Part shown: in pieces, positions 1 through 62,134 of the stretch
How positions within the stretch are numbered: position 1 is the stretch's first letter
How the letters are laid out: the number at the start of each line of letters is the position of its first letter
From: an uncultured Rhizobium sp.
GTDB lineage: Bacteria; Pseudomonadota; Alphaproteobacteria; Rickettsiales; UBA1997
Assembly (NCBI GenBank): GCA_964434225.1
Contig: CAYSUM010000003.1
Span: 1-62,134 of the forward strand
DNA length: 62,134 nt
Reading direction: 5' to 3'
Translations under genes and position numbers: made by a program
Notes under the pieces: generated by a model
The model's input: only the letters and a program-made list of their open reading frames with translations
What the model was told of the DNA's origin: nothing
Databases searched by the model: none

Positions 1-8974: not shown

Positions 8975-9541
8975 ATGATCCTGTTAATCGACAATTACGA
9001 CAGTTTTACTTACAACCTTTATCACTACTTAATTCAAGCTGGCGAAGCAGAAGTTTTGGTAAAGCGTAACGATGAAATTTCCGTTGAGGAAATTAAAAAA
9101 CTAAACCCACGCGGAATCGTACTTTCCCCAGGACCTTGCACGCCAAACGAAGCGGGAATTTGCTTAGAAGTGATCGAAAAACTACAAGGAATTTTTCCAA
9201 TTTTTGGCGTATGTTTAGGACACCAAGCAATCGGCCAAGCCTTTGGCGGCAGCATTATCAAGACTTATCCGATGCACGGAAAAATCAGTGAAATTTTTCA
9301 TAATGGTGAAAATTTATTTAAAGACTTGCCTTCTCCATTCAAAGCTACGCGCTATCATTCATTGATTATTGAAAAAGAAACTTGCCCAAAAAATTTACAA
9401 ATTACCGCACAAACCAAAGATCAAATCATCATGGGAATTGCCGATGAAAAGCTAAAAATTTTCGGCGTCCAATTTCATCCCGAATCAATCGCCTCAGAAC
9501 ACGGACATCAGATAATTAAGAATTTTTTGGATAGAATTTAA
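8975..9541 (+). CDS. trpG: Glutamine amidotransferase of anthranilate/aminodeoxychorismate synthase (TrpG/PabA)
   Basis: It has the class I GATase motifs GVCLGHQ (catalytic Cys) and FHPES (His-Glu), and is 188 aa. Confidence 0.9.
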   Translation: MILLIDNYDSFTYNLYHYLIQAGEAEVLVKRNDEISVEEIKKLNPRGIVLSPGPCTPNEAGICLEVIEKLQGIFPIFGVCLGHQAIGQAFGGSIIKTYPMHGKISEIFHNGENLFKDLPSPFKATRYHSLIIEKETCPKNLQITAQTKDQIIMGIADEKLKIFGVQFHPESIASEHGHQIIKNFLDRI

Positions 9542-10506
9542 TGGAGCTACAACATCTCGCGCCGCAAAATTTTGAGGAAATTTTTGATCAAATTGTTGAT
9601 TTAAAAATTAGCGAAGAAGCAATTAAAAAATTCTTACTAGATTTAAATATCGCTGGACTTCCAACCAACGCCTTTACTGGCGCGGTTGCTTCTTTAAAAA
9701 AAAGAATGAAGCAAATTTCTGCACCCCAAAATGCCATCGATGTTTGTGGAACTGGTGGTGATAAATTAAATACACTTAATGTTTCCACCGCCGTTTGTTT
9801 TGTGGTTGCCGCCGCAGGAATTCCGGTCGCCAAACATGGCAATAAAGCGATTTCTTCAAATTCTGGTTCGGCAGATATTTTTTCCGAATTAGGAATTAGA
9901 ATTTCTTCCGACATTGCCGAAATTGAACAGAATTTACGCGATAAAAAATTGTGCTTTTTATTCGCACCTTATTTTCACGAATCGCTGAAAAATGTAGCGC
10001 AAATCCGCAAATCTCTTGGAATTCCCACAATCTTTAATTTTCTTGGACCGCTTTTAAATCCAGCCAATACTCATGCGCAAATGATTGGCGTTTCGCGCCG
10101 TGACGTGATGAGAAAAATTGCAGCCGCGACTAATTCAGAAAAAACTTATATTGTTCACGGTTTTGATGGTATGGACGAAATTACACTCAGCGATGATTCT
10201 TATTTATTGCGCTGTGAGAATGGCAAAATTTTTGCCGAAGAAATTGTTGATCCAACTAAATTTGGCTTCGAAAAAGTTAAGCTTGAAACCTTGAAGGGAA
10301 AAGATCCGAAATATAATGCTAAAAAATTAATCGCACTTTTGGAAGGCGAAAAATCGGCTTACCGCGATATCGTGATTCTGAATTCAGCCTTCGCACTCAA
10401 GCTTGCCAAAGCTGTCGATAAAGTTGAAGATGGCGTGGAATTAGCGAAGTTTTTGATTGATAGCAGTAAAGCCAAAAAAACTTTGGAGCTTTGTATCAAA
10501 AGCTAA
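9541..10506 (+). CDS. trpD: Anthranilate phosphoribosyltransferase (glycosyl transferase family 3)
   Basis: The CGTGGDKLNTLNVST motif is present. The start ATG shares a base with the trpG stop (TAATG). Confidence 0.8.
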   Translation: MELQHLAPQNFEEIFDQIVDLKISEEAIKKFLLDLNIAGLPTNAFTGAVASLKKRMKQISAPQNAIDVCGTGGDKLNTLNVSTAVCFVVAAAGIPVAKHGNKAISSNSGSADIFSELGIRISSDIAEIEQNLRDKKLCFLFAPYFHESLKNVAQIRKSLGIPTIFNFLGPLLNPANTHAQMIGVSRRDVMRKIAAATNSEKTYIVHGFDGMDEITLSDDSYLLRCENGKIFAEEIVDPTKFGFEKVKLETLKGKDPKYNAKKLIALLEGEKSAYRDIVILNSAFALKLAKAVDKVEDGVELAKFLIDSSKAKKTLELCIKS

Positions 10507-11621
10507 TTCATGCCGGTGATCAAATGTCTGACGTCGTTAAATGTGGTAAAAATCATTAAGGTAATCACCAAAGAAAAACCGATTTGGAAGCCGATTTTTT
10601 GAATTTTTTGCGGCAAAGGTTTGCCGCGGATAATTTCGATAATGTAATAAAATAAATGTCCGCCATCAAGCACAGGAACTGGCAATAAATTCATCACACC
10701 AAGATTGACTGAAATCATTGCCACAAACCACATCACCACCAAAAATCCCATCTCCACGGTTTTGCCAGTATATTTGGCAATTTTAATTGGGCCGCCCAAT
10801 TCCTCGACACTTCTTTTACCGGTAACTAATTCGCCGATCGCTTTGAAGATGGCGATTGAAATGTGGTAAGTTTCTTTATTGGCTTGAAAGAAACTTTGGC
10901 TCAGATTTAAAACTTTATGTTCACCTTCTGCACCCATCACGCCAATCATTCCTACCTTAACCTCTTCGCCAAAAATATCTTTATTAACGCGAGTTTTTGG
11001 CGTCACCGCAACCAAAATAATTTCGCCGTTGCGAGAAATTTTTAGGTTGAGAGTTTTGTCAGCGCTACGCGCAATCACTTCGCGAATTTGATCGAAGCCG
11101 TCAATTTCTTGCGCATCAATTGCCAAAATTTTATCGCCAGTTTTCAATCCCGCTTCAAACGCAGCTCCGTCAAATACAACTTCACCAATAATTGCTGGCG
11201 CTGTGATTAAGCCATTTGTACGCAGCAAAAAAGTAAAGATTACAATCGCCAACAAGAAATTCGCCAAAGGTCCGGCACCAACAATTGCGATGCGTTGAAA
11301 TACGTTTTTACCAATAAAAGAAATTTTCTTTTCCGCTTGCGACATCTTGACGACAGCTTCTTCATCAGGAATTGAAGCACCGTTTTTATCGCCAAACATT
11401 TTTACGTAGCCACCAAAAGGAATTGGACAAATTTTCCAACGCGTACCTTTTCTATCAGTAAATCCAAAAAGCTCTGGGCCAAAGCCAATTGCAAATTCTT
11501 CAATCTTTACACCACATAAGCGCGCCACATAAAAATGGCCGAATTCGTGAATAAAAACGATGAAGGAAATTAATAAAACGAAAGAAAAAAGATTTTGCAA
11601 AATGAGTTCCGCGAGTGCCAT
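10503..11621 (-). CDS. rseP: RIP zinc metalloprotease RseP (M50 family)
   Basis: HEFGHF sits in the first TM segment, followed by a PDZ region and LPVPVLDGGH. Confidence 0.9.
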   Translation of the reverse strand: MALAELILQNLFSFVLLISFIVFIHEFGHFYVARLCGVKIEEFAIGFGPELFGFTDRKGTRWKICPIPFGGYVKMFGDKNGASIPDEEAVVKMSQAEKKISFIGKNVFQRIAIVGAGPLANFLLAIVIFTFLLRTNGLITAPAIIGEVVFDGAAFEAGLKTGDKILAIDAQEIDGFDQIREVIARSADKTLNLKISRNGEIILVAVTPKTRVNKDIFGEEVKVGMIGVMGAEGEHKVLNLSQSFFQANKETYHISIAIFKAIGELVTGKRSVEELGGPIKIAKYTGKTVEMGFLVVMWFVAMISVNLGVMNLLPVPVLDGGHLFYYIIEIIRGKPLPQKIQKIGFQIGFSLVITLMIFTTFNDVRHLITGMN

Positions 11622-11660
11622 TTTAATCGTAATTGTTGAGGGAAGTTTTAGAGATTTATC

Positions 11661-11705
11661 TCGCCGTCATTGCAAGTGTAGCGCGGCAAAAAGGTAAATA
11701 GGTAA
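11661..11705. repeat. Half copy of the GTCATTGCGA palindromic element family
   Basis: cgtcattgcaagtgtagcgcggcaaaaaggtaaatagg closely parallels the copy at 23361 (cgtcattgcgagcgcaccgctgcgcaaggtaaataagg). Confidence 0.6.
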
Positions 11706-11778
11706 TTTGAAAGATGTAGTTTCTGCAAAAAAAATGCAACGCTTCTTCCACAAACCAACAAAAGATCTTGAACAGGTT

Positions 11779-12129
11779 CTAAGCTTCAAAGAAATTTTTA
11801 TAATGTTGCGGCCAAAATAATTGGTTCACAAAAACAAAATCAAAACGAATTTGATGATTTTGCAATTTGGAATTACGACTTAAAAAAAACTCCGCAGCTT
11901 TTCTGATTCTTTGCATTTGTCGCGGTCGCAAAACTGTTTCAAAATCGCTTTCAATCTTGCGCGCTTTAACTTCAACAATCGCAATTATTTTTCCTTTTTT
12001 TGCCACAATATCAATTTCACCAAAGTAGGTTTTATAACGCCAAGCCAATATTTGATAGCCTTTAAGGCGCAGAAAAATTATCGCAATTCTTTCGGCAAGA
12101 ATGCCAAATTGGTAAGTTTTTTTCTTCAT
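11779..12129 (-). CDS. yraN: YraN-family (UPF0102) endonuclease-like protein
   Basis: GEIDIVA...IVEVKAR is the family motif. I moved the start to ATG 12129 to avoid overlap with rsmI. Confidence 0.75.
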   Translation of the reverse strand: MKKKTYQFGILAERIAIIFLRLKGYQILAWRYKTYFGEIDIVAKKGKIIAIVEVKARKIESDFETVLRPRQMQRIRKAAEFFLSRNSKLQNHQIRFDFVFVNQLFWPQHYKNFFEA

Positions 12130-12148
12130 AATTTGTGGTGTTAGTTTT

Positions 12149-13024
12149 TTACTTCTTCGCCATTGCAAGCGCGATTTTATAAATATCTTTCTTATTCAAA
12201 TCATAAATTTCTGCCAAATTTTGCGATAAATCTTTCACGCTAAATCCAGCTTTCAAAGCTTTTTTGATTTCGTCAGCCAACTCTTCGTCACTCAAACTTT
12301 TTTCATCGCGCGCAATTTTTTCTACGATCACCACAAACTCTCCGCGTAATTTATGCGGAGAGTTTGCAAAAAATTCCTGCACATTTTTTACTTCGTCGGA
12401 AATAATTTCTTCATGTAATTTTGTAAGTTCGCGAGCCAGCGCCACTCTTCGATTTCCAAGAGTTTCCGAAATCGCTTCCAAACTTGCTTCCACTCGATTT
12501 GCCGATTCAAAAAACACCGCAGTAAAATTTTTCGGCAGCGATTTTAGTAAGTTATTTCGCTGAATTTTTGTCGTTGGTAAAAATCCTAAAAATAAAAAAT
12601 TATCACAAGCCAAGCCCGAAGCGCAAAGAGCTGAAGTGACCGAAGAAGCTCCCGGAAGTGGAATTATTTTGCGGCCATATTTGCGTAAATATTCGATCAA
12701 TTTATGCCCCGGATCTGAAATCAAAGGCGTTCCCGCGTCGCTCACCAAAACGGCCGATGCGCCTTGAATCAAAAAATTCAGAATTTTTTCCCGCACTTCC
12801 AAGCCGCAATGATCGTTATAAACGATCATTTTTTTCTCGGTAATATTGTAGCAAGATAATAATTTTGCGGTGACGCGACTATCTTCACAAATTACATAAT
12901 CAGCATCGCGCAAAATTTGCACCGCGCGAAAAGTGATATCGCTTAAATTACCGATCGGCGTTGCTGCAATGTAAAGTGCATTTTCTAATTTTTGCGGATT
13001 AAGTTTCTGGAAAAAATCTTGCAT
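12149..13024 (-). CDS. rsmI: 16S rRNA (cytidine1402-2'-O)-methyltransferase
   Basis: The tetrapyrrole-methylase fold N-terminus LYIAATPIGNLSDIT is present. The gene is divergent from an lpoA-like gene, as in E. coli. Confidence 0.9.
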   Translation of the reverse strand: MQDFFQKLNPQKLENALYIAATPIGNLSDITFRAVQILRDADYVICEDSRVTAKLLSCYNITEKKMIVYNDHCGLEVREKILNFLIQGASAVLVSDAGTPLISDPGHKLIEYLRKYGRKIIPLPGASSVTSALCASGLACDNFLFLGFLPTTKIQRNNLLKSLPKNFTAVFFESANRVEASLEAISETLGNRRVALARELTKLHEEIISDEVKNVQEFFANSPHKLRGEFVVIVEKIARDEKSLSDEELADEIKKALKAGFSVKDLSQNLAEIYDLNKKDIYKIALAMAKK

Positions 13025-13089
13025 ATTTTTTGGTTTTTAAATTAGTTTAGGAACATCTCGTCTATCCGCACAAATCATTGATTCAAATC

Positions 13090-14415
13090 ATGCAAAATCT
13101 ATTTAAAAAATCAGCACTGTTTTTGGCATTCTTCATTTTTTCTTGCCAATTTCATGAACAAAAAATTGTTACCAAAAAACCAATTTCCGATCCATATTTG
13201 CAAGAACAAGAAGCTTTAGCCCCAAAAACTAATTACGATTTTTTGGAAACTCGCGATTTAGCAACCATCAAATCTCAAAAAGAAAAAATGAAAGTGGCTT
13301 TATTTCTGCCTTTTTCTGGCAAAAATAAAGAATTGGGTTGGCATTTATTTAACTCCGCAACTTTGTCACTTTTCGACAATGATTTAAATAATAATATCGA
13401 ATTAGTTTTGATCGATAGCGGCGAAACTCCGCAAGAATCAGCCAAAGCTTTTAAAGAAGTTGTGAAGCAAGATATTAAAGTTGTAATCGGACCAGTTTTT
13501 AGCACTTCCGTAGAAGCAATTGAAGCAGACGTTAAAGCCAACAATATCGTGGCAATTTCACTTTCTAACAATCCGAAGTTGGTCGACAAAACCACCACCA
13601 AAGGCGGAATATTTTTAGGCGGAATTATGCCCGAAGCACAGATCGAAAAAATTGTCAGCTACGCCATCGACCAACAAAAATCAAGCTTCGCCGTCATTGC
13701 TCCCAATAATCAATATGGCTTAATTATGACCGATTTGATGAAAAAAACCGTCAAAAGAAAAGATGGAAATTTCATCACTTCTGAATTTTATGAAACCAAT
13801 ACCAAAGATTTCAAAGGTATTGCTGGACGGATTATCTCTTCATTTAAAGCACCTTCAAGCTTTGCCGAAGGTGGGAAAAATAAGCTAAAAAAAGATGCAG
13901 CCACCCTCAAAGATTCTGACCGTATTTATCCAAAAATTATTTTTATTCCTGAGTCAGGAAAAACTTTGTCAAAAATTGTCGAAGAAGTGAAAGCGCAAAA
14001 TAAAGATGAAAGAGATTTTCAAATCGTTGGTTCCGCACAATGGGACGACATTTCCAGCCTTACCGATCCAAACTTAGTCGGCGCTTGGTTTTGCGCTCCT
14101 GAAAGCGAAAAATTCCATACTTTTGAGCAATCTTATTTCCAAACCTTCAACAAATTTCCACCAAGAATCACTTCGATTGTTTACGATTCTGTAGCGGTGA
14201 TTTCTGATCTGGCTGAGAAAAAGAAAGATTTAAAAATTGAGATCGGAGATTTTACAGCCTACACCACTTGGCCCAAAAATGGCTTTCAGGGAATCGACGG
14301 TTTGTTTAGATTTTTGCCAAATGGCTTAGTACAAAGAAATTTAGCAATGTTGCAAATTAAGAGAGATCGCTTCGAGACAATCGATAAGCCAGTTGAGAAG
14401 TTTTTGAGATATTGA
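13090..14415 (+). CDS. LpoA-like penicillin-binding protein activator / type I periplasmic-binding-fold lipoprotein
   Basis: There is a lipobox-like LAFFIFSC after ATG 13090 and a Leu/Ile/Val-binding-protein-like body. Synteny with rsmI and yraN matches the rsmI/lpoA/yraN neighbourhood. Confidence 0.55.
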   Translation: MQNLFKKSALFLAFFIFSCQFHEQKIVTKKPISDPYLQEQEALAPKTNYDFLETRDLATIKSQKEKMKVALFLPFSGKNKELGWHLFNSATLSLFDNDLNNNIELVLIDSGETPQESAKAFKEVVKQDIKVVIGPVFSTSVEAIEADVKANNIVAISLSNNPKLVDKTTTKGGIFLGGIMPEAQIEKIVSYAIDQQKSSFAVIAPNNQYGLIMTDLMKKTVKRKDGNFITSEFYETNTKDFKGIAGRIISSFKAPSSFAEGGKNKLKKDAATLKDSDRIYPKIIFIPESGKTLSKIVEEVKAQNKDERDFQIVGSAQWDDISSLTDPNLVGAWFCAPESEKFHTFEQSYFQTFNKFPPRITSIVYDSVAVISDLAEKKKDLKIEIGDFTAYTTWPKNGFQGIDGLFRFLPNGLVQRNLAMLQIKRDRFETIDKPVEKFLRY

Positions 14416-14469
14416 GAAAACGGCCTAAACGGCCCGTTTTCGGCCTGACACATTCTTGGCTGGATGGGT

Positions 14470-15513
14470 TTATGCCAAAGGCCAGCGCGCTTTCGGTTTA
14501 AAATTTAAATCATCTATCATCCCCAGCTTAAACCTTTCAACCCCAGCCCAAGCAATCATCACCGCATTATCGGTGCACAAATTTATCGGCGGCGTAATTA
14601 ATTTTAAATCCCGCGGCGCAGCCCAATTTTCTAATTCATTAAAAATATAACGATTCGCCGCAACGCCGCCCGCAATAACCAAATCAGTCACCACAAATTT
14701 GGAATCGCGCAAAACATTTTCTAAACGATCCAAAATAATCTGACAAACCACGTGCTGAAAAGAAGCGCAAATATCGGCTTTGTCTTGAGCAAGAATTTTT
14801 TGCGACGTTGTGAAATGCGAAAAATCTTCTCCCGTTAATTTCTCAATCTCGCGGCGCACCGCAGTCTTCAAGCCCGAAAATGAAAAATCGCAAAGATGGT
14901 CTTTGTGTCCAATCAAAGGACGTGAAAATTTGAAACGATTTTTATTTCCCTCTTGCGCCAATTTTTCCACCGCCGGCCCGCCCGGATAAGGCAATCCCAA
15001 CATCTGTGCAATTTTATCGAAAGCCTCACCAAGCGCATCGTCAATTGTTTCGCCAAGTTTTTCATAATCACCAATTCCTTTCGCCAACAGAATCTGACAA
15101 TGTCCACCCGAAAGTAAAAGCAATAAATAAGGAAATTCTAAAGCAGAAGTCAGCCGCGCTGTCAAAGCGTGCCCCTCCAAATGATTCACTGCAATCAAAG
15201 GTTTTTTATAAACTGAAGCCAAGCTTTTTGCCGCCATCAATCCCACAATCACGCCGCCAATCAAGCCCGGTCCAGCAGTTGCTGCAAAAGCATCAATATC
15301 TTCAAACTGCAAATTAGCTTCATCCAAAGCCTGTAAAATCAACTTATCCAAAATCTCAACATGTCCACGCGCCGCCACTTCCGGCACCACGCCACCATAT
15401 TTTTGATGTAGCTCAATCTGCGAATTCAAAACATGCGACCACACTTTTTTTTCATCATCCACAATCGCCACCGCCGTTTCATCGCAAGAAGTTTCAATTC
15501 CAAGAATTTTCAT
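14470..15513 (-). CDS. tsaD: tRNA N6-adenosine threonylcarbamoyltransferase
   Basis: [13 protein letters not shown] and NHLEGH metal-binding motifs are present. Confidence 0.95.
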
Positions 15514-15550
15514 TTTATTTGTTAAGTAAATCTGAGTGAGATCCTGTCCG

Positions 15551-15786
15551 TTATAAGATCAGAAGATTTGAAGAGATTTTGTAAATCAATAACCAATCAG
15601 GTTCAACATGGCAATCTCTCCAACCTTTGTAAGCGCCAGATAATTTATATCTCGATATTTCTGATCTAACTTTACGCCTTCCTTTAAATATCCGATAACT
15701 TTTTTGATCTTATCTAATTTTTTACCTTGCCTAACCATTCTGGCATAGTCTTTTTCAAAGGTTTTTGTGGTGATTATTTCGAGCAT
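15551..15786 (-). pseudogene. YafQ/RelE-type mRNA interferase toxin, frameshifted
   Basis: The annotated frame reads MLEIITTKTFEKDY...DQKYRD and then loses the family motif. A second frame entered near 15647-15649 reads KLSGAYKGWRDCHVEPDWLLIYKI and stops at 15551. One missing base restores a YafQ-like protein. Confidence 0.7.
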
Positions 15787-15791
15787 TTTAA

Positions 15792-16087
15792 TTATTTTTT
15801 TGCTATTTCATCCAATTTGGCAAATAATTCCTCTGAACTTTTATAAGAAGTGAATCTGCCTTGTTCGTAGTCTTTAAAGGCTTTAACCGTAGCTTTATTT
15901 GGAGTCTTTTTTTTGAATTTCCTGCAATTTTAGATTTTTTTTCAGCTTCATCTTTTTGATTTTTCATCGAATTCGAGATCGTCCCCACCACATAATCTTT
16001 AATCGTAGAGCCATTTACCGCCGATTGGACCTTGATCATTTTATACAGATCTTCCGGCACATTAATTGTCATTTTTACGTTTTTCAT
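15792..16087 (-). pseudogene. Ribbon-helix-helix antitoxin partner, frameshifted in a homopolymer
   Basis: The N-terminal RHH (MTINVPEDLYKMIKVQSAVNGSTIKDYV) is in the track frame. The conserved C-terminal PNKATVKAFKDYEQGRFTSYKSSEELFAKLDEIAKK is in another frame and stops at 15792, 5 nt before the toxin ATG. The frame switch falls at an A8 run (plus-strand T8 at 15907-15914). Confidence 0.65.
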
Positions 16088-16100
16088 AGATCACTAAATT

Positions 16101-17537
16101 TTAGTAATGGTGATGAACTTCCAAATTGCTAAATCTGGTGAATTCAGAATCGAAATAAAGATGCACGTTTCCAACTGGGCCGTTACGCTGTTTAGCAATA
16201 ATCACTTCGGAAACGTGGCGCAATTCGTTCATTTTTTGCGTCCATTGTTCAAATTTTTCTTGTTCATTTTCCGGCGGTTTTTTTCTTTCGTGGTAATAGC
16301 TTTCGCGATAGATGAAAGCTACAACGTCAGCATCTTGCTCGATTGAACCCGATTCACGAAGATCAGAAAGTTGCGGTCGTTTATCGTCACGACTTTCAAC
16401 AGCACGCGACAGCTGCGACAGCGCGATTACGGGAATATTAAATTCCTTCGCAATTGCTTTTAAACCTTGCGTAATTTCTGAAACTTCCTGCACACGTCCA
16501 TCTTGCGAACGCGTTGACGAGCCACGAATTAGCTGCAAATAATCGACCAATAAAAATGCTAAATTATGTTTGCGAACCATACGGCGCGTGCGCGTGCGAA
16601 TTGCTGAAATTGAAAGCGCTGGCGTGTCGTCGATAAAAAATGGTAGCTTTGAAATCTCGGCCGAGCGCGTGGCGATTGCTTCCCACTCCATATCGTTTAA
16701 TTGACCCGTTCTAAACTTTGTAGCGTTGATGCTGGACTCCATCGATAAAATACGAGCAGAAAGCTGATCAGAAGACATTTCCAGCGAGAAAAATCCCACT
16801 GCTTTTTTATCTTTAACATCTTCAACGTTCTGATTCAAAAACTTGCAGGCATTTACGGCTATATTGATTGCAAGAGCCGTTTTTCCCATTGATGGACGTC
16901 CCGCTAAAATAATTAAATCTGATTGCTGCATGCCCGATAAAATTTTATCAAGATCAGCAAGACCAGTCGAAACGCCGCTGATATGACTGTCGCGCTTTCT
17001 GGCGATTAAAGTTTTTTCTAAAGTATCTTTTAGCGAAGCAGAAATATTGCGAAAATCACTTTTGCCGTTTCCATGTTCTGAGAGTTTAAACAGCTCGCTT
17101 TCCGCCGCTTCAATTTGCTCAACCGCAGAAATTTTTGCGTCAGATTTATAAACATTGTTAACAATATCTTCGCCGACCATTGATAAAGAGCGCTTCAGCG
17201 CCAAATCGTGAATCAAACGACCATAATCTGCGATGTCGATAATCGCCGAGGCCGATCCCAAAAGATTGGAAAGATAAATCGCGCCGCCCATGGCTTTGAT
17301 TGCTGGATCGGAATCAAAAAATTGTTTCAACGTAACTTGATTGGCGACGATATTGACCTTCTCAACATTGTGCAAAATCTGCGCGTAAATCTTGCCGTGC
17401 GCTGGCTCGTAAAAATGCTCTTCACGTAAAAATTCTGAAACACGATTTAAATATTCGTTATTCAAAATGATCGTGCCAAGAACGGCCTGTTCTGCTTCGA
17501 GATTATATAATTCTTTGCGAGTTTCTGCTTCTGTCAT
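16101..17537 (-). CDS. dnaB: Replicative DNA helicase
   Basis: Walker A GRPSMGKTALAIN is present with typical DnaB N- and C-terminal domains. The protein is 478 aa with no intein. Confidence 0.95.
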   Translation of the reverse strand: MTEAETRKELYNLEAEQAVLGTIILNNEYLNRVSEFLREEHFYEPAHGKIYAQILHNVEKVNIVANQVTLKQFFDSDPAIKAMGGAIYLSNLLGSASAIIDIADYGRLIHDLALKRSLSMVGEDIVNNVYKSDAKISAVEQIEAAESELFKLSEHGNGKSDFRNISASLKDTLEKTLIARKRDSHISGVSTGLADLDKILSGMQQSDLIILAGRPSMGKTALAINIAVNACKFLNQNVEDVKDKKAVGFFSLEMSSDQLSARILSMESSINATKFRTGQLNDMEWEAIATRSAEISKLPFFIDDTPALSISAIRTRTRRMVRKHNLAFLLVDYLQLIRGSSTRSQDGRVQEVSEITQGLKAIAKEFNIPVIALSQLSRAVESRDDKRPQLSDLRESGSIEQDADVVAFIYRESYYHERKKPPENEQEKFEQWTQKMNELRHVSEVIIAKQRNGPVGNVHLYFDSEFTRFSNLEVHHHY

Positions 17538-17605
17538 TTTTGAAATTATTTTTTTGGGGGGACAAAGAAAATATCCCGCACTTTGTTTGGCTGCAATTAA
17601 ATTTT

Positions 17606-18136
17606 TTAACTCTGCACTCTTTTTTTCTCTAGTTTCCGCGCCAAAGTTCGACGATGCATTCCCAATAATCGCGCTGCTTCGGAAACATTAAAGTCAACTT
17701 CTACCAAGACTTGGTGAATATATTCCCATTCGATATTTTTAATTGAAGTTTTTTTGGCGGAAGTTTTGTCGGTTAACGATTCACCATTAAAAGCTGCAAT
17801 TATTGCGTCAACATTTGCTGGTTTGGCCAAGTAGTAACAGGCTCCCAGCTTAATCGCCTCAATTGTTGTTGTGATGCTGGCGTAACCCGTGAGCATGACA
17901 ATTTTTATCGCCGCGTCAAATTGGTGTAAGGCTTTGATGCAATGCAAACCTGATTCGCTGTTTAATTTTAAGTCGATCACGGCGCAACTTGGGTGAAATT
18001 TTTTTAAGATTTCGGTCATTTCTTTGCAGCTGCGCGCCACTTCAACTCTAAAATCACGACGCGCAAAAGACCGTGCCAAACTTGTCGCCAAATCTTCGTC
18101 ATCTTCAACAATCAAAACTGATTTGTGGTTTTTCAT
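17606..18136 (-). CDS. regA: RegA/PrrA/ActR-type response regulator
   Basis: A REC domain (LIVEDDEDL; acceptor Asp in AVIDLKL) is followed by a C-terminal Fis-type HTH (NVSEAARLLGMHRRTLARKLEKK). Confidence 0.85.
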   Translation of the reverse strand: MKNHKSVLIVEDDEDLATSLARSFARRDFRVEVARSCKEMTEILKKFHPSCAVIDLKLNSESGLHCIKALHQFDAAIKIVMLTGYASITTTIEAIKLGACYYLAKPANVDAIIAAFNGESLTDKTSAKKTSIKNIEWEYIHQVLVEVDFNVSEAARLLGMHRRTLARKLEKKRVQS

Positions 18137-18906
18137 TTTTGCTTTTTCGCCTCTTCAAGCCTTTCGCTTCCTGACGCCAAAAGAATATTTGAAACCGCTT
18201 TTTTGCAGCGCTCAACTTGCGATTCCATTAATAAAATATCTTGGCGCAGATGAATTTCAGAATTTTTTAAATCATTAAGAACTACAGAAATTGTATTTAA
18301 TGGCGTTCCCAAATCATGCGCCGCAGCAGTTGCAAGCATCGCACTTCTTAAAAACTCTTGCTGTTCGCGTAAATTTTTTGACATTTGAGTAATAAAAATC
18401 AGCAGCAAAAACGCCGCAATAACATAGCTGAGCAGCATTCCGTGCAGATGCAAATTAAAGAAATTTTCGTCACCCAAATCTAATTCAATAAAATTGAAAC
18501 TAAGCCAAACGTAACAAGCGACAGTGATTGCAGCGATAATCCAAGCATAACTCGCGCGAAGTAAAATCGCGGCGATAATCACTTGCAGCAAAAATAGCGA
18601 GATAAAAGGATTAGAAATTCCACCACTGAAATAAAGCTGAGCCGTAAGCGCGGCGACATCAAAAACCAGTTCGAAAAATAGCGAACGATTGGTAATAATT
18701 TTTTGATATTGATAACGATAAAAACTAATCAGATTCAAAATCAGCAAAGCAGAAATCACCAAATACATTTGCTGCGGCAGCTCGATTTCCAAAAAATTTT
18801 CAGCAAAAAAAATCGCGATCATTTGTCCTGATATTGCGAGAACTCGCAACAATACCAGCTGCAGCAGATTTTTTTTATTAGCGTCGTAAAAATTATGATT
18901 AGTCAT
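18133..18906 (-). CDS. regB: RegB/PrrB/ActS-like sensor lacking the ATPase domain
   Basis: The membrane domain carries the GGxxNPF motif (GGISNPF). It is followed by the His box AAAHDLGTPLNTI and a conserved Cys (VERCKK). The ORF ends at 257 aa and overlaps the regA start by 4 nt. Confidence 0.7.
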   Translation of the reverse strand: MTNHNFYDANKKNLLQLVLLRVLAISGQMIAIFFAENFLEIELPQQMYLVISALLILNLISFYRYQYQKIITNRSLFFELVFDVAALTAQLYFSGGISNPFISLFLLQVIIAAILLRASYAWIIAAITVACYVWLSFNFIELDLGDENFFNLHLHGMLLSYVIAAFLLLIFITQMSKNLREQQEFLRSAMLATAAAHDLGTPLNTISVVLNDLKNSEIHLRQDILLMESQVERCKKAVSNILLASGSERLEEAKKQK

Positions 18907-19036
18907 TTTTTGATTTTAGAAAAATGGAAATAAAAAACGCGCTTGGACAAATTGTCTCAGTTGGAAAAATTATTTTGTGATTAGGCAGCGCGATTTTTAG
19001 AAATTCGTCGCAACTTTATAAACAATAATTTTTTCC

Positions 19037-19963
19037 ATGAAAAATTCTTACAAAAAATTTCTCGCGACAGTTTTTCTTGTCTCAATAATTTCCAACGAAG
19101 CCCTTGCCTGCGCTTGCGGTTGTGGTGTTTTTAATATTGGAACCAGCACTTTAATTCCAAATGAACAAGGTGGTACGGCTTTTTTGCAATATGATTATAT
19201 GAATCAGGCGCAGAATTGGCATAAAACTAAAGATTCCAACGAACATAATCACGATAAGCGCATTAATACCCAAACTGTAACCGCGGGAATGCAATATATG
19301 TTTAATCGCGACTGGGGCGCTGCAATTCGTGTGCCTTACATGACACGTGAACTAAAAACCAAACCGCATAAAAGCAGCCTGCAAGACGCCAGAAACAGCG
19401 ATCTGGGAGATATTCGCCTCAACGGAATTTATTCAGGATTTTCTGCCGATATGTCGACAGGTTTGATTTTTGGATTAAAACTTCCAACTGGCAGCACCAA
19501 AATGTACGGCTTCAGTCGCAATACTCAAATTGGCACAGGCAGCACTGATTCAATTCTTGGCGCTTATCATGTTGGACGTATTGATAATGCGGGAAAATTT
19601 AATTATTTTGCGCAAGCTTCGTGGGATCATCCGCTTATGATTCATCAAGGATATCATCCGGGGGATGAAGTTTCGGGAGCAACTGGCGTCTCTTACAATG
19701 CGGGACAGTTTTTGGGATTCAAAAAAATTACGCCAATTTTACAATTTACCGGCTCAAGAAAAACTCAAGATTCTGGCTGGGCAACCGCAGATCATAATAA
19801 AGACACAGGATATACGATGGTGTTTTTTGCGCCAGCAATTGAGTTTAGTTTTAGTGATTTCAAGATTTACGCCGATATTGAATTTCCAGCTTATCGCAGC
19901 GTGAATGGCAATCAATTGGTAGCGCAGAATTTGTATAAAGTGATTTTGGGATATAATTTTTAA
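19037..19963 (+). CDS. Outer-membrane beta-barrel protein (possibly MetA-pathway/transporter-like family)
   Basis: A signal peptide ends ...NEALA and the sequence alternates in beta-strand fashion. The C-terminal residue is aromatic (LGYNF). Confidence 0.55.
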   Translation: MKNSYKKFLATVFLVSIISNEALACACGCGVFNIGTSTLIPNEQGGTAFLQYDYMNQAQNWHKTKDSNEHNHDKRINTQTVTAGMQYMFNRDWGAAIRVPYMTRELKTKPHKSSLQDARNSDLGDIRLNGIYSGFSADMSTGLIFGLKLPTGSTKMYGFSRNTQIGTGSTDSILGAYHVGRIDNAGKFNYFAQASWDHPLMIHQGYHPGDEVSGATGVSYNAGQFLGFKKITPILQFTGSRKTQDSGWATADHNKDTGYTMVFFAPAIEFSFSDFKIYADIEFPAYRSVNGNQLVAQNLYKVILGYNF

Positions 19964-19968
19964 AACTT

Positions 19969-20010
19969 AAAAAACGCTGGTTGAGAAAAATCATAACCAG
20001 CGGTTTTTTT
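19969..20010. terminator. Bidirectional intrinsic terminator between convergent genes
   Basis: An A-run is followed by the stem cgctggtt (19975-19982) pairing with aaccagcg (19995-20002), then T7 (20004-20010). Confidence 0.7.
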
Positions 20011-20013
20011 ATT

Positions 20014-21276
20014 TTACTTAAAACTCTTCTTAATCTTCTCCAAATCCATCACCTTCGCAACTTTACCAACAGCTGCAAAAGTTGGCTTCGAGCCAGTGAA
20101 TATTTTTTCTGCCACTTTTGTTAAATCGGACTTTTTCACCGCCAAAACTTTTTTCAAAACTTCTTCGTCAGAAATTAGGCGGTCATGCGACAAAATTTCG
20201 CCGCCGAGTTTTTGCATTCTTGTGCTTGTACTTTCTTTCGCCATTAAAAGCCCAGCTTCGAACTGATTGCGCACTCTTTGCAATTCTGCGTCCGAAACTT
20301 TTTCGCAGATTTTTTTAACCTGTTCGCAAGTTGCAGAAATCAACTCGTTAGTTTTTTCTGGCGTGGTTCCGGCATAAACGCCAAAAATTCCCGAATCGTT
20401 GTGAGCATAATTGAAAGCGTAAATTGAATAAGCCAATCCGCGCTGTTCGCGCACTTCTTGAAATAAGCGCGACGACATTCCACCACCCAAAACCATCGCC
20501 AAAATTTGCGACGTGTAATAGTCTTTATCCAAATAAGACAAGCCTTTGAAGCCTATTACCAAATTAATCTGCTCAAGTTTTTTCTCTTTTCTGAAATCGC
20601 CACCAACATATTTTGCAGCTTCAACAGCTTTGATTTTATTGCTTCCAAGTTGGTTAAAATATTTTTTCGACCATTTCACCAAATCGCTTTCTTTAATATT
20701 TCCCGCCGCAACCACGCACATATTTTGGTAATTATATTGTTTGCCGATGTAATCGACGAAGTGATCGCGTCCAAATTTTTTGATATTTTTTACCGGCCCC
20801 AAAATTGAACGCCCAAGCGCTTGTTTGGGATATGCCGCTTCTTGAAAATAATCAAAAACGATGTCGTCAGGTGTGTCGTTTGTCATGGCAATTTCTTGCA
20901 AAATTACGCCGCGTTCTTTCTCTAGCTCAACTTTGTCGAACGTAGAATTTTGCAAAATATCAGCCAAAAATTCGACGGCAAATTCTGCGTGTTTCTTCAA
21001 CACTTTTGCGTAATAAACGGTTTTTTCTTTGGAAGTGTAAGCGTTAATTCTGCCGCCAATTCCTTCAAATTCTTCAGCAATTTGACGCGCCGATCTTTTG
21101 GCCGTTCCTTTAAAAGCCATATGCTCAAGAAAGTGAGAAATGCCGTTGATTTCAGGGGTTTCGTGACGACTTCCAGTATTTACAAAAACACCAACTGAAA
21201 CCGTTTCAACATCTTTCATTTCGTCAACCGCAACACGCAAGCCGTTTGGCAAGGTAATAATTTCTTTTTTAGACAT
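20014..21276 (-). CDS. M16 (pitrilysin / mitochondrial-processing-peptidase-like) zinc peptidase
   Basis: The inverted zinc motif HFLEH is present in GISHFLEHMAFKG. The protein is 420 aa. Confidence 0.9.
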   Translation of the reverse strand: MSKKEIITLPNGLRVAVDEMKDVETVSVGVFVNTGSRHETPEINGISHFLEHMAFKGTAKRSARQIAEEFEGIGGRINAYTSKEKTVYYAKVLKKHAEFAVEFLADILQNSTFDKVELEKERGVILQEIAMTNDTPDDIVFDYFQEAAYPKQALGRSILGPVKNIKKFGRDHFVDYIGKQYNYQNMCVVAAGNIKESDLVKWSKKYFNQLGSNKIKAVEAAKYVGGDFRKEKKLEQINLVIGFKGLSYLDKDYYTSQILAMVLGGGMSSRLFQEVREQRGLAYSIYAFNYAHNDSGIFGVYAGTTPEKTNELISATCEQVKKICEKVSDAELQRVRNQFEAGLLMAKESTSTRMQKLGGEILSHDRLISDEEVLKKVLAVKKSDLTKVAEKIFTGSKPTFAAVGKVAKVMDLEKIKKSFK

Positions 21277-21517
21277 ATTTGGAGATTTTTTTTAAGGAAT
21301 TATAAAAAAATAATTTCGACTTTTTAAAACTTAAAACCTCAAGCGCAAACCAATTGAAGCAATAAAATTACTATTTCTTAATTTCTAAATCATAAGTTTT
21401 TGTCAGAGCTGGCACGGCTTGGTAGAATATTAATAAAATGAAGAGAAAAAATAATTTCATGGTTTAGAATGTTTCTTAAAGATGCGCTCAACTTAAATTT
21501 CTCCAAACACAAAATAA

Positions 21518-23329
21518 ATGAAATCTTCTCCAATCCTTTCAATTCGTGAAGCGACGATTTCTTTCGCCAAAAAAATTCTCTTCGAAAATTTACACTTAAA
21601 TCTTTTTCCTCGCGATCGCATTTGTTTAATCGGAAAAAATGGCGTGGGAAAAACAACATTGATGAACGCCATTGTCGGACAATTCGATCTTGATTGCGGC
21701 GAACGTTGGGTGATGCCTGGATCGGTTGTTGGCTATCTTTCGCAAAGTGAACATTTACCGCCAAATCGCACGATCTTTGACTTCATCATGGAAGGTTTAA
21801 AAATTGACGAACATAAATCTTACGTCGTCGACATCGTTTGCGAACATTTACAGCTCGAAAAGGAAGCTCTGACTCACACGCTTTCTGGCGGCCAAAAACG
21901 CCGAGTTAATCTGGCGCGCGCTCTGGTTTTAGAACCAGATATTTTGTTGCTTGATGAGCCGACAAACCATTTAGATTTGCATATTATCGAATGGCTTGAA
22001 GGTTATTTACAAAGCTTTCAAGGCGCGTTAATCGTGATTTCGCACGACCGAAAATTTTTAGAAAAAGTTTCCAATAAAGTTTTTTGGCTGCGTGCCAACA
22101 AGCTGCAAGTCAATTCTCAAGGCTATCGCGACTTCGATGAGTGGTCGCAAAAAATTATCGAACATGAACAGCGCGAACTCGATAACTTGCAAAAAAAAGT
22201 AAATTTAGAAAGCGGTTGGTTGCAGACGGGAGTAACCGGCAGAAGAAAAAGAAATATTGGACGTTTGCATTATTTGCTCGATCTGCGCAGCAAATTAGAA
22301 GCGCAAAAAAAACTGGTTCGTGCCAATCAAAGTTACATTAAAATCGATTCACCAAAAGCTGAAGAAGACGCGCCACAAGTGATTTTGTCGTTTACCAATG
22401 CGACGAAAAAATTTGGTGAAAAAAACATCATTGATCGCTTCACATTAAAAATTTTACGCGGCGAAAAAATCGGAATTATCGGCAAAAATGGTTCGGGAAA
22501 ATCAACGATGTTAAAAATGATGATCGGCGAATTGGAACCTGATTCTGGAAAAGTTAAACCAGCTCGCGATATTGTGGTTTCATACTTCGATCAAGGTCGA
22601 ACCAAAATTAAACCCGACTCAACAATTCAAGAAATTCTCTGCGATTCTGGCGGCGAATATGTCCATTTAGGAAATGGCAAAACTCGTCACATTTGTGGTT
22701 ATATGAAGGATTTTTTATTCGATCCAAAAGATGTTATCACAATGGCCGGAACCTTGTCGGGCGGACAACAAAACCGCTTGCTTTTGGCAAAAACTTTGGC
22801 CAATCCTGGAAATTTTATGATTCTGGACGAACCGACAAACGACCTCGATATGGATTCTCTCGACATGTTGCAAGATTATTTAATCAAGTATGAAGGCACG
22901 CTAATCGTGGTTTCGCACGATCGCGATTTTTTAGATAATATCGCAACCAGCATTTTAGCTTTTGAAGGTGACGGCGTAATTGCCAATCACGTTGGCGGTT
23001 ATTCCGATTATTTGGAATATAAAGAACGATACCAAAAACAGGAAATTATTCAAAAAGAAAATCAAGCGCGCGAAGCCAGAGCAAAGCTGGAACCGTCTGA
23101 AAAAAAATCAGAACCGCAAAAAAAAGTTTCGTATAAATTAAAATTTGAACTGGAAAAACTGCCGGCAAAAATTGAAAAACTGGAAGCAAAAATAAAAGAA
23201 TTGAGCGAAGAATTGAGCGAAACCGATGATCGCTCTTCAGCTAATTTAGCACATATCGCAATGGAAATTGCCAAATATCAAAAAGATCTCGACGAAGCAG
23301 AGGAGCGCTGGCTTGAACTCGCTGCATAA
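21518..23329 (+). CDS. ABC-F family ATPase (Uup-like)
   Basis: Two cassettes are present (GKNGVGKTT/LSGGQKRR and GKNGSGKST/LSGGQQNR) with no TM domain. The C-terminus is a coiled coil. Confidence 0.9.
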   Translation: MKSSPILSIREATISFAKKILFENLHLNLFPRDRICLIGKNGVGKTTLMNAIVGQFDLDCGERWVMPGSVVGYLSQSEHLPPNRTIFDFIMEGLKIDEHKSYVVDIVCEHLQLEKEALTHTLSGGQKRRVNLARALVLEPDILLLDEPTNHLDLHIIEWLEGYLQSFQGALIVISHDRKFLEKVSNKVFWLRANKLQVNSQGYRDFDEWSQKIIEHEQRELDNLQKKVNLESGWLQTGVTGRRKRNIGRLHYLLDLRSKLEAQKKLVRANQSYIKIDSPKAEEDAPQVILSFTNATKKFGEKNIIDRFTLKILRGEKIGIIGKNGSGKSTMLKMMIGELEPDSGKVKPARDIVVSYFDQGRTKIKPDSTIQEILCDSGGEYVHLGNGKTRHICGYMKDFLFDPKDVITMAGTLSGGQQNRLLLAKTLANPGNFMILDEPTNDLDMDSLDMLQDYLIKYEGTLIVVSHDRDFLDNIATSILAFEGDGVIANHVGGYSDYLEYKERYQKQEIIQKENQAREARAKLEPSEKKSEPQKKVSYKLKFELEKLPAKIEKLEAKIKELSEELSETDDRSSANLAHIAMEIAKYQKDLDEAEERWLELAA

Positions 23330-23360
23330 AATACTTTTTTAATAAGGATTTATTTCACAC

Positions 23361-23400
23361 CGTCATTGCGAGCGCACCGCTGCGCAAGGTAAATAAGGCT
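23361..23400. repeat. Half copy of the GTCATTGCGA element family
   Basis: The sequence is cgtcattgcgagcgcaccgctgcgcaaggtaaataagg. It encodes the last 12 codons (QPYLPCAAVRSQ) and the stop of ORF 23363..23737. Confidence 0.6.
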
Positions 23401-23737
23401 GCAACATCATAAAATCATTGGGCTTAAAGGGGAAAAGTTCGTCATCTTTATCGCTCTTTTTGCAAGTTCCTTCCGCTGCAAATAGCTTCGATCCTTTTTC
23501 AAAAAAGAAACATTCTTGATCATCTAGCAAACGTTGCGCTTCTTTAAAATTTTTGCCAAAAATATAAGCCTGCTCTTCTTTAAACTTATCTTTTGACAAA
23601 CATCCAATCGCACCGCTTTTAGTGGTGATATAATATTCAACTTCCCGCTGATCTTTTTTTTCTTCTAAACCCGTAAAAAAGCCAAACATCTTGGCCGCCA
23701 GCATTGACAAAATCATTAATAAAATAATTCTAATCAT
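23363..23737 (-). CDS. Small Cys-containing membrane-anchored hypothetical protein
   Basis: I moved the start to MIRIILLMILSMLAAKMF (one N-terminal TM). The gene is packed 4 nt behind the upstream lipoprotein gene. I recognise no family. Confidence 0.45.
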   Translation of the reverse strand: MIRIILLMILSMLAAKMFGFFTGLEEKKDQREVEYYITTKSGAIGCLSKDKFKEEQAYIFGKNFKEAQRLLDDQECFFFEKGSKLFAAEGTCKKSDKDDELFPFKPNDFMMLQPYLPCAAVRSQ

Positions 23738-23741
23738 TAAA

Positions 23742-24281
23742 TTAAAACGACCATTTTTTCTTAAGCGAAGAGATATTCTCATTGGTTGCATCGCCTTCAA
23801 TACGCTGCATTATTTTACCATTTTTCGCCACCACCAAAAGATAAATTCGATCATCTTTCATATTCATAATTTTTAAGAATTTTTCACGATCGGTGTAAAC
23901 CGTGATCGTGCGTTTTCTTGCAATAGGATCAACCACACCGCGGCGCATGCCGTTATTGATAAAGGTTCGCGAAAAAGGATCTAGTTCATAAATCAGTGGA
24001 ATTTCGTAAAAACCAACTTCTGGATATTTCTTCATAATTTCATCAGCCTCTTCCACCCAATCATCAACATCGTCTTGTTGATCGCGATGAAAAGCGATCA
24101 CAACTAAATTTATTTTATTGTTAAAACTTTTTGGTAACCGACGCTTTTCGCCCTCCAAATCAATTCCCGTAAGCTTCGGGAAAAAACCGGTTTTGCGGTT
24201 AATTATGTCAGAATTTTCTCCAGCGCCGATGCCGCAAGAAGCAATGATTAAGACTGAAGCAATAATTAAAAATTTTTTCAT
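23742..24281 (-). CDS. Lipoprotein, possible thioredoxin-like fold without CxxC
   Basis: The lipobox LIIASCG is present. The body pattern (LVVIAFHRDQQDDVDDW ... TVYTD) resembles redoxin/ATP10-like folds but has no redox cysteines. This fold call is weak. Confidence 0.5.
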   Translation of the reverse strand: MKKFLIIASVLIIASCGIGAGENSDIINRKTGFFPKLTGIDLEGEKRRLPKSFNNKINLVVIAFHRDQQDDVDDWVEEADEIMKKYPEVGFYEIPLIYELDPFSRTFINNGMRRGVVDPIARKRTITVYTDREKFLKIMNMKDDRIYLLVVAKNGKIMQRIEGDATNENISSLKKKWSF

Positions 24282-24293
24282 AAATTTATTTGA

Positions 24294-24878
24294 TTAAAAT
24301 TTCCATTCTTCACGCACATGGTGACAAGTGTAGCCGTAAGGATTTTTTTTAAGATAATTTTGGTGATATCCTTCCGCCTCGTAAAATTTTCCAGCTTTGG
24401 TAACTTTGGTGACGACAGGCTTTTTAAAAACTCCCGATTTATTTGCTTGATCAATCACATCTAAAGCAATCTTTTTTTGCGCACTGTTTAGATAAAAAAT
24501 TTCTGAACGATATTGAGTTCCAGAATCATGCTCTTGACGATTCAGCGTGGTGGGATCGTGAATTGTAAAAAAGAATTTTAAGATTTTTTCGTAAGAAATT
24601 TTTTGCAAATCGAAAGTAATTTCAATTGCCTCGGCGTAACCCGTAAGTCCAGTTGAGACTAATTCATAACTTGGATTTTCGCCCTTACCACCAATATATC
24701 CCACTCGACTTTTTACCACACCATCAACTTGATTTATCAATTCCTGCATCCCCCAAAAACACCCTCCAGCAAGGATTGCGGTTTCGTACTTTTGTGCGTT
24801 AGAGTTTGCAGCGCTAAAAAAAATCACAGAAAATAACAGACCAAGACGCGCGAATTTTAAGAACATATTAATAAACAA
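24294..24878 (-). CDS. msrA: Peptide-methionine (S)-S-oxide reductase with N-terminal signal peptide
   Basis: The catalytic motif GGCFWGMQE is present. It is preceded by a hydrophobic leader, LLFSVIFFSAANSNA. Confidence 0.9.
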   Translation of the reverse strand: MFINMFLKFARLGLLFSVIFFSAANSNAQKYETAILAGGCFWGMQELINQVDGVVKSRVGYIGGKGENPSYELVSTGLTGYAEAIEITFDLQKISYEKILKFFFTIHDPTTLNRQEHDSGTQYRSEIFYLNSAQKKIALDVIDQANKSGVFKKPVVTKVTKAGKFYEAEGYHQNYLKKNPYGYTCHHVREEWKF

Positions 24879-24928
24879 TTCTGGTTAAGATTTAATTTTT
24901 ATACTCTCCAAGGCCGTACTATACCAAA

Positions 24929-25153
24929 CTACAAATCATAACCCTTCAGCCCCTTATTCTTCTGACAATATTTGATTGAATCTGCGATTATGCGCCAACG
25001 ATCAAAGCGATCGAAAATATAATACCAATTCCAAATGGTCGGCGCGATAAAATACAAACCCTGATTTGATCTTTGATGGACGCGGTTTTTGGTTGATGTT
25101 TTGTACCTGAAATTTCTGGTGATCTTACTAGCTGGAATGGGTTTGTAACTCAT
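24929..25153 (-). mobile_element. Possible IS5-family (DUF4096-type N-terminal) transposase remnant
   Basis: The 74-aa ORF contains NWYYIFDRFDRW. This aligns with the IS5-family motif PWNTVYRRFRRW (W..VY.RF.RW) and looks heavily degraded. Confidence 0.35.
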
Positions 25154-25220
25154 TCCACACGTTCATACCCTATTTTAAATTAAGAACTGAACGTGAGGAC
25201 GGGGTTACAAACTCCATCCT
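25134..25220. repeat. Inverted pair of a roughly 36-nt hairpin module
   Basis: 25134-25166 is the reverse complement of the unit tgaacgtgaggaYggRgttacaaacYccatcc found at 25188-25220. The two are separated by 21 nt. Confidence 0.7.
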
Positions 25221-25234
25221 GCCAAATTCCTAAT

Positions 25235-25376
25235 GGCGCTGTCGCAAATCAAGTTTTTCTAAGAAATTTTTGTGATTCTAAATTTTTTGAAAGGTAAGCG
25301 TACCTAGATGTACGTGCGTTTCAAAAAATTTAGAATTGCGAAAAGTTCGACGAAAAAGTTGATTTGCGACAGCGCC
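25235..25376. mobile_element. MITE-like 142-nt palindromic element with 5-bp direct flanks
   Basis: The 58-nt arms (25235-25292 and 25319-25376) match at 50 of 58 positions when reverse-complemented, and the terminal 18 nt are perfect. CTAAT occurs immediately outside both ends (25230-25234 and 25377-25381). Confidence 0.6.
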
Positions 25377-25381
25377 CTAAT

Positions 25382-25570
25382 CTACTTTTTAAGAGATTTT
25401 TTAATTTTTTGATCAGTTTTATACTGACCAAGGGCATAAACTGACCATAATGCAGCAGGAAGCCAACCTATTACGGTTAATTGAAGAATTAGACAAATGA
25501 TACCAGCAAATGGCCTTCTGATAGTAAAAAATTGTAAACAAGGCAAAAAAATAGCTAAAATTAAACGCAT
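25382..25570 (-). CDS. Small two-TM membrane protein, YqaE/Pmp3-like
   Basis: ILAIFLPCLQFF...ICLILQLTVIGWLPAALWSVYAL fits the UPF0057 pattern (ILAI.LP...GW.P....Y). Confidence 0.5.
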   Translation of the reverse strand: MRLILAIFLPCLQFFTIRRPFAGIICLILQLTVIGWLPAALWSVYALGQYKTDQKIKKSLKK

Positions 25571-25658
25571 AATGCTTAGGTTTTTTGATTAAAAAGTCCC
25601 TAGTGCAGGAATTGGTCTCTGACCCGTTCCCAATGTTCATTTCCTTTTCACATTTTAC

Positions 25659-25697
25659 ATGAACGTGAGGATGGAGTTACAAACCCCATCCCGCCAA
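25659..25697. repeat. Third (solo) copy of the hairpin module
   Basis: atgaacgtgaggatggagttacaaaccccatcccgccaa matches 25188-25225 at 34 of 38 positions. Confidence 0.7.
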
Positions 25698-25719
25698 TGG
25701 AATTGGATCGACAAAAGTA

Positions 25720-28380
25720 TTACAACCCCGCTCTAGCCGCTGCCAATCTTGCAATCGGAACGCGGTAAGGTGAGCAGCTTACGTAGTTCAATCCTGCTTT
25801 GTGGCAGAATTCGATTGAGGCTGGGTTGCCGCCGTGTTCGCCGCAGATTCCCAACTTAATGTCTTTTCTAGTCGCGCGGCCTTTTTCGACGGCGATTTTG
25901 ATTAATGCGCCGACGCCTTCTTGGTCTAGTTCGGCGAAGGGGTCTTTTTCTAAAATTCCGGCTTTTTGGTAGTGGCCCAAGAAGCTGGCGGAATCGTCGC
26001 GAGACAATCCAAAAGTTGTTTGAGTTAGGTCATTTGTTCCGAAGCTGAAGAATTCGGCTTCTTCGGCGATTTGGTCGGCGAGTAACGCGGCTCTAGGAAG
26101 CTCGATCATTGTGCCAACCATGTAATTTAGTTTCGCACCAGTTTCTTGCTCGACGGATTTCTCGGTTGCAACGATCAAACTTTTCAAAATTTGTAGCTCT
26201 TTTTTGGTCGCAACTAGCGGAACCATGATTTCTAAAAGCACGTCTTTGCCAGTTTCTTTCTTCACGATTGACGCCGCTTCAAAAATCGCGCGCGCCTGCA
26301 TTTCGTAGATTTCAGGGTAAGAAATTCCAAGGCGACAACCGCGGTGACCCAACATTGGATTTTGTTCGTGAAGTTGACCGATGCGGTGTTTGACGTAGCT
26401 CACATCAACGCCCACAGCTTTTGCAACTTCGGAGATTTCGCTGTCTTTGTGTGGCAAAAATTCGTGAAGAGGAGGATCGAGAAGACGAATCGTCACCGGT
26501 AATCCGGCCATGATTTTGAAGATTTCAACGAAGTCAGCGCGCTGCATCGGCAAAAGTTTTGCCAGCGCTTTTTTGCGACCTTCCAGCGTTTCCGCCAAAA
26601 TCATTTCGCGCACAGAAATAATACGATCTTCGCTGAAAAACATGTGTTCAGTTCGACAAAGGCCGATTCCTTCGCAACCGAAGTCGCGCGCGGTTTGGCA
26701 ATCAAGTGGAGTTTCGGCATTGGTGCGAACTTTTAGCACGCGAACTTCGTCCGCCCATTTCATGATTGTTTGAAAATCATCAGATAAATTTGGTTTCAAA
26801 GTTGGCACCAAACCAAGAATCACATCACCAGTTGAACCGTTGATAGTGATGGTTTCGCCTTCTTTAACTTTTGTGCCATTGGCTGTAAAAAAATGATTTA
26901 CATGATCGACCAAAAGACCTCCCGCACCAGACACGCAAGGAGTTCCCATGCCGCGCGCCACAACCGCAGCGTGCGAAGTCATGCCGCCGCGAGCAGTTAA
27001 AATGCCTTGTGAAACATGCATGCCTTTGATGTCTTCTGGACTGGTTTCAATACGAACCAAAATAACTTTGTCGCCATTTTCGGCACGTCTTTCTGCTTCA
27101 GCGGAAGAAAAAACCACAATTCCCGAAGCGGCACCCGGAGAAGCTGGAAGGCCTTTGGCGATAACTTGAACTTTCGCTTTTGGATCAAGAGTTGGATGCA
27201 AAAGTTGATCCAAACTTGCTGGATCAATGCGTTTTAGCGCATCTTTTTTGTCGATTAATTTTTCATTCACCATGTCGACAGCGATTTTCACCGCAGCTTG
27301 CGCGGTGCGTTTGCCGTTACGAGTTTGTAGCATCCACAGCTTTTTATTTTGCACGGTGAATTCGATATCTTGCATATCGCGATAGTGGTTTTCGAGTTTT
27401 TTGTAAATCTCAACCAGCTGCAAGAACACGTCTGGCATGGTTTCTTCCATTGCCGGTAAATTTGAAGCAAGTTGCTCTTTACCAGAAATTGTAATCGATT
27501 GCGGAGTTCTGATGCCAGCAACCACGTCTTCGCCTTGAGCGTTAATCAAATATTCGCCGTATAATTCTTTTTCACCAGTTGAGGGATTACGAGTGAAAGC
27601 CACGCCAGTTGCAGAAGTGTCGCCCATATTTCCAAACACCATTGACTGCACGTTTACCGCGGTTCCCCAGCTTGCCGGAATGTCATTTAATTGGCGATAA
27701 ATAATGGCGCGATCATTCATCCAAGAAGCAAAAACCGCTTCAACTGCGCCCCAAAGCTGTTCATTTACGTCTTGCGGGAATTCACGATTTAATTCTTTTT
27801 TTACTTCAGCTTTAAATAGAACAACGATTTCTTCCAGATTTTCTGCGGTCAAATCAGTATCGGCAGAAGCGCCGAATTCGTGTTTCTTCTCATCCAAAAT
27901 CACTTCAAAATTATGATGATCAAAACCAAGGACCACGTTAGAATACATTTGAATGAAGCGGCGGTAAGAGTCGTAAGCAAAACGTTTATTGCCAGATTTT
28001 TCCGCCAATCCCAAAACCGTTTTATCGTTTAAACCCAAATTCAAAACCGTATCCATCATTCCAGGCATTGAAGCTCTGGCGCCCGAGCGCACTGAAAATA
28101 AAAGCGGGTTCTTTTCGTCACCAAATTTGGCGCCGATTTTTTCTTCGATTTTGACCAGCGCAACTGCAACTTCTTTTCTTAGGGCGTCGGGAAATTTTTT
28201 GTCGTTCTTGTAATAAAAATCGCAAAATTCAGTTGTAATTGTGAATCCTGGTGGAACCGGAAGCCCCATTTTAGACATCTCAGCGAGGTTTGCACCTTTT
28301 CCGCCAAGAAGATTTTTCATCGAAGCATCGCCTTCAGATTTACCGTCACCGAAAGAATAAACGAATTTTTGCGCTGTCAT
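25720..28380 (-). CDS. ppdK: Pyruvate, phosphate dikinase
   Basis: I moved the start to ATG 28380 (MTAQKFVYSFGDG). The phospho-His motif GGMTSHAAVVARGMG and a PEP-utilising C-terminal TIM-barrel region are present. Confidence 0.95.
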   Translation of the reverse strand: MTAQKFVYSFGDGKSEGDASMKNLLGGKGANLAEMSKMGLPVPPGFTITTEFCDFYYKNDKKFPDALRKEVAVALVKIEEKIGAKFGDEKNPLLFSVRSGARASMPGMMDTVLNLGLNDKTVLGLAEKSGNKRFAYDSYRRFIQMYSNVVLGFDHHNFEVILDEKKHEFGASADTDLTAENLEEIVVLFKAEVKKELNREFPQDVNEQLWGAVEAVFASWMNDRAIIYRQLNDIPASWGTAVNVQSMVFGNMGDTSATGVAFTRNPSTGEKELYGEYLINAQGEDVVAGIRTPQSITISGKEQLASNLPAMEETMPDVFLQLVEIYKKLENHYRDMQDIEFTVQNKKLWMLQTRNGKRTAQAAVKIAVDMVNEKLIDKKDALKRIDPASLDQLLHPTLDPKAKVQVIAKGLPASPGAASGIVVFSSAEAERRAENGDKVILVRIETSPEDIKGMHVSQGILTARGGMTSHAAVVARGMGTPCVSGAGGLLVDHVNHFFTANGTKVKEGETITINGSTGDVILGLVPTLKPNLSDDFQTIMKWADEVRVLKVRTNAETPLDCQTARDFGCEGIGLCRTEHMFFSEDRIISVREMILAETLEGRKKALAKLLPMQRADFVEIFKIMAGLPVTIRLLDPPLHEFLPHKDSEISEVAKAVGVDVSYVKHRIGQLHEQNPMLGHRGCRLGISYPEIYEMQARAIFEAASIVKKETGKDVLLEIMVPLVATKKELQILKSLIVATEKSVEQETGAKLNYMVGTMIELPRAALLADQIAEEAEFFSFGTNDLTQTTFGLSRDDSASFLGHYQKAGILEKDPFAELDQEGVGALIKIAVEKGRATRKDIKLGICGEHGGNPASIEFCHKAGLNYVSCSPYRVPIARLAAARAGL

Positions 28381-28381
28381 T

Positions 28382-29476
28382 TTAAATAAGATCGAATTGA
28401 AGTTTTTGAAACTCGACACCATTTACAACCAATGAAATCATATGCTTTCCAGCATTGTGTTTTCTGGTTGAGAGATCGCGAAAAGAATGTTTTTTTGCAA
28501 AAACAAAAACCCCTTGCGCGAAACTTTTGGTTGTGATTTGGAAAATTTTTTTAGACCAAGTGCCGTTTTGCTTTAAAAAGTGAACGGCATATTCCAGTCG
28601 AATTTTGTGGTTTGGAGCTTGATTTTGTAAGGCAAAATCAAAGACCAAATCTTGCGAAATTTTTATCACTTCATTTTGTAAAGAAAAGCTTTGGATGGCA
28701 AAATTTTCTGACAAATTATTACAATCGATGCCAATAAGCTTGAGCGCTGATTGGTCGCCTTTTTTAAGCAAAGTTCGCAAAGCGTGTTTAATCAAATTTT
28801 CGCGAACTTTTTCTTTAGCCCATTTTTTTATCAAATCCAAAACCACTTGCGGATGATCTTTGGAAATATCATTCAAATTATTAGCGACACTTTTGCGGAC
28901 ATATTCTGATTCATCGTTTTTGAGATTTTCTAAAATCGGCAAAATTTCTCTCGGATCTTTCTTTAATTTTTGCAAAACCTCGCCCCAAGGAAGTCTTGGG
29001 CGACAACCTTCCGAAGCTAATCTTCTGACGTGATAATTTTTATTTTTTGCCCATTTGGTAAAAAATTTTAGAGCTCGTTTTTGGTCAAGTTTGATAAATT
29101 GACGCACTGCAAATTCTGAACTGCCAAATTGAGTAAAAAATTCTAGCGCTTCCATCGATTCGTCAAAATCGTTGAGCCCGAAGACTTCAACAAAATCAGG
29201 AAAAATAATCAGCGCCAATCCAGAAAATTTATTTTTAGGAATTTCGACGACGATTTTTTTTAAGATCGCAATTTTTTGTAAATAATTTTGTGAAGATAGT
29301 GATTCGTTAAGTGCAATTGTAACCGCGCGCATTCTTTGTTTAAGCTCTTTGGCAAACCAATTTTTGTTGGTAAAATTCTTGAGAAATTTTTTTTCATCAA
29401 ATTTTTTGTCGATTTTGGACGCAGTATTAGCGAGGGTTTGGAGGAATTCTTGGTCGTAGATTTCTTTGAGGAGCAT
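28382..29476 (-). CDS. AlkC-like HEAT-repeat DNA alkylation repair protein with extra C-terminal domain
   Basis: HVRRLASEGCRPRLPWG and ESEYVRKSVANNLNDISKDHP are DNA-alkylation-repair HEAT motifs. A C-terminal extension of about 110 aa is beta-rich. The start is ATG 29476. Confidence 0.65.
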   Translation of the reverse strand: MLLKEIYDQEFLQTLANTASKIDKKFDEKKFLKNFTNKNWFAKELKQRMRAVTIALNESLSSQNYLQKIAILKKIVVEIPKNKFSGLALIIFPDFVEVFGLNDFDESMEALEFFTQFGSSEFAVRQFIKLDQKRALKFFTKWAKNKNYHVRRLASEGCRPRLPWGEVLQKLKKDPREILPILENLKNDESEYVRKSVANNLNDISKDHPQVVLDLIKKWAKEKVRENLIKHALRTLLKKGDQSALKLIGIDCNNLSENFAIQSFSLQNEVIKISQDLVFDFALQNQAPNHKIRLEYAVHFLKQNGTWSKKIFQITTKSFAQGVFVFAKKHSFRDLSTRKHNAGKHMISLVVNGVEFQKLQFDLI

Positions 29477-29499
29477 GGACTTGTAAAATAGGAAAAACA

Positions 29500-29591
29500 T
29501 CTGGGTTGCCGCGTCGCTGCACTCGTCGCGATGACCTTAAAGTACAAGCCCAGTCGTCATTGCGAAGAATTCAGCGAGGCAGCAACCCAGA
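29500..29591. repeat. Full palindromic element of the GTCATTGCGA family
   Basis: tctgggttgccgcgtcgctgcactcgtcgcgatgac ... gtcattgcgaagaattcagcgaggcagcaacccaga forms inverted arms of about 36 nt. It lies between the glyS stop and the alkC-like start. Confidence 0.75.
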
Positions 29592-29603
29592 CATTAAAAT
29601 TTA

Positions 29604-31775
29604 TTAAGAAATCTCAATCTTCGACAAATCCGCAACTTCATCAAACAACTGACGGATTTTTGACAAGATCAAAAGGCGCACAACCCGAACATGTTCATCT
29701 TTATCGTTAATCACCAAATGATCAAAAAAATGTGTCAGCGGCGCTTCCAAAACATGCAATAATTTAAACGCTGCCACAAATTCACCTTTAGTAATCAGCT
29801 TTCTAAAATCAGTTTGAATCTGCTTCACGCGACGATACAAGACCTTCTCATATTTATTTTTCAGCGACAAAGGTAGAATTTTTCCGCCATATTTTTTGCC
29901 ATCTTTTTTCTCTTCGATCGATAAAATATTTGCCGATCTTTTGTAAAGTTCGATGATATTTCGATGCTGCGAATCGTTAACAAATGAATCTAAAAATCTG
30001 ATTTTTTTTGCCAGATATAAAATGTCGCAACTCTTGTGAATTTCAAGATTGGCGAGGTAAGTTTCAATCACGACATTGACGATATCGGCGCGCAACATTT
30101 CATTTTCTTTCAAATAAAATTTCAGCCTTTCAACGAAGAATTTTATGATTTCTTCTTCCAAATCTCTTTTAACTTTTTCGAATTTTACCGCATCGCTTTT
30201 TAAAAGATTTTTGACCAATTTTATTTGATAAGCCGCCAAAGATTTTTGTACTAAAATGCGAATTGGAAAGGCAATATTATGTTCAAAACCAATTCGGATA
30301 ATTCCAAGTGCGGCACGGCGCAAAGCGTATGGATCTTTTGAACTAGTTGGCTTTTCATCAGCCAAAAAGAAGCCAGCAATTGTATCGATTTTATCAGCAA
30401 TTGAAAGTGCAATTCCAAGCGCAGTTTTCGGCAATTCTGCGTTCAAACCTTGTGGCAAATAATGTTCGTAAATTGCAGCGACAATTTTAGGATTTTCGTT
30501 TTGTTGCTGCGCGTAAAAACTTCCCACTTTGCCTTGCAATTCTGGCAATTCGGCGACAGTTTTAGTAACCAAATCGGCCTTGCACAAATCGGCAGCGCGT
30601 TTCGACAAAGTTAAATCGCAATGTGGCACAAAAATTGAAAGGAATTTTGTTAGCTGATTTAAGCGCTGAGTTTTGTCGTAAAGTGAACCAAGTTTTTTAT
30701 GAAAAACAACTTGCTTCAAGCTGTCGAGCCTTTCAATTAAAGGCTTTTTAAGATCTTCGTTAATAAAAAATTGCGCATCATTTAAACGTGCGTGAACTAA
30801 TTTTTCGTTATCTTTAACAATTTTTTGTGCGTTATTTTCGGCAATTGGAGCGTTGGAAATAAAAATAAATTTTGACGCCAATTCGCCATCTTCATTTTTT
30901 AAGCACAGATATTTTTGATTTAATTTTAGAGTTAAAATCAAAACTTCGTCGGGCAATTCCATAAATTTATGATCAATCTCTGCAACCAGTGCCGTCGGCC
31001 ATTCGCAAAGTCCGGTGATTTCGTCAAACAACGCAGATTTTTCAACATCGTCGATTGTTGTAAGATCTAAATTTGCATTAATTTTTGCAACTTGGGATAA
31101 AATTTTTTGCCTTCTTTCTTGAGAATCAAGAATAACAAAATTTTCGGCGAGAATTTTTTTGTAATCATCCGCATCTTTAATTATCAACGCTTCAGACGAT
31201 TTTAGAAAATGTCCGTAAGTTTGATTATTTGATTTTAATCCAGCGAATTCTAGCGCGATAATTTCCGATCCAAAGAGTGCTAAAATATTTCTGATTGGTC
31301 GAATCCATTTAGGTTGCTCAACACTTCCCGCCACATCCCATCGCATTAATTTTGGCCAAGAATTGGTCATTTTTTGCAAAATTGCAGGCAAAGAATTTTT
31401 GATAATATCGGCAGTTTTAATTTCTAAAGCCTTGCTAACAAAGGCAAAACAACGTGCGCCGTTATTTTCAACTTGCTCTAATTGCGATTCATCTTGCAAT
31501 CCTGTTGATCTTAAAAATCCAGCAATCGCCTTTTTATCAGCGTCAATTTTTGGCCCAATTCTTTTGACGGGAGGAATTATTTGTACGGCTTGCAAACCGC
31601 TAACAATAAGGGTTAAACGACGCGGCGTGATGTAGGATTTTACCTGAGATGGATCGAGTTCTAAATTATTTTTTATAAAAATTTCCCACGCGATTTTGGC
31701 AAAATTTTCTGCGGCATTTTTTTGCATTACAGCCGGAATTTCTTCGCTGAGGATTTCGAGTAAAAAGTTAGTCAT
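29604..31775 (-). CDS. glyS: Glycine--tRNA ligase beta subunit
   Basis: The protein is 723 aa. The N-terminus MTNFLLEILSEEIPA and overall layout are typical of GlyS. Confidence 0.95.
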   Translation of the reverse strand: MTNFLLEILSEEIPAVMQKNAAENFAKIAWEIFIKNNLELDPSQVKSYITPRRLTLIVSGLQAVQIIPPVKRIGPKIDADKKAIAGFLRSTGLQDESQLEQVENNGARCFAFVSKALEIKTADIIKNSLPAILQKMTNSWPKLMRWDVAGSVEQPKWIRPIRNILALFGSEIIALEFAGLKSNNQTYGHFLKSSEALIIKDADDYKKILAENFVILDSQERRQKILSQVAKINANLDLTTIDDVEKSALFDEITGLCEWPTALVAEIDHKFMELPDEVLILTLKLNQKYLCLKNEDGELASKFIFISNAPIAENNAQKIVKDNEKLVHARLNDAQFFINEDLKKPLIERLDSLKQVVFHKKLGSLYDKTQRLNQLTKFLSIFVPHCDLTLSKRAADLCKADLVTKTVAELPELQGKVGSFYAQQQNENPKIVAAIYEHYLPQGLNAELPKTALGIALSIADKIDTIAGFFLADEKPTSSKDPYALRRAALGIIRIGFEHNIAFPIRILVQKSLAAYQIKLVKNLLKSDAVKFEKVKRDLEEEIIKFFVERLKFYLKENEMLRADIVNVVIETYLANLEIHKSCDILYLAKKIRFLDSFVNDSQHRNIIELYKRSANILSIEEKKDGKKYGGKILPLSLKNKYEKVLYRRVKQIQTDFRKLITKGEFVAAFKLLHVLEAPLTHFFDHLVINDKDEHVRVVRLLILSKIRQLFDEVADLSKIEIS

Positions 31776-31827
31776 GAGAGTTTGTTTTATGGACCGTCAC
31801 GCGACGGGGTAAATTTCAAATTAATTA

Positions 31828-33099
31828 TTAAAATCCAGTTTCTTCAACACGCAAAAATCTTGCCTCTTTCACCAAGTTGGAATCAAGATTTTTTAAGATT
31901 GCAACTATGTCGCCTTCTTTTTGTGTGTCAGTTAAAAACCCGCAGATAATTTCCAAATCCGCATCAATAAAGGCCGCGCGCGCTACTTTAATTTTATCAC
32001 CAAAAACCACTTCCGCTAAATTAGTTTTTTGCGCTAATTCTTTATTCACCACCAAACGTAAAAAATATTGTCCCTGACGTTGCGAAATGTTGATAATATT
32101 AGCTTGGCGCAATTCTGAATTTTGCGCACCAAATAAATAAGCACTGCGACCACAAGCAATATCAAGCAAATCAGAAACCACTGCCGAACCGGTAGTCAGG
32201 CCACCCGCGCCCCGACCAATAGAAATATTCCAACTGGCATTTGAAGTGTTCACAAGCACAGCATTAAAAGGTCCATCAACTTGGGAGATTTTTTCCGAAG
32301 CGGGAATTAAAGCAGGATAAATGCTTTGCTGCATTGAATCGCCAAGGTTTTTGTAAATTGCCAAAAGTTTAATTTTGTAACCAAGCTCTAAAGCAAGCTT
32401 CACGTCATCAATCGTAACTTCATCAACGCCTTCAACATGCACTTTCTTAAAATTTGGAATTGTTGAAGAAGCGATGCTCGACAAAATTACTAATTTATGT
32501 GCCGAATCAATTCCCTTCACATCCAAAGTTGGATCGGCTTCGGCGTAGCCAAGCGCTTGCGCTTCTTTTAAAGTTTCCAAATAATTGGAGCCTTCGTCGC
32601 GCATTTTGGTTAAAATAAAATTGCAGGTGCCGTTCAAAATGGCGTAAAATTCGATAATTTCACTCGAAACAAAACTTTCGCGGAAAGTTTTAATCACTGG
32701 ATTGGCGCCTGCGGTTGAAGCTTCAAAACCAATATGGCCGTTGTATTTTTGAACTAAATCGACCATCTCAGAACCATATTCCGCCAGCAAAGCTTTGTTA
32801 GCGGTAACAACTTTTTTGCCGTTTTTAATTGCCTTCTCAACCAATTCTTTTGCGGTGGTTAATCCACCCATAACTTCAACAATCACGTCAACATTTTCGT
32901 CGTCAGCTAAATCAGTAACATTTTCGTAAAACTTAATTTTGGGATCGACAAAATCTTTTTTGCTGCGCGAGGCTACAGCAACAATTTTAAAAATGGTTTC
33001 ACTTCTTTGAGTCAGAATTTTGGCGTCTTTATGCAAAATATCATAAACGCCTCGGCCAACAGTTCCAAGGCCAGCGAGACCAATTTTTAACTTTTTCAT
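31828..33099 (-). CDS. hom: Homoserine dehydrogenase
   Basis: The NAD-binding motif GLAGLGTVGRGV, a catalytic domain and a C-terminal ACT-like region are present. The protein is 423 aa. Confidence 0.9.
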   Translation of the reverse strand: MKKLKIGLAGLGTVGRGVYDILHKDAKILTQRSETIFKIVAVASRSKKDFVDPKIKFYENVTDLADDENVDVIVEVMGGLTTAKELVEKAIKNGKKVVTANKALLAEYGSEMVDLVQKYNGHIGFEASTAGANPVIKTFRESFVSSEIIEFYAILNGTCNFILTKMRDEGSNYLETLKEAQALGYAEADPTLDVKGIDSAHKLVILSSIASSTIPNFKKVHVEGVDEVTIDDVKLALELGYKIKLLAIYKNLGDSMQQSIYPALIPASEKISQVDGPFNAVLVNTSNASWNISIGRGAGGLTTGSAVVSDLLDIACGRSAYLFGAQNSELRQANIINISQRQGQYFLRLVVNKELAQKTNLAEVVFGDKIKVARAAFIDADLEIICGFLTDTQKEGDIVAILKNLDSNLVKEARFLRVEETGF

Positions 33100-33224
33100 T
33101 TTTGATTTGAGATTTTAAAGCGTGACAAAGAAATGTGGCTAATTTCTAACTTTCGATTGACCTAAATTCAAGCGGTTTGTTATCCTGCGCGGGAAGAAGA
33201 CCTTTCACAAAAATTTCCAATTAA

Positions 33225-35711
33225 ATGACTAAAAAATCACATTACCCAGAAGCAAATCAAAACCTTGATTTTGCTTTGATGGAAGAAGAAATTCTGCGCT
33301 TTTGGCAAGAAGAAAAAATTTTCGAAAAATCGATTGAGATCAGAAATTTTTCTGGCGAAATTGACGAAGATAATATCTCGCCAGTCGTTGAACCATGCGC
33401 TTTAAAGAGTCACGTCAATTGTCGTCACAAAAAAGAAGAAAGATCAGAATTCGTATTTTACGACGGCCCGCCTTTCGCTAACGGCCTGCCCCATTACGGC
33501 CACTTATTAACTGGCTTCATCAAAGATTTGGTAGCGCGTTATCAAACCATGAAAGGCAAAAAAGTTGAACGCCGTTTCGGCTGGGACACGCACGGATTGC
33601 CGGTTGAAATGGAAACTGAAAAAGAATTAACCGCTCGCGAAGGCCGCCAAATTTCTGGCCAAATTGCAATTCAAGAATATGGCATTGAAAAATTTAACAA
33701 CGCCTGCCGCGCTTCGGTAATGCGTTACGCCGATGATTGGGAAAATTATGTGACCCGCCAAGGCCGTTTTGTCGATTTCAAAAACAGCTACAAAACCATG
33801 GATTTGAATTACATGGAATCGGTGATTTGGGCTTTCAAACAGCTGCATGAGAAAGGTTTGCTTTACGAAGATTTTCGCGTGGTGCCTTATTCTTGGGCTT
33901 GCCAAACGCCACTTTCGAATTTTGAAACTAGGATGGATAACTCTTACAGGCAGAAGGCGAGCAAGGCGGTGACGGTTAAGTTTGAGTTGAAAAATTCTCC
34001 ATTCGGCGATCGCACTTCGATGGTTGCTTGGACGACAACTCCTTGGACCCTTCCTTCGAATTTGGGATTGGCGGTTGGTAAAGAAATTGATTATGCAGTT
34101 CTGAAAAAAGGTGAAGAGTTTTTGATTTTGGCTGACGGATTAGTTGAAAAATTCGCTAAAGATTTAGGCGAGTTTGAAAAAGTAAAAACCCTGAAAGGCG
34201 CTGAATTAGTGGGTTTAAAATACAAACCGCTATTCCCTTACTTGGTCGAGAAAACCAAAAACTCTTTTGTAATTCTCCACGGCGATTTCGTCACAACCGA
34301 AGAAGGAACTGGCATCGTCCACATGGCTCCTGGATTTGGTGAAGACGATCAACTTTTGTGTAAAGCTAATGGAATTCCAACACTTTGCCCAGTTGATGAA
34401 GGCGGCAAATTTACCTCGGAAATGTTTGACCTGCCTAATCTTTCAATCAAAGGCAAACAGGTTTTTGAAACCAATGACGACATCATTAAATATCTAAAAG
34501 AAAGCGGCGCTTGGCTTAAAACTGAACAATATCTTCACAATTACCCTCACTGCTGGCGCACCGACACGCCGTTGATTTATCGCGCGGTTTCGTCTTGGTA
34601 TGTAAAAGTGACCGACTTTAAAGATCGCATGGTTGAGCTCAACCAAGGCGTTAACTGGATTCCAAATCACATTAAAGATGGGCAATTTGGTAAATGGTTG
34701 GAAGGCGCCAGAGATTGGTCAATTACACGCAACCGCTTCTGGGGCTGTCCGGTGCCAGTTTGGAAAAGTGAATCGGGGAAGATAAAAGTTTTCGGATCGG
34801 TCGCGGAATTAGAAAAAATCTCGGGCCAAAAAGTTGAAAATCTGCATCGTCCTTTCATCGATAATATTACTTTTGAAGAAAATGGCGAAACCTTTAAACG
34901 CGTTTCCGACGTGCTTGATTGCTGGTTTGAATCGGGCTCGATGCCTTACGCGCAAGTGCATTATCCGTTTGAAAATAAAGAATGGTTTGAAGAAAACTTC
35001 CCTGCCGATTTTATCACCGAATATGTGGCGCAAACTCGCGGCTGGTTTTACACTTTGTTTGTTTTGTCGACCGCACTTTTCGATCGCGCGCCCTTTAAAA
35101 ACGTGATTTGTCACGGCACGATTTTGGATGAGAAGTCGCAAAAACTTTCCAAACGCTTAAGAAATTACGCCGATCCACTGGAAATTTTCGCTACTCAAGG
35201 CTCGGACGCCATGCGCTTTTACATGATTTCGCAACCCGTAATGCGCGGTCAAGAATTGCGTATCGACAAAGATGGAAAAGCGATTCGCGACACTTTGCGT
35301 TTGTCGATCAAACCTTTAATCAATGCCTTCAACTTTTTCTGTCTTTACGCCAATGCCGACGGCATCAAAGCTCATCGTATCGAATATAAAAAAGATCTGA
35401 GCAATATTTTGGATCGCTATATTTTAGCCAAGCTGAAAGCAACAGTTTCTAAGATTGACGCTGCAATGACTAATTACGACACAGTGATCGCCTGCGAAGA
35501 ATTCAATCAATTTTTTGAAGCCCTAAACAATTGGTATATTCGACGCAACCGCCAAAGATTTTGGAAAGGCGAAGTCGATCAAGACAAGCAAAATGCCTAT
35601 GACGTGCTTTATACAGTTTTAGTCACAATGTGCGAAACCGCAGCACCGCTGCTTCCGTTCACTAGTGAATTTGTTTGGAAAAGTTTGCAAACCGAAAAAA
35701 TTGCCAACTAA
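33225..35711 (+). CDS. ileS: Isoleucine--tRNA ligase, type 2 (eukaryote-like), C-terminally short
   Basis: HIGH is PHYGHLL, the CP1 editing motif is WTTTPWTLPSN and KMSKS is KLSKRL. The ORF stops 184 aa after KMSKS, right after the PLLPFTSEFVW helix. Confidence 0.9.
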   Translation: MTKKSHYPEANQNLDFALMEEEILRFWQEEKIFEKSIEIRNFSGEIDEDNISPVVEPCALKSHVNCRHKKEERSEFVFYDGPPFANGLPHYGHLLTGFIKDLVARYQTMKGKKVERRFGWDTHGLPVEMETEKELTAREGRQISGQIAIQEYGIEKFNNACRASVMRYADDWENYVTRQGRFVDFKNSYKTMDLNYMESVIWAFKQLHEKGLLYEDFRVVPYSWACQTPLSNFETRMDNSYRQKASKAVTVKFELKNSPFGDRTSMVAWTTTPWTLPSNLGLAVGKEIDYAVLKKGEEFLILADGLVEKFAKDLGEFEKVKTLKGAELVGLKYKPLFPYLVEKTKNSFVILHGDFVTTEEGTGIVHMAPGFGEDDQLLCKANGIPTLCPVDEGGKFTSEMFDLPNLSIKGKQVFETNDDIIKYLKESGAWLKTEQYLHNYPHCWRTDTPLIYRAVSSWYVKVTDFKDRMVELNQGVNWIPNHIKDGQFGKWLEGARDWSITRNRFWGCPVPVWKSESGKIKVFGSVAELEKISGQKVENLHRPFIDNITFEENGETFKRVSDVLDCWFESGSMPYAQVHYPFENKEWFEENFPADFITEYVAQTRGWFYTLFVLSTALFDRAPFKNVICHGTILDEKSQKLSKRLRNYADPLEIFATQGSDAMRFYMISQPVMRGQELRIDKDGKAIRDTLRLSIKPLINAFNFFCLYANADGIKAHRIEYKKDLSNILDRYILAKLKATVSKIDAAMTNYDTVIACEEFNQFFEALNNWYIRRNRQRFWKGEVDQDKQNAYDVLYTVLVTMCETAAPLLPFTSEFVWKSLQTEKIAN

Positions 35712-35722
35712 AATTGGCAATT
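35695..35722 (-). terminator. Candidate terminator of the minus-strand glycosyltransferase operon, overlapping the ileS stop
   Basis: A 9-bp stem (aattgccaa 35699-35707 pairing with ttggcaatt 35714-35722) is followed by a T-run on the minus strand. The stem is AT-rich, so confidence is modest. Confidence 0.4.
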
Positions 35723-35740
35723 AAGGCATAAGAAAAAGGA

Positions 35741-36826
35741 TTATCTGGATTTTTTTACGATCATCTCAACAATGTCATGCAGCTTCTTTCCCACTTTTTC
35801 ACAGGTATAATTCGCAAAGAATTTTTCGCTGGCTTTTGCAGCTAATCTTCTGGCGAAATCTTCATCTTTTGCCAAACGCTCAACCGCATCGGCGATCAAT
35901 TTTGGCATTGCTTGTGCGTCTTCTCTTGGAACTTTTAAACCATCAACTCCGTCTTCAATAATCTCGTCTGGACCCCAGCTGTTACTGGTAATAATCGGCG
36001 TATTATAAAGCATAGCTTCAAGCAAAACGATGCCGAAAGTTTCGCCAAAAGATGGCAGAATAAAAATATCAATTGAGTCAAAAAATGCTTTTTTGTCAGA
36101 AGTCCAGCCCAGAATTTTAAAACTATTTTCAACGCCCAATTCTTTGGCCATGGAATTAAGTAATTCTTCCTGATGCCCCACCCCGCCAATCACATATTCG
36201 CATTCAATTCCGCGATCGCGTAAAATTGGAAGCGCTTGCACCATTTTATCAAAATATTTTTCTGGATAAAGTCGACCCAAAGATCCAATGCGCAAAGGCT
36301 TATGAAATGCTGGTTTGACGGGCGCGACAAAATCTGCCGGAACTTCTATCATATTTGGAATTACGAAAGCCGTTCCCGGAGCTTTTCCAGCTTTGATCAA
36401 TTCTTTACTAAAATAAGAATTCACCGTCAAAACGTAATCGGCTTTTAAAAATTTACGCGGATTAATGCCGTGATCGATGGCGATGATGGGAAATTTTTTA
36501 GGACAAAAAAGACGTGCCGCACGAGTGAAAAACATCGCTCTGCCCGAATGACAAATTGCGGCGTCGGGCGCAAATTTAAAAAGAGAAAAAGCAATTCGCA
36601 AAATTGAGAAAATATCAATTTGACTGAAAGCTGGAACTTCAAGAAATTTCGATCCAGTTTCCTGAACATCTTTTTTAAAAACCATGCCGGTTTTTGTGAT
36701 CGAAATAACTTCGCAACCGTTGAAAATTAAGTATTGAGCGTAATCAATAAAACATCTTTCAACGCCCAAAATTTGATTATCGTTTTTGGATTTTTTATGG
36801 TTAAACAGAATATTCGCGACCTTCAT
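35741..36826 (-). CDS. GT4-family (GT-B fold) glycosyltransferase
   Basis: The C-terminal half carries the GT4 pattern LPSFGETFGIVLLEAM...GVDG (E-x7-E). Confidence 0.8.
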   Translation of the reverse strand: MKVANILFNHKKSKNDNQILGVERCFIDYAQYLIFNGCEVISITKTGMVFKKDVQETGSKFLEVPAFSQIDIFSILRIAFSLFKFAPDAAICHSGRAMFFTRAARLFCPKKFPIIAIDHGINPRKFLKADYVLTVNSYFSKELIKAGKAPGTAFVIPNMIEVPADFVAPVKPAFHKPLRIGSLGRLYPEKYFDKMVQALPILRDRGIECEYVIGGVGHQEELLNSMAKELGVENSFKILGWTSDKKAFFDSIDIFILPSFGETFGIVLLEAMLYNTPIITSNSWGPDEIIEDGVDGLKVPREDAQAMPKLIADAVERLAKDEDFARRLAAKASEKFFANYTCEKVGKKLHDIVEMIVKKSR

Positions 36827-38226
36827 TAACGCTGCCTTTTGATTTGATTGGGAATATTTTTTCGATATTTATCGATCTCTTCCTTATCGGCATTGAAGCG
36901 CGCCAATTCTTTACCCGCAAGCTTTAATCCTGATGTCGCTTTTACTTTTGCCGGATTAATCGGCTTGCCTTTGTAAACCACTTCAAAATGTAAATGTGGT
37001 CCAGTTGAACGTCCCGTACTACCAACATAAGCAACCACATCACCTTGGCGAACATTTGATCCGACATGCAATTTTGCAACATATCTGCTGGCGTGGCCGT
37101 AAGCCGTTGAATAATCAGAGTTGTGCTGAATTTGTACGAAATTTCCGTAACCACCTTTTTTACCGTAATAGCTGATACGGCCACTTCCGGCGGCTAAAAT
37201 TGGCGTTCCCATTGCTGCCGCAAAATCAATACCTTGATGCATTTTTGAATAGCCAAGAATTGGATGACGACGAAGACCAAAGGCTGAAGAAACCCGCGCT
37301 CCGTTGATTGGAGTTCTAAGTAATGATTTTCTAATACTGTTTCCTTTGGCGTCAAAATATTCAACTTTGCCATCAGTTTTGTGCATATAAAAATCAATCG
37401 AACGATTTTGCAAAGTAAGTGACGAGAAAAGCACATTGCCGTCTTTCACTTTTTTACCGTCTTGCGTGTAAAAACTTTCCACCAACATTTCGAACTTGTC
37501 GCCATTGTGAATATCGCGCTGGAAATCGACGTCATAACTGTAAAGCTGAATCATATTCATCATCGAAGTTGGAGAAATTCCCGCCTCAACGCCATCCGAA
37601 AAGAAACCGTTTTTTAGAGTTCCGTAATATCTGGAAACGTAACGCAATAAATTAATTTTAATTTCTCTGGCGTCGTATCCACCAGCATTAGTGAGCGAAA
37701 CCACAATTTCTTGATCAGGAGTGGTATTAATTGAAATGCTATTGATGGTTACGCTTTTGCCAAGATTTTCGCCGCTATTTTTCTGAGATTGATCCAAGCC
37801 AACTTTGACACGATATTTAATCAAAACTTGATCATTTTTAGAAATATTTTTTGGATTATAAACTTTCTTCATCTCGTTTATAATTGTGGCCACATCAGCT
37901 TCTTGCGCACCCAAATTGATCAAAACTTTGGTCAAAGTGTCGCCTTGTTTAATGCGATAATCCAAAACTTGCTCTTCGTCAAAATCAAAACCAATGTCAG
38001 ATCCGGAAATATTAATACGAATTGGAGTGGTTTGGTTTTTGCGAATTGAATAATCGTGATAGTCGTCGATCAGGCTTTGAGCATAGTCAAAACCGTTAAT
38101 CAAAACGAAGCTAGTCAGAATAGAAATAACGATTGGCTTAAAGAGATTGTGCTCAATAATTTGATCAAAAAAATCTCGCAGGAAGATCTTATCGATTTTT
38201 TTGATTTTCTGGATTAGACTTTTCAA
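36826..38226 (-). CDS. M23-family peptidoglycan metalloendopeptidase (MepM/DipM-like)
   Basis: An N-terminal TM is followed by a LysM/OapA-like segment (YRIKQGDTLTKVL). The M23 motifs HQGIDFAA and GPHLHFEV are present. The TTG start at 38226 is uncertain. Confidence 0.85.
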   Translation of the reverse strand: MKSLIQKIKKIDKIFLRDFFDQIIEHNLFKPIVISILTSFVLINGFDYAQSLIDDYHDYSIRKNQTTPIRINISGSDIGFDFDEEQVLDYRIKQGDTLTKVLINLGAQEADVATIINEMKKVYNPKNISKNDQVLIKYRVKVGLDQSQKNSGENLGKSVTINSISINTTPDQEIVVSLTNAGGYDAREIKINLLRYVSRYYGTLKNGFFSDGVEAGISPTSMMNMIQLYSYDVDFQRDIHNGDKFEMLVESFYTQDGKKVKDGNVLFSSLTLQNRSIDFYMHKTDGKVEYFDAKGNSIRKSLLRTPINGARVSSAFGLRRHPILGYSKMHQGIDFAAAMGTPILAAGSGRISYYGKKGGYGNFVQIQHNSDYSTAYGHASRYVAKLHVGSNVRQGDVVAYVGSTGRSTGPHLHFEVVYKGKPINPAKVKATSGLKLAGKELARFNADKEEIDKYRKNIPNQIKRQR

Positions 38227-38346
38227 CAGTAAAAATGTTGGGATTTGTATGAGCTTGCGTCTGGTCAGGCGTTATGTCGTGCCACATTGCAATATGAATT
38301 TGTCGCGCATTAAATCGTCACTTTTTTAAATTAGAATATTTTTTTT

Positions 38347-38397
38347 GAATTTTCTAAATTTAAACCTGTTTTATTCTTAAAAGGAATTTTCTAAATT
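38347..38397 (+). repeat. Two exact 14-nt direct repeats upstream of the carD-family gene
   Basis: gaattttctaaatt occurs at 38347-38360 and again at 38384-38397, a 37-nt period. The second copy ends 49 nt before the ATG. Confidence 0.5.
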
Positions 38398-38445
38398 GAA
38401 CGACCTCACAAACTCTTTCCATCAATCCAATTTTTTTAAGCACAA

Positions 38446-39576
38446 ATGCCTGCAAAAAAATCAAAAGCAAAAATTAAGCCTGCAAAAAAAGTCGCAAAAA
38501 ATAAACCAGCGAAAGTTGTAAAAAAAGCAACGGTAAAAAAAGCTGTGAAGCCTCTAAAAAAGCCAGCGAAGAAGATTGTAAAAAAAGTTGTGACTAAAAA
38601 AATTGTGAAGAAGCCTGCAAAAAAAATCGTTGTAAAACCAGTAAAAAAAGTTGCGGCAAAAGCCCCAAAAAAAGAAGTTAAAAAAACCGGTAAATTAGCA
38701 AAAACAAAGGACCTAAAATCTAAAGTTAAAGGATTGGACATCAAAACTTCTGCAAAAATTATCGCTAAAGCCAAAACCGCCAGCAAAATTAAACCTGAAG
38801 TTGAAAAAATTCCGGAGAAAAAAAGCGAAGCTCAAAAAAATCTTATCATTGTAAAAAAACTTTCTGAATCACGTAATAAAATCACTTTTAAGTCAGAAGA
38901 TTTCGCGGTTTATCCATCTCACGGCGTGGGCAAAATTGTTGATATCGAAAGAACTATGGTTTTGGGCCAAGATTTTAGCTGCTATTTGATGTATTTTGAA
39001 AAGGAAAAATTAACCATCAAAATTCCAGTAACTAGTTCAGAAAAAATCGGCTTAAGACATTTGGTTTCTAAGTCGCAAATGGAAGAAGTTTTCTCAATTT
39101 TAAGAAGCGGTGTTAAAAAATTAAAAGGCATGTGGAGTCGTCGCGCTCAGGAATATGAAACTAAAATCAATTCTGGCGACATCATGCTTTTAGCTGAAGT
39201 TTTACGCGATTTAACTCGCGACATTGAAGATGGCGACCGATCTTATTCTGAACGCATCATTTACGAAACTGCAGTTCATCGTTTAGCCGCTGAATATGCC
39301 GTAATCTATGGAATTGATTTCGAAGAAGCCAAAGACAAAATCATTTCAACCGCTAAAGATAAACTTGGCATCGAAGGCAAAATTAATCAGAAAGACGAGT
39401 TCGATGAATTCGATTATAAATCTGAAAAATCTGACGACGATGAAGACGAAGACGAAAATGAAGACGAAGAAGAAGAGGAAGACGATTTCGACTATGGCGG
39501 CGGTGGAAGCGATGAAGATTATGACGATGAAGATGACGACGACGATCGCCCAAAAAAGAAAAAGAGAAAAAAATAA
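38446..39576 (+). CDS. CarD/CdnL-family RNA-polymerase-binding regulator with Lys-rich N-terminal and acidic C-terminal extensions
   Basis: The core, about aa 147-310 (FAVYPSHGVGKIVDIE...RRAQEYETKINSGD...LAEVLRDL), is the CarD_CdnL_TRCF type. Residues 1-145 are K/A/P/V repeats, and residues from about 312 to 376 are D/E-rich and end in RPKKKKRKK. Confidence 0.85.
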   Translation: MPAKKSKAKIKPAKKVAKNKPAKVVKKATVKKAVKPLKKPAKKIVKKVVTKKIVKKPAKKIVVKPVKKVAAKAPKKEVKKTGKLAKTKDLKSKVKGLDIKTSAKIIAKAKTASKIKPEVEKIPEKKSEAQKNLIIVKKLSESRNKITFKSEDFAVYPSHGVGKIVDIERTMVLGQDFSCYLMYFEKEKLTIKIPVTSSEKIGLRHLVSKSQMEEVFSILRSGVKKLKGMWSRRAQEYETKINSGDIMLLAEVLRDLTRDIEDGDRSYSERIIYETAVHRLAAEYAVIYGIDFEEAKDKIISTAKDKLGIEGKINQKDEFDEFDYKSEKSDDDEDEDENEDEEEEEDDFDYGGGGSDEDYDDEDDDDDRPKKKKRKK

Positions 39577-40251
39577 ATGGAAGATTTCGCTCTGAAGCTA
39601 ATCGATATTCGAAAAAACTTCTCGCAAGCAGCGCAAGTTTTTGAAGTATTAAAAAGCGTCAATATAGAAATAAAAAAAGGCGAATTAGTTGCCCTTACCG
39701 GCCCTTCTGGCGCTGGAAAAACTACTTTACTTCAAATTGCAGGATTGCTTGATTCGTCAACTTCAGGGCAGATTTTTATCAACAGCATTGAAGCTTCAAA
39801 AGCCGATGATGAAACCCGCACCAAAATCCGGAAAAATCACATTGGTTTTGTTTATCAATTTCATCATTTATTACCGGAATTTTCGGCACTAGAAAATGTT
39901 GCTTTGCCGCTGCTGATTCAAGATAAAAGGAAGGAAGAAGCCTTTGCTGTCGCAAAACAAATTCTTAAAGAAGTTGGTCTTGAAGATCGCTTAAATCATA
40001 AGCCAGCGCAACTTTCGGGCGGACAACAACAAAGAGTTGCAATCGCTCGCGCCGTAATTTCAAAACCTTCGTTAATTTTAGCTGACGAACCTACTGGAAA
40101 TTTAGATTCAGCAATTTCAGAAAAGATTTTTGAGATTTTGCAAAATCTGGTTAAGAGCTACAAAATTGGATGTTTGATGGTCACGCATAATTTGGATTTA
40201 GCAAAAAAAGCTGATCGAATTATTGCAATTAAGGACGGGATAATTTCTTAG
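39577..40251 (+). CDS. lolD: Lipoprotein-releasing system ATP-binding protein
   Basis: Walker [10 protein letters not shown], signature LSGGQQQR and Walker [12 protein letters not shown] are present. The ATG directly abuts the carD-family stop. Confidence 0.8.
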
Positions 40252-40276
40252 AGCCCTGTCCTAAGTATTTTTTGCA

Positions 40277-40294
40277 TATACCAAACTACAAATC
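40277..40294. repeat. Exact 18-nt repeat shared with the IS-remnant locus
   Basis: tataccaaactacaaatc is identical to 24920-24937, which spans the stop of the IS5-like remnant ORF. Confidence 0.4.
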
Positions 40295-40443
40295 TATTGA
40301 TCGCATTAACTTCGTCTTTTTGGTAATAATTACGAAGAATATCGGGATATATTTGGAGCAATTTTATCAGAAAATAAGCAAAAATAGAGTAAAATATGGG
40401 GTTAAAAAGATCTGGGACAGACTCCAAACACTACAATTCGGAT

Positions 40444-40485
40444 AAAAAAAACCCTCCGCTACTTTATGTAACGGAGGGTTTTTTA
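40444..40485. terminator. Bidirectional intrinsic terminator
   Basis: An A-run is followed by the stem ccctccg (40452-40458) pairing with cggaggg (40472-40478), then T6. It serves the PEGA lipoprotein gene on the minus strand and possibly lolD on the plus strand. Confidence 0.75.
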
Positions 40486-40506
40486 TTACTCAAATCTTCA
40501 CAAAAA

Positions 40507-41016
40507 TTATCGACGATTTCTATTATGATTCGACATATCCTGATTGTAATAATAAGGAATCATGTCAGCTGGCCTTTGCCCTGTTCCCATTGTTGAATTT
40601 CCAGAAAAGCTACTGCTTTTGGGAATCGCAACATTGTAAGTTTTTTCTTTGAAATCACCGCATCTTTGAGCGTTATACATGTTGAAAGAAAACACCAAAC
40701 TCATCATATCAAGAAAACATCTGGTTCCATCGGTAGTTCTTTCGCCATCGATTGTAGTTCTGATTGTTCCCCACCAAATTTCCATATTTAAATTCGCCGT
40801 TCCGTAACCTTCTTTAACTAAAACTGCGGTACGAGGCTTTGGCTCAAGATTCAAAGTTAATGGAGTTCTTCCATAATTTCTGCCTTCAATAAAAACATCA
40901 GCTCCTGAAGGAGTGCTATTAATTGCCACATCAACCGTTTTTGAGTTGAAGAAAGCACAAGATGAAGCCAAAGGAATCAATGCCAAAACGGCAATTGTGC
41001 GAAGTTTTAATTTCAT
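40507..41016 (-). CDS. PEGA-domain lipoprotein
   Basis: The lipobox PLASSCA and the PEGA motif INSTPSGADVFIEGRNYGRTPLTL are present. Confidence 0.65.
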   Translation of the reverse strand: MKLKLRTIAVLALIPLASSCAFFNSKTVDVAINSTPSGADVFIEGRNYGRTPLTLNLEPKPRTAVLVKEGYGTANLNMEIWWGTIRTTIDGERTTDGTRCFLDMMSLVFSFNMYNAQRCGDFKEKTYNVAIPKSSSFSGNSTMGTGQRPADMIPYYYNQDMSNHNRNRR

Positions 41017-41042
41017 AGTTTTTTATTTAATTTTCAAAAGTG

Positions 41043-41945
41043 TTATCGCTTCCAGCGATTATGAACCCAGAACCACTGCGCCGGATATTCTTTAATCCAG
41101 CTTTCAAGCTTCCGATTAATCTCAAGGGTTAATCGAACAACATCGTCATTTATGTTTTTGCCTCTTTGAAATTCAAGAGGTTTTTCGACTTCCGCTCTAA
41201 ATTCAAAACCCTTTTTGGTTCTGATAATTCTAGCTGGAATTAAAGGAACATCGTAACGCAAAGCAATGCGAGCAATTGAAGTTGTGGTAACCGCCTGATC
41301 GTGAAAAAATTGTATTGGCTCACCTTCGGAAATTTTTTGGTCGGCCAAAATAATTACGTAACCACCATTTTTAATAATTTCTATGATACGGCGATTGCCT
41401 TGCGAACTTTTGGTAATCAATTCAGTTTCGCGAATTGAAGCCGTCATTTTTTCAACGTAAGGATTGTTCAGCGGACGATAAACTGTGCCAACTTTAATCC
41501 CCAAATTTAGAAAAGCTTTCGGCCCCAATTCCCAATTCCCAAAATGGCCAGAGACAACGATTCCGCCTTTTTTATTAGCTTTCATCGCTTCTATATTATC
41601 GATGGTTTCTTGCGAAATCGTAACAAATTCCATCATTTCCTGCGCCGTAAATTTTGCAACATGAGGATATTCACCAACCACGCGACCAAGATTATCCCAC
41701 ATTTCATCAAGTATTTTTTCTTTTTCTTCTTTACTTAAATCTGGCAAAGCATTGCTAAGATTTCCATAAGCCAATTTATGAACAGCGATTTTTTTACCAA
41801 CAAATCTGGAGATTTGCGCACCAACTTCCGAAGCATTTTGTAAACCAATAGACTCAAATAACCAAAGTCCAAACTCAACAGCTGCAGCTTCCAGCAGATA
41901 TCGCGCGGTTTTAATTTTTGATTTTATCCAATCCCTAACATTCAT
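41043..41945 (-). CDS. lpxL: Lipid A biosynthesis lauroyl/myristoyl acyltransferase (LpxL/HtrB family)
   Basis: The catalytic motif SGHFGNWE (H-x4-E) and the C-terminal YPAQWFWVHNRWK are present. Confidence 0.8.
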   Translation of the reverse strand: MNVRDWIKSKIKTARYLLEAAAVEFGLWLFESIGLQNASEVGAQISRFVGKKIAVHKLAYGNLSNALPDLSKEEKEKILDEMWDNLGRVVGEYPHVAKFTAQEMMEFVTISQETIDNIEAMKANKKGGIVVSGHFGNWELGPKAFLNLGIKVGTVYRPLNNPYVEKMTASIRETELITKSSQGNRRIIEIIKNGGYVIILADQKISEGEPIQFFHDQAVTTTSIARIALRYDVPLIPARIIRTKKGFEFRAEVEKPLEFQRGKNINDDVVRLTLEINRKLESWIKEYPAQWFWVHNRWKR

Positions 41946-42924
41946 AATTTATAATTTTTTGTAGTTCTTGCTTCACAAATTCTTTATCCAAAAATTCTAA
42001 CTCAATATCCAGATAAGAAATTTTTTCTTGGAATTCTTTCGAAAATTTTACCCAATCTTTTTTGGTGGTAATAAGTTTCAAGCCTTTTTCTTGCGCGGCT
42101 TCGTATAATATTTTTAAATCAGAATCATTGTAAGAATAATGATCGGGAAAAGATTTTTCTTCGCACAATTCCAAATCAGAACTTTTTAAAAGCGAAAAGA
42201 ATTTTTGTGGATAAGCTAAACCACAAAATGCGGACAATTTTTTACCTCTAAATTCTTCCAAATTATTTACAACAAGATGGGCGCGGACAATTTTTTTACC
42301 AACTAATTTTCTTTGTAAATTCGCCGTCATTTCACCAACCACAACGATAAAGTTCGCTTTTTTTAAACCGCTGGCGATCGTTTCTCGCATTGGTCCAGCT
42401 GGAATTAAAAATTGATTTCCAAAAGCAATTTTAGCATCAACAACCAAAATCACCAAATTTTTATAAAGTGAGTTATTTTGCATTCCATCATCCAAAATAA
42501 TCGCTTTAATTTCTCTGATATTATCGATTTGTTGCGCACCAAATACACGCTCTTTTGCCACAAATGTTGGAGCGGTTTTAATCAGCAACATCGGCTCATC
42601 GCCAACATTTTTTGCCACATGTTTTCCATCGCGAAGTGCCACAAATTTCGCACCATCGCCCATATAACCCTTGCTCAAATAAGCGAATTCATAATCTGGT
42701 GGCGCAATTTCGCGAATAATTTTTCCCAAAGCGATAGCAACTGGAGTTTTGCCAGAACCGCCGGCAATCAAGTTGCCGACACAAATTACGGGTTTAGAAA
42801 TTCTATAAGGTTTTTGAAAAAATTTTCTCAACGACGACAGCAAAAAATAAATCACGCTGAAAGGCGTTAAAGCCAAAGAGATAATGTTTTTTTCGCTCCA
42901 AAATTGAGGGGTTTTTAACTGCAC
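41935..42924 (-). CDS. lpxK: Tetraacyldisaccharide 4'-kinase
   Basis: The P-loop VGNLIAGGSGKTP is present. The gene has a GTG start and overlaps lpxL by 11 nt. Confidence 0.85.
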   Translation of the reverse strand: MQLKTPQFWSEKNIISLALTPFSVIYFLLSSLRKFFQKPYRISKPVICVGNLIAGGSGKTPVAIALGKIIREIAPPDYEFAYLSKGYMGDGAKFVALRDGKHVAKNVGDEPMLLIKTAPTFVAKERVFGAQQIDNIREIKAIILDDGMQNNSLYKNLVILVVDAKIAFGNQFLIPAGPMRETIASGLKKANFIVVVGEMTANLQRKLVGKKIVRAHLVVNNLEEFRGKKLSAFCGLAYPQKFFSLLKSSDLELCEEKSFPDHYSYNDSDLKILYEAAQEKGLKLITTKKDWVKFSKEFQEKISYLDIELEFLDKEFVKQELQKIINYEC

Positions 42925-42928
42925 GAAC

Positions 42929-44317
42929 TTAAATAAATTTTGGTTGGATAGTTTTTGATTCGCTTTTGTTCTTCGCTATCAATCCTTGATTTTCAAGGCT
43001 TAAGACGTAAGAAGTAAATTCTCCGTCAGCAAGTTCAGTAATAATTTTTTCTTTGGAATTAATTTTAGAAATTGAAGAAATTAATTCGCCTTTTTCATTT
43101 TTTACCAAGGCAAATCCGCGCTTCAAAATTTCACTGTAATGACCAGTTTTTAAAAGTTTACCTAGATTTTGTAAGCGTAAATTTTCGATTTTCAATTCGC
43201 TCTCAATCCTTGATTTTGCTTGTAGAAAACCGTGATCCATTTTTTGTTCGAGCATTTTAATTTTATGAAGAATTTCTAGATTTGAAATTTGCAAAGTTGT
43301 TAATTTTTGTGATTTTTTTTCAAAAAAATTCGTCACCGAAAAAGTAAATCTTTTTTGAATTACTAAAAATCTTTCATGCATTTGATCCACTATTTTCGCG
43401 GGATCGACAATATATTTCTGAAGATTTCTTAAATGCAGAATTTTTTCTGAAATAAAATTCTGCGCTAAAAAATTTAATCTTTGATCGAAGAAATTGATCT
43501 GATTTTTTAGCTCAGCAAGAACTGGTGTTGCAAGCTCCGCCGCTGCTGTTGGCGTTGGTGCGCGCAGATCGGAGACGAAGTCAATTAAAGTTGTATCGGT
43601 TTCGTGACCGACAGCGGAAATTAAGGGAATTTCTGAAACAAAAACTGCACGAACCAATTCTTCATCATTGAATGGCAATAGATCTTCAAACGAGCCGCCG
43701 CCTCGTGCTACGATTAAAATATCGGGACGCTCTTCGCCTTTTAATTTATTAAAAAATTTGATGCCGGAAATAATTTCCACTGCTGCTTTATCGCCTTGAA
43801 CTAAAGTTGGATAAAGCTTCAAATGCACGCCACATCTGGCTTCAAGGCGATGAATAATATCTTGCAAAACCGCACCAGTTTCAGAAGTAATTACGCCGAT
43901 AATTTTAGGGAAAAATGGAAGTGGTTTTTTGTGAATTTCGTCAAACAAACCTTCCGCCGCTAATTTTTGGCGACGCTTTTCGAGCATTTCCAAAATGGCG
44001 CCGACACCTGCAATTTCAAGTTTCTCGACGATAATTTGATAATTTGATCGACCTTCAAAAGTGGTAACGCGACCAGAAGCGGAAACTTGTAAACCGTCAG
44101 CAATTTCAAAATTTACCAAACTTGCTGCGCCTCGAAAACAAACGGCCGAAAGCATTCCACCTTCGTCTTTTAAATTAAAATAAAGATGCCCTGAAGAAGC
44201 GCGTTTGAAGCCAGTGACTTCTCCTTTGATTCGCGCATAACCAAAAGAATCTTCTACGACGCGCTTGATTGAGCGCGAAAATTCAGCAACGGTAAATTCA
44301 GGAATGTTTTGGTTCAT
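42929..44317 (-). CDS. xseA: Exodeoxyribonuclease VII large subunit
   Basis: An N-terminal OB fold (VKGEVTGFKRASSGHLYFNLKD) is followed by the catalytic core (IVARGGGSFEDL) and a coiled-coil tail. Confidence 0.9.
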   Translation of the reverse strand: MNQNIPEFTVAEFSRSIKRVVEDSFGYARIKGEVTGFKRASSGHLYFNLKDEGGMLSAVCFRGAASLVNFEIADGLQVSASGRVTTFEGRSNYQIIVEKLEIAGVGAILEMLEKRRQKLAAEGLFDEIHKKPLPFFPKIIGVITSETGAVLQDIIHRLEARCGVHLKLYPTLVQGDKAAVEIISGIKFFNKLKGEERPDILIVARGGGSFEDLLPFNDEELVRAVFVSEIPLISAVGHETDTTLIDFVSDLRAPTPTAAAELATPVLAELKNQINFFDQRLNFLAQNFISEKILHLRNLQKYIVDPAKIVDQMHERFLVIQKRFTFSVTNFFEKKSQKLTTLQISNLEILHKIKMLEQKMDHGFLQAKSRIESELKIENLRLQNLGKLLKTGHYSEILKRGFALVKNEKGELISSISKINSKEKIITELADGEFTSYVLSLENQGLIAKNKSESKTIQPKFI

Positions 44318-44340
44318 TTTACTTAATTATTTAACAATAA

Positions 44341-44431
44341 CTCGTCATTGCGAGAAGCCAACAAGGCACAGTAGCAAACCGGCAAGGAACCTCTGAAAAC
44401 TGGGTCGCCACTCTACGCTCGCGATGACGAG
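44341..44431. repeat. Full palindromic element of the GTCATTGCGA family (arms outermost)
   Basis: ctcgtcattgcgag (44341-44354) and ctcgcgatgacgag (44418-44431) are inverted repeats matching at 13 of 14 positions. An internal ctgggtcgcc resembles the ctgggttgcc arm of the 29500 copy. Confidence 0.8.
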
Positions 44432-44901
44432 GTCTTTTCCAAAATATCTGGCTCAATTTCTTTTATTGTCTGAATAACAAAATCGCGTTTAAAAAGTTCA
44501 GAATGCGGAATTTTTAATTTTTCACCAAGATCAATCACCAAATTTTCAATCACTAAAATATCAATATCAATCTCACGCGGAGCCCATTTATCGCGCTCTT
44601 GTCGCCCTAGATTTTTCTCGATTTCTTTAATAATTTCTAAAATTCTTTCTGGGCTAAATTTTTCTAAATCAATATCGGCACTCAAGGCGATATTAAAAAA
44701 TTCCTGATCCCATTCTTGTGGAGAATTTGGCAAAAGCAGCGCCGGATTTTTAAGGATTTTTGATTGTTTTAAATTTTGTAAATAAAGCCTATTTTCAAGC
44801 TCTGCGACTGCTTTTTGTAGATAAGATTTTTTATCACCAAGATTTGAGCCAAGACCAAAAATTATTTTTTTCACACTCTTAATTTCACCTTTTTTTGGCA
44901 T
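44413..44901 (-). CDS. folK: 2-amino-4-hydroxy-6-hydroxymethyldihydropteridine diphosphokinase
   Basis: FGLGSNLGDK and PREIDIDIL are HPPK motifs. The start is ATG 44901. The last 6 codons and the stop lie inside the palindromic element. Confidence 0.85.
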   Translation of the reverse strand: MPKKGEIKSVKKIIFGLGSNLGDKKSYLQKAVAELENRLYLQNLKQSKILKNPALLLPNSPQEWDQEFFNIALSADIDLEKFSPERILEIIKEIEKNLGRQERDKWAPREIDIDILVIENLVIDLGEKLKIPHSELFKRDFVIQTIKEIEPDILEKTSSSRA

Positions 44902-44970
44902 TAACCCAGATCCGTCATTCAGCATCTCAAGAATTAGAAAAGCCTAATTTCTAAAGTTTAAAGCTTGATT

Positions 44971-45960
44971 TTAAAGCTTGACACCAACCTTCTCTAAATC
45001 AGCATCCACCATCATTTTGACCAATCCTTTGAAATCAACTTTTGGTTTCCAGCCTAGTTTTTTTCTGGCTTTACTTGAATCTCCAATCAACAAATCAACT
45101 TCTGCGGGACGGAAGTATTTCTCGCTTATTTCAACATATTTTTGCCAATCTAATCCCGCGTAACCAAACGACTCATCAAGAAACTGTTTGACAGAATAGG
45201 TTTCTCCGGTTGCCACAACGTAATCGTCAGCTTCAGGCTGTTGTAGCATTAGCCACATTGCTTCCACATAATCTCCGGCAAAACCCCAGTCACGTTTGGC
45301 GTCAAGATTTCCCAAATAAAGTTTGTCAGTTTTTTTCGCCATGATGTCGGCAAGACCGCGAGTAATTTTACGAGTAACAAAAGTTTCGCCTCTTCTTGGC
45401 GATTCGTGATTAAATAAAATTCCACTGCAGGCAAACATGTCGTAACTTTCGCGATAGTTTACCGTCAACCAATGCGAGTAAAGTTTAGCACAAGCGTAAG
45501 GGCTGCGCGGATAAAAAGGCGTGGTTTCTTTTTGAGGAATTTCCTGAACTTTTCCAAACATTTCACTGGATGAAGCTTGATAAAATTTGGTTTTGATTCG
45601 AGTGTCGCGAATGGCATCTAAAATTCTGCAAGTGCCCGTAGCATCGATGTCTGTAGTATATTCTGGCACGTCAAAACTAACTTTAACGTGGCTTTGCGCG
45701 GCTAAATTATAAATTTCGTCAGGCGCAATTTTTTCTAAAAGGCGCGCCATATTGGAAGCATCAGCCAAATCACCGTAATGCAAAAAAAACTTGATGCCAG
45801 AAATTTTCGGATCGTTATAAAGATGGTCGATGCGCCCAGTGTTGAAGCTGCTTGATCTTCTGATAATTCCGTGAACTTCATAACCCTTGCTAAGCAAAAG
45901 TTCAGCTAAATAGGATCCATCTTGACCGGTAATACCAGTGATTAGTGCTTTTTTTGTCAT
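44971..45960 (-). CDS. gmd: GDP-mannose 4,6-dehydratase
   Basis: [19 protein letters not shown] and the SDR Y-x3-K (YACAKLY) are present. I moved the start to ATG 45960. Confidence 0.95.
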
Positions 45961-46110
45961 TGTGAATTTTCTGGAATTTAAAACTTGAAAGAAGAACTTT
46001 TCTAAAAATAAGTTCAAACGGATGCAACAAAAAATCTTTAAAAATTTTATTGTAAAGATCGGCGATGCTTTTTACTTTGATCGTATCTTCTTTTAAAAAT
46101 TTCATAAAAA

Positions 46111-46545
46111 ATGGCTAATAAAAAATCCGCATCCGGCCTCAGTTCGCAAAGGCCAACCTCTCCTCACTTACAAATTTATCGTTGGAATGTTTCTTCTTTC
46201 ACCTCGATTTTGCATCGCCTTACTGGAGTTGCGCTGTTTTTTTCAATTCTCGCACTTTCTTGGTATATCACCTATTACACCTACCAAATCAACATCTCAG
46301 ACAATTCCGAAAGTTGCGATTGTCCTTTAAATCAGTTAATTACTTACGCATTTTTTGCCGCCGGAACTTTCATCACTTTCGCACTTTATTATCATTTCTG
46401 TAATGGCATCCGTCATTTATTTTGGGATATTGGCAAAGGTTTTGAAAAATCAACCGCCAGAAAAACTGGCCTTACCGCCATCGCTTTGGCAATTATTTTT
46501 ACTGCTCTGACTATTGGCGCGGTAGTTTACTTTAAAATGTCATAA
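46111..46545 (+). CDS. sdhC: Succinate dehydrogenase cytochrome b556 subunit
   Basis: RPTSPHLQIYRW and the haem-ligand region HRLTG are present. The gene is first in the sdhCDAB order. Confidence 0.85.
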   Translation: MANKKSASGLSSQRPTSPHLQIYRWNVSSFTSILHRLTGVALFFSILALSWYITYYTYQINISDNSESCDCPLNQLITYAFFAAGTFITFALYYHFCNGIRHLFWDIGKGFEKSTARKTGLTAIALAIIFTALTIGAVVYFKMS

Positions 46546-46547
46546 AA

Positions 46548-46907
46548 ATGAAAATTAAAATTGCCCCTTCAACCAAAACTGGCGCGCATCATTGGTTGAT
46601 GCAAAGAATTTCTGCAATCGCGCTTTTGCCTTTAATTATATGGTTCGTGCTTTCTTTTGTACAAATCGCCGAAGATCCACAAGGCTATTTACCGGTTTTC
46701 TTTGCCTATCCTCTCAACGCAGTTTTAGGAATTTTAATGATTACCACTTCACTTTATCACGGCTCTCTTGGTATGCGCGTAGTAATTGAAGATTACATTC
46801 CAAACAAAACCAAAATGCATTTTTATATAATGCTGGTGAATTTCACCGCAATTTTAACCTCAGTTGCGGCAGTTATAGCAATTATTAGACTTCATTTAAT
46901 CGGATAA
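46548..46907 (+). CDS. sdhD: Succinate dehydrogenase hydrophobic membrane anchor
   Basis: The 119-aa protein has 3 TM segments and begins HHWLMQRISA. It sits between sdhC and sdhA. Confidence 0.8.
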   Translation: MKIKIAPSTKTGAHHWLMQRISAIALLPLIIWFVLSFVQIAEDPQGYLPVFFAYPLNAVLGILMITTSLYHGSLGMRVVIEDYIPNKTKMHFYIMLVNFTAILTSVAAVIAIIRLHLIG

Positions 46908-46910
46908 CCC

Positions 46911-48710
46911 ATGTCAGAAAAAAAAATTGGAAATTATACAGTAATCGATCACGAATTTGATGTTGTAGTGGTTGGCGCTGGCGGCGCTGGACTGCGCGCA
47001 ACTTTTGGCATGGCGCAAAAAGGATTGTCAACAGCTTGCATTTCAAAAGTCTTTCCCACTCGTTCACACACAGTTGCTGCGCAAGGCGGAATTTCTGCCG
47101 CTTTAGGAAATATGGGCGAAGATGATTGGCGCTGGCATATGTATGATACCGTCAAAGGCTCTGACTGGTTGGGCGATCAAGATGCGATTGAATATATGTG
47201 TCGCGAAGCGCCAGATGCAATTATAGAGCTTGAACATTATGGCGTTCCTTTTTCTCGCACCAAAGAAGGTAAAATTTACCAACGTCCCTTCGGCGGAATG
47301 ACTAAAGAATTTGGCGAAGGTGGACCCGCGCAAAGAACTTGCGCCGCCGCTGATCGCACTGGTCACGCAATTCTGCACACGCTTTACCAGCAATCTCTTA
47401 AACATAATGCCCAATTTTTCATCGAATATTTTGCCCTTGATCTAATCATGGAAAATGGCATCTGCCGTGGCGTTACCGCTCTTTCTCTTCTTGATGGAAC
47501 TTTACACAGATTCAAAGCTCAAATCGTAGTTTTAGCAACTGGCGGTTATGGTCGCGCTTATTTCTCCGCAACATCGGCTCACACTTGCACTGGCGATGGA
47601 AACGCCATGGTTCTTCGCGCTGACTTACCTTTGCAAGATATGGAATTTGTACAATTTCATCCAACTGGAATTTATGGATCAGGCTGCTTGATCACCGAAG
47701 GAGCGCGCGGCGAAGGCGGGTATTTAGTAAACTCAGAAGGTGAGCGTTTCATGGAGCGTTACGCTCCAAGTGCTAAAGATTTAGCCAGTCGTGACGTGGT
47801 TTCTCGTGCAATAACCATGGAAATTTTAGCCGGTCGCGGCGTCGGTCCAAAAAAAGACCACATGTATTTACACTTAAACCACCTAGATCCAAAAGTTCTT
47901 CACGAAAGACTTCCAGGAATTTCCGAAACTGCCAAAATTTTTGCTGGCGTTGATGTTACAAAACAACCAATCCCAATTCTTCCAACCGTTCATTATAATA
48001 TGGGCGGCATTCCAACCAATTTTAAAGCTGAAGTTTTAACCGTAAAAAACGGCAAAACTGAAACCGTTCCAGGATTAATGGCGATCGGCGAAGCCGCTTG
48101 CGTTTCAGTTCACGGCGCTAATCGCTTAGGTTCGAATTCACTTCTTGATCTGGTGGTATTTGGCCGCGCTGCTGCAATTCGCGCAGCTGAAATTATTAAA
48201 CCAAACACCGCGCATTCTGAACTATCCTCAGAAGCTGGCGCCGAATCTTTGGCTCGTTTGGATAAAATCAGGAATGCCAACGGCAAATCTTCAACCGCCA
48301 AAATTCGTGGCGAAATGCAAAATTGTATGCAACTTCACGCAGCTGTTTTCAGAACCGAAGATTCAATGACTGTCGGCCTTGAAAAAATGAAAAATATTTT
48401 CAAAAACTTTGAAGATCTTAAAATTGAAGATCGTGGCTTGGTTTGGAACAGCGATTTGGTTGAAGCTCTTGAACTTGACAACTTAAGATCTCAAGCCTTG
48501 GTCACCATCAGCTGCGCCTTAAACCGCAAAGAAAGCCGTGGCGCTCAAGCCCGCGACGACTACAAAGATCGCGATGACGAAAATTGGATGAAACACTCAA
48601 TCATGTGGTGCGACCAAAATGGTCAAACCAAAACTGACTTCCGCGAAGTGATTTTAAAACCACTAAGCAACGATGTTCAGGCCTTTCCTCCGAAAAAACG
48701 AGTTTATTAA
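46911..48710 (+). CDS. sdhA: Succinate dehydrogenase flavoprotein subunit
   Basis: The FAD-binding motif [12 protein letters not shown] and the covalent-FAD His motif [10 protein letters not shown] are present. Confidence 0.97.
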
Positions 48711-48727
48711 AAAGAAAATCAAAACTT

Positions 48728-49525
48728 ATGGCAGAATTTACGCTCCCAAAAAATTCACAAATCGATAAAAAGGCCGGCAAAACTTTTAAAGCTAAAGAAG
48801 GCGCAAAGAATGTGCGGGTTTTTGAGGTTTATCGTTACGACCCCGAAGATGCTGAGAAAAAAAATCCTCATATCGACAAATTTGAAATCGACATGGATGA
48901 ATGTGGTCCAATGGTTTTGGATGCTTTAATTAAGATTAAATCTGAACAAGATTCTTCGGTAACTTTCCGTCGTTCTTGCCGCGAAGGAATTTGCGGCTCT
49001 TGCGCGATGAATATCGATGGAACCAATACTCTAGCTTGCACAAAGGCAATTTCAGATTGCAAAACCGAAAATGTTAAAATTTATCCGTTACCACACATGC
49101 CGGTGGTGAAAGATTTAGTACCAGACTTAACTCATTTTTACGAACAGCACAAATCAATAAAACCTTGGCTTGAAGCTGATGCCCCAGAAAATCCAAACAA
49201 AGAAAGATTACAATCGCCCGAAGATCGTGAAAAACTCGATGGTCTTTATGAATGTATTATGTGCGCTTGCTGCTCAACTTCTTGCCCAAGCTATTGGTGG
49301 AATGGCGAAAAATATTTGGGCCCTGCAGTTTTGCTTCAAGCTCAAAGATGGATTGTCGATTCACGAGATGAAGCAACCGATGAAAGATTGGACGCTTTGG
49401 AGGATCCATTCAAACTTTATCGCTGCCACACAATTATGAATTGCACCAATACCTGTCCAAAAGGCTTGAATCCAGCTAAAGCCATCGGCTCAATTAAACA
49501 GGCAATCGCAGATCGCAAGGCGTAA
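48728..49525 (+). CDS. sdhB: Succinate dehydrogenase iron-sulfur subunit
   Basis: All three Cys clusters are present: [23 protein letters not shown] and [12 protein letters not shown]. Confidence 0.97.
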
Positions 49526-49534
49526 AAAACTCAA

Positions 49535-49585
49535 GCCGCTGAGCCTAAGTCGATTTAAAAGATCAATTTAGGCCAGCGGTTTTTT
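49535..49585 (+). terminator. Intrinsic terminator after sdhB
   Basis: A long stem (gccgctgagcctaa pairing with ttaggccagcgg, one bulge) is followed by T6 at 49580-49585. Confidence 0.7.
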
Positions 49586-49617
49586 GTTGGAATTCGTTAA
49601 TTTTTTAACCATTTGAA

Positions 49618-50424
49618 ATGAAAAATATTCTCTTCTTTGGCTGTGGAAAAATGGGTTCGATTTTAGCCAAGAATCTTATTGAAGAAAAAACCGCCCTACC
49701 CTCGCAAATAAAGGTTATAAAGCAGTCAAAAAAAAATTGCATTCCTACGCTAGAATATTTCAAAAACTCTTCCGAATTACCCCAAAATTACCAGGCTGAT
49801 TTGGTTTTTCTGGCGATTAAGCCTCAAGATTCTGAAAAAATTTTGCGCGAATTTTCTAAAAGCAGAATCTTTCATCCAAAAACGATTTTCATTTCAATTC
49901 TAGCTGGCAAAAAGATCGAATTTTTTGAAAAAATCTTCGGCGAAAAATCAAAGATCGTAAGATCTATGCCAAATTTGCCGATCCAAGATTCTCAAGGGAT
50001 TTTCACCTATTTTTACAATCATAACATTAATAAAACCGAGTCAAAAAAACTGGAAAAAATATTTCTAAAATTTGGTTCAATTTTAAAACTAACCAACGAA
50101 AATTTATTTGACGCGACAACGGCAATTTTTGCTTCTGGGCCAGCTTATATTTTTTTGCTTGAGGAAATTTTTACAGAAATTGCATTAACTTATAAGGTTA
50201 GCAAACGCGAAGCCGCTGATCTGACTCGCCAATTATTTTTTGGCACCTCCCTAATGTCACACAATTCTAATCTGAATTTTACTGAACTTCGTGAATCAGT
50301 GACTTCTAAAAATGGAATTACTGCAGCAGCTTTAGAAGTTTTACAAAAAGATTCTGCTCTTAAAAATCTTTTTAGAACCGCGATTGACTGCGCGGTTAAA
50401 CGCTCACAAGAATTATCAAAATAA
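49618..50424 (+). CDS. proC: Pyrroline-5-carboxylate reductase
   Basis: The Rossmann motif FFGCGKMGS and the C-terminal [10 protein letters not shown] motif are present. Confidence 0.85.
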
Positions 50425-50861
50425 TGAGAGATTTAGCTGAAGTTAAAATTTATACCGATGGAGCTTGTTCTGGCAATCCAGGGCGCGGTGGATATGGCGC
50501 CGTTTTGCTTTACAAAGAACATCGTAAGGAGATTTCTGGGTTTGAATCTGACACAACAAATAATCGCATGGAATTACGCGCCGCGATCGAAGCCTTAAGA
50601 ATTTTAAAAAAATCTTCGGAAGTAAAAATTTATACTGACAGCAAATATGTGATGGATGGAATCACTAAATGGATTTTTGGCTGGAAGAAAAATGGCTGGA
50701 AATCAGCCACTAAAAAACCGATTAAAAATATTGATTTATGGCAAGATCTTGATGCGGAAGTTGCAAAACATCAAATAACTTGGATTTGGGTTCGAGGTCA
50801 TGATGGTAATTATTTTAATGAAATGGCCGACAGATTGGCAAGAGAAGCGATTCAACATTAA
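50424..50861 (+). CDS. rnhA: Ribonuclease HI
   Basis: [23 protein letters not shown] and [12 protein letters not shown] supply the catalytic D-E-D-D positions. The start shares one base with the proC stop. Confidence 0.95.
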
Positions 50862-50898
50862 GCAGATATTCCGACACGAATTGGCGTTTTCCAAGGAT

Positions 50899-52278
50899 TT
50901 ATTTTTTCCCAAGCGGACTGTTTCTGTAGCCGTAACCAAAATAAACCACCAAACCCAAAATTGACCAAACTAGGAAATAAACACCATTTTCGATCAACAA
51001 ATTATAAATCAAATAACCGCAACTTAAAATTGCTAAAGGCACGGTAACAAAAATTGCCGGACATCTGAAAGAGCGTGGCAGATCAGGTTGAGAGATGCGA
51101 AGAACTAAAACCCCGATTGAAACGATTACGAAAGAAACCAAAGTTCCAAGACTGGTCATGTGACTTAAAGTTTTTAGCGGAAGGAAGCCGGAAACGAAGG
51201 CAACGATAAGCACAACTGCAGCAGTTGCAACGTGAGGTGTGCCGAATTTTTTATGCAATCTGCTGAAAGGTTCAGGAATCAAACCGTCGCGCGACATCAC
51301 AAAAAAAACTCGTGATTGACTATACATTAAAATCAATAAAACCGAAGTTATGCCAGCAATTGCACCAGTTGCAACCAAAGCCGATCCAATATTGCTGCCA
51401 TTTTCGCGAAGAGCACGAGCCAAAGGTTCGGCATTGTTTAGAGTGTCGTAGGGCACAATTCCAGTTAGAACTAGCGATACCGCAACGTAAAGTATGGCAC
51501 AAATTACTGCTGAAAGGATGATTCCAATCGGCAAATCTCTTTTGGGATTTTTGCATTCTTCGGCGGCTGTGGCCACGGCATCAAAACCAATATAGGCATA
51601 AAATACAGTTGCAGCTCCAATGAAAATGCCAGAAAGACCAAATGGCATAAAGTTAGACCAGTTTTCAATCTTAACCATTGGCGTGGCAACAATAAGAAAA
51701 AGGAAGATTACGCAAAGTTTTACCGCAACCAAAATGCGGTTTAAAGTTACGCTTTCTTTGGTGCCGCGAAATAATAAAACCCCGATAAAAAGCGAAATGC
51801 AAAAAGCAGGAAGATTTACAAATCCGCCACTATCTGGCGAGTTGGTAATAATTTCTGGAATAACTATTCCGCCAGTTTTTAAAATACCGACAACATAACC
51901 CGACCAACCAGAAGCAACACTGGCAGCGCCCACCGTGTATTCCAAAACTAAACCCCAACCAACTAACCAAGCGACGAATTCACCAAGAACTACGTAGGTA
52001 TAAGTATAAGCACTTCCCGAAACTGGAACCATGGAAGCAAGCTCGGCGTAAGCTAAACCCGCAAAGATACAAACAATAGCAGCTAAAAAATAAGAAATGG
52101 CGATTGCTGGACCAGCGTAAGTTGCGGCAGCAATTCCAGTCACAACAAAAATTCCAGTACCAATCGTACATCCAATCCCAATCATCACCAAATCAAAAGC
52201 GCCGAGGGTTTTTTTTAGAGTATTTTTTTTGGCGGTATCAAGAAGCGTCTGAATATTTTTTTTACGAGTGAAGAACAT
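50899..52278 (-). CDS. APC-superfamily amino acid permease (cationic amino acid transporter-like), copy 1
   Basis: The protein has about 12 TM segments and the motifs GIGCTIGTGIFV and SGSAYTYTY. Confidence 0.9.
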   Translation of the reverse strand: MFFTRKKNIQTLLDTAKKNTLKKTLGAFDLVMIGIGCTIGTGIFVVTGIAAATYAGPAIAISYFLAAIVCIFAGLAYAELASMVPVSGSAYTYTYVVLGEFVAWLVGWGLVLEYTVGAASVASGWSGYVVGILKTGGIVIPEIITNSPDSGGFVNLPAFCISLFIGVLLFRGTKESVTLNRILVAVKLCVIFLFLIVATPMVKIENWSNFMPFGLSGIFIGAATVFYAYIGFDAVATAAEECKNPKRDLPIGIILSAVICAILYVAVSLVLTGIVPYDTLNNAEPLARALRENGSNIGSALVATGAIAGITSVLLILMYSQSRVFFVMSRDGLIPEPFSRLHKKFGTPHVATAAVVLIVAFVSGFLPLKTLSHMTSLGTLVSFVIVSIGVLVLRISQPDLPRSFRCPAIFVTVPLAILSCGYLIYNLLIENGVYFLVWSILGLVVYFGYGYRNSPLGKK

Positions 52279-52285
52279 TTTAAAA

Positions 52286-53674
52286 TTATTTAGAGACTTT
52301 ATTCAGCGGGCTTTTTTTGTAGCCATAAAAAATATAAACCAAAATACCAATCGCAAACCAGATCGCGAAAGGAGTGCCGGTTTTTAGAAGTAAATTATAC
52401 ATTAAATAGCCACAGCTTAAAATTGCCATTGGCGCAATGATCCAAACTGACGGACATCTGAAAGGTCTTTCCAATTCTGGTCTTTTAACGCGCAAAACCA
52501 AAACACCAAAAGAGACAACAACGAAGGCAAAAAGAATACCAAGACTGCTCATATTTCCCATGGTGTGAATTGGAGTAAAACCAGAAATCACCATTACGGC
52601 GATTGTAACAAAAATACAGCCGACATAAGGTGTGCCGTATTTTTTATGAAGTTTGCAGAAAGCTTCAGGCATTAATCCATCGCGCGCCATCACGAAGAAA
52701 ACCCGAGATTGCCCATACATCAGAACCAATAAAACCGCCAACATCCCAGCAATTGCACCAGTTGCAACTAAGGCCGATCCAACATTACTGCCGTTGACAC
52801 GAAGAGCGTAGGCCATTGGTTCTGAGCTATTAAGTTCTGAATAAGGTACGATTCCAGTAAGCGCAAGAGAGACGACAACATATAGAATGGCACAAATCGC
52901 TAAACCACCAATGATTCCGATTGGCAGATCACGATTTGGATTTTTACATTCTTCCGCAGTTGTGGCCACCGCATCAAAACCAAGATAAGCGAAGAAAATT
53001 GCCGCAGCACCAGCACCAACACCACTCCAGCCAAAAGGCATGAAATCGGCATAGTTTGTCATTTTAATATGAGGAGCAGCGATTACCAAAAATAAGAAAA
53101 TCACACCAAGCTTAATTCCAACCAAAACGCGGTTAACTACAATACTTTCTTTGGTTCCGCGCGTAAGTAGAGCGCCGATAAATAATGCAACAAAAACAGC
53201 TGGAAGATTTATAATTCCACCGTCAGAAGGAACTCTGGTTAAAGCTTCTGGCAACACGATTCCGCAAGTTTTTAAAATACCAACAAAATATCCCGACCAG
53301 CCCGCTGAGACGGTTGAAGCTGCAACGGTATATTCCAAAATCAATCCCCAAGCAACCATCCAAGCAGTAAATTCGCCAAGAATTGCGTAAGAATAAGTAT
53401 AGGCACTTCCCGCAACAGGAACCATGGCGGCGAGTTCGGTATAAGCCAAAGCGGCGAACATACAGGCTAAGCCAGCCAAAGCATAAGAAATTGAGATTGC
53501 TGGACCAGCATATTGAGCGGCGGCAATTCCAGTCAAAACAAAAATTCCAGTACCAATTGTACATCCGATGCCAAAAAGAATTAGATCGATCGATCCAAGA
53601 GTTTTTTTCAAAGAATTTTTCTTGGCACCGGCAATAATACTTTCGATGCTTTTAGTTCTAAATATTGATTTCAT
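52286..53674 (-). CDS. APC-superfamily amino acid permease, tandem paralogue, copy 2
   Basis: It is collinear with copy 1 along its full length, with roughly two thirds identity judged by eye over the N-terminal 120 aa. The two genes are separated by 7 nt. Confidence 0.9.
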   Translation of the reverse strand: MKSIFRTKSIESIIAGAKKNSLKKTLGSIDLILFGIGCTIGTGIFVLTGIAAAQYAGPAISISYALAGLACMFAALAYTELAAMVPVAGSAYTYSYAILGEFTAWMVAWGLILEYTVAASTVSAGWSGYFVGILKTCGIVLPEALTRVPSDGGIINLPAVFVALFIGALLTRGTKESIVVNRVLVGIKLGVIFLFLVIAAPHIKMTNYADFMPFGWSGVGAGAAAIFFAYLGFDAVATTAEECKNPNRDLPIGIIGGLAICAILYVVVSLALTGIVPYSELNSSEPMAYALRVNGSNVGSALVATGAIAGMLAVLLVLMYGQSRVFFVMARDGLMPEAFCKLHKKYGTPYVGCIFVTIAVMVISGFTPIHTMGNMSSLGILFAFVVVSFGVLVLRVKRPELERPFRCPSVWIIAPMAILSCGYLMYNLLLKTGTPFAIWFAIGILVYIFYGYKKSPLNKVSK

Positions 53675-53741
53675 TGGTCTTTAATTGATTGAAGGTTTTT
53701 TGTCTGGGTGATTGTTGAAAAAAATAAAAAGATAAAGTTGC

Positions 53742-54794
53742 CTATTCGCTCGCTAATTGAGCTTCTTCAGCAGTTTCTTTTGAGATTAATCCCCTTTCTA
53801 ATAATTCGTTGATCGAATCTTTCATTGTGCACATTCCAGCTTTTTTACCCAATTCCATGATTGAGTTAATTTGAGGAATTTTGTCTTCACGAATCAAATT
53901 GCGAATTGAAACATTGGCCAACATAACTTCGTAAGCTCCACATCTTCCTCCACCTTCTTTTTTAAGCAATCTTTGCGAAACTACAGCTTTGATTGAAGAA
54001 GAAAGCATGCTGCGTACGACCGATTTGTCTTCGGACGGAAATACGTCGATAATTCTGTTAATAGTTTGAGCAGCAGAGCTGGTGTGAAGCGTCGCCAATA
54101 CAAGATGTCCAGTTTCAGCGGCGGTTAAAGCCAATTGGATGGTTTCAACATCTCGCAACTCGCCAACCAAAATAACGTCTGGATCTTCACGAAGTGCGCT
54201 TTTTAAGGCACCAGCAAAAGATAATGTGCTGCTGCCAACTTCGCGCTGGTTGACTAAGGATTTTTTATTTTTATGAACGAATTCCACCGGATCTTCAACG
54301 GTGATAATATGAACTTCTTGATTGGTGTTAATGTGATCAATCAAAGCTGCCAGAGTTGTTGACTTACCGCTTCCCGTCGGCCCAACAACTAAAACTAAAC
54401 CTTTGTTAAGATTGGATAAAATACGAACCGCTTCAGGAGTATGTAGGTCTGAAAGCGTTTTAATGCCATTGGGAATTTCACGAAATGCCGCCGCTGGACC
54501 GTTAATAGTGCGAAAAGCGTTAACACGGAAACGTAAATCTTCGCCAACCTGAATGGCAAAATCTAATTCCAATCTTTCTTCATAAGTTTTTCTTTGATCT
54601 TCACTCATAATCGAATGAAGCATTTCGTAAACTTGAGTTTCTGTAAGAGGAGAAGTTCCTGGAATTGGAACCATATCACCATCAATTCGCACAATCGGAA
54701 CAGAACCTGTTGAAATATGAACGTCGGAACAGCCTTGTTTCTTGGCATAAGACAGAATTTTCTCAATGGCAAATGCCAAAATCTTTTCAATCAT
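53742..54794 (-). CDS. pilT: Type IV pilus retraction (twitching motility) ATPase
   Basis: It is collinear with PilT along its full length. Motifs present: GPTGSGKSTTLAA, ITVEDPVEFVH, ALREDPDVILVGELRD, ATLHTSSAAQTI. Confidence 0.9.
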   Translation of the reverse strand: MIEKILAFAIEKILSYAKKQGCSDVHISTGSVPIVRIDGDMVPIPGTSPLTETQVYEMLHSIMSEDQRKTYEERLELDFAIQVGEDLRFRVNAFRTINGPAAAFREIPNGIKTLSDLHTPEAVRILSNLNKGLVLVVGPTGSGKSTTLAALIDHINTNQEVHIITVEDPVEFVHKNKKSLVNQREVGSSTLSFAGALKSALREDPDVILVGELRDVETIQLALTAAETGHLVLATLHTSSAAQTINRIIDVFPSEDKSVVRSMLSSSIKAVVSQRLLKKEGGGRCGAYEVMLANVSIRNLIREDKIPQINSIMELGKKAGMCTMKDSINELLERGLISKETAEEAQLASE

Positions 54795-54810
54795 TTTTAA
54801 ATCCTCGTTA

Positions 54811-55686
54811 CTATTTGTTTCTAATAAATTCTACGCGCTTCCTTATTTGATCAAGCGGAATCGACTGATCGGATCCATTACTTTTTTTAATAACTTCCAA
54901 ATAAAGAGAAAAAGCATTGTCGTAATCAGCAGTTTTGTCGTAAATCACGGCTAAATTATATTTGTAATCAAGGCGATTTGGGTCGCAAGTAACCGCTCTT
55001 TTTAGAAGATCGATCGCTTGGCTATAGTTTTTTTCCTTGTCATAAGCAATTGCTGCTTGAGCAAGAATGTAAGAAGATTTTGGGTTTTCAGCAGTGAGCC
55101 TTGAAAGCAGATAAATCGCATCTTTCGGAGATTCATCGACCAGAATCGCCAGCAAATTTCCGACAATTTCCTCTTTATTTTCGGCATCACTCTTCAACAG
55201 TTCATAGTAAACAGTTTTAGCTTGTCGATTTTGGCCTAATTTTTGATAGACAACGCCCAAAGAAAATTTTGCGTAAAGATTTTCTGGTTCAGATTTTATA
55301 ACTTGTTTGTAAAGCTCGATTGAAACTTCGTACTGACCAATCAAGGCAGCGTTATAGGCCAATTTTTCTTTTTCTCTAACGTCAGAACTGCTGACTTTGG
55401 GATCGGCAACAATAATTTGAATATCAGAATTGGAATAATCTTTATCTTTGGAATCGCCGCCATGATTGATGACTAGATTATTTTTTTTTCTGGTTTCTTT
55501 GGGCTTATAAACATTGAGTTCTTGTCGCGCACCTTTGTCAAAAAGCAGAGTTTTTTCGATTTCCTTTACAACATCCGAAGTGGCAACGTAATTCTCAGCA
55601 AGTGCTGATTTTAAAGGATTTGTTAGCGCAATCGCCACAAAAAATAACAAAATATAAGGACGATTTTTGACAGATTTTACAATCAT
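54811..55686 (-). CDS. Secreted TPR-repeat protein
   Basis: It has a signal-like N-terminus and several TPR units (for example YNAALIGQYEVSIELYKQVIKSEP and AIAYDKEKNYSQAIDLLKRAV). Confidence 0.7.
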   Translation of the reverse strand: MIVKSVKNRPYILLFFVAIALTNPLKSALAENYVATSDVVKEIEKTLLFDKGARQELNVYKPKETRKKNNLVINHGGDSKDKDYSNSDIQIIVADPKVSSSDVREKEKLAYNAALIGQYEVSIELYKQVIKSEPENLYAKFSLGVVYQKLGQNRQAKTVYYELLKSDAENKEEIVGNLLAILVDESPKDAIYLLSRLTAENPKSSYILAQAAIAYDKEKNYSQAIDLLKRAVTCDPNRLDYKYNLAVIYDKTADYDNAFSLYLEVIKKSNGSDQSIPLDQIRKRVEFIRNK

Positions 55687-55692
55687 TGAAGG

Positions 55693-62134: not shown

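Follow-up and report, generated by a model that had tools for sequence, protein, structure and literature searches.

A probable two-gene isoleucyl-tRNA synthetase with a separate anticodon-reading tail in freshwater Rickettsiales

Textbooks describe isoleucyl-tRNA synthetase (IleRS) as a single long monomer. The ileS gene described here, called ileS-N, appears to encode the catalytic half of a type-2 IleRS that is made from two genes. We assign a probability of roughly 85% to a model in which this 828-aa ORF and a 269-aa ORF elsewhere in the same genome, the latter coding for an anticodon-reading tail, form one enzyme by predicted non-covalent assembly. The family concerned is probably UBA1997 of the GTDB taxonomy, which belongs to the freshwater Rickettsiales. 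A search of our literature library for split or heterodimeric IleRS, ileS gene fission and DUF5915 returned no description of such an enzyme.

The ileS-N gene

The window, meaning the whole stretch of DNA that was analyzed, is 62,134 nucleotides long and contains no tRNA genes. The features relevant to ileS-N are as follows.

33225..35711, plus strand: ileS-N, predicted 828-aa catalytic subunit of a split type-2 IleRS (ORF, tRNA-synt_1, TIGR00392 and structure matches), with a Rossmann/HUP fold, CP1 plus editing domain, CP2, KMSKS and most of the helical ARD1
33345..33434, plus strand: lineage-specific insert of ~30 aa (residues ~41-70) before the Rossmann fold, with a C-x4-H-x2-C-x-H motif
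33492..33503, plus strand: HIGH signature HYGH (within PHYGHLL), residues 90-93
34029..34061, plus strand: threonine-rich editing-domain motif WTTTPWTLPSN in CP1, residues 269-279
35142..35156, plus strand: KMSKS signature KLSKR (within KLSKRL, 640-645), residues 640-644
35412..35693, plus strand: ARD1 helical domain, incomplete in ileS-N (Anticodon_1 1-95/148)
35694..35711, plus strand: fission point, comprising the last five residues EKIAN (824-828) and TAA, placed by the junction alignment and the N-piece ends of relatives
35712..35740, no strand: 29-nt spacer from the ileS-N stop to the convergent GT4 gene
35741-36826, minus strand: convergent GT4 glycosyltransferase gene, 361 aa (Glycos_transf_1, E 1.4e-33)

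The intact ORF runs from an ATG to a TAA stop, and the initial annotation of a type-2 IleRS with a full catalytic core holds for all three motifs. The protein passes the TIGR00392 ileS equivalog model with 874 bits against a curated cut-off of 621.4, and it matches the Pfam model tRNA-synt_1 with an E-value of 2.9e-131. The closest solved structures are all type-2 or eukaryote-like IleRS proteins, with E-values down to 1e-214.

The same annotation had pointed out that the chain ends early. Indeed, 184 residues lie C-terminal of the KLSKR core, and the C-terminus (...FVWKSLQTEKIAN) is 10 residues past the W, a few residues beyond the FVWKSL helix. The MupA model (1024 positions) is matched at 29-765 only, and alignment with solved type-2 IleRS chains (990-1263 aa) reaches approximately residue 767-786. 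Because both alignments end early, ~250-270 C-terminal residues are truly absent, consistent with the original estimate of 200 or more. Pfam Anticodon_1 is matched at positions 1-95 of 148, and the protein stops one helix before its helical domain would be complete. ARD2 with INS and then ARD3 are not found in the ileS-N polypeptide by Pfam, TIGR00392 or MupA, and are instead encoded in trans on contig C5.

The part of ARD1 that is present carries residues for reading the anticodon. By alignment, N700, F704, N768 and R776 are the equivalents of N647, F651, S713 and R721 of Priestia megaterium IleRS2 (PmIleRS2), which have been shown by kinetics to read A35/U36 (PMC13752280). N700, F704 and R776 are conserved identities, and S713 is replaced by N768.

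In fused relatives, a 2-6-residue linker before an invariant SVHL motif occupies the fission point. The short gap to a convergent glycosyltransferase gene, also noted initially, is confirmed by the stop at 35711 and the neighboring gene end at 35741. No remnant of the IleRS C-terminal domains is present in the 29-nt spacer, and no plus-strand ORF continuing ileS-N was found downstream.

Genera g1, g28 and g24 of the same family share the ~30-aa insert, g20 and g31 have diverged variants of it, and a comparable insert is visible in the N-terminal piece of g30. The remaining sampled genera of the family lack it, as does every sampled genome of other families, fused or split.

The proposed partner tail ORF

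The missing C-terminal part corresponds to a 269-aa ORF (P0002) on the minus strand of another contig of the same genome, outside the window (G000:C5:21623-22429). The tail matches Anticodon_1 at positions 93-146 and DUF5915 with an E-value of 3.9e-28, and it aligns with residues 770-1013 of 8c8v (E 1.8e-21). Its predicted fold has a pLDDT of 89.8 and is structurally most similar to the C-terminal regions of 8c9d, 8c8v and 8wnd. The G34-pocket residues Q194, R197, K198 and L202 correspond to Q961, R964, K965 and L969 of PmIleRS2, and the equivalents of Q194, R197 and K198 are invariant across 38 sequences.

In the source genome, the tail starts 3 nt after purM, and we infer that translation of the tail is coupled to that of purM. 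No clear Shine-Dalgarno sequence is present at normal spacing for the tail gene, which counts against the two-gene model. Many stand-alone representatives of ~260 aa are present in a library of 1.84 billion proteins. Tails are currently annotated as 'hypothetical' or 'DUF5915 domain-containing protein', and N pieces look like truncated genes.

Fit of the two pieces

Together the two ORFs cover a full-length enzyme without overlap or loss, as judged from model coordinates and the junction alignment. Their coverage of the MupA model is complementary (29-765 for the window ORF, 763-1012 for the C5 ORF), as is that of Anticodon_1 (1-95 versus 93-146). In PmIleRS2 numbering, the last aligned residue of the N piece is 767 and the first of the tail is 770. 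Alignment with fused relatives reveals that no sequence has been lost and that the break lies inside the short linker before SVHL. No second IleRS above the TIGR00392 cut-off is present in this 98.7%-complete genome. The initial annotation left four options unranked, namely a naturally minimised IleRS, a split gene, a recent truncation and a misassembly. It proposed that a separate ORF with the missing domain would make this a split gene, and the ORF on contig C5, with its complementary coordinates, is such a piece.

The enzyme most likely works as a non-covalent heterodimer, because the A35/U36-reading residues are on ileS-N whereas the G34 pocket, including its essential Arg, is on the tail. 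In this arrangement, ileS-N would activate isoleucine, carry out editing, and read anticodon bases 35 and 36 via ARD1. The tail would complete the helical anticodon domain with its last helix and would add ARD2, the INS subdomain and ARD3, and with these domains it would bring the pocket for the first anticodon base (G34). Its N-terminal SVHL segment and a long helix (residues 23-45) would finish the incomplete helix bundle of the large subunit, and the anticodon cleft of the fused enzyme would thereby be rebuilt. In PmIleRS2, the R964A mutation abolishes aminoacylation and complementation, and loss of R964 lowers isoleucyl transfer ~1000-fold (PMC13752280). By analogy with what the R964A and R721A mutations do in the fused enzyme, the two pieces would be expected to associate physically and to be needed jointly for aminoacylation.

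Conservation in the family and alternative explanations

A stand-alone tail is found in 113 of 120 further family genomes, covering 15 of 17 genera and identities down to 34%. The longest frame containing the tail in family genomes is 356 aa. The same truncation, which the initial annotation suggested looking for in relatives, is seen in all N pieces examined (50/50 family genomes), which share one end point at identities ranging from 89% down to 59%. Beyond the last shared helix the N pieces continue for 2-10 residues, and the tails begin 2-6 residues ahead of SVHL. Almost every family locus examined has purM upstream of the tail. The two pieces are 40 kb apart on opposite strands in a relative sequenced with long reads, and 1.3 Mb apart on one contig in another relative. 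Across 36 genome pairs, the N piece has a median dN/dS of 0.086 and the tail one of 0.093; these values are rough, as dS is saturated in most pairs. With dN/dS at ~0.09, strong purifying selection acts on both pieces.

The best-surviving alternative treats the 828-aa protein as a minimised IleRS that suffices by itself, with a tail that is dispensable or has another tRNA-related role. A Thermus thermophilus IleRS construct cut at residue 821 (1ile) still folds and binds substrates, and PmIleRS2 mutants unable to read the anticodon keep normal isoleucine activation (PMC13752280). However, the essential G34-reading Arg and its neighbors are invariant in the tail, and loss of that Arg from PmIleRS2 costs the enzyme isoleucyl transfer and complementation as described above. 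Furthermore, relative to dS the tail changes at the same slow pace as the catalytic piece, and it is kept by nearly all of the family's reduced genomes, and the N piece by itself is one helix short of a full helical domain. Because the separate tail is conserved and bears the G34-reading residues, we regard a minimised IleRS as quite unlikely.

In classical Rickettsia genomes, gene splits often reflect decay, and the 29-nt spacer before a convergent gene resembles a rearrangement scar. Both observations would fit a recent truncation, or a decaying pseudogene, created by rearrangement. Such an event would not be expected to leave the identical end point in every family genome examined, nor dN/dS values of ~0.09, rough as they are, in a genome with no other IleRS. 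The family-wide state and the purifying selection therefore leave this explanation with hardly any credibility, and we consider it ruled out.

A misassembly or chimeric contig at ~35.7 kb deserves mention given that the genome is a 57-contig metagenome assembly whose valS is interrupted by a scaffolding gap. The ileS junction, in contrast, has no N run or repeat, and this explanation is ruled out because the ends of both the N and C pieces recur in over 100 separate assemblies, among which is a long-read one that has a 1.2-Mb contig. Some split genes are known to have their products joined, either after translation through a split intein or through trans-splicing of RNA. Nothing specific favors such joining here, and its probability is negligible: there is no intein-sized extra sequence on either side of the junction, just 29 nt follow the N-piece stop and 3 nt separate purM from the tail start, and a search for intein halves found no extra residues at the break and, with Pfam, synthetase domains only in both pieces.

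The valS gene of this genome was considered separately as a split gene, having frames of 257 aa and 689 aa. It was rejected as a scaffolding artefact, with a run of ~100 N flanked by a duplicated stretch. In most relatives searched, valS is a single frame.

Recurrence of fission in Rickettsiales

Most other Rickettsiales families carry a fused gene. When 16 further families of the order were sampled with a single genome each, the match lay in every case within a frame of 898-1786 aa. Within the order, at least five independent breaks have occurred at the same junction, as the N-part tree requires five or more changes. A single origin of all split forms is rejected by this tree and by an AU test (p 1.2e-9). 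One genus has a three-piece IleRS, and an in-situ intermediate is also found in which a small gene is inserted at the same junction. Linkage to purM was considered as a universal feature and rejected; it holds within the family but fails in family f23 and in the other split lineages.

Comparison with known systems

The alpha-beta LeuRS of Aquifex aeolicus has its active site on the large subunit, and its small subunit contributes to tRNA binding (Xu et al. 2002, as described in PMC2377443). The split IleRS resembles it as a natural two-gene class Ia synthetase with a catalytic large piece and a small piece predicted to bind tRNA. Unlike the Aquifex enzyme, which comes from a hyperthermophile of another lineage, the enzyme here is an IleRS and the break recurs in several lineages. 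Because the IleRS break leaves the helical anticodon domain of the large piece one helix short, a single anticodon would be read by two polypeptides. The break point of the Aquifex LeuRS reportedly lies elsewhere in the chain.

Shiba and Schimmel reportedly found in 1992 that Escherichia coli IleRS cut in two can reassemble non-covalently and is active in vivo. That case involved artificial cuts in a type-1 enzyme with co-expressed parts, whereas the split described here is natural, fixed, family-wide and of type 2.

Domain content and order can be compared with the fused PmIleRS2 (PDB 8c8u/8c8v; PMC13752280), with which the two pieces share HUP, CP1/editing, CP2, ARD1, ARD2 with INS, and ARD3. 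The anticodon-reading residues of ARD1 and ARD3 are likewise conserved, although here they are distributed over both pieces. Unlike PmIleRS2, which is one chain of 1032 aa, the enzyme is cut between the equivalents of residues 767 and 770 and encoded at separate loci.

Implications

Recent large surveys of IleRS accepted a protein only if it also carried the C-terminal domain specific to its type (methods, PMC13752280), and therefore N pieces like ileS-N would have been discarded. The finding is also relevant to annotation, given the current labels of the tails and the truncated look of the N pieces.

With bases 35/36 and base 34 assigned to different polypeptides, the split IleRS may provide a natural test of how the anticodon signal reaches the distant active site. 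It also suits tests of the strength of the ARD1/ARD2 interface and of the action of the C-terminal module in trans. For studying how the gene of an essential enzyme undergoes fission, this is a good case, given the recurrent break at one junction, the in-situ intermediate and the three-piece form.

A more speculative and rather unlikely proposal is that fission is a favored state and not a neutral accident, with a separate tail that can be titrated and that, in this family, is co-translated with purM. If this were true, the advantage would explain both the five or more breaks at the same junction in Rickettsiales and the three-subunit enzyme in one genus. The supply of the small subunit would then set the capacity for charging tRNA-Ile, and would thereby link purine synthesis or growth state to translation.

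The catalytic piece of IleRS ends early

The window carries one unbroken ORF of 828 aa at 33225-35711 on the plus strand. Judged by its sequence, the product is clearly an isoleucyl-tRNA synthetase (IleRS), with a score of 874 bits against TIGR00392 (cut-off 621). Its closest solved relatives are the human, yeast, Thermus and Priestia IleRS2 enzymes (E 1e-214 to 1e-187), and therefore the protein is of type 2, the eukaryote-like form. All of the motifs quoted in the initial annotation are present in this catalytic part, hereafter the N piece:

Residues 90-93, HYGH (HIGH)
Residues 269-279, WTTTPWTLPSN
Residues 640-644, KLSKR (KMSKS)

The early end noted at that time is also real. The ORF finishes with ...FVWKSLQTEKIAN and covers only positions 29-765 of the MupA model (1024 positions) and positions 1-95 of the 148 in Pfam Anticodon_1. 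Alignments to solved structures, whose chains have 990-1263 aa, end at residue ~767-786, and thus the C-terminal region is absent by all three comparisons. The DNA at the 3' junction contains no N, and the spacer to the convergent neighbour measures 29 nt as first described, that neighbour being a GT4 glycosyltransferase gene.

A separate feature of the N piece is an insert of ~30 aa before the Rossmann fold (33345-33434, residues ~41-70), which carries a conserved C-x4-H-x2-C-x-H pattern and is possibly a small metal-binding knuckle. Only some genera of the window's family have the insert, and none of the genomes sampled from other families does.

A second gene encodes the missing part

Of the explanations offered for the early end, a split gene is the one borne out. 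The missing domain was sought elsewhere in the same genome (1.6 Mb, 57 contigs, 98.7% complete), as the initial annotation had proposed, using the full-length MupA model. This search found a 270-aa open frame at G000:C5:21671-22420 (minus strand) that matches MupA positions 763-1012 (E 1.9e-20). The corresponding gene is:

G000:C5:21623-22429, minus strand, P0002, the 269-aa C-terminal partner (the tail)

The protein begins with MIDRKISVHL..., and its start lies 3 nt past the purM stop. It contains DUF5915 (E 3.9e-28) and the rest of Anticodon_1 (positions 93-146), and it aligns with residues 770-1013 of Priestia megaterium IleRS2 (PmIleRS2; E 1.8e-21), whose residue 767 is the last matched by the window ORF. 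No second locus in this genome exceeds the ileS cut-off; the other matches score far lower, as expected of other class I synthetases, valS included. Databases label such tails 'hypothetical' or 'DUF5915 domain-containing protein'.

Alignment to fused orthologues from the same order places both the N-piece end and the tail start in a linker of 2-6 residues before an invariant SVHL, and nothing is lost or duplicated at the junction. Joining of the two products by a split intein or by trans-splicing is excluded because there is no extra sequence on either side of this junction. The predicted model of the tail (pLDDT 89.8, with the N-terminal 20 residues less confident) has a long helix at residues 23-45 followed by an ARD2-INS-ARD3 body, and the structures that it matches best are 8c9d, 8c8v and 8wnd, in their C-terminal regions.

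Two other loci of this genome were noted. A gene convergent with the tail gene on the same contig (L003:96-1340, plus strand) encodes a 414-aa multi-pass membrane protein whose weak Pfam match, to Tad5 (E 6e-4), is under the cut-off. The valS gene lies in two frames of 257 and 689 aa (G000:C12 ~33860-33955; L002 3346-3445), and it was rejected as a second split synthetase, since what separates the frames is ~100 consecutive N bordered by a duplicated stretch of ~50 nt, a scaffolding artefact.

Anticodon recognition is probably divided between the pieces

A kinetic and structural study of PmIleRS2 found that A35 and U36 are read by ARD1 residues N647, F651, S713 and R721, that G34 is read by an ARD3 pocket formed by Q961, R964, K965 and L969, and that the INS subdomain binds the D-loop (PMC13752280). 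In that study, R721A and R964A each reduced aminoacylation to below detection and isoleucyl transfer ~1000-fold, and neither variant complemented, with isoleucine activation unchanged. The ARD1 equivalents (N700, F704, N768 and R776) are in the window ORF, and those of the ARD3 pocket (Q194, R197, K198 and L202) are in the tail. Thus, one anticodon would be read by two polypeptides. All 38 tail sequences compared have Q194, R197 and K198, and 35 of them have L202. An N piece that is self-sufficient, with a tail repurposed for another role, fits poorly with this invariant G34 pocket. By analogy with PmIleRS2, the catalytic piece alone would charge tRNA hardly at all.

The break falls within the helical domain as modelled by Pfam, and the Thermus crystal construct (1-821) runs past residue 769, the last to align with the window ORF. 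In the simplest assembly, the tail would complete the ARD1 helix bundle in trans. Translational coupling of the tail to purM is suggested by the 3-nt spacing between them. The gene-level facts of the split are secure, and a heterodimer mechanism is a well-supported inference.

The split is fixed in the family

Of 120 further genomes in the window's GTDB family, 113, representing 15 of 17 genera, have a stand-alone tail frame. Complete frames have 263-356 aa; another three, of 104-201 aa, seem to be truncated where the contig stops. The most diverged tails share 34% identity with P0002, and the match is never inside a long frame. Relatives were also checked for the same truncation, and the N piece ends at the same position in all 50 family genomes compared (query residues 821-826). 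Within the window's genus the two pieces, where located, are on different contigs. In almost every family locus inspected, purM is the gene immediately 5' of the tail, and the interval between them is usually -4 to ~240 nt. The family concerned is probably UBA1997, for which a freshwater life as epibionts of cryptophyte algae has been reported, in an account that does not mention IleRS (10.1101/2023.01.31.526412).

The N piece has a median dN/dS of 0.086 and the tail one of 0.093 (Nei-Gojobori; 36 pairs from nine genomes of the genus), and the least saturated pairs give 0.04-0.12. A pseudogene or a recent truncation, which the initial annotation had listed as a possible result of rearrangement, is excluded by this family-wide distribution together with a dN/dS of ~0.09. 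Misassembly at the junction, also raised there, is likewise excluded: more than 100 independent assemblies agree, a long-read MAG places the pieces on the two strands of a 1.2-Mb contig with 40 kb between them, and in another genome a single contig holds both at a distance of 1.3 Mb. As judged from these sequences, the split is a fixed, selected state and not an accident.

A three-piece IleRS in genus g30

Two genomes of genus g30 in the same family, the long-read G041 (identical to G069, 'Rickettsiales bacterium UBA1997') and G056, encode IleRS in three ORFs, which in G041 are:

L078:1273-2622, plus strand, first piece, 449 aa
L076:1504-3471, minus strand, middle piece (P0123), 655 aa
L072:6001-6834, plus strand, tail, 277 aa

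The first piece is on a separate contig, and 40 kb separates the middle piece from the tail, which is on the opposite strand. The extra break is inside the editing domain, at the point corresponding to residue ~404 of the window ORF, and its ends fit exactly (...FDIEY stop / MAIISLNNRQVFETNDD...). The middle piece carries a GNAT domain (Acetyltransf_3, E 5.4e-26; residues 101-248) between MVELNNG and INWIPNH of the IleRS body. Frame lengths and alignment gaps place an insertion at the same point in members of genera g24 and g20, and an NCBIfam model exists for GNAT-bearing IleRS (NF040702, ileS_w_GNAT).

Across the family, N pieces have between 802 and 1112 aa (G009, G011, G012, G001 and G067), owing to insertions that cluster at a few sites (query ~257-297, ~404-440 and ~476). 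One of these hot spots, at ~404, is also where the three-piece form has its extra break. In the long N pieces of genera g28 and g1 (1057-1112 aa), the extra sequence lies upstream of the GNAT insertion point (query ~260-440).

The split recurs across the order

Most families of the order have a fused IleRS gene (141 genomes sampled). Stand-alone tails, confirmed by locating both pieces, occur in four other families:

Family f23, six genomes
Family f17, two of six sampled genomes
Family f33, genus g49, one of two informative genomes
Family f37

These tails also start 2-6 residues before S[VI]H[LI]. In one f33 genome (G158; L085:256-3949, plus strand), an N piece of 828 aa, a 141-aa ORF and a tail of 260 aa lie in a row, linked by overlapping TAATG stop-start junctions. 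The middle ORF is a predicted multi-pass membrane protein with no Pfam match, and another species of that genus has a fused gene. This arrangement looks like fission in situ, via a small gene inserted exactly at the junction.

A maximum-likelihood tree of 44 N parts implies no fewer than five switches between split and fused states even when only well-supported branches are considered, and a single clade of split forms was rejected by the AU test (delta lnL 764, p 1.2e-9). The window's family and f23 form one split clade (SH-aLRT 84), and thus the fission behind both may be older than either family. The neighbour of the tail differs between these lineages: in place of purM, two f23 tails follow, with overlapping stop and start, an ORF of ~150-160 aa (L129:1559-2041 and L134:1619-2068, both plus strand) that by eye, from its N-terminal residues, looks Rrf2-like. 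A different ORF, of 467 aa, precedes the tail in a third genome of that family (G241, L133).

Relation to known synthetases

No description of a natural split IleRS was found in the literature searched. Fragments of E. coli IleRS reportedly reassemble in the laboratory, as Shiba and Schimmel are said to have found in 1992. A 2026 survey of ~98,000 IleRS sequences demanded a type-specific C-terminal domain of each protein (PMC13752280), a rule that would drop these N pieces. Among described systems, the alpha-beta LeuRS of Aquifex aeolicus comes closest; it has been singled out as unique in having separate subunits for the active site and for tRNA binding (PMC2377443). The split IleRS is recurrent and family-wide, and it belongs with the two-subunit class Ia synthetases.

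Follow-up and report, generated by a model that had tools for sequence, protein, structure and literature searches.

The window, i.e. the whole stretch of 62,134 nucleotides that was analysed, carries an extended cdnL gene at 38446..39576 on the forward strand (ATG start, 376 amino acids plus stop). An independent gene call on Logan contigs gave the same 376-residue product, and its layout of basic N-terminus, CarD/CdnL core and acidic tail is exactly that given in a preliminary description of the locus. The reported abutment on lolD also holds: the ATG of this ABC ATPase gene (39577..40251, forward strand; Pfam ABC_tran, 1e-34) directly follows the TAA of cdnL (39574-39576). Of the 80 loci listed for comparison, L001-L013 are clade loci and L014-L080 lie outside the clade. 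The cdnL-lolD adjacency is kept in 11 of the 13 clade loci, with a spacer of 0-14 nt in six of the genomes examined, and the two genes are probably co-transcribed. In the 219-nt intergenic region upstream of cdnL, a scan for sigma-70 promoters and terminators yielded no promoter-like site (counts were below shuffle expectation), and no recognisable Shine-Dalgarno sequence precedes the ATG at 38446. A 25-nt AT-rich element, CTTTTTTAAATTAGAATATTTTTTT (38321..38345, forward strand), is located 101 nt before the ATG. It is unique in the window even at three mismatches (0 expected) and is present as an exact copy in L001, L002, L003, L005 and L007, where the flanking intergenic DNA has diverged; it is a candidate UP-element-like or regulator site. 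RNA genes were not found anywhere in the window with Rfam (gathering thresholds) and ARAGORN.

The CarD/CdnL core proposed in the preliminary description was recovered as two Pfam domains, both on the forward strand. The RNAP-interacting domain, or RID (CarD_TRCF_RID, PF02559, Tudor-like beta fold), spans residues 148-205 (38887..39060; E 4.8e-10, 39.8 bits against a cut-off of 23), and the helical CarD_C domain (PF21095) residues 214-299 (39085..39342; E 5.3e-21). AlphaFold2 (AF2), run with a 34-sequence alignment, predicts a confident two-domain core with disordered tails; the beta strands of the RID (residues 153-194) have a pLDDT of 88-92. In the same alignment the YPSHG motif and K192 (equivalent to R47 of M. 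tuberculosis CarD) are invariant in the RID, as are W230, R232, R233, Y267 and R270 in CarD_C, which carries the Trp wedge and the basic-hydrophobic patch. The latter five align with W90, R92, R93, Y127 and R130 of Caulobacter CdnL and with W85, R87 and R88 of M. tuberculosis CarD. All published functional CdnL residues are invariant in the core and map to residues of experimentally shown importance. The best solved relative of the core is M. xanthus CdnL (2LWJ, E 5e-24), followed by M. tuberculosis CarD (E 2e-17), and identity to homologues of other Rickettsiales, Micavibrio and SAR116 is 40-50%. In contrast, N-terminal fragments of myxobacterial CarD match only weakly (2LQK, E 0.023; 2LT1, E 0.21), and the core does not have an N-terminal domain of the CarG-binding CarDNt type. 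Judged from its sequence, this is a genuine CarD/CdnL core, of the CdnL rather than the CarD type, and the gene encodes a CdnL descended from alphaproteobacterial CdnLs. The core is near neutral (pI 6.4); the whole protein has a pI of 9.4 and a net charge of +21.

The N-terminal extension (residues 1-144) contains 53 K, 1 R, 2 D, 6 E, 18 A, 10 P and 17 V, which corresponds to a net charge of +46 and a pI of 10.75. Its first part (residues 1-100, 38446..38745, forward strand) is a K/A/P/V-rich, H1-like block (K 42%, A 13%, P 8%, V 15%; net charge +39) that starts with MPAKK and holds 6-7 PxKK motifs. M1 and K5 are conserved in at least 90% of the 34 aligned sequences. The block is predicted to be disordered (AF2 pLDDT below 50, no secondary structure). 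The remainder is a basic linker into the core (residues 101-144, 38746..38877, forward strand; pLDDT below 50) with the conserved segments KTSAKIIAKAK and EKKSEAQKNLIIVKKLSESRNK. Among relatives, the length of the extension varies from 71 to 220 residues. The resemblance to proteins of the H1, Hc1/Hc2 and AlgP type, put forward in the preliminary description, holds for composition, namely K/A/P-rich disorder with PxKK-type repeats, but does not extend to family membership. With Pfam, no family matched either isolated tail at E ≤ 10, and neither a linker-histone globular domain nor the HC2 family model was detected in the extension; one relative (P0043) gave a sub-threshold HC2 match (E 8e-7, 29.7 bits against a cut-off of 40). 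The H1 likeness of the extension, as read from its sequence, is therefore compositional only, with no evidence of homology. Fusion with a separate upstream H1-like gene was considered and rejected after a scan of the 2 kb that precede cdnL in L014-L080: K-rich in-frame segments turned up solely as cdnL's own N-terminal extensions, and the other matches were spurious arginine-rich frames in GC-rich DNA or unrelated long open reading frames.

Behind the core lies a poly-acidic tail, predicted to be disordered (residues 313-367, 39382..39546, forward strand), in which 64% of the 55 residues are D or E (21 D, 14 E, 3 K; net charge −32) and a D-D-D-Y motif is conserved. It is built of GACGAA-type tandem codon repeats as detected by TRF, which found such arrays in the acidic tail and none in the K-rich part. 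The junction of core and tail is marked by the short motif QKDEFDEFD (residues 315-323, 39388..39414, forward strand), identified from the alignment; Q315, D317, F319, D320 and F322 are invariant in the 34 sequences, and the pattern recurs in 113 of 120 relatives. The motif has a pLDDT of 50-70 and does not dock confidently, and for neither tail did the AF2 model built on the 34 sequences show contacts or order with confidence. The protein closes with a basic patch, RPKKKKRKK (residues 368-376, 39547..39573, forward strand; charge +8), a fourth conserved module that had not been quoted in the preliminary description. Of the 120 relatives, 114 finish with P-[K/R]n, and P369 is at least 90% conserved; the basic end is absent from some clade members (L010, L013, P0027 and P0105). 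Reading the patch as an AT-hook was rejected: a GRP/RGRP core is absent from the window protein and from all 120 relatives, 23 of which have only [KR]G[KR].

The architecture is not a one-off but turned out to be clade-wide. It is found in all 120 best 90%-identity clusters, each with the acidic tail, and in all 13 clade genome loci, and by these sequences it appears universal in the Ca. Gamibacteraceae-like Rickettsiales clade; the closest genome belongs to Gamibacteraceae, sister to the host-associated Deianiraea. Nor is the basic N-terminal extension as unusual as had been supposed, since 54 of the 150 nearest 50%-identity CdnL representatives across Alphaproteobacteria carry one. The stated size of alphaproteobacterial CdnLs, 160-190 residues, fits about half of the nearest relatives and not the rest. 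A phylogeny of the core, suggested in the preliminary description, separates the two ends of the protein: the acidic tail is monophyletic and the N-terminal extension is scattered (33 Fitch changes, compared to 44 for shuffles). The H1-like extension on its own is, as far as these sequences tell, common in Alphaproteobacteria, and the acidic tail plus basic end is clade-specific. We infer a single origin of the latter in the Gamibacteraceae-like clade, because the acidic tail is monophyletic on the core tree.

If the extensions resulted from misannotation, translation would begin at an internal codon and yield an ordinary CdnL of at most ~230 residues, and the lack of a recognisable Shine-Dalgarno sequence and of a sigma-70-like promoter in our simple scan would fit such a reading. 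The open reading frame itself leaves hardly any room for it. A stop codon lies two codons upstream of the ATG, and further in-frame starts occur only at residues 34, 49, 54 and 97 and then at residues 161 and 171, within the RID, where initiation would destroy this domain. The internal start near 38880 that had been named as a possible refutation was rejected, as there is no in-frame ATG, GTG or TTG from residue 97 to residue 161. Moreover, every clade locus keeps the frame open and K-rich, the protein begins with a conserved MPAKK, purifying selection acts on the sequence, and the C-terminal tail would persist whichever start codon were used; we consider an annotation artefact highly improbable. 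The probability that 144 codons stay open by chance at the base composition of the window is ~1e-4. Relative to L001, dN/dS was ~0.17 for the N-terminal extension, 0.05 for the C-terminal tail and 0.03 for the core, values that are rough because dS is saturated and the alignment of low-complexity sequence is uncertain. Since no start codon skips the extensions, all 120 best matches share them, their motifs are conserved and dN/dS is low, both extensions are, on comparative grounds, translated, conserved and under selection, and predicted to be disordered.

Selection has also to be weighed against neutral drift of the tails. In an AT-rich, reduced genome, slippage in runs of A-rich and GA-rich codons could have added low-complexity sequence to an otherwise ordinary CdnL. 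The local GC content of 31-42%, the 14 runs of at least seven A in the gene, the preference for AAA over AAG (66 to 13) and the GACGAA-type repeats of the acidic tail are all compatible with slippage, as are the variable length and the scattered distribution of the N-terminal extension. However, such tracts occur in no other open reading frame of the window: among 63 (≥100 residues), a 40-residue stretch that holds 15 or more K/R or 16 or more D/E is found in extended cdnL alone. The charge segregation of the protein (kappa 0.35) exceeds that in 200 shuffles (0.17±0.02, maximum 0.25). The sign of the charge, the order of the blocks, MPAKK, QKDEFDEFD, DDDY and the terminal P-[K/R]n are conserved despite saturated synonymous sites, dN/dS is well below 1, and the acidic tail has been retained ever since its single origin. 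Neutral expansion is thus quite unlikely.

The C-terminal tail also bears on the turnover of the protein, a point overlooked in the preliminary description. An AA or VA end is found in more than 80% of alphaproteobacterial CdnLs, and proteolysis depends on the AA (PMC5324124); with AA changed to DD, CdnL escapes degradation by ClpXP and starvation adaptation is impaired (PMC11034885). Nearly all of L014-L080 end in -AA, and 68 of the 150 top representatives end in AA or VA. The window protein ends in ...DDDDDRPKKKKRKK, and neither AA nor VA is found among the C-termini listed for the 120 clade relatives. It would appear from this pattern that the acidic tail plus basic end has replaced the ancestral Ala-Ala ClpXP degron, so that starvation-linked, degron-dependent clearance of CdnL has probably been lost or rewired in the clade.

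CdnL/CarD is a global RNAP-bound factor that is essential or near-essential in mycobacteria, myxobacteria and Caulobacter, and the alphaproteobacterial CdnL is needed at many promoters without a consensus −10 element. CdnL binds RNAP and stabilises open promoter complexes at sigma-70 promoters; in the window protein, the RID is predicted to dock on the β1 lobe of RNAP and the Trp wedge and basic-hydrophobic patch to be placed at the DNA fork. Conservation indicates that the folded core keeps everything needed for this. On balance, we favour as the function of the window protein that of an RNAP-bound open-complex stabiliser which has gained non-specific DNA tethering and lost degron control. 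By its composition, the 144-residue lysine-rich block would confer non-specific electrostatic affinity for AT-rich DNA, so that CdnL would be enriched at the nucleoid or at DNA upstream of promoters; the HMGA/H1-like domain of myxobacterial CarD may, by analogy, do the same job for its CdnL-like module. The acidic tail with its basic end would have arisen once, in place of the degron. This polyanionic tail probably serves as a counter-ion within the molecule or as a DNA mimic, and would damp the polycationic N-terminal tail, the basic patch of CarD_C, or both, until RNAP and DNA are engaged. The invariant QKDEFDEFD may point to one specific partner contact.

The charge pattern can be read differently. 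The protein might be mainly a nucleoid-associated, H1-like chromatin protein that compacts or silences DNA and uses its core to tether RNAP, or a block-polyampholyte scaffold whose oppositely charged tails join different molecules into transcription hubs or condensates. The former posits a reduced genome that is short of other nucleoid proteins. The overall pI and net charge, the extreme segregation of charge with both tails disordered, the H1/Hc2-like composition and the single sub-threshold HC2 match agree with these possibilities. Yet every residue that contacts RNAP or the promoter fork is invariant, which speaks for canonical CdnL activity as the function under selection, and we regard a primarily structural role as unlikely. 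Similarly tentative, and rather doubtful, is the idea that the clade's CdnL is a block-polyampholyte, chromatin-style factor in which a tail-tail electrostatic switch or RNAP hubs replace control by ClpXP, with QKDEFDEFD as a latch. The positive and negative tails would then interact within or between molecules in a salt- or DNA-sensitive manner, and multivalent RNAP hubs could form on the AT-rich nucleoid. If true, bacteria would have invented an architectural transcription factor of the HMG/H1-like kind a second time and independently.

An acidic tract followed by a basic end is also a typical layout of eukaryotic nuclear proteins. The protein could in principle be a secreted effector (nucleomodulin) of a Rickettsiales lineage with a type IV secretion system, in which PKKKKRKK serves as eukaryotic nuclear localisation signal (NLS) and the acidic tract mimics chromatin proteins. 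The terminal patch does resemble a monopartite NLS, the C-terminal order is that of such nuclear proteins, and the closest genome belongs to a group with a host-associated sister. A role in the host is nevertheless extremely unlikely, given that the core is that of an intact RNAP-binding housekeeping factor whose functional residues do not vary, that the genomic context is that of a conserved housekeeping gene tightly coupled to lolD, that the 80 loci listed contained no second cdnL from any of the 13 clade assemblies, and that the four clade members mentioned above have no basic end at all. The favoured function, a CdnL with added DNA tethering, would make this protein an example of rewired transcription control in genome-reduced, possibly host-associated bacteria, and would supply naturally occurring variants with which to study the tuning of an RNAP-bound factor by disordered, charged tails.

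To our knowledge, published work takes CdnL to be small, to stand alone and to lack a DNA-binding domain, and regards the acidic-plus-basic fusion of myxobacterial CarD as unique; in the searchable literature no description was found of an extended CdnL or of the charged-tail architecture of the clade. With standalone proteins of ~160-200 residues that have no extra DNA-binding region (CdnL of Caulobacter crescentus and M. xanthus, CarD of M. tuberculosis and T. thermophilus), the window protein shares the two-domain RID and CarD_C core, including the residues of the Trp wedge and basic-hydrophobic patch. It is, however, more than twice as long, owing to the 144-residue polycationic disordered N-terminal region and the 64-residue acidic-then-basic tail. 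A second group, the N-extended alphaproteobacterial CdnLs (e.g. L018, L025, L030, L052 and L065), has a K/A/P/V-rich extension of 100-260 residues before the same core but keeps the ancestral -AA/-VA C-terminus and has no acidic tail. Their extensions are more A/P/T-rich, cannot be aligned with that of the window protein and are scattered on the core tree. The existence of these proteins, which are apparently undescribed, implies that the N-terminal tail does not require the acidic one. Lysine-rich, DNA-binding-like extensions of CdnL are common in Alphaproteobacteria and, it seems, have gone unnoticed.

A polyanionic disordered tail together with a polycationic DNA-binding region is the textbook layout for electrostatic autoinhibition or chaperoning of DNA binding. 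The acidic tails of HMGB1 and HMGA and the pair of H1 and prothymosin-alpha likewise combine the two charges in one system; with neither homology nor an HMG box or H1 globular domain here (Pfam), the analogy to them is a functional one only. The closest parallel in bacteria is myxobacterial CarD. In M. xanthus it consists of the CdnL-like CarDNt, an acidic region and four RGRP AT-hooks, and in Anaeromyxobacter dehalogenans CarD has a histone-H1-like C-terminal domain (PMC2919716, PMC4374960). Both CarD and the window protein thus fuse a CdnL-like RNAP-binding module to disordered acidic and basic segments, and the K/A/P-rich, H1-like composition of our basic block has a precedent in the A. dehalogenans protein. 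The order of modules had been described as different from that of CarD; this is correct for the H1-like block, which is N-terminal here and C-terminal in CarD, but the C-terminal half follows the CarD order of core, acidic and basic. The C-terminal basic part is only ~9 residues long, and an acidic segment next to a basic patch but lacking RGRP repeats does not make an HMGA-like domain. Unlike CarD, which is an accessory ECF-sigma co-factor, the window protein seems to represent the housekeeping copy. As the core is of the CdnL type, and the lineage is Rickettsiales while CarD and CarG have been reported from Cystobacterineae only, the sequence comparisons indicate that the likeness to CarD is convergent and of separate origin, in line with the independent assembly proposed in the preliminary description. 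Overall, one aquatic Rickettsiales clade would seem to have rebuilt a CarD-like acidic/basic architecture on the housekeeping CdnL and, in doing so, to have given up the conserved Ala-Ala degron, through which CdnL levels respond to starvation.

The extended cdnL gene was recovered in the ORF listing of the window as an ATG-initiated frame at 38446..39576 (+) encoding 376 aa, with the same position and quoted sequence as in the preliminary description. A profile check of the CarD/CdnL core, suggested there, located both of its parts in Pfam, each well over the gathering score: CarD_TRCF_RID, the RNAP-interacting domain (RID), at aa 148–205 (E 4.8e-10) and CarD_C, the C-terminal helical domain, at aa 214–299 (E 5.3e-21). 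The sole NCBIfam match was a sub-threshold one to mfd. The core (aa 145–312) has a net charge of about 0 (pI 6.4). It is preceded by an N-extension (aa 1–144; 53 K, 1 R and 8 D/E; net +46, pI 10.75) and followed by an acidic tail (aa 313–367; 21 D, 14 E and 3 K; net −32) and a terminal patch, RPKKKKRKK (aa 368–376; net +8). The K/R or D/E density was unmatched by any other window ORF of at least 100 aa (63 tested), and the charge segregation (kappa 0.35) lay above that of 200/200 shuffles (mean 0.17, maximum 0.25). There are also 14 tracts of 7 or more consecutive A in the gene (longest 8; AAA:AAG = 66:13), on which polymerase or ribosome could slip; none of the relatives showed a frameshifted copy. 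A phenylalanine-rich antisense ORF of 116 aa at 38436..38786 (−) was rejected as a mirror artefact of the AAA/AAG lysine codons.

The extensions are genuine parts of the protein; an annotation artefact was excluded in practice. An in-frame stop lies two codons 5′ of the ATG. In-frame ATG, GTG or TTG codons ahead of the core occur only at aa 34, 49, 54 and 97, the next ones (aa 161 and 171) being within the RID, so that at least one third of the N-extension is unavoidable; the C-tail is unavoidable by any start choice. An internal start at about 38880, proposed earlier as a way in which the extensions could be lost, does not exist, as there is no in-frame start between aa 97 and 161. Independent gene calling on two Logan contigs gave the same 376-aa product. 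Among the 120 best database matches (core identity 75–100%), all have a basic N-extension (71–220 aa, median K+R 36%, net +12 to +69) and an acidic C-extension (34–65 aa, median D+E 59%). In an alignment of 34 sequences, the MPAKK N-terminus is nearly invariant, and the linker segments KTSAKIIAKAK and EKKSEAQKNLIIVKK..E.R.K, a DDDY within the acidic run and P369 followed by 5–8 K/R at the C-terminus are conserved. QKDEFDEFD, directly after the core, is invariant (Q315, D317, F319, D320, F322); the pattern Q[KR]DxF(x)DxF[DE] was found in 113/120 relatives and a terminal P-[K/R]n in 114/120. Relative to the closest genome (L001), dN/dS (Nei-Gojobori) was lowest in the core (0.03), slightly higher in the tail (0.05) and highest in the N-extension (0.17), ratios that are rough because dS is saturated (>1.2); the 70% amino-acid identity of the N-extension despite saturated synonymous sites indicates constraint. 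Neutral low-complexity expansion would fit the A-runs, the codon repeats and the variable length of the tails, but we consider it quite unlikely given the gene specificity, the conserved motifs and the purifying selection. AlphaFold2, run with the same alignment, modeled the core with confidence (strands at 153–194 and five helices at 209–311, pLDDT about 75–92) and gave no structure for aa 1–143 and 321–376 (pLDDT <50).

The best solved relative of the core is M. xanthus CdnL (2LWJ, E 5e-24), followed by Streptomyces and mycobacterial CarD (about 2e-17 to 2e-18) and Thermus CarD (1e-8), whereas N-terminal fragments of M. xanthus CarD matched weakly (2LQK, E 0.023; 2LT1, E 0.21). W230, R232, R233, Y267, R270 and K192 are all invariant in the 34-protein alignment; the residues match Caulobacter W90, R92, R93, Y127 and R130 and M. 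tuberculosis W85, R87, R88 and R47, whose importance has been shown experimentally. Identity to homologues of other Rickettsiales, Micavibrio, SAR116 and Holosporaceae is 40–50%. The ranking of structural relatives and the invariant functional residues indicate that the core is a functional CdnL, of alphaproteobacterial descent, and not a CarD orthologue. That the protein is a secreted effector bearing a nuclear localization signal is very unlikely, since the residues that contact RNAP are invariant and the operon is a housekeeping one.

Thirteen genome loci with 68–94% core identity (L001–L013) belong to uncultured freshwater or aquatic MAGs labelled Rickettsiales or Alphaproteobacteria, the closest being UBA2645, a member of Ca. 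Gamibacteraceae. This family has been described as aquatic and metabolically reduced, lacking flagella and ATP/ADP translocase, and sister to Deianiraea. The gene order glycosyltransferase and M23 peptidase (−), cdnL and lolD (+), PEGA lipoprotein, lpxL and lpxK (−) is common to L001–L012 and is not found at more distant loci. As described before, lolD abuts cdnL, its ATG at 39577 directly following the TAA at 39574–39576; the spacer is 0–14 nt in six genomes, which suggests co-transcription. The remainder of the window is ordinary housekeeping (glyQ, glyS, dnaB, tsaD, rseP, sdhAB, mnmG, PPDK, xseA and amino-acid permeases), and no RNA genes were found in it. glyQ (5647–6543, +) and glyS (29604–31775, −), for the alpha and beta subunits of glycyl-tRNA synthetase, are not adjacent: 23 kb separates them, and they lie on opposite strands. 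A 1488-aa ORF with a TTG start (57590–62056, −) adjoins mnmG and has no Pfam match at E ≤ 1e-6. A T2SSE-family (PilT/VirB11-like) ATPase (53742–54794, −) adjoining a TPR protein (54811–55686, −) and a PilS-like 6TM-domain protein (18133–18906, −) may bear on the pilus or secretion capacity of a lineage described as without flagella and Tad system.

The start of the divergent, Csd3-like M23 peptidase (36826–38226, −) is ambiguous: the longest ORF begins with TTG and encodes 466 aa, and with the independent Logan-contig call of 425 aa the intergenic region would measure about 342 nt instead of 219 nt. An AT-rich 25-nt element, CTTTTTTAAAT[T/A/G]AGAATATTTTTTT, is found at 38321–38345 (+), 101 nt 5′ of the cdnL ATG, and is unique in the window even allowing three mismatches. 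It is exactly kept in five relatives with diverged intergenic flanks (L001, 3485–3509; L002, 3322–3346; L003, 3383–3407; L005, 1554–1578; L007, 3490–3514), and lies 91–184 nt upstream of the long cdnL across the window and these relatives. A plausible promoter, TTGC(N)C-N16-TAT(N)(R)T, is present 3′ of it in L003, L004, L005 and L007; the element would then sit between roughly −40 and −70, in a location resembling that of an UP element. It could serve as an UP element or as a site for a regulator, or else be autoregulatory.

The cdnL ORF was taken from all 80 loci of the homologue search. L014–L080 end nearly uniformly in -AA, in agreement with the report that AA/VA is the C-terminus of >80% of alphaproteobacterial CdnLs and drives proteolysis (PMC5324124). 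L001–L013 have the acidic tail instead, with the basic end in most and not in L010 and L013. K/A/P/V/T-rich N-extensions of 97–260 aa also occur on -AA-ended CdnLs outside the clade, from other Rickettsiales (L016, L018), Micavibrio-like genomes (L025, L030, L065), a Rhodospirillaceae-labelled MAG (L052) and others (L078, L079). Database proteins from outside the clade that combine a K/A/P-rich N-extension of 100–310 aa with -AA include P0141, P0156, P0171, P0212 and P0219. With the core alone as query, HMMER was run exhaustively against 1.84 billion representatives (50% identity) and yielded 1592 proteins at E ≤ 1e-10. In the best 150 of these, N-extensions of 60 aa or more are present in 75 (54 of them strongly basic) and an AA/VA end in 68; acidic C-extensions (30 aa or longer, with at least 40% D/E) were confined to the 8 representatives whose identity to the query is 61% or higher, and to one borderline protein that retains an -EAA terminus. 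The core phylogeny that had been suggested was built by neighbour-joining from 144 cores and placed the acidic-tail proteins in a single clade. The basic N-extension required 33 Fitch changes (shuffled trait: mean 44, minimum 36), a scatter that points to repeated gain and loss on this noisy single-domain tree. The N-extended, -AA-ended CdnLs show that the two tails can be separated as modules; the acidic one is the later, clade-specific addition. No separate K-rich gene was found 5′ of short cdnL genes, and there is thus no sign of an origin by gene fusion. The basic terminal patch is missing in the clade variants L010 (267 aa), L013 (436 aa), P0027, P0082, P0095, P0105 and P0125–P0127, whose C-terminus is D/E-rich or ends in ...KSARG; the N-extension of L013 and P0125 is also D/E/N-rich (64 K/R, 27 D/E). 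These variants could represent intermediates of the architecture or divergent forms of it.

The protein thus combines an intact CdnL core with two conserved, oppositely charged disordered tails, the acidic one in place of the -AA end. [quoted passage not shown] By autoinhibition or DNA mimicry, the polyanionic tail could moderate either the polycationic N-tail or the C-terminal domain's basic patch, and the invariant aromatic-acidic QKDEFDEFD would mark a specific contact. Loss of -AA would end degron-dependent clearance by ClpXP, which degrades CdnL and not CdnL-DD; with the stabilised variant, adaptation to starvation is poor (PMC11034885). That the protein's role is mainly architectural, or lies in forming condensates, is in our opinion unlikely.

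CdnL homologues have been described as standalone proteins without a DNA-binding domain, and CarD as exclusive to myxobacteria. The possibility, raised in the preliminary description, that the present architecture is already widespread and described in its clade was borne out for the first part only: the 120 best matches all have it, but full-text searches found no description of extended CdnLs. The searchable CdnL literature likewise yielded no mention of N-extended, -AA-ended alphaproteobacterial CdnLs; H1-like N-extensions form a wider, apparently unremarked pattern. The extended CdnL is clearly real, conserved and testable, yet it elaborates a known principle. Like CarD, it joins a CdnL module with acidic and basic disordered regions; unlike CarD, it has a CdnL-type core, lacks the RGRP hooks and comes from outside the CarD lineage. 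Every sequence criterion identifies it as a CdnL, but it differs from the alphaproteobacterial CdnLs in exceeding standalone size and in lacking the AA degron. The independent assembly proposed in the preliminary description agrees with the match of the core to CdnL (5e-24) over the CarD fragments (E 0.023 and 0.21), and the CarD-like architecture is best read as a convergent re-invention by a Rickettsiales clade, built on its housekeeping CdnL.
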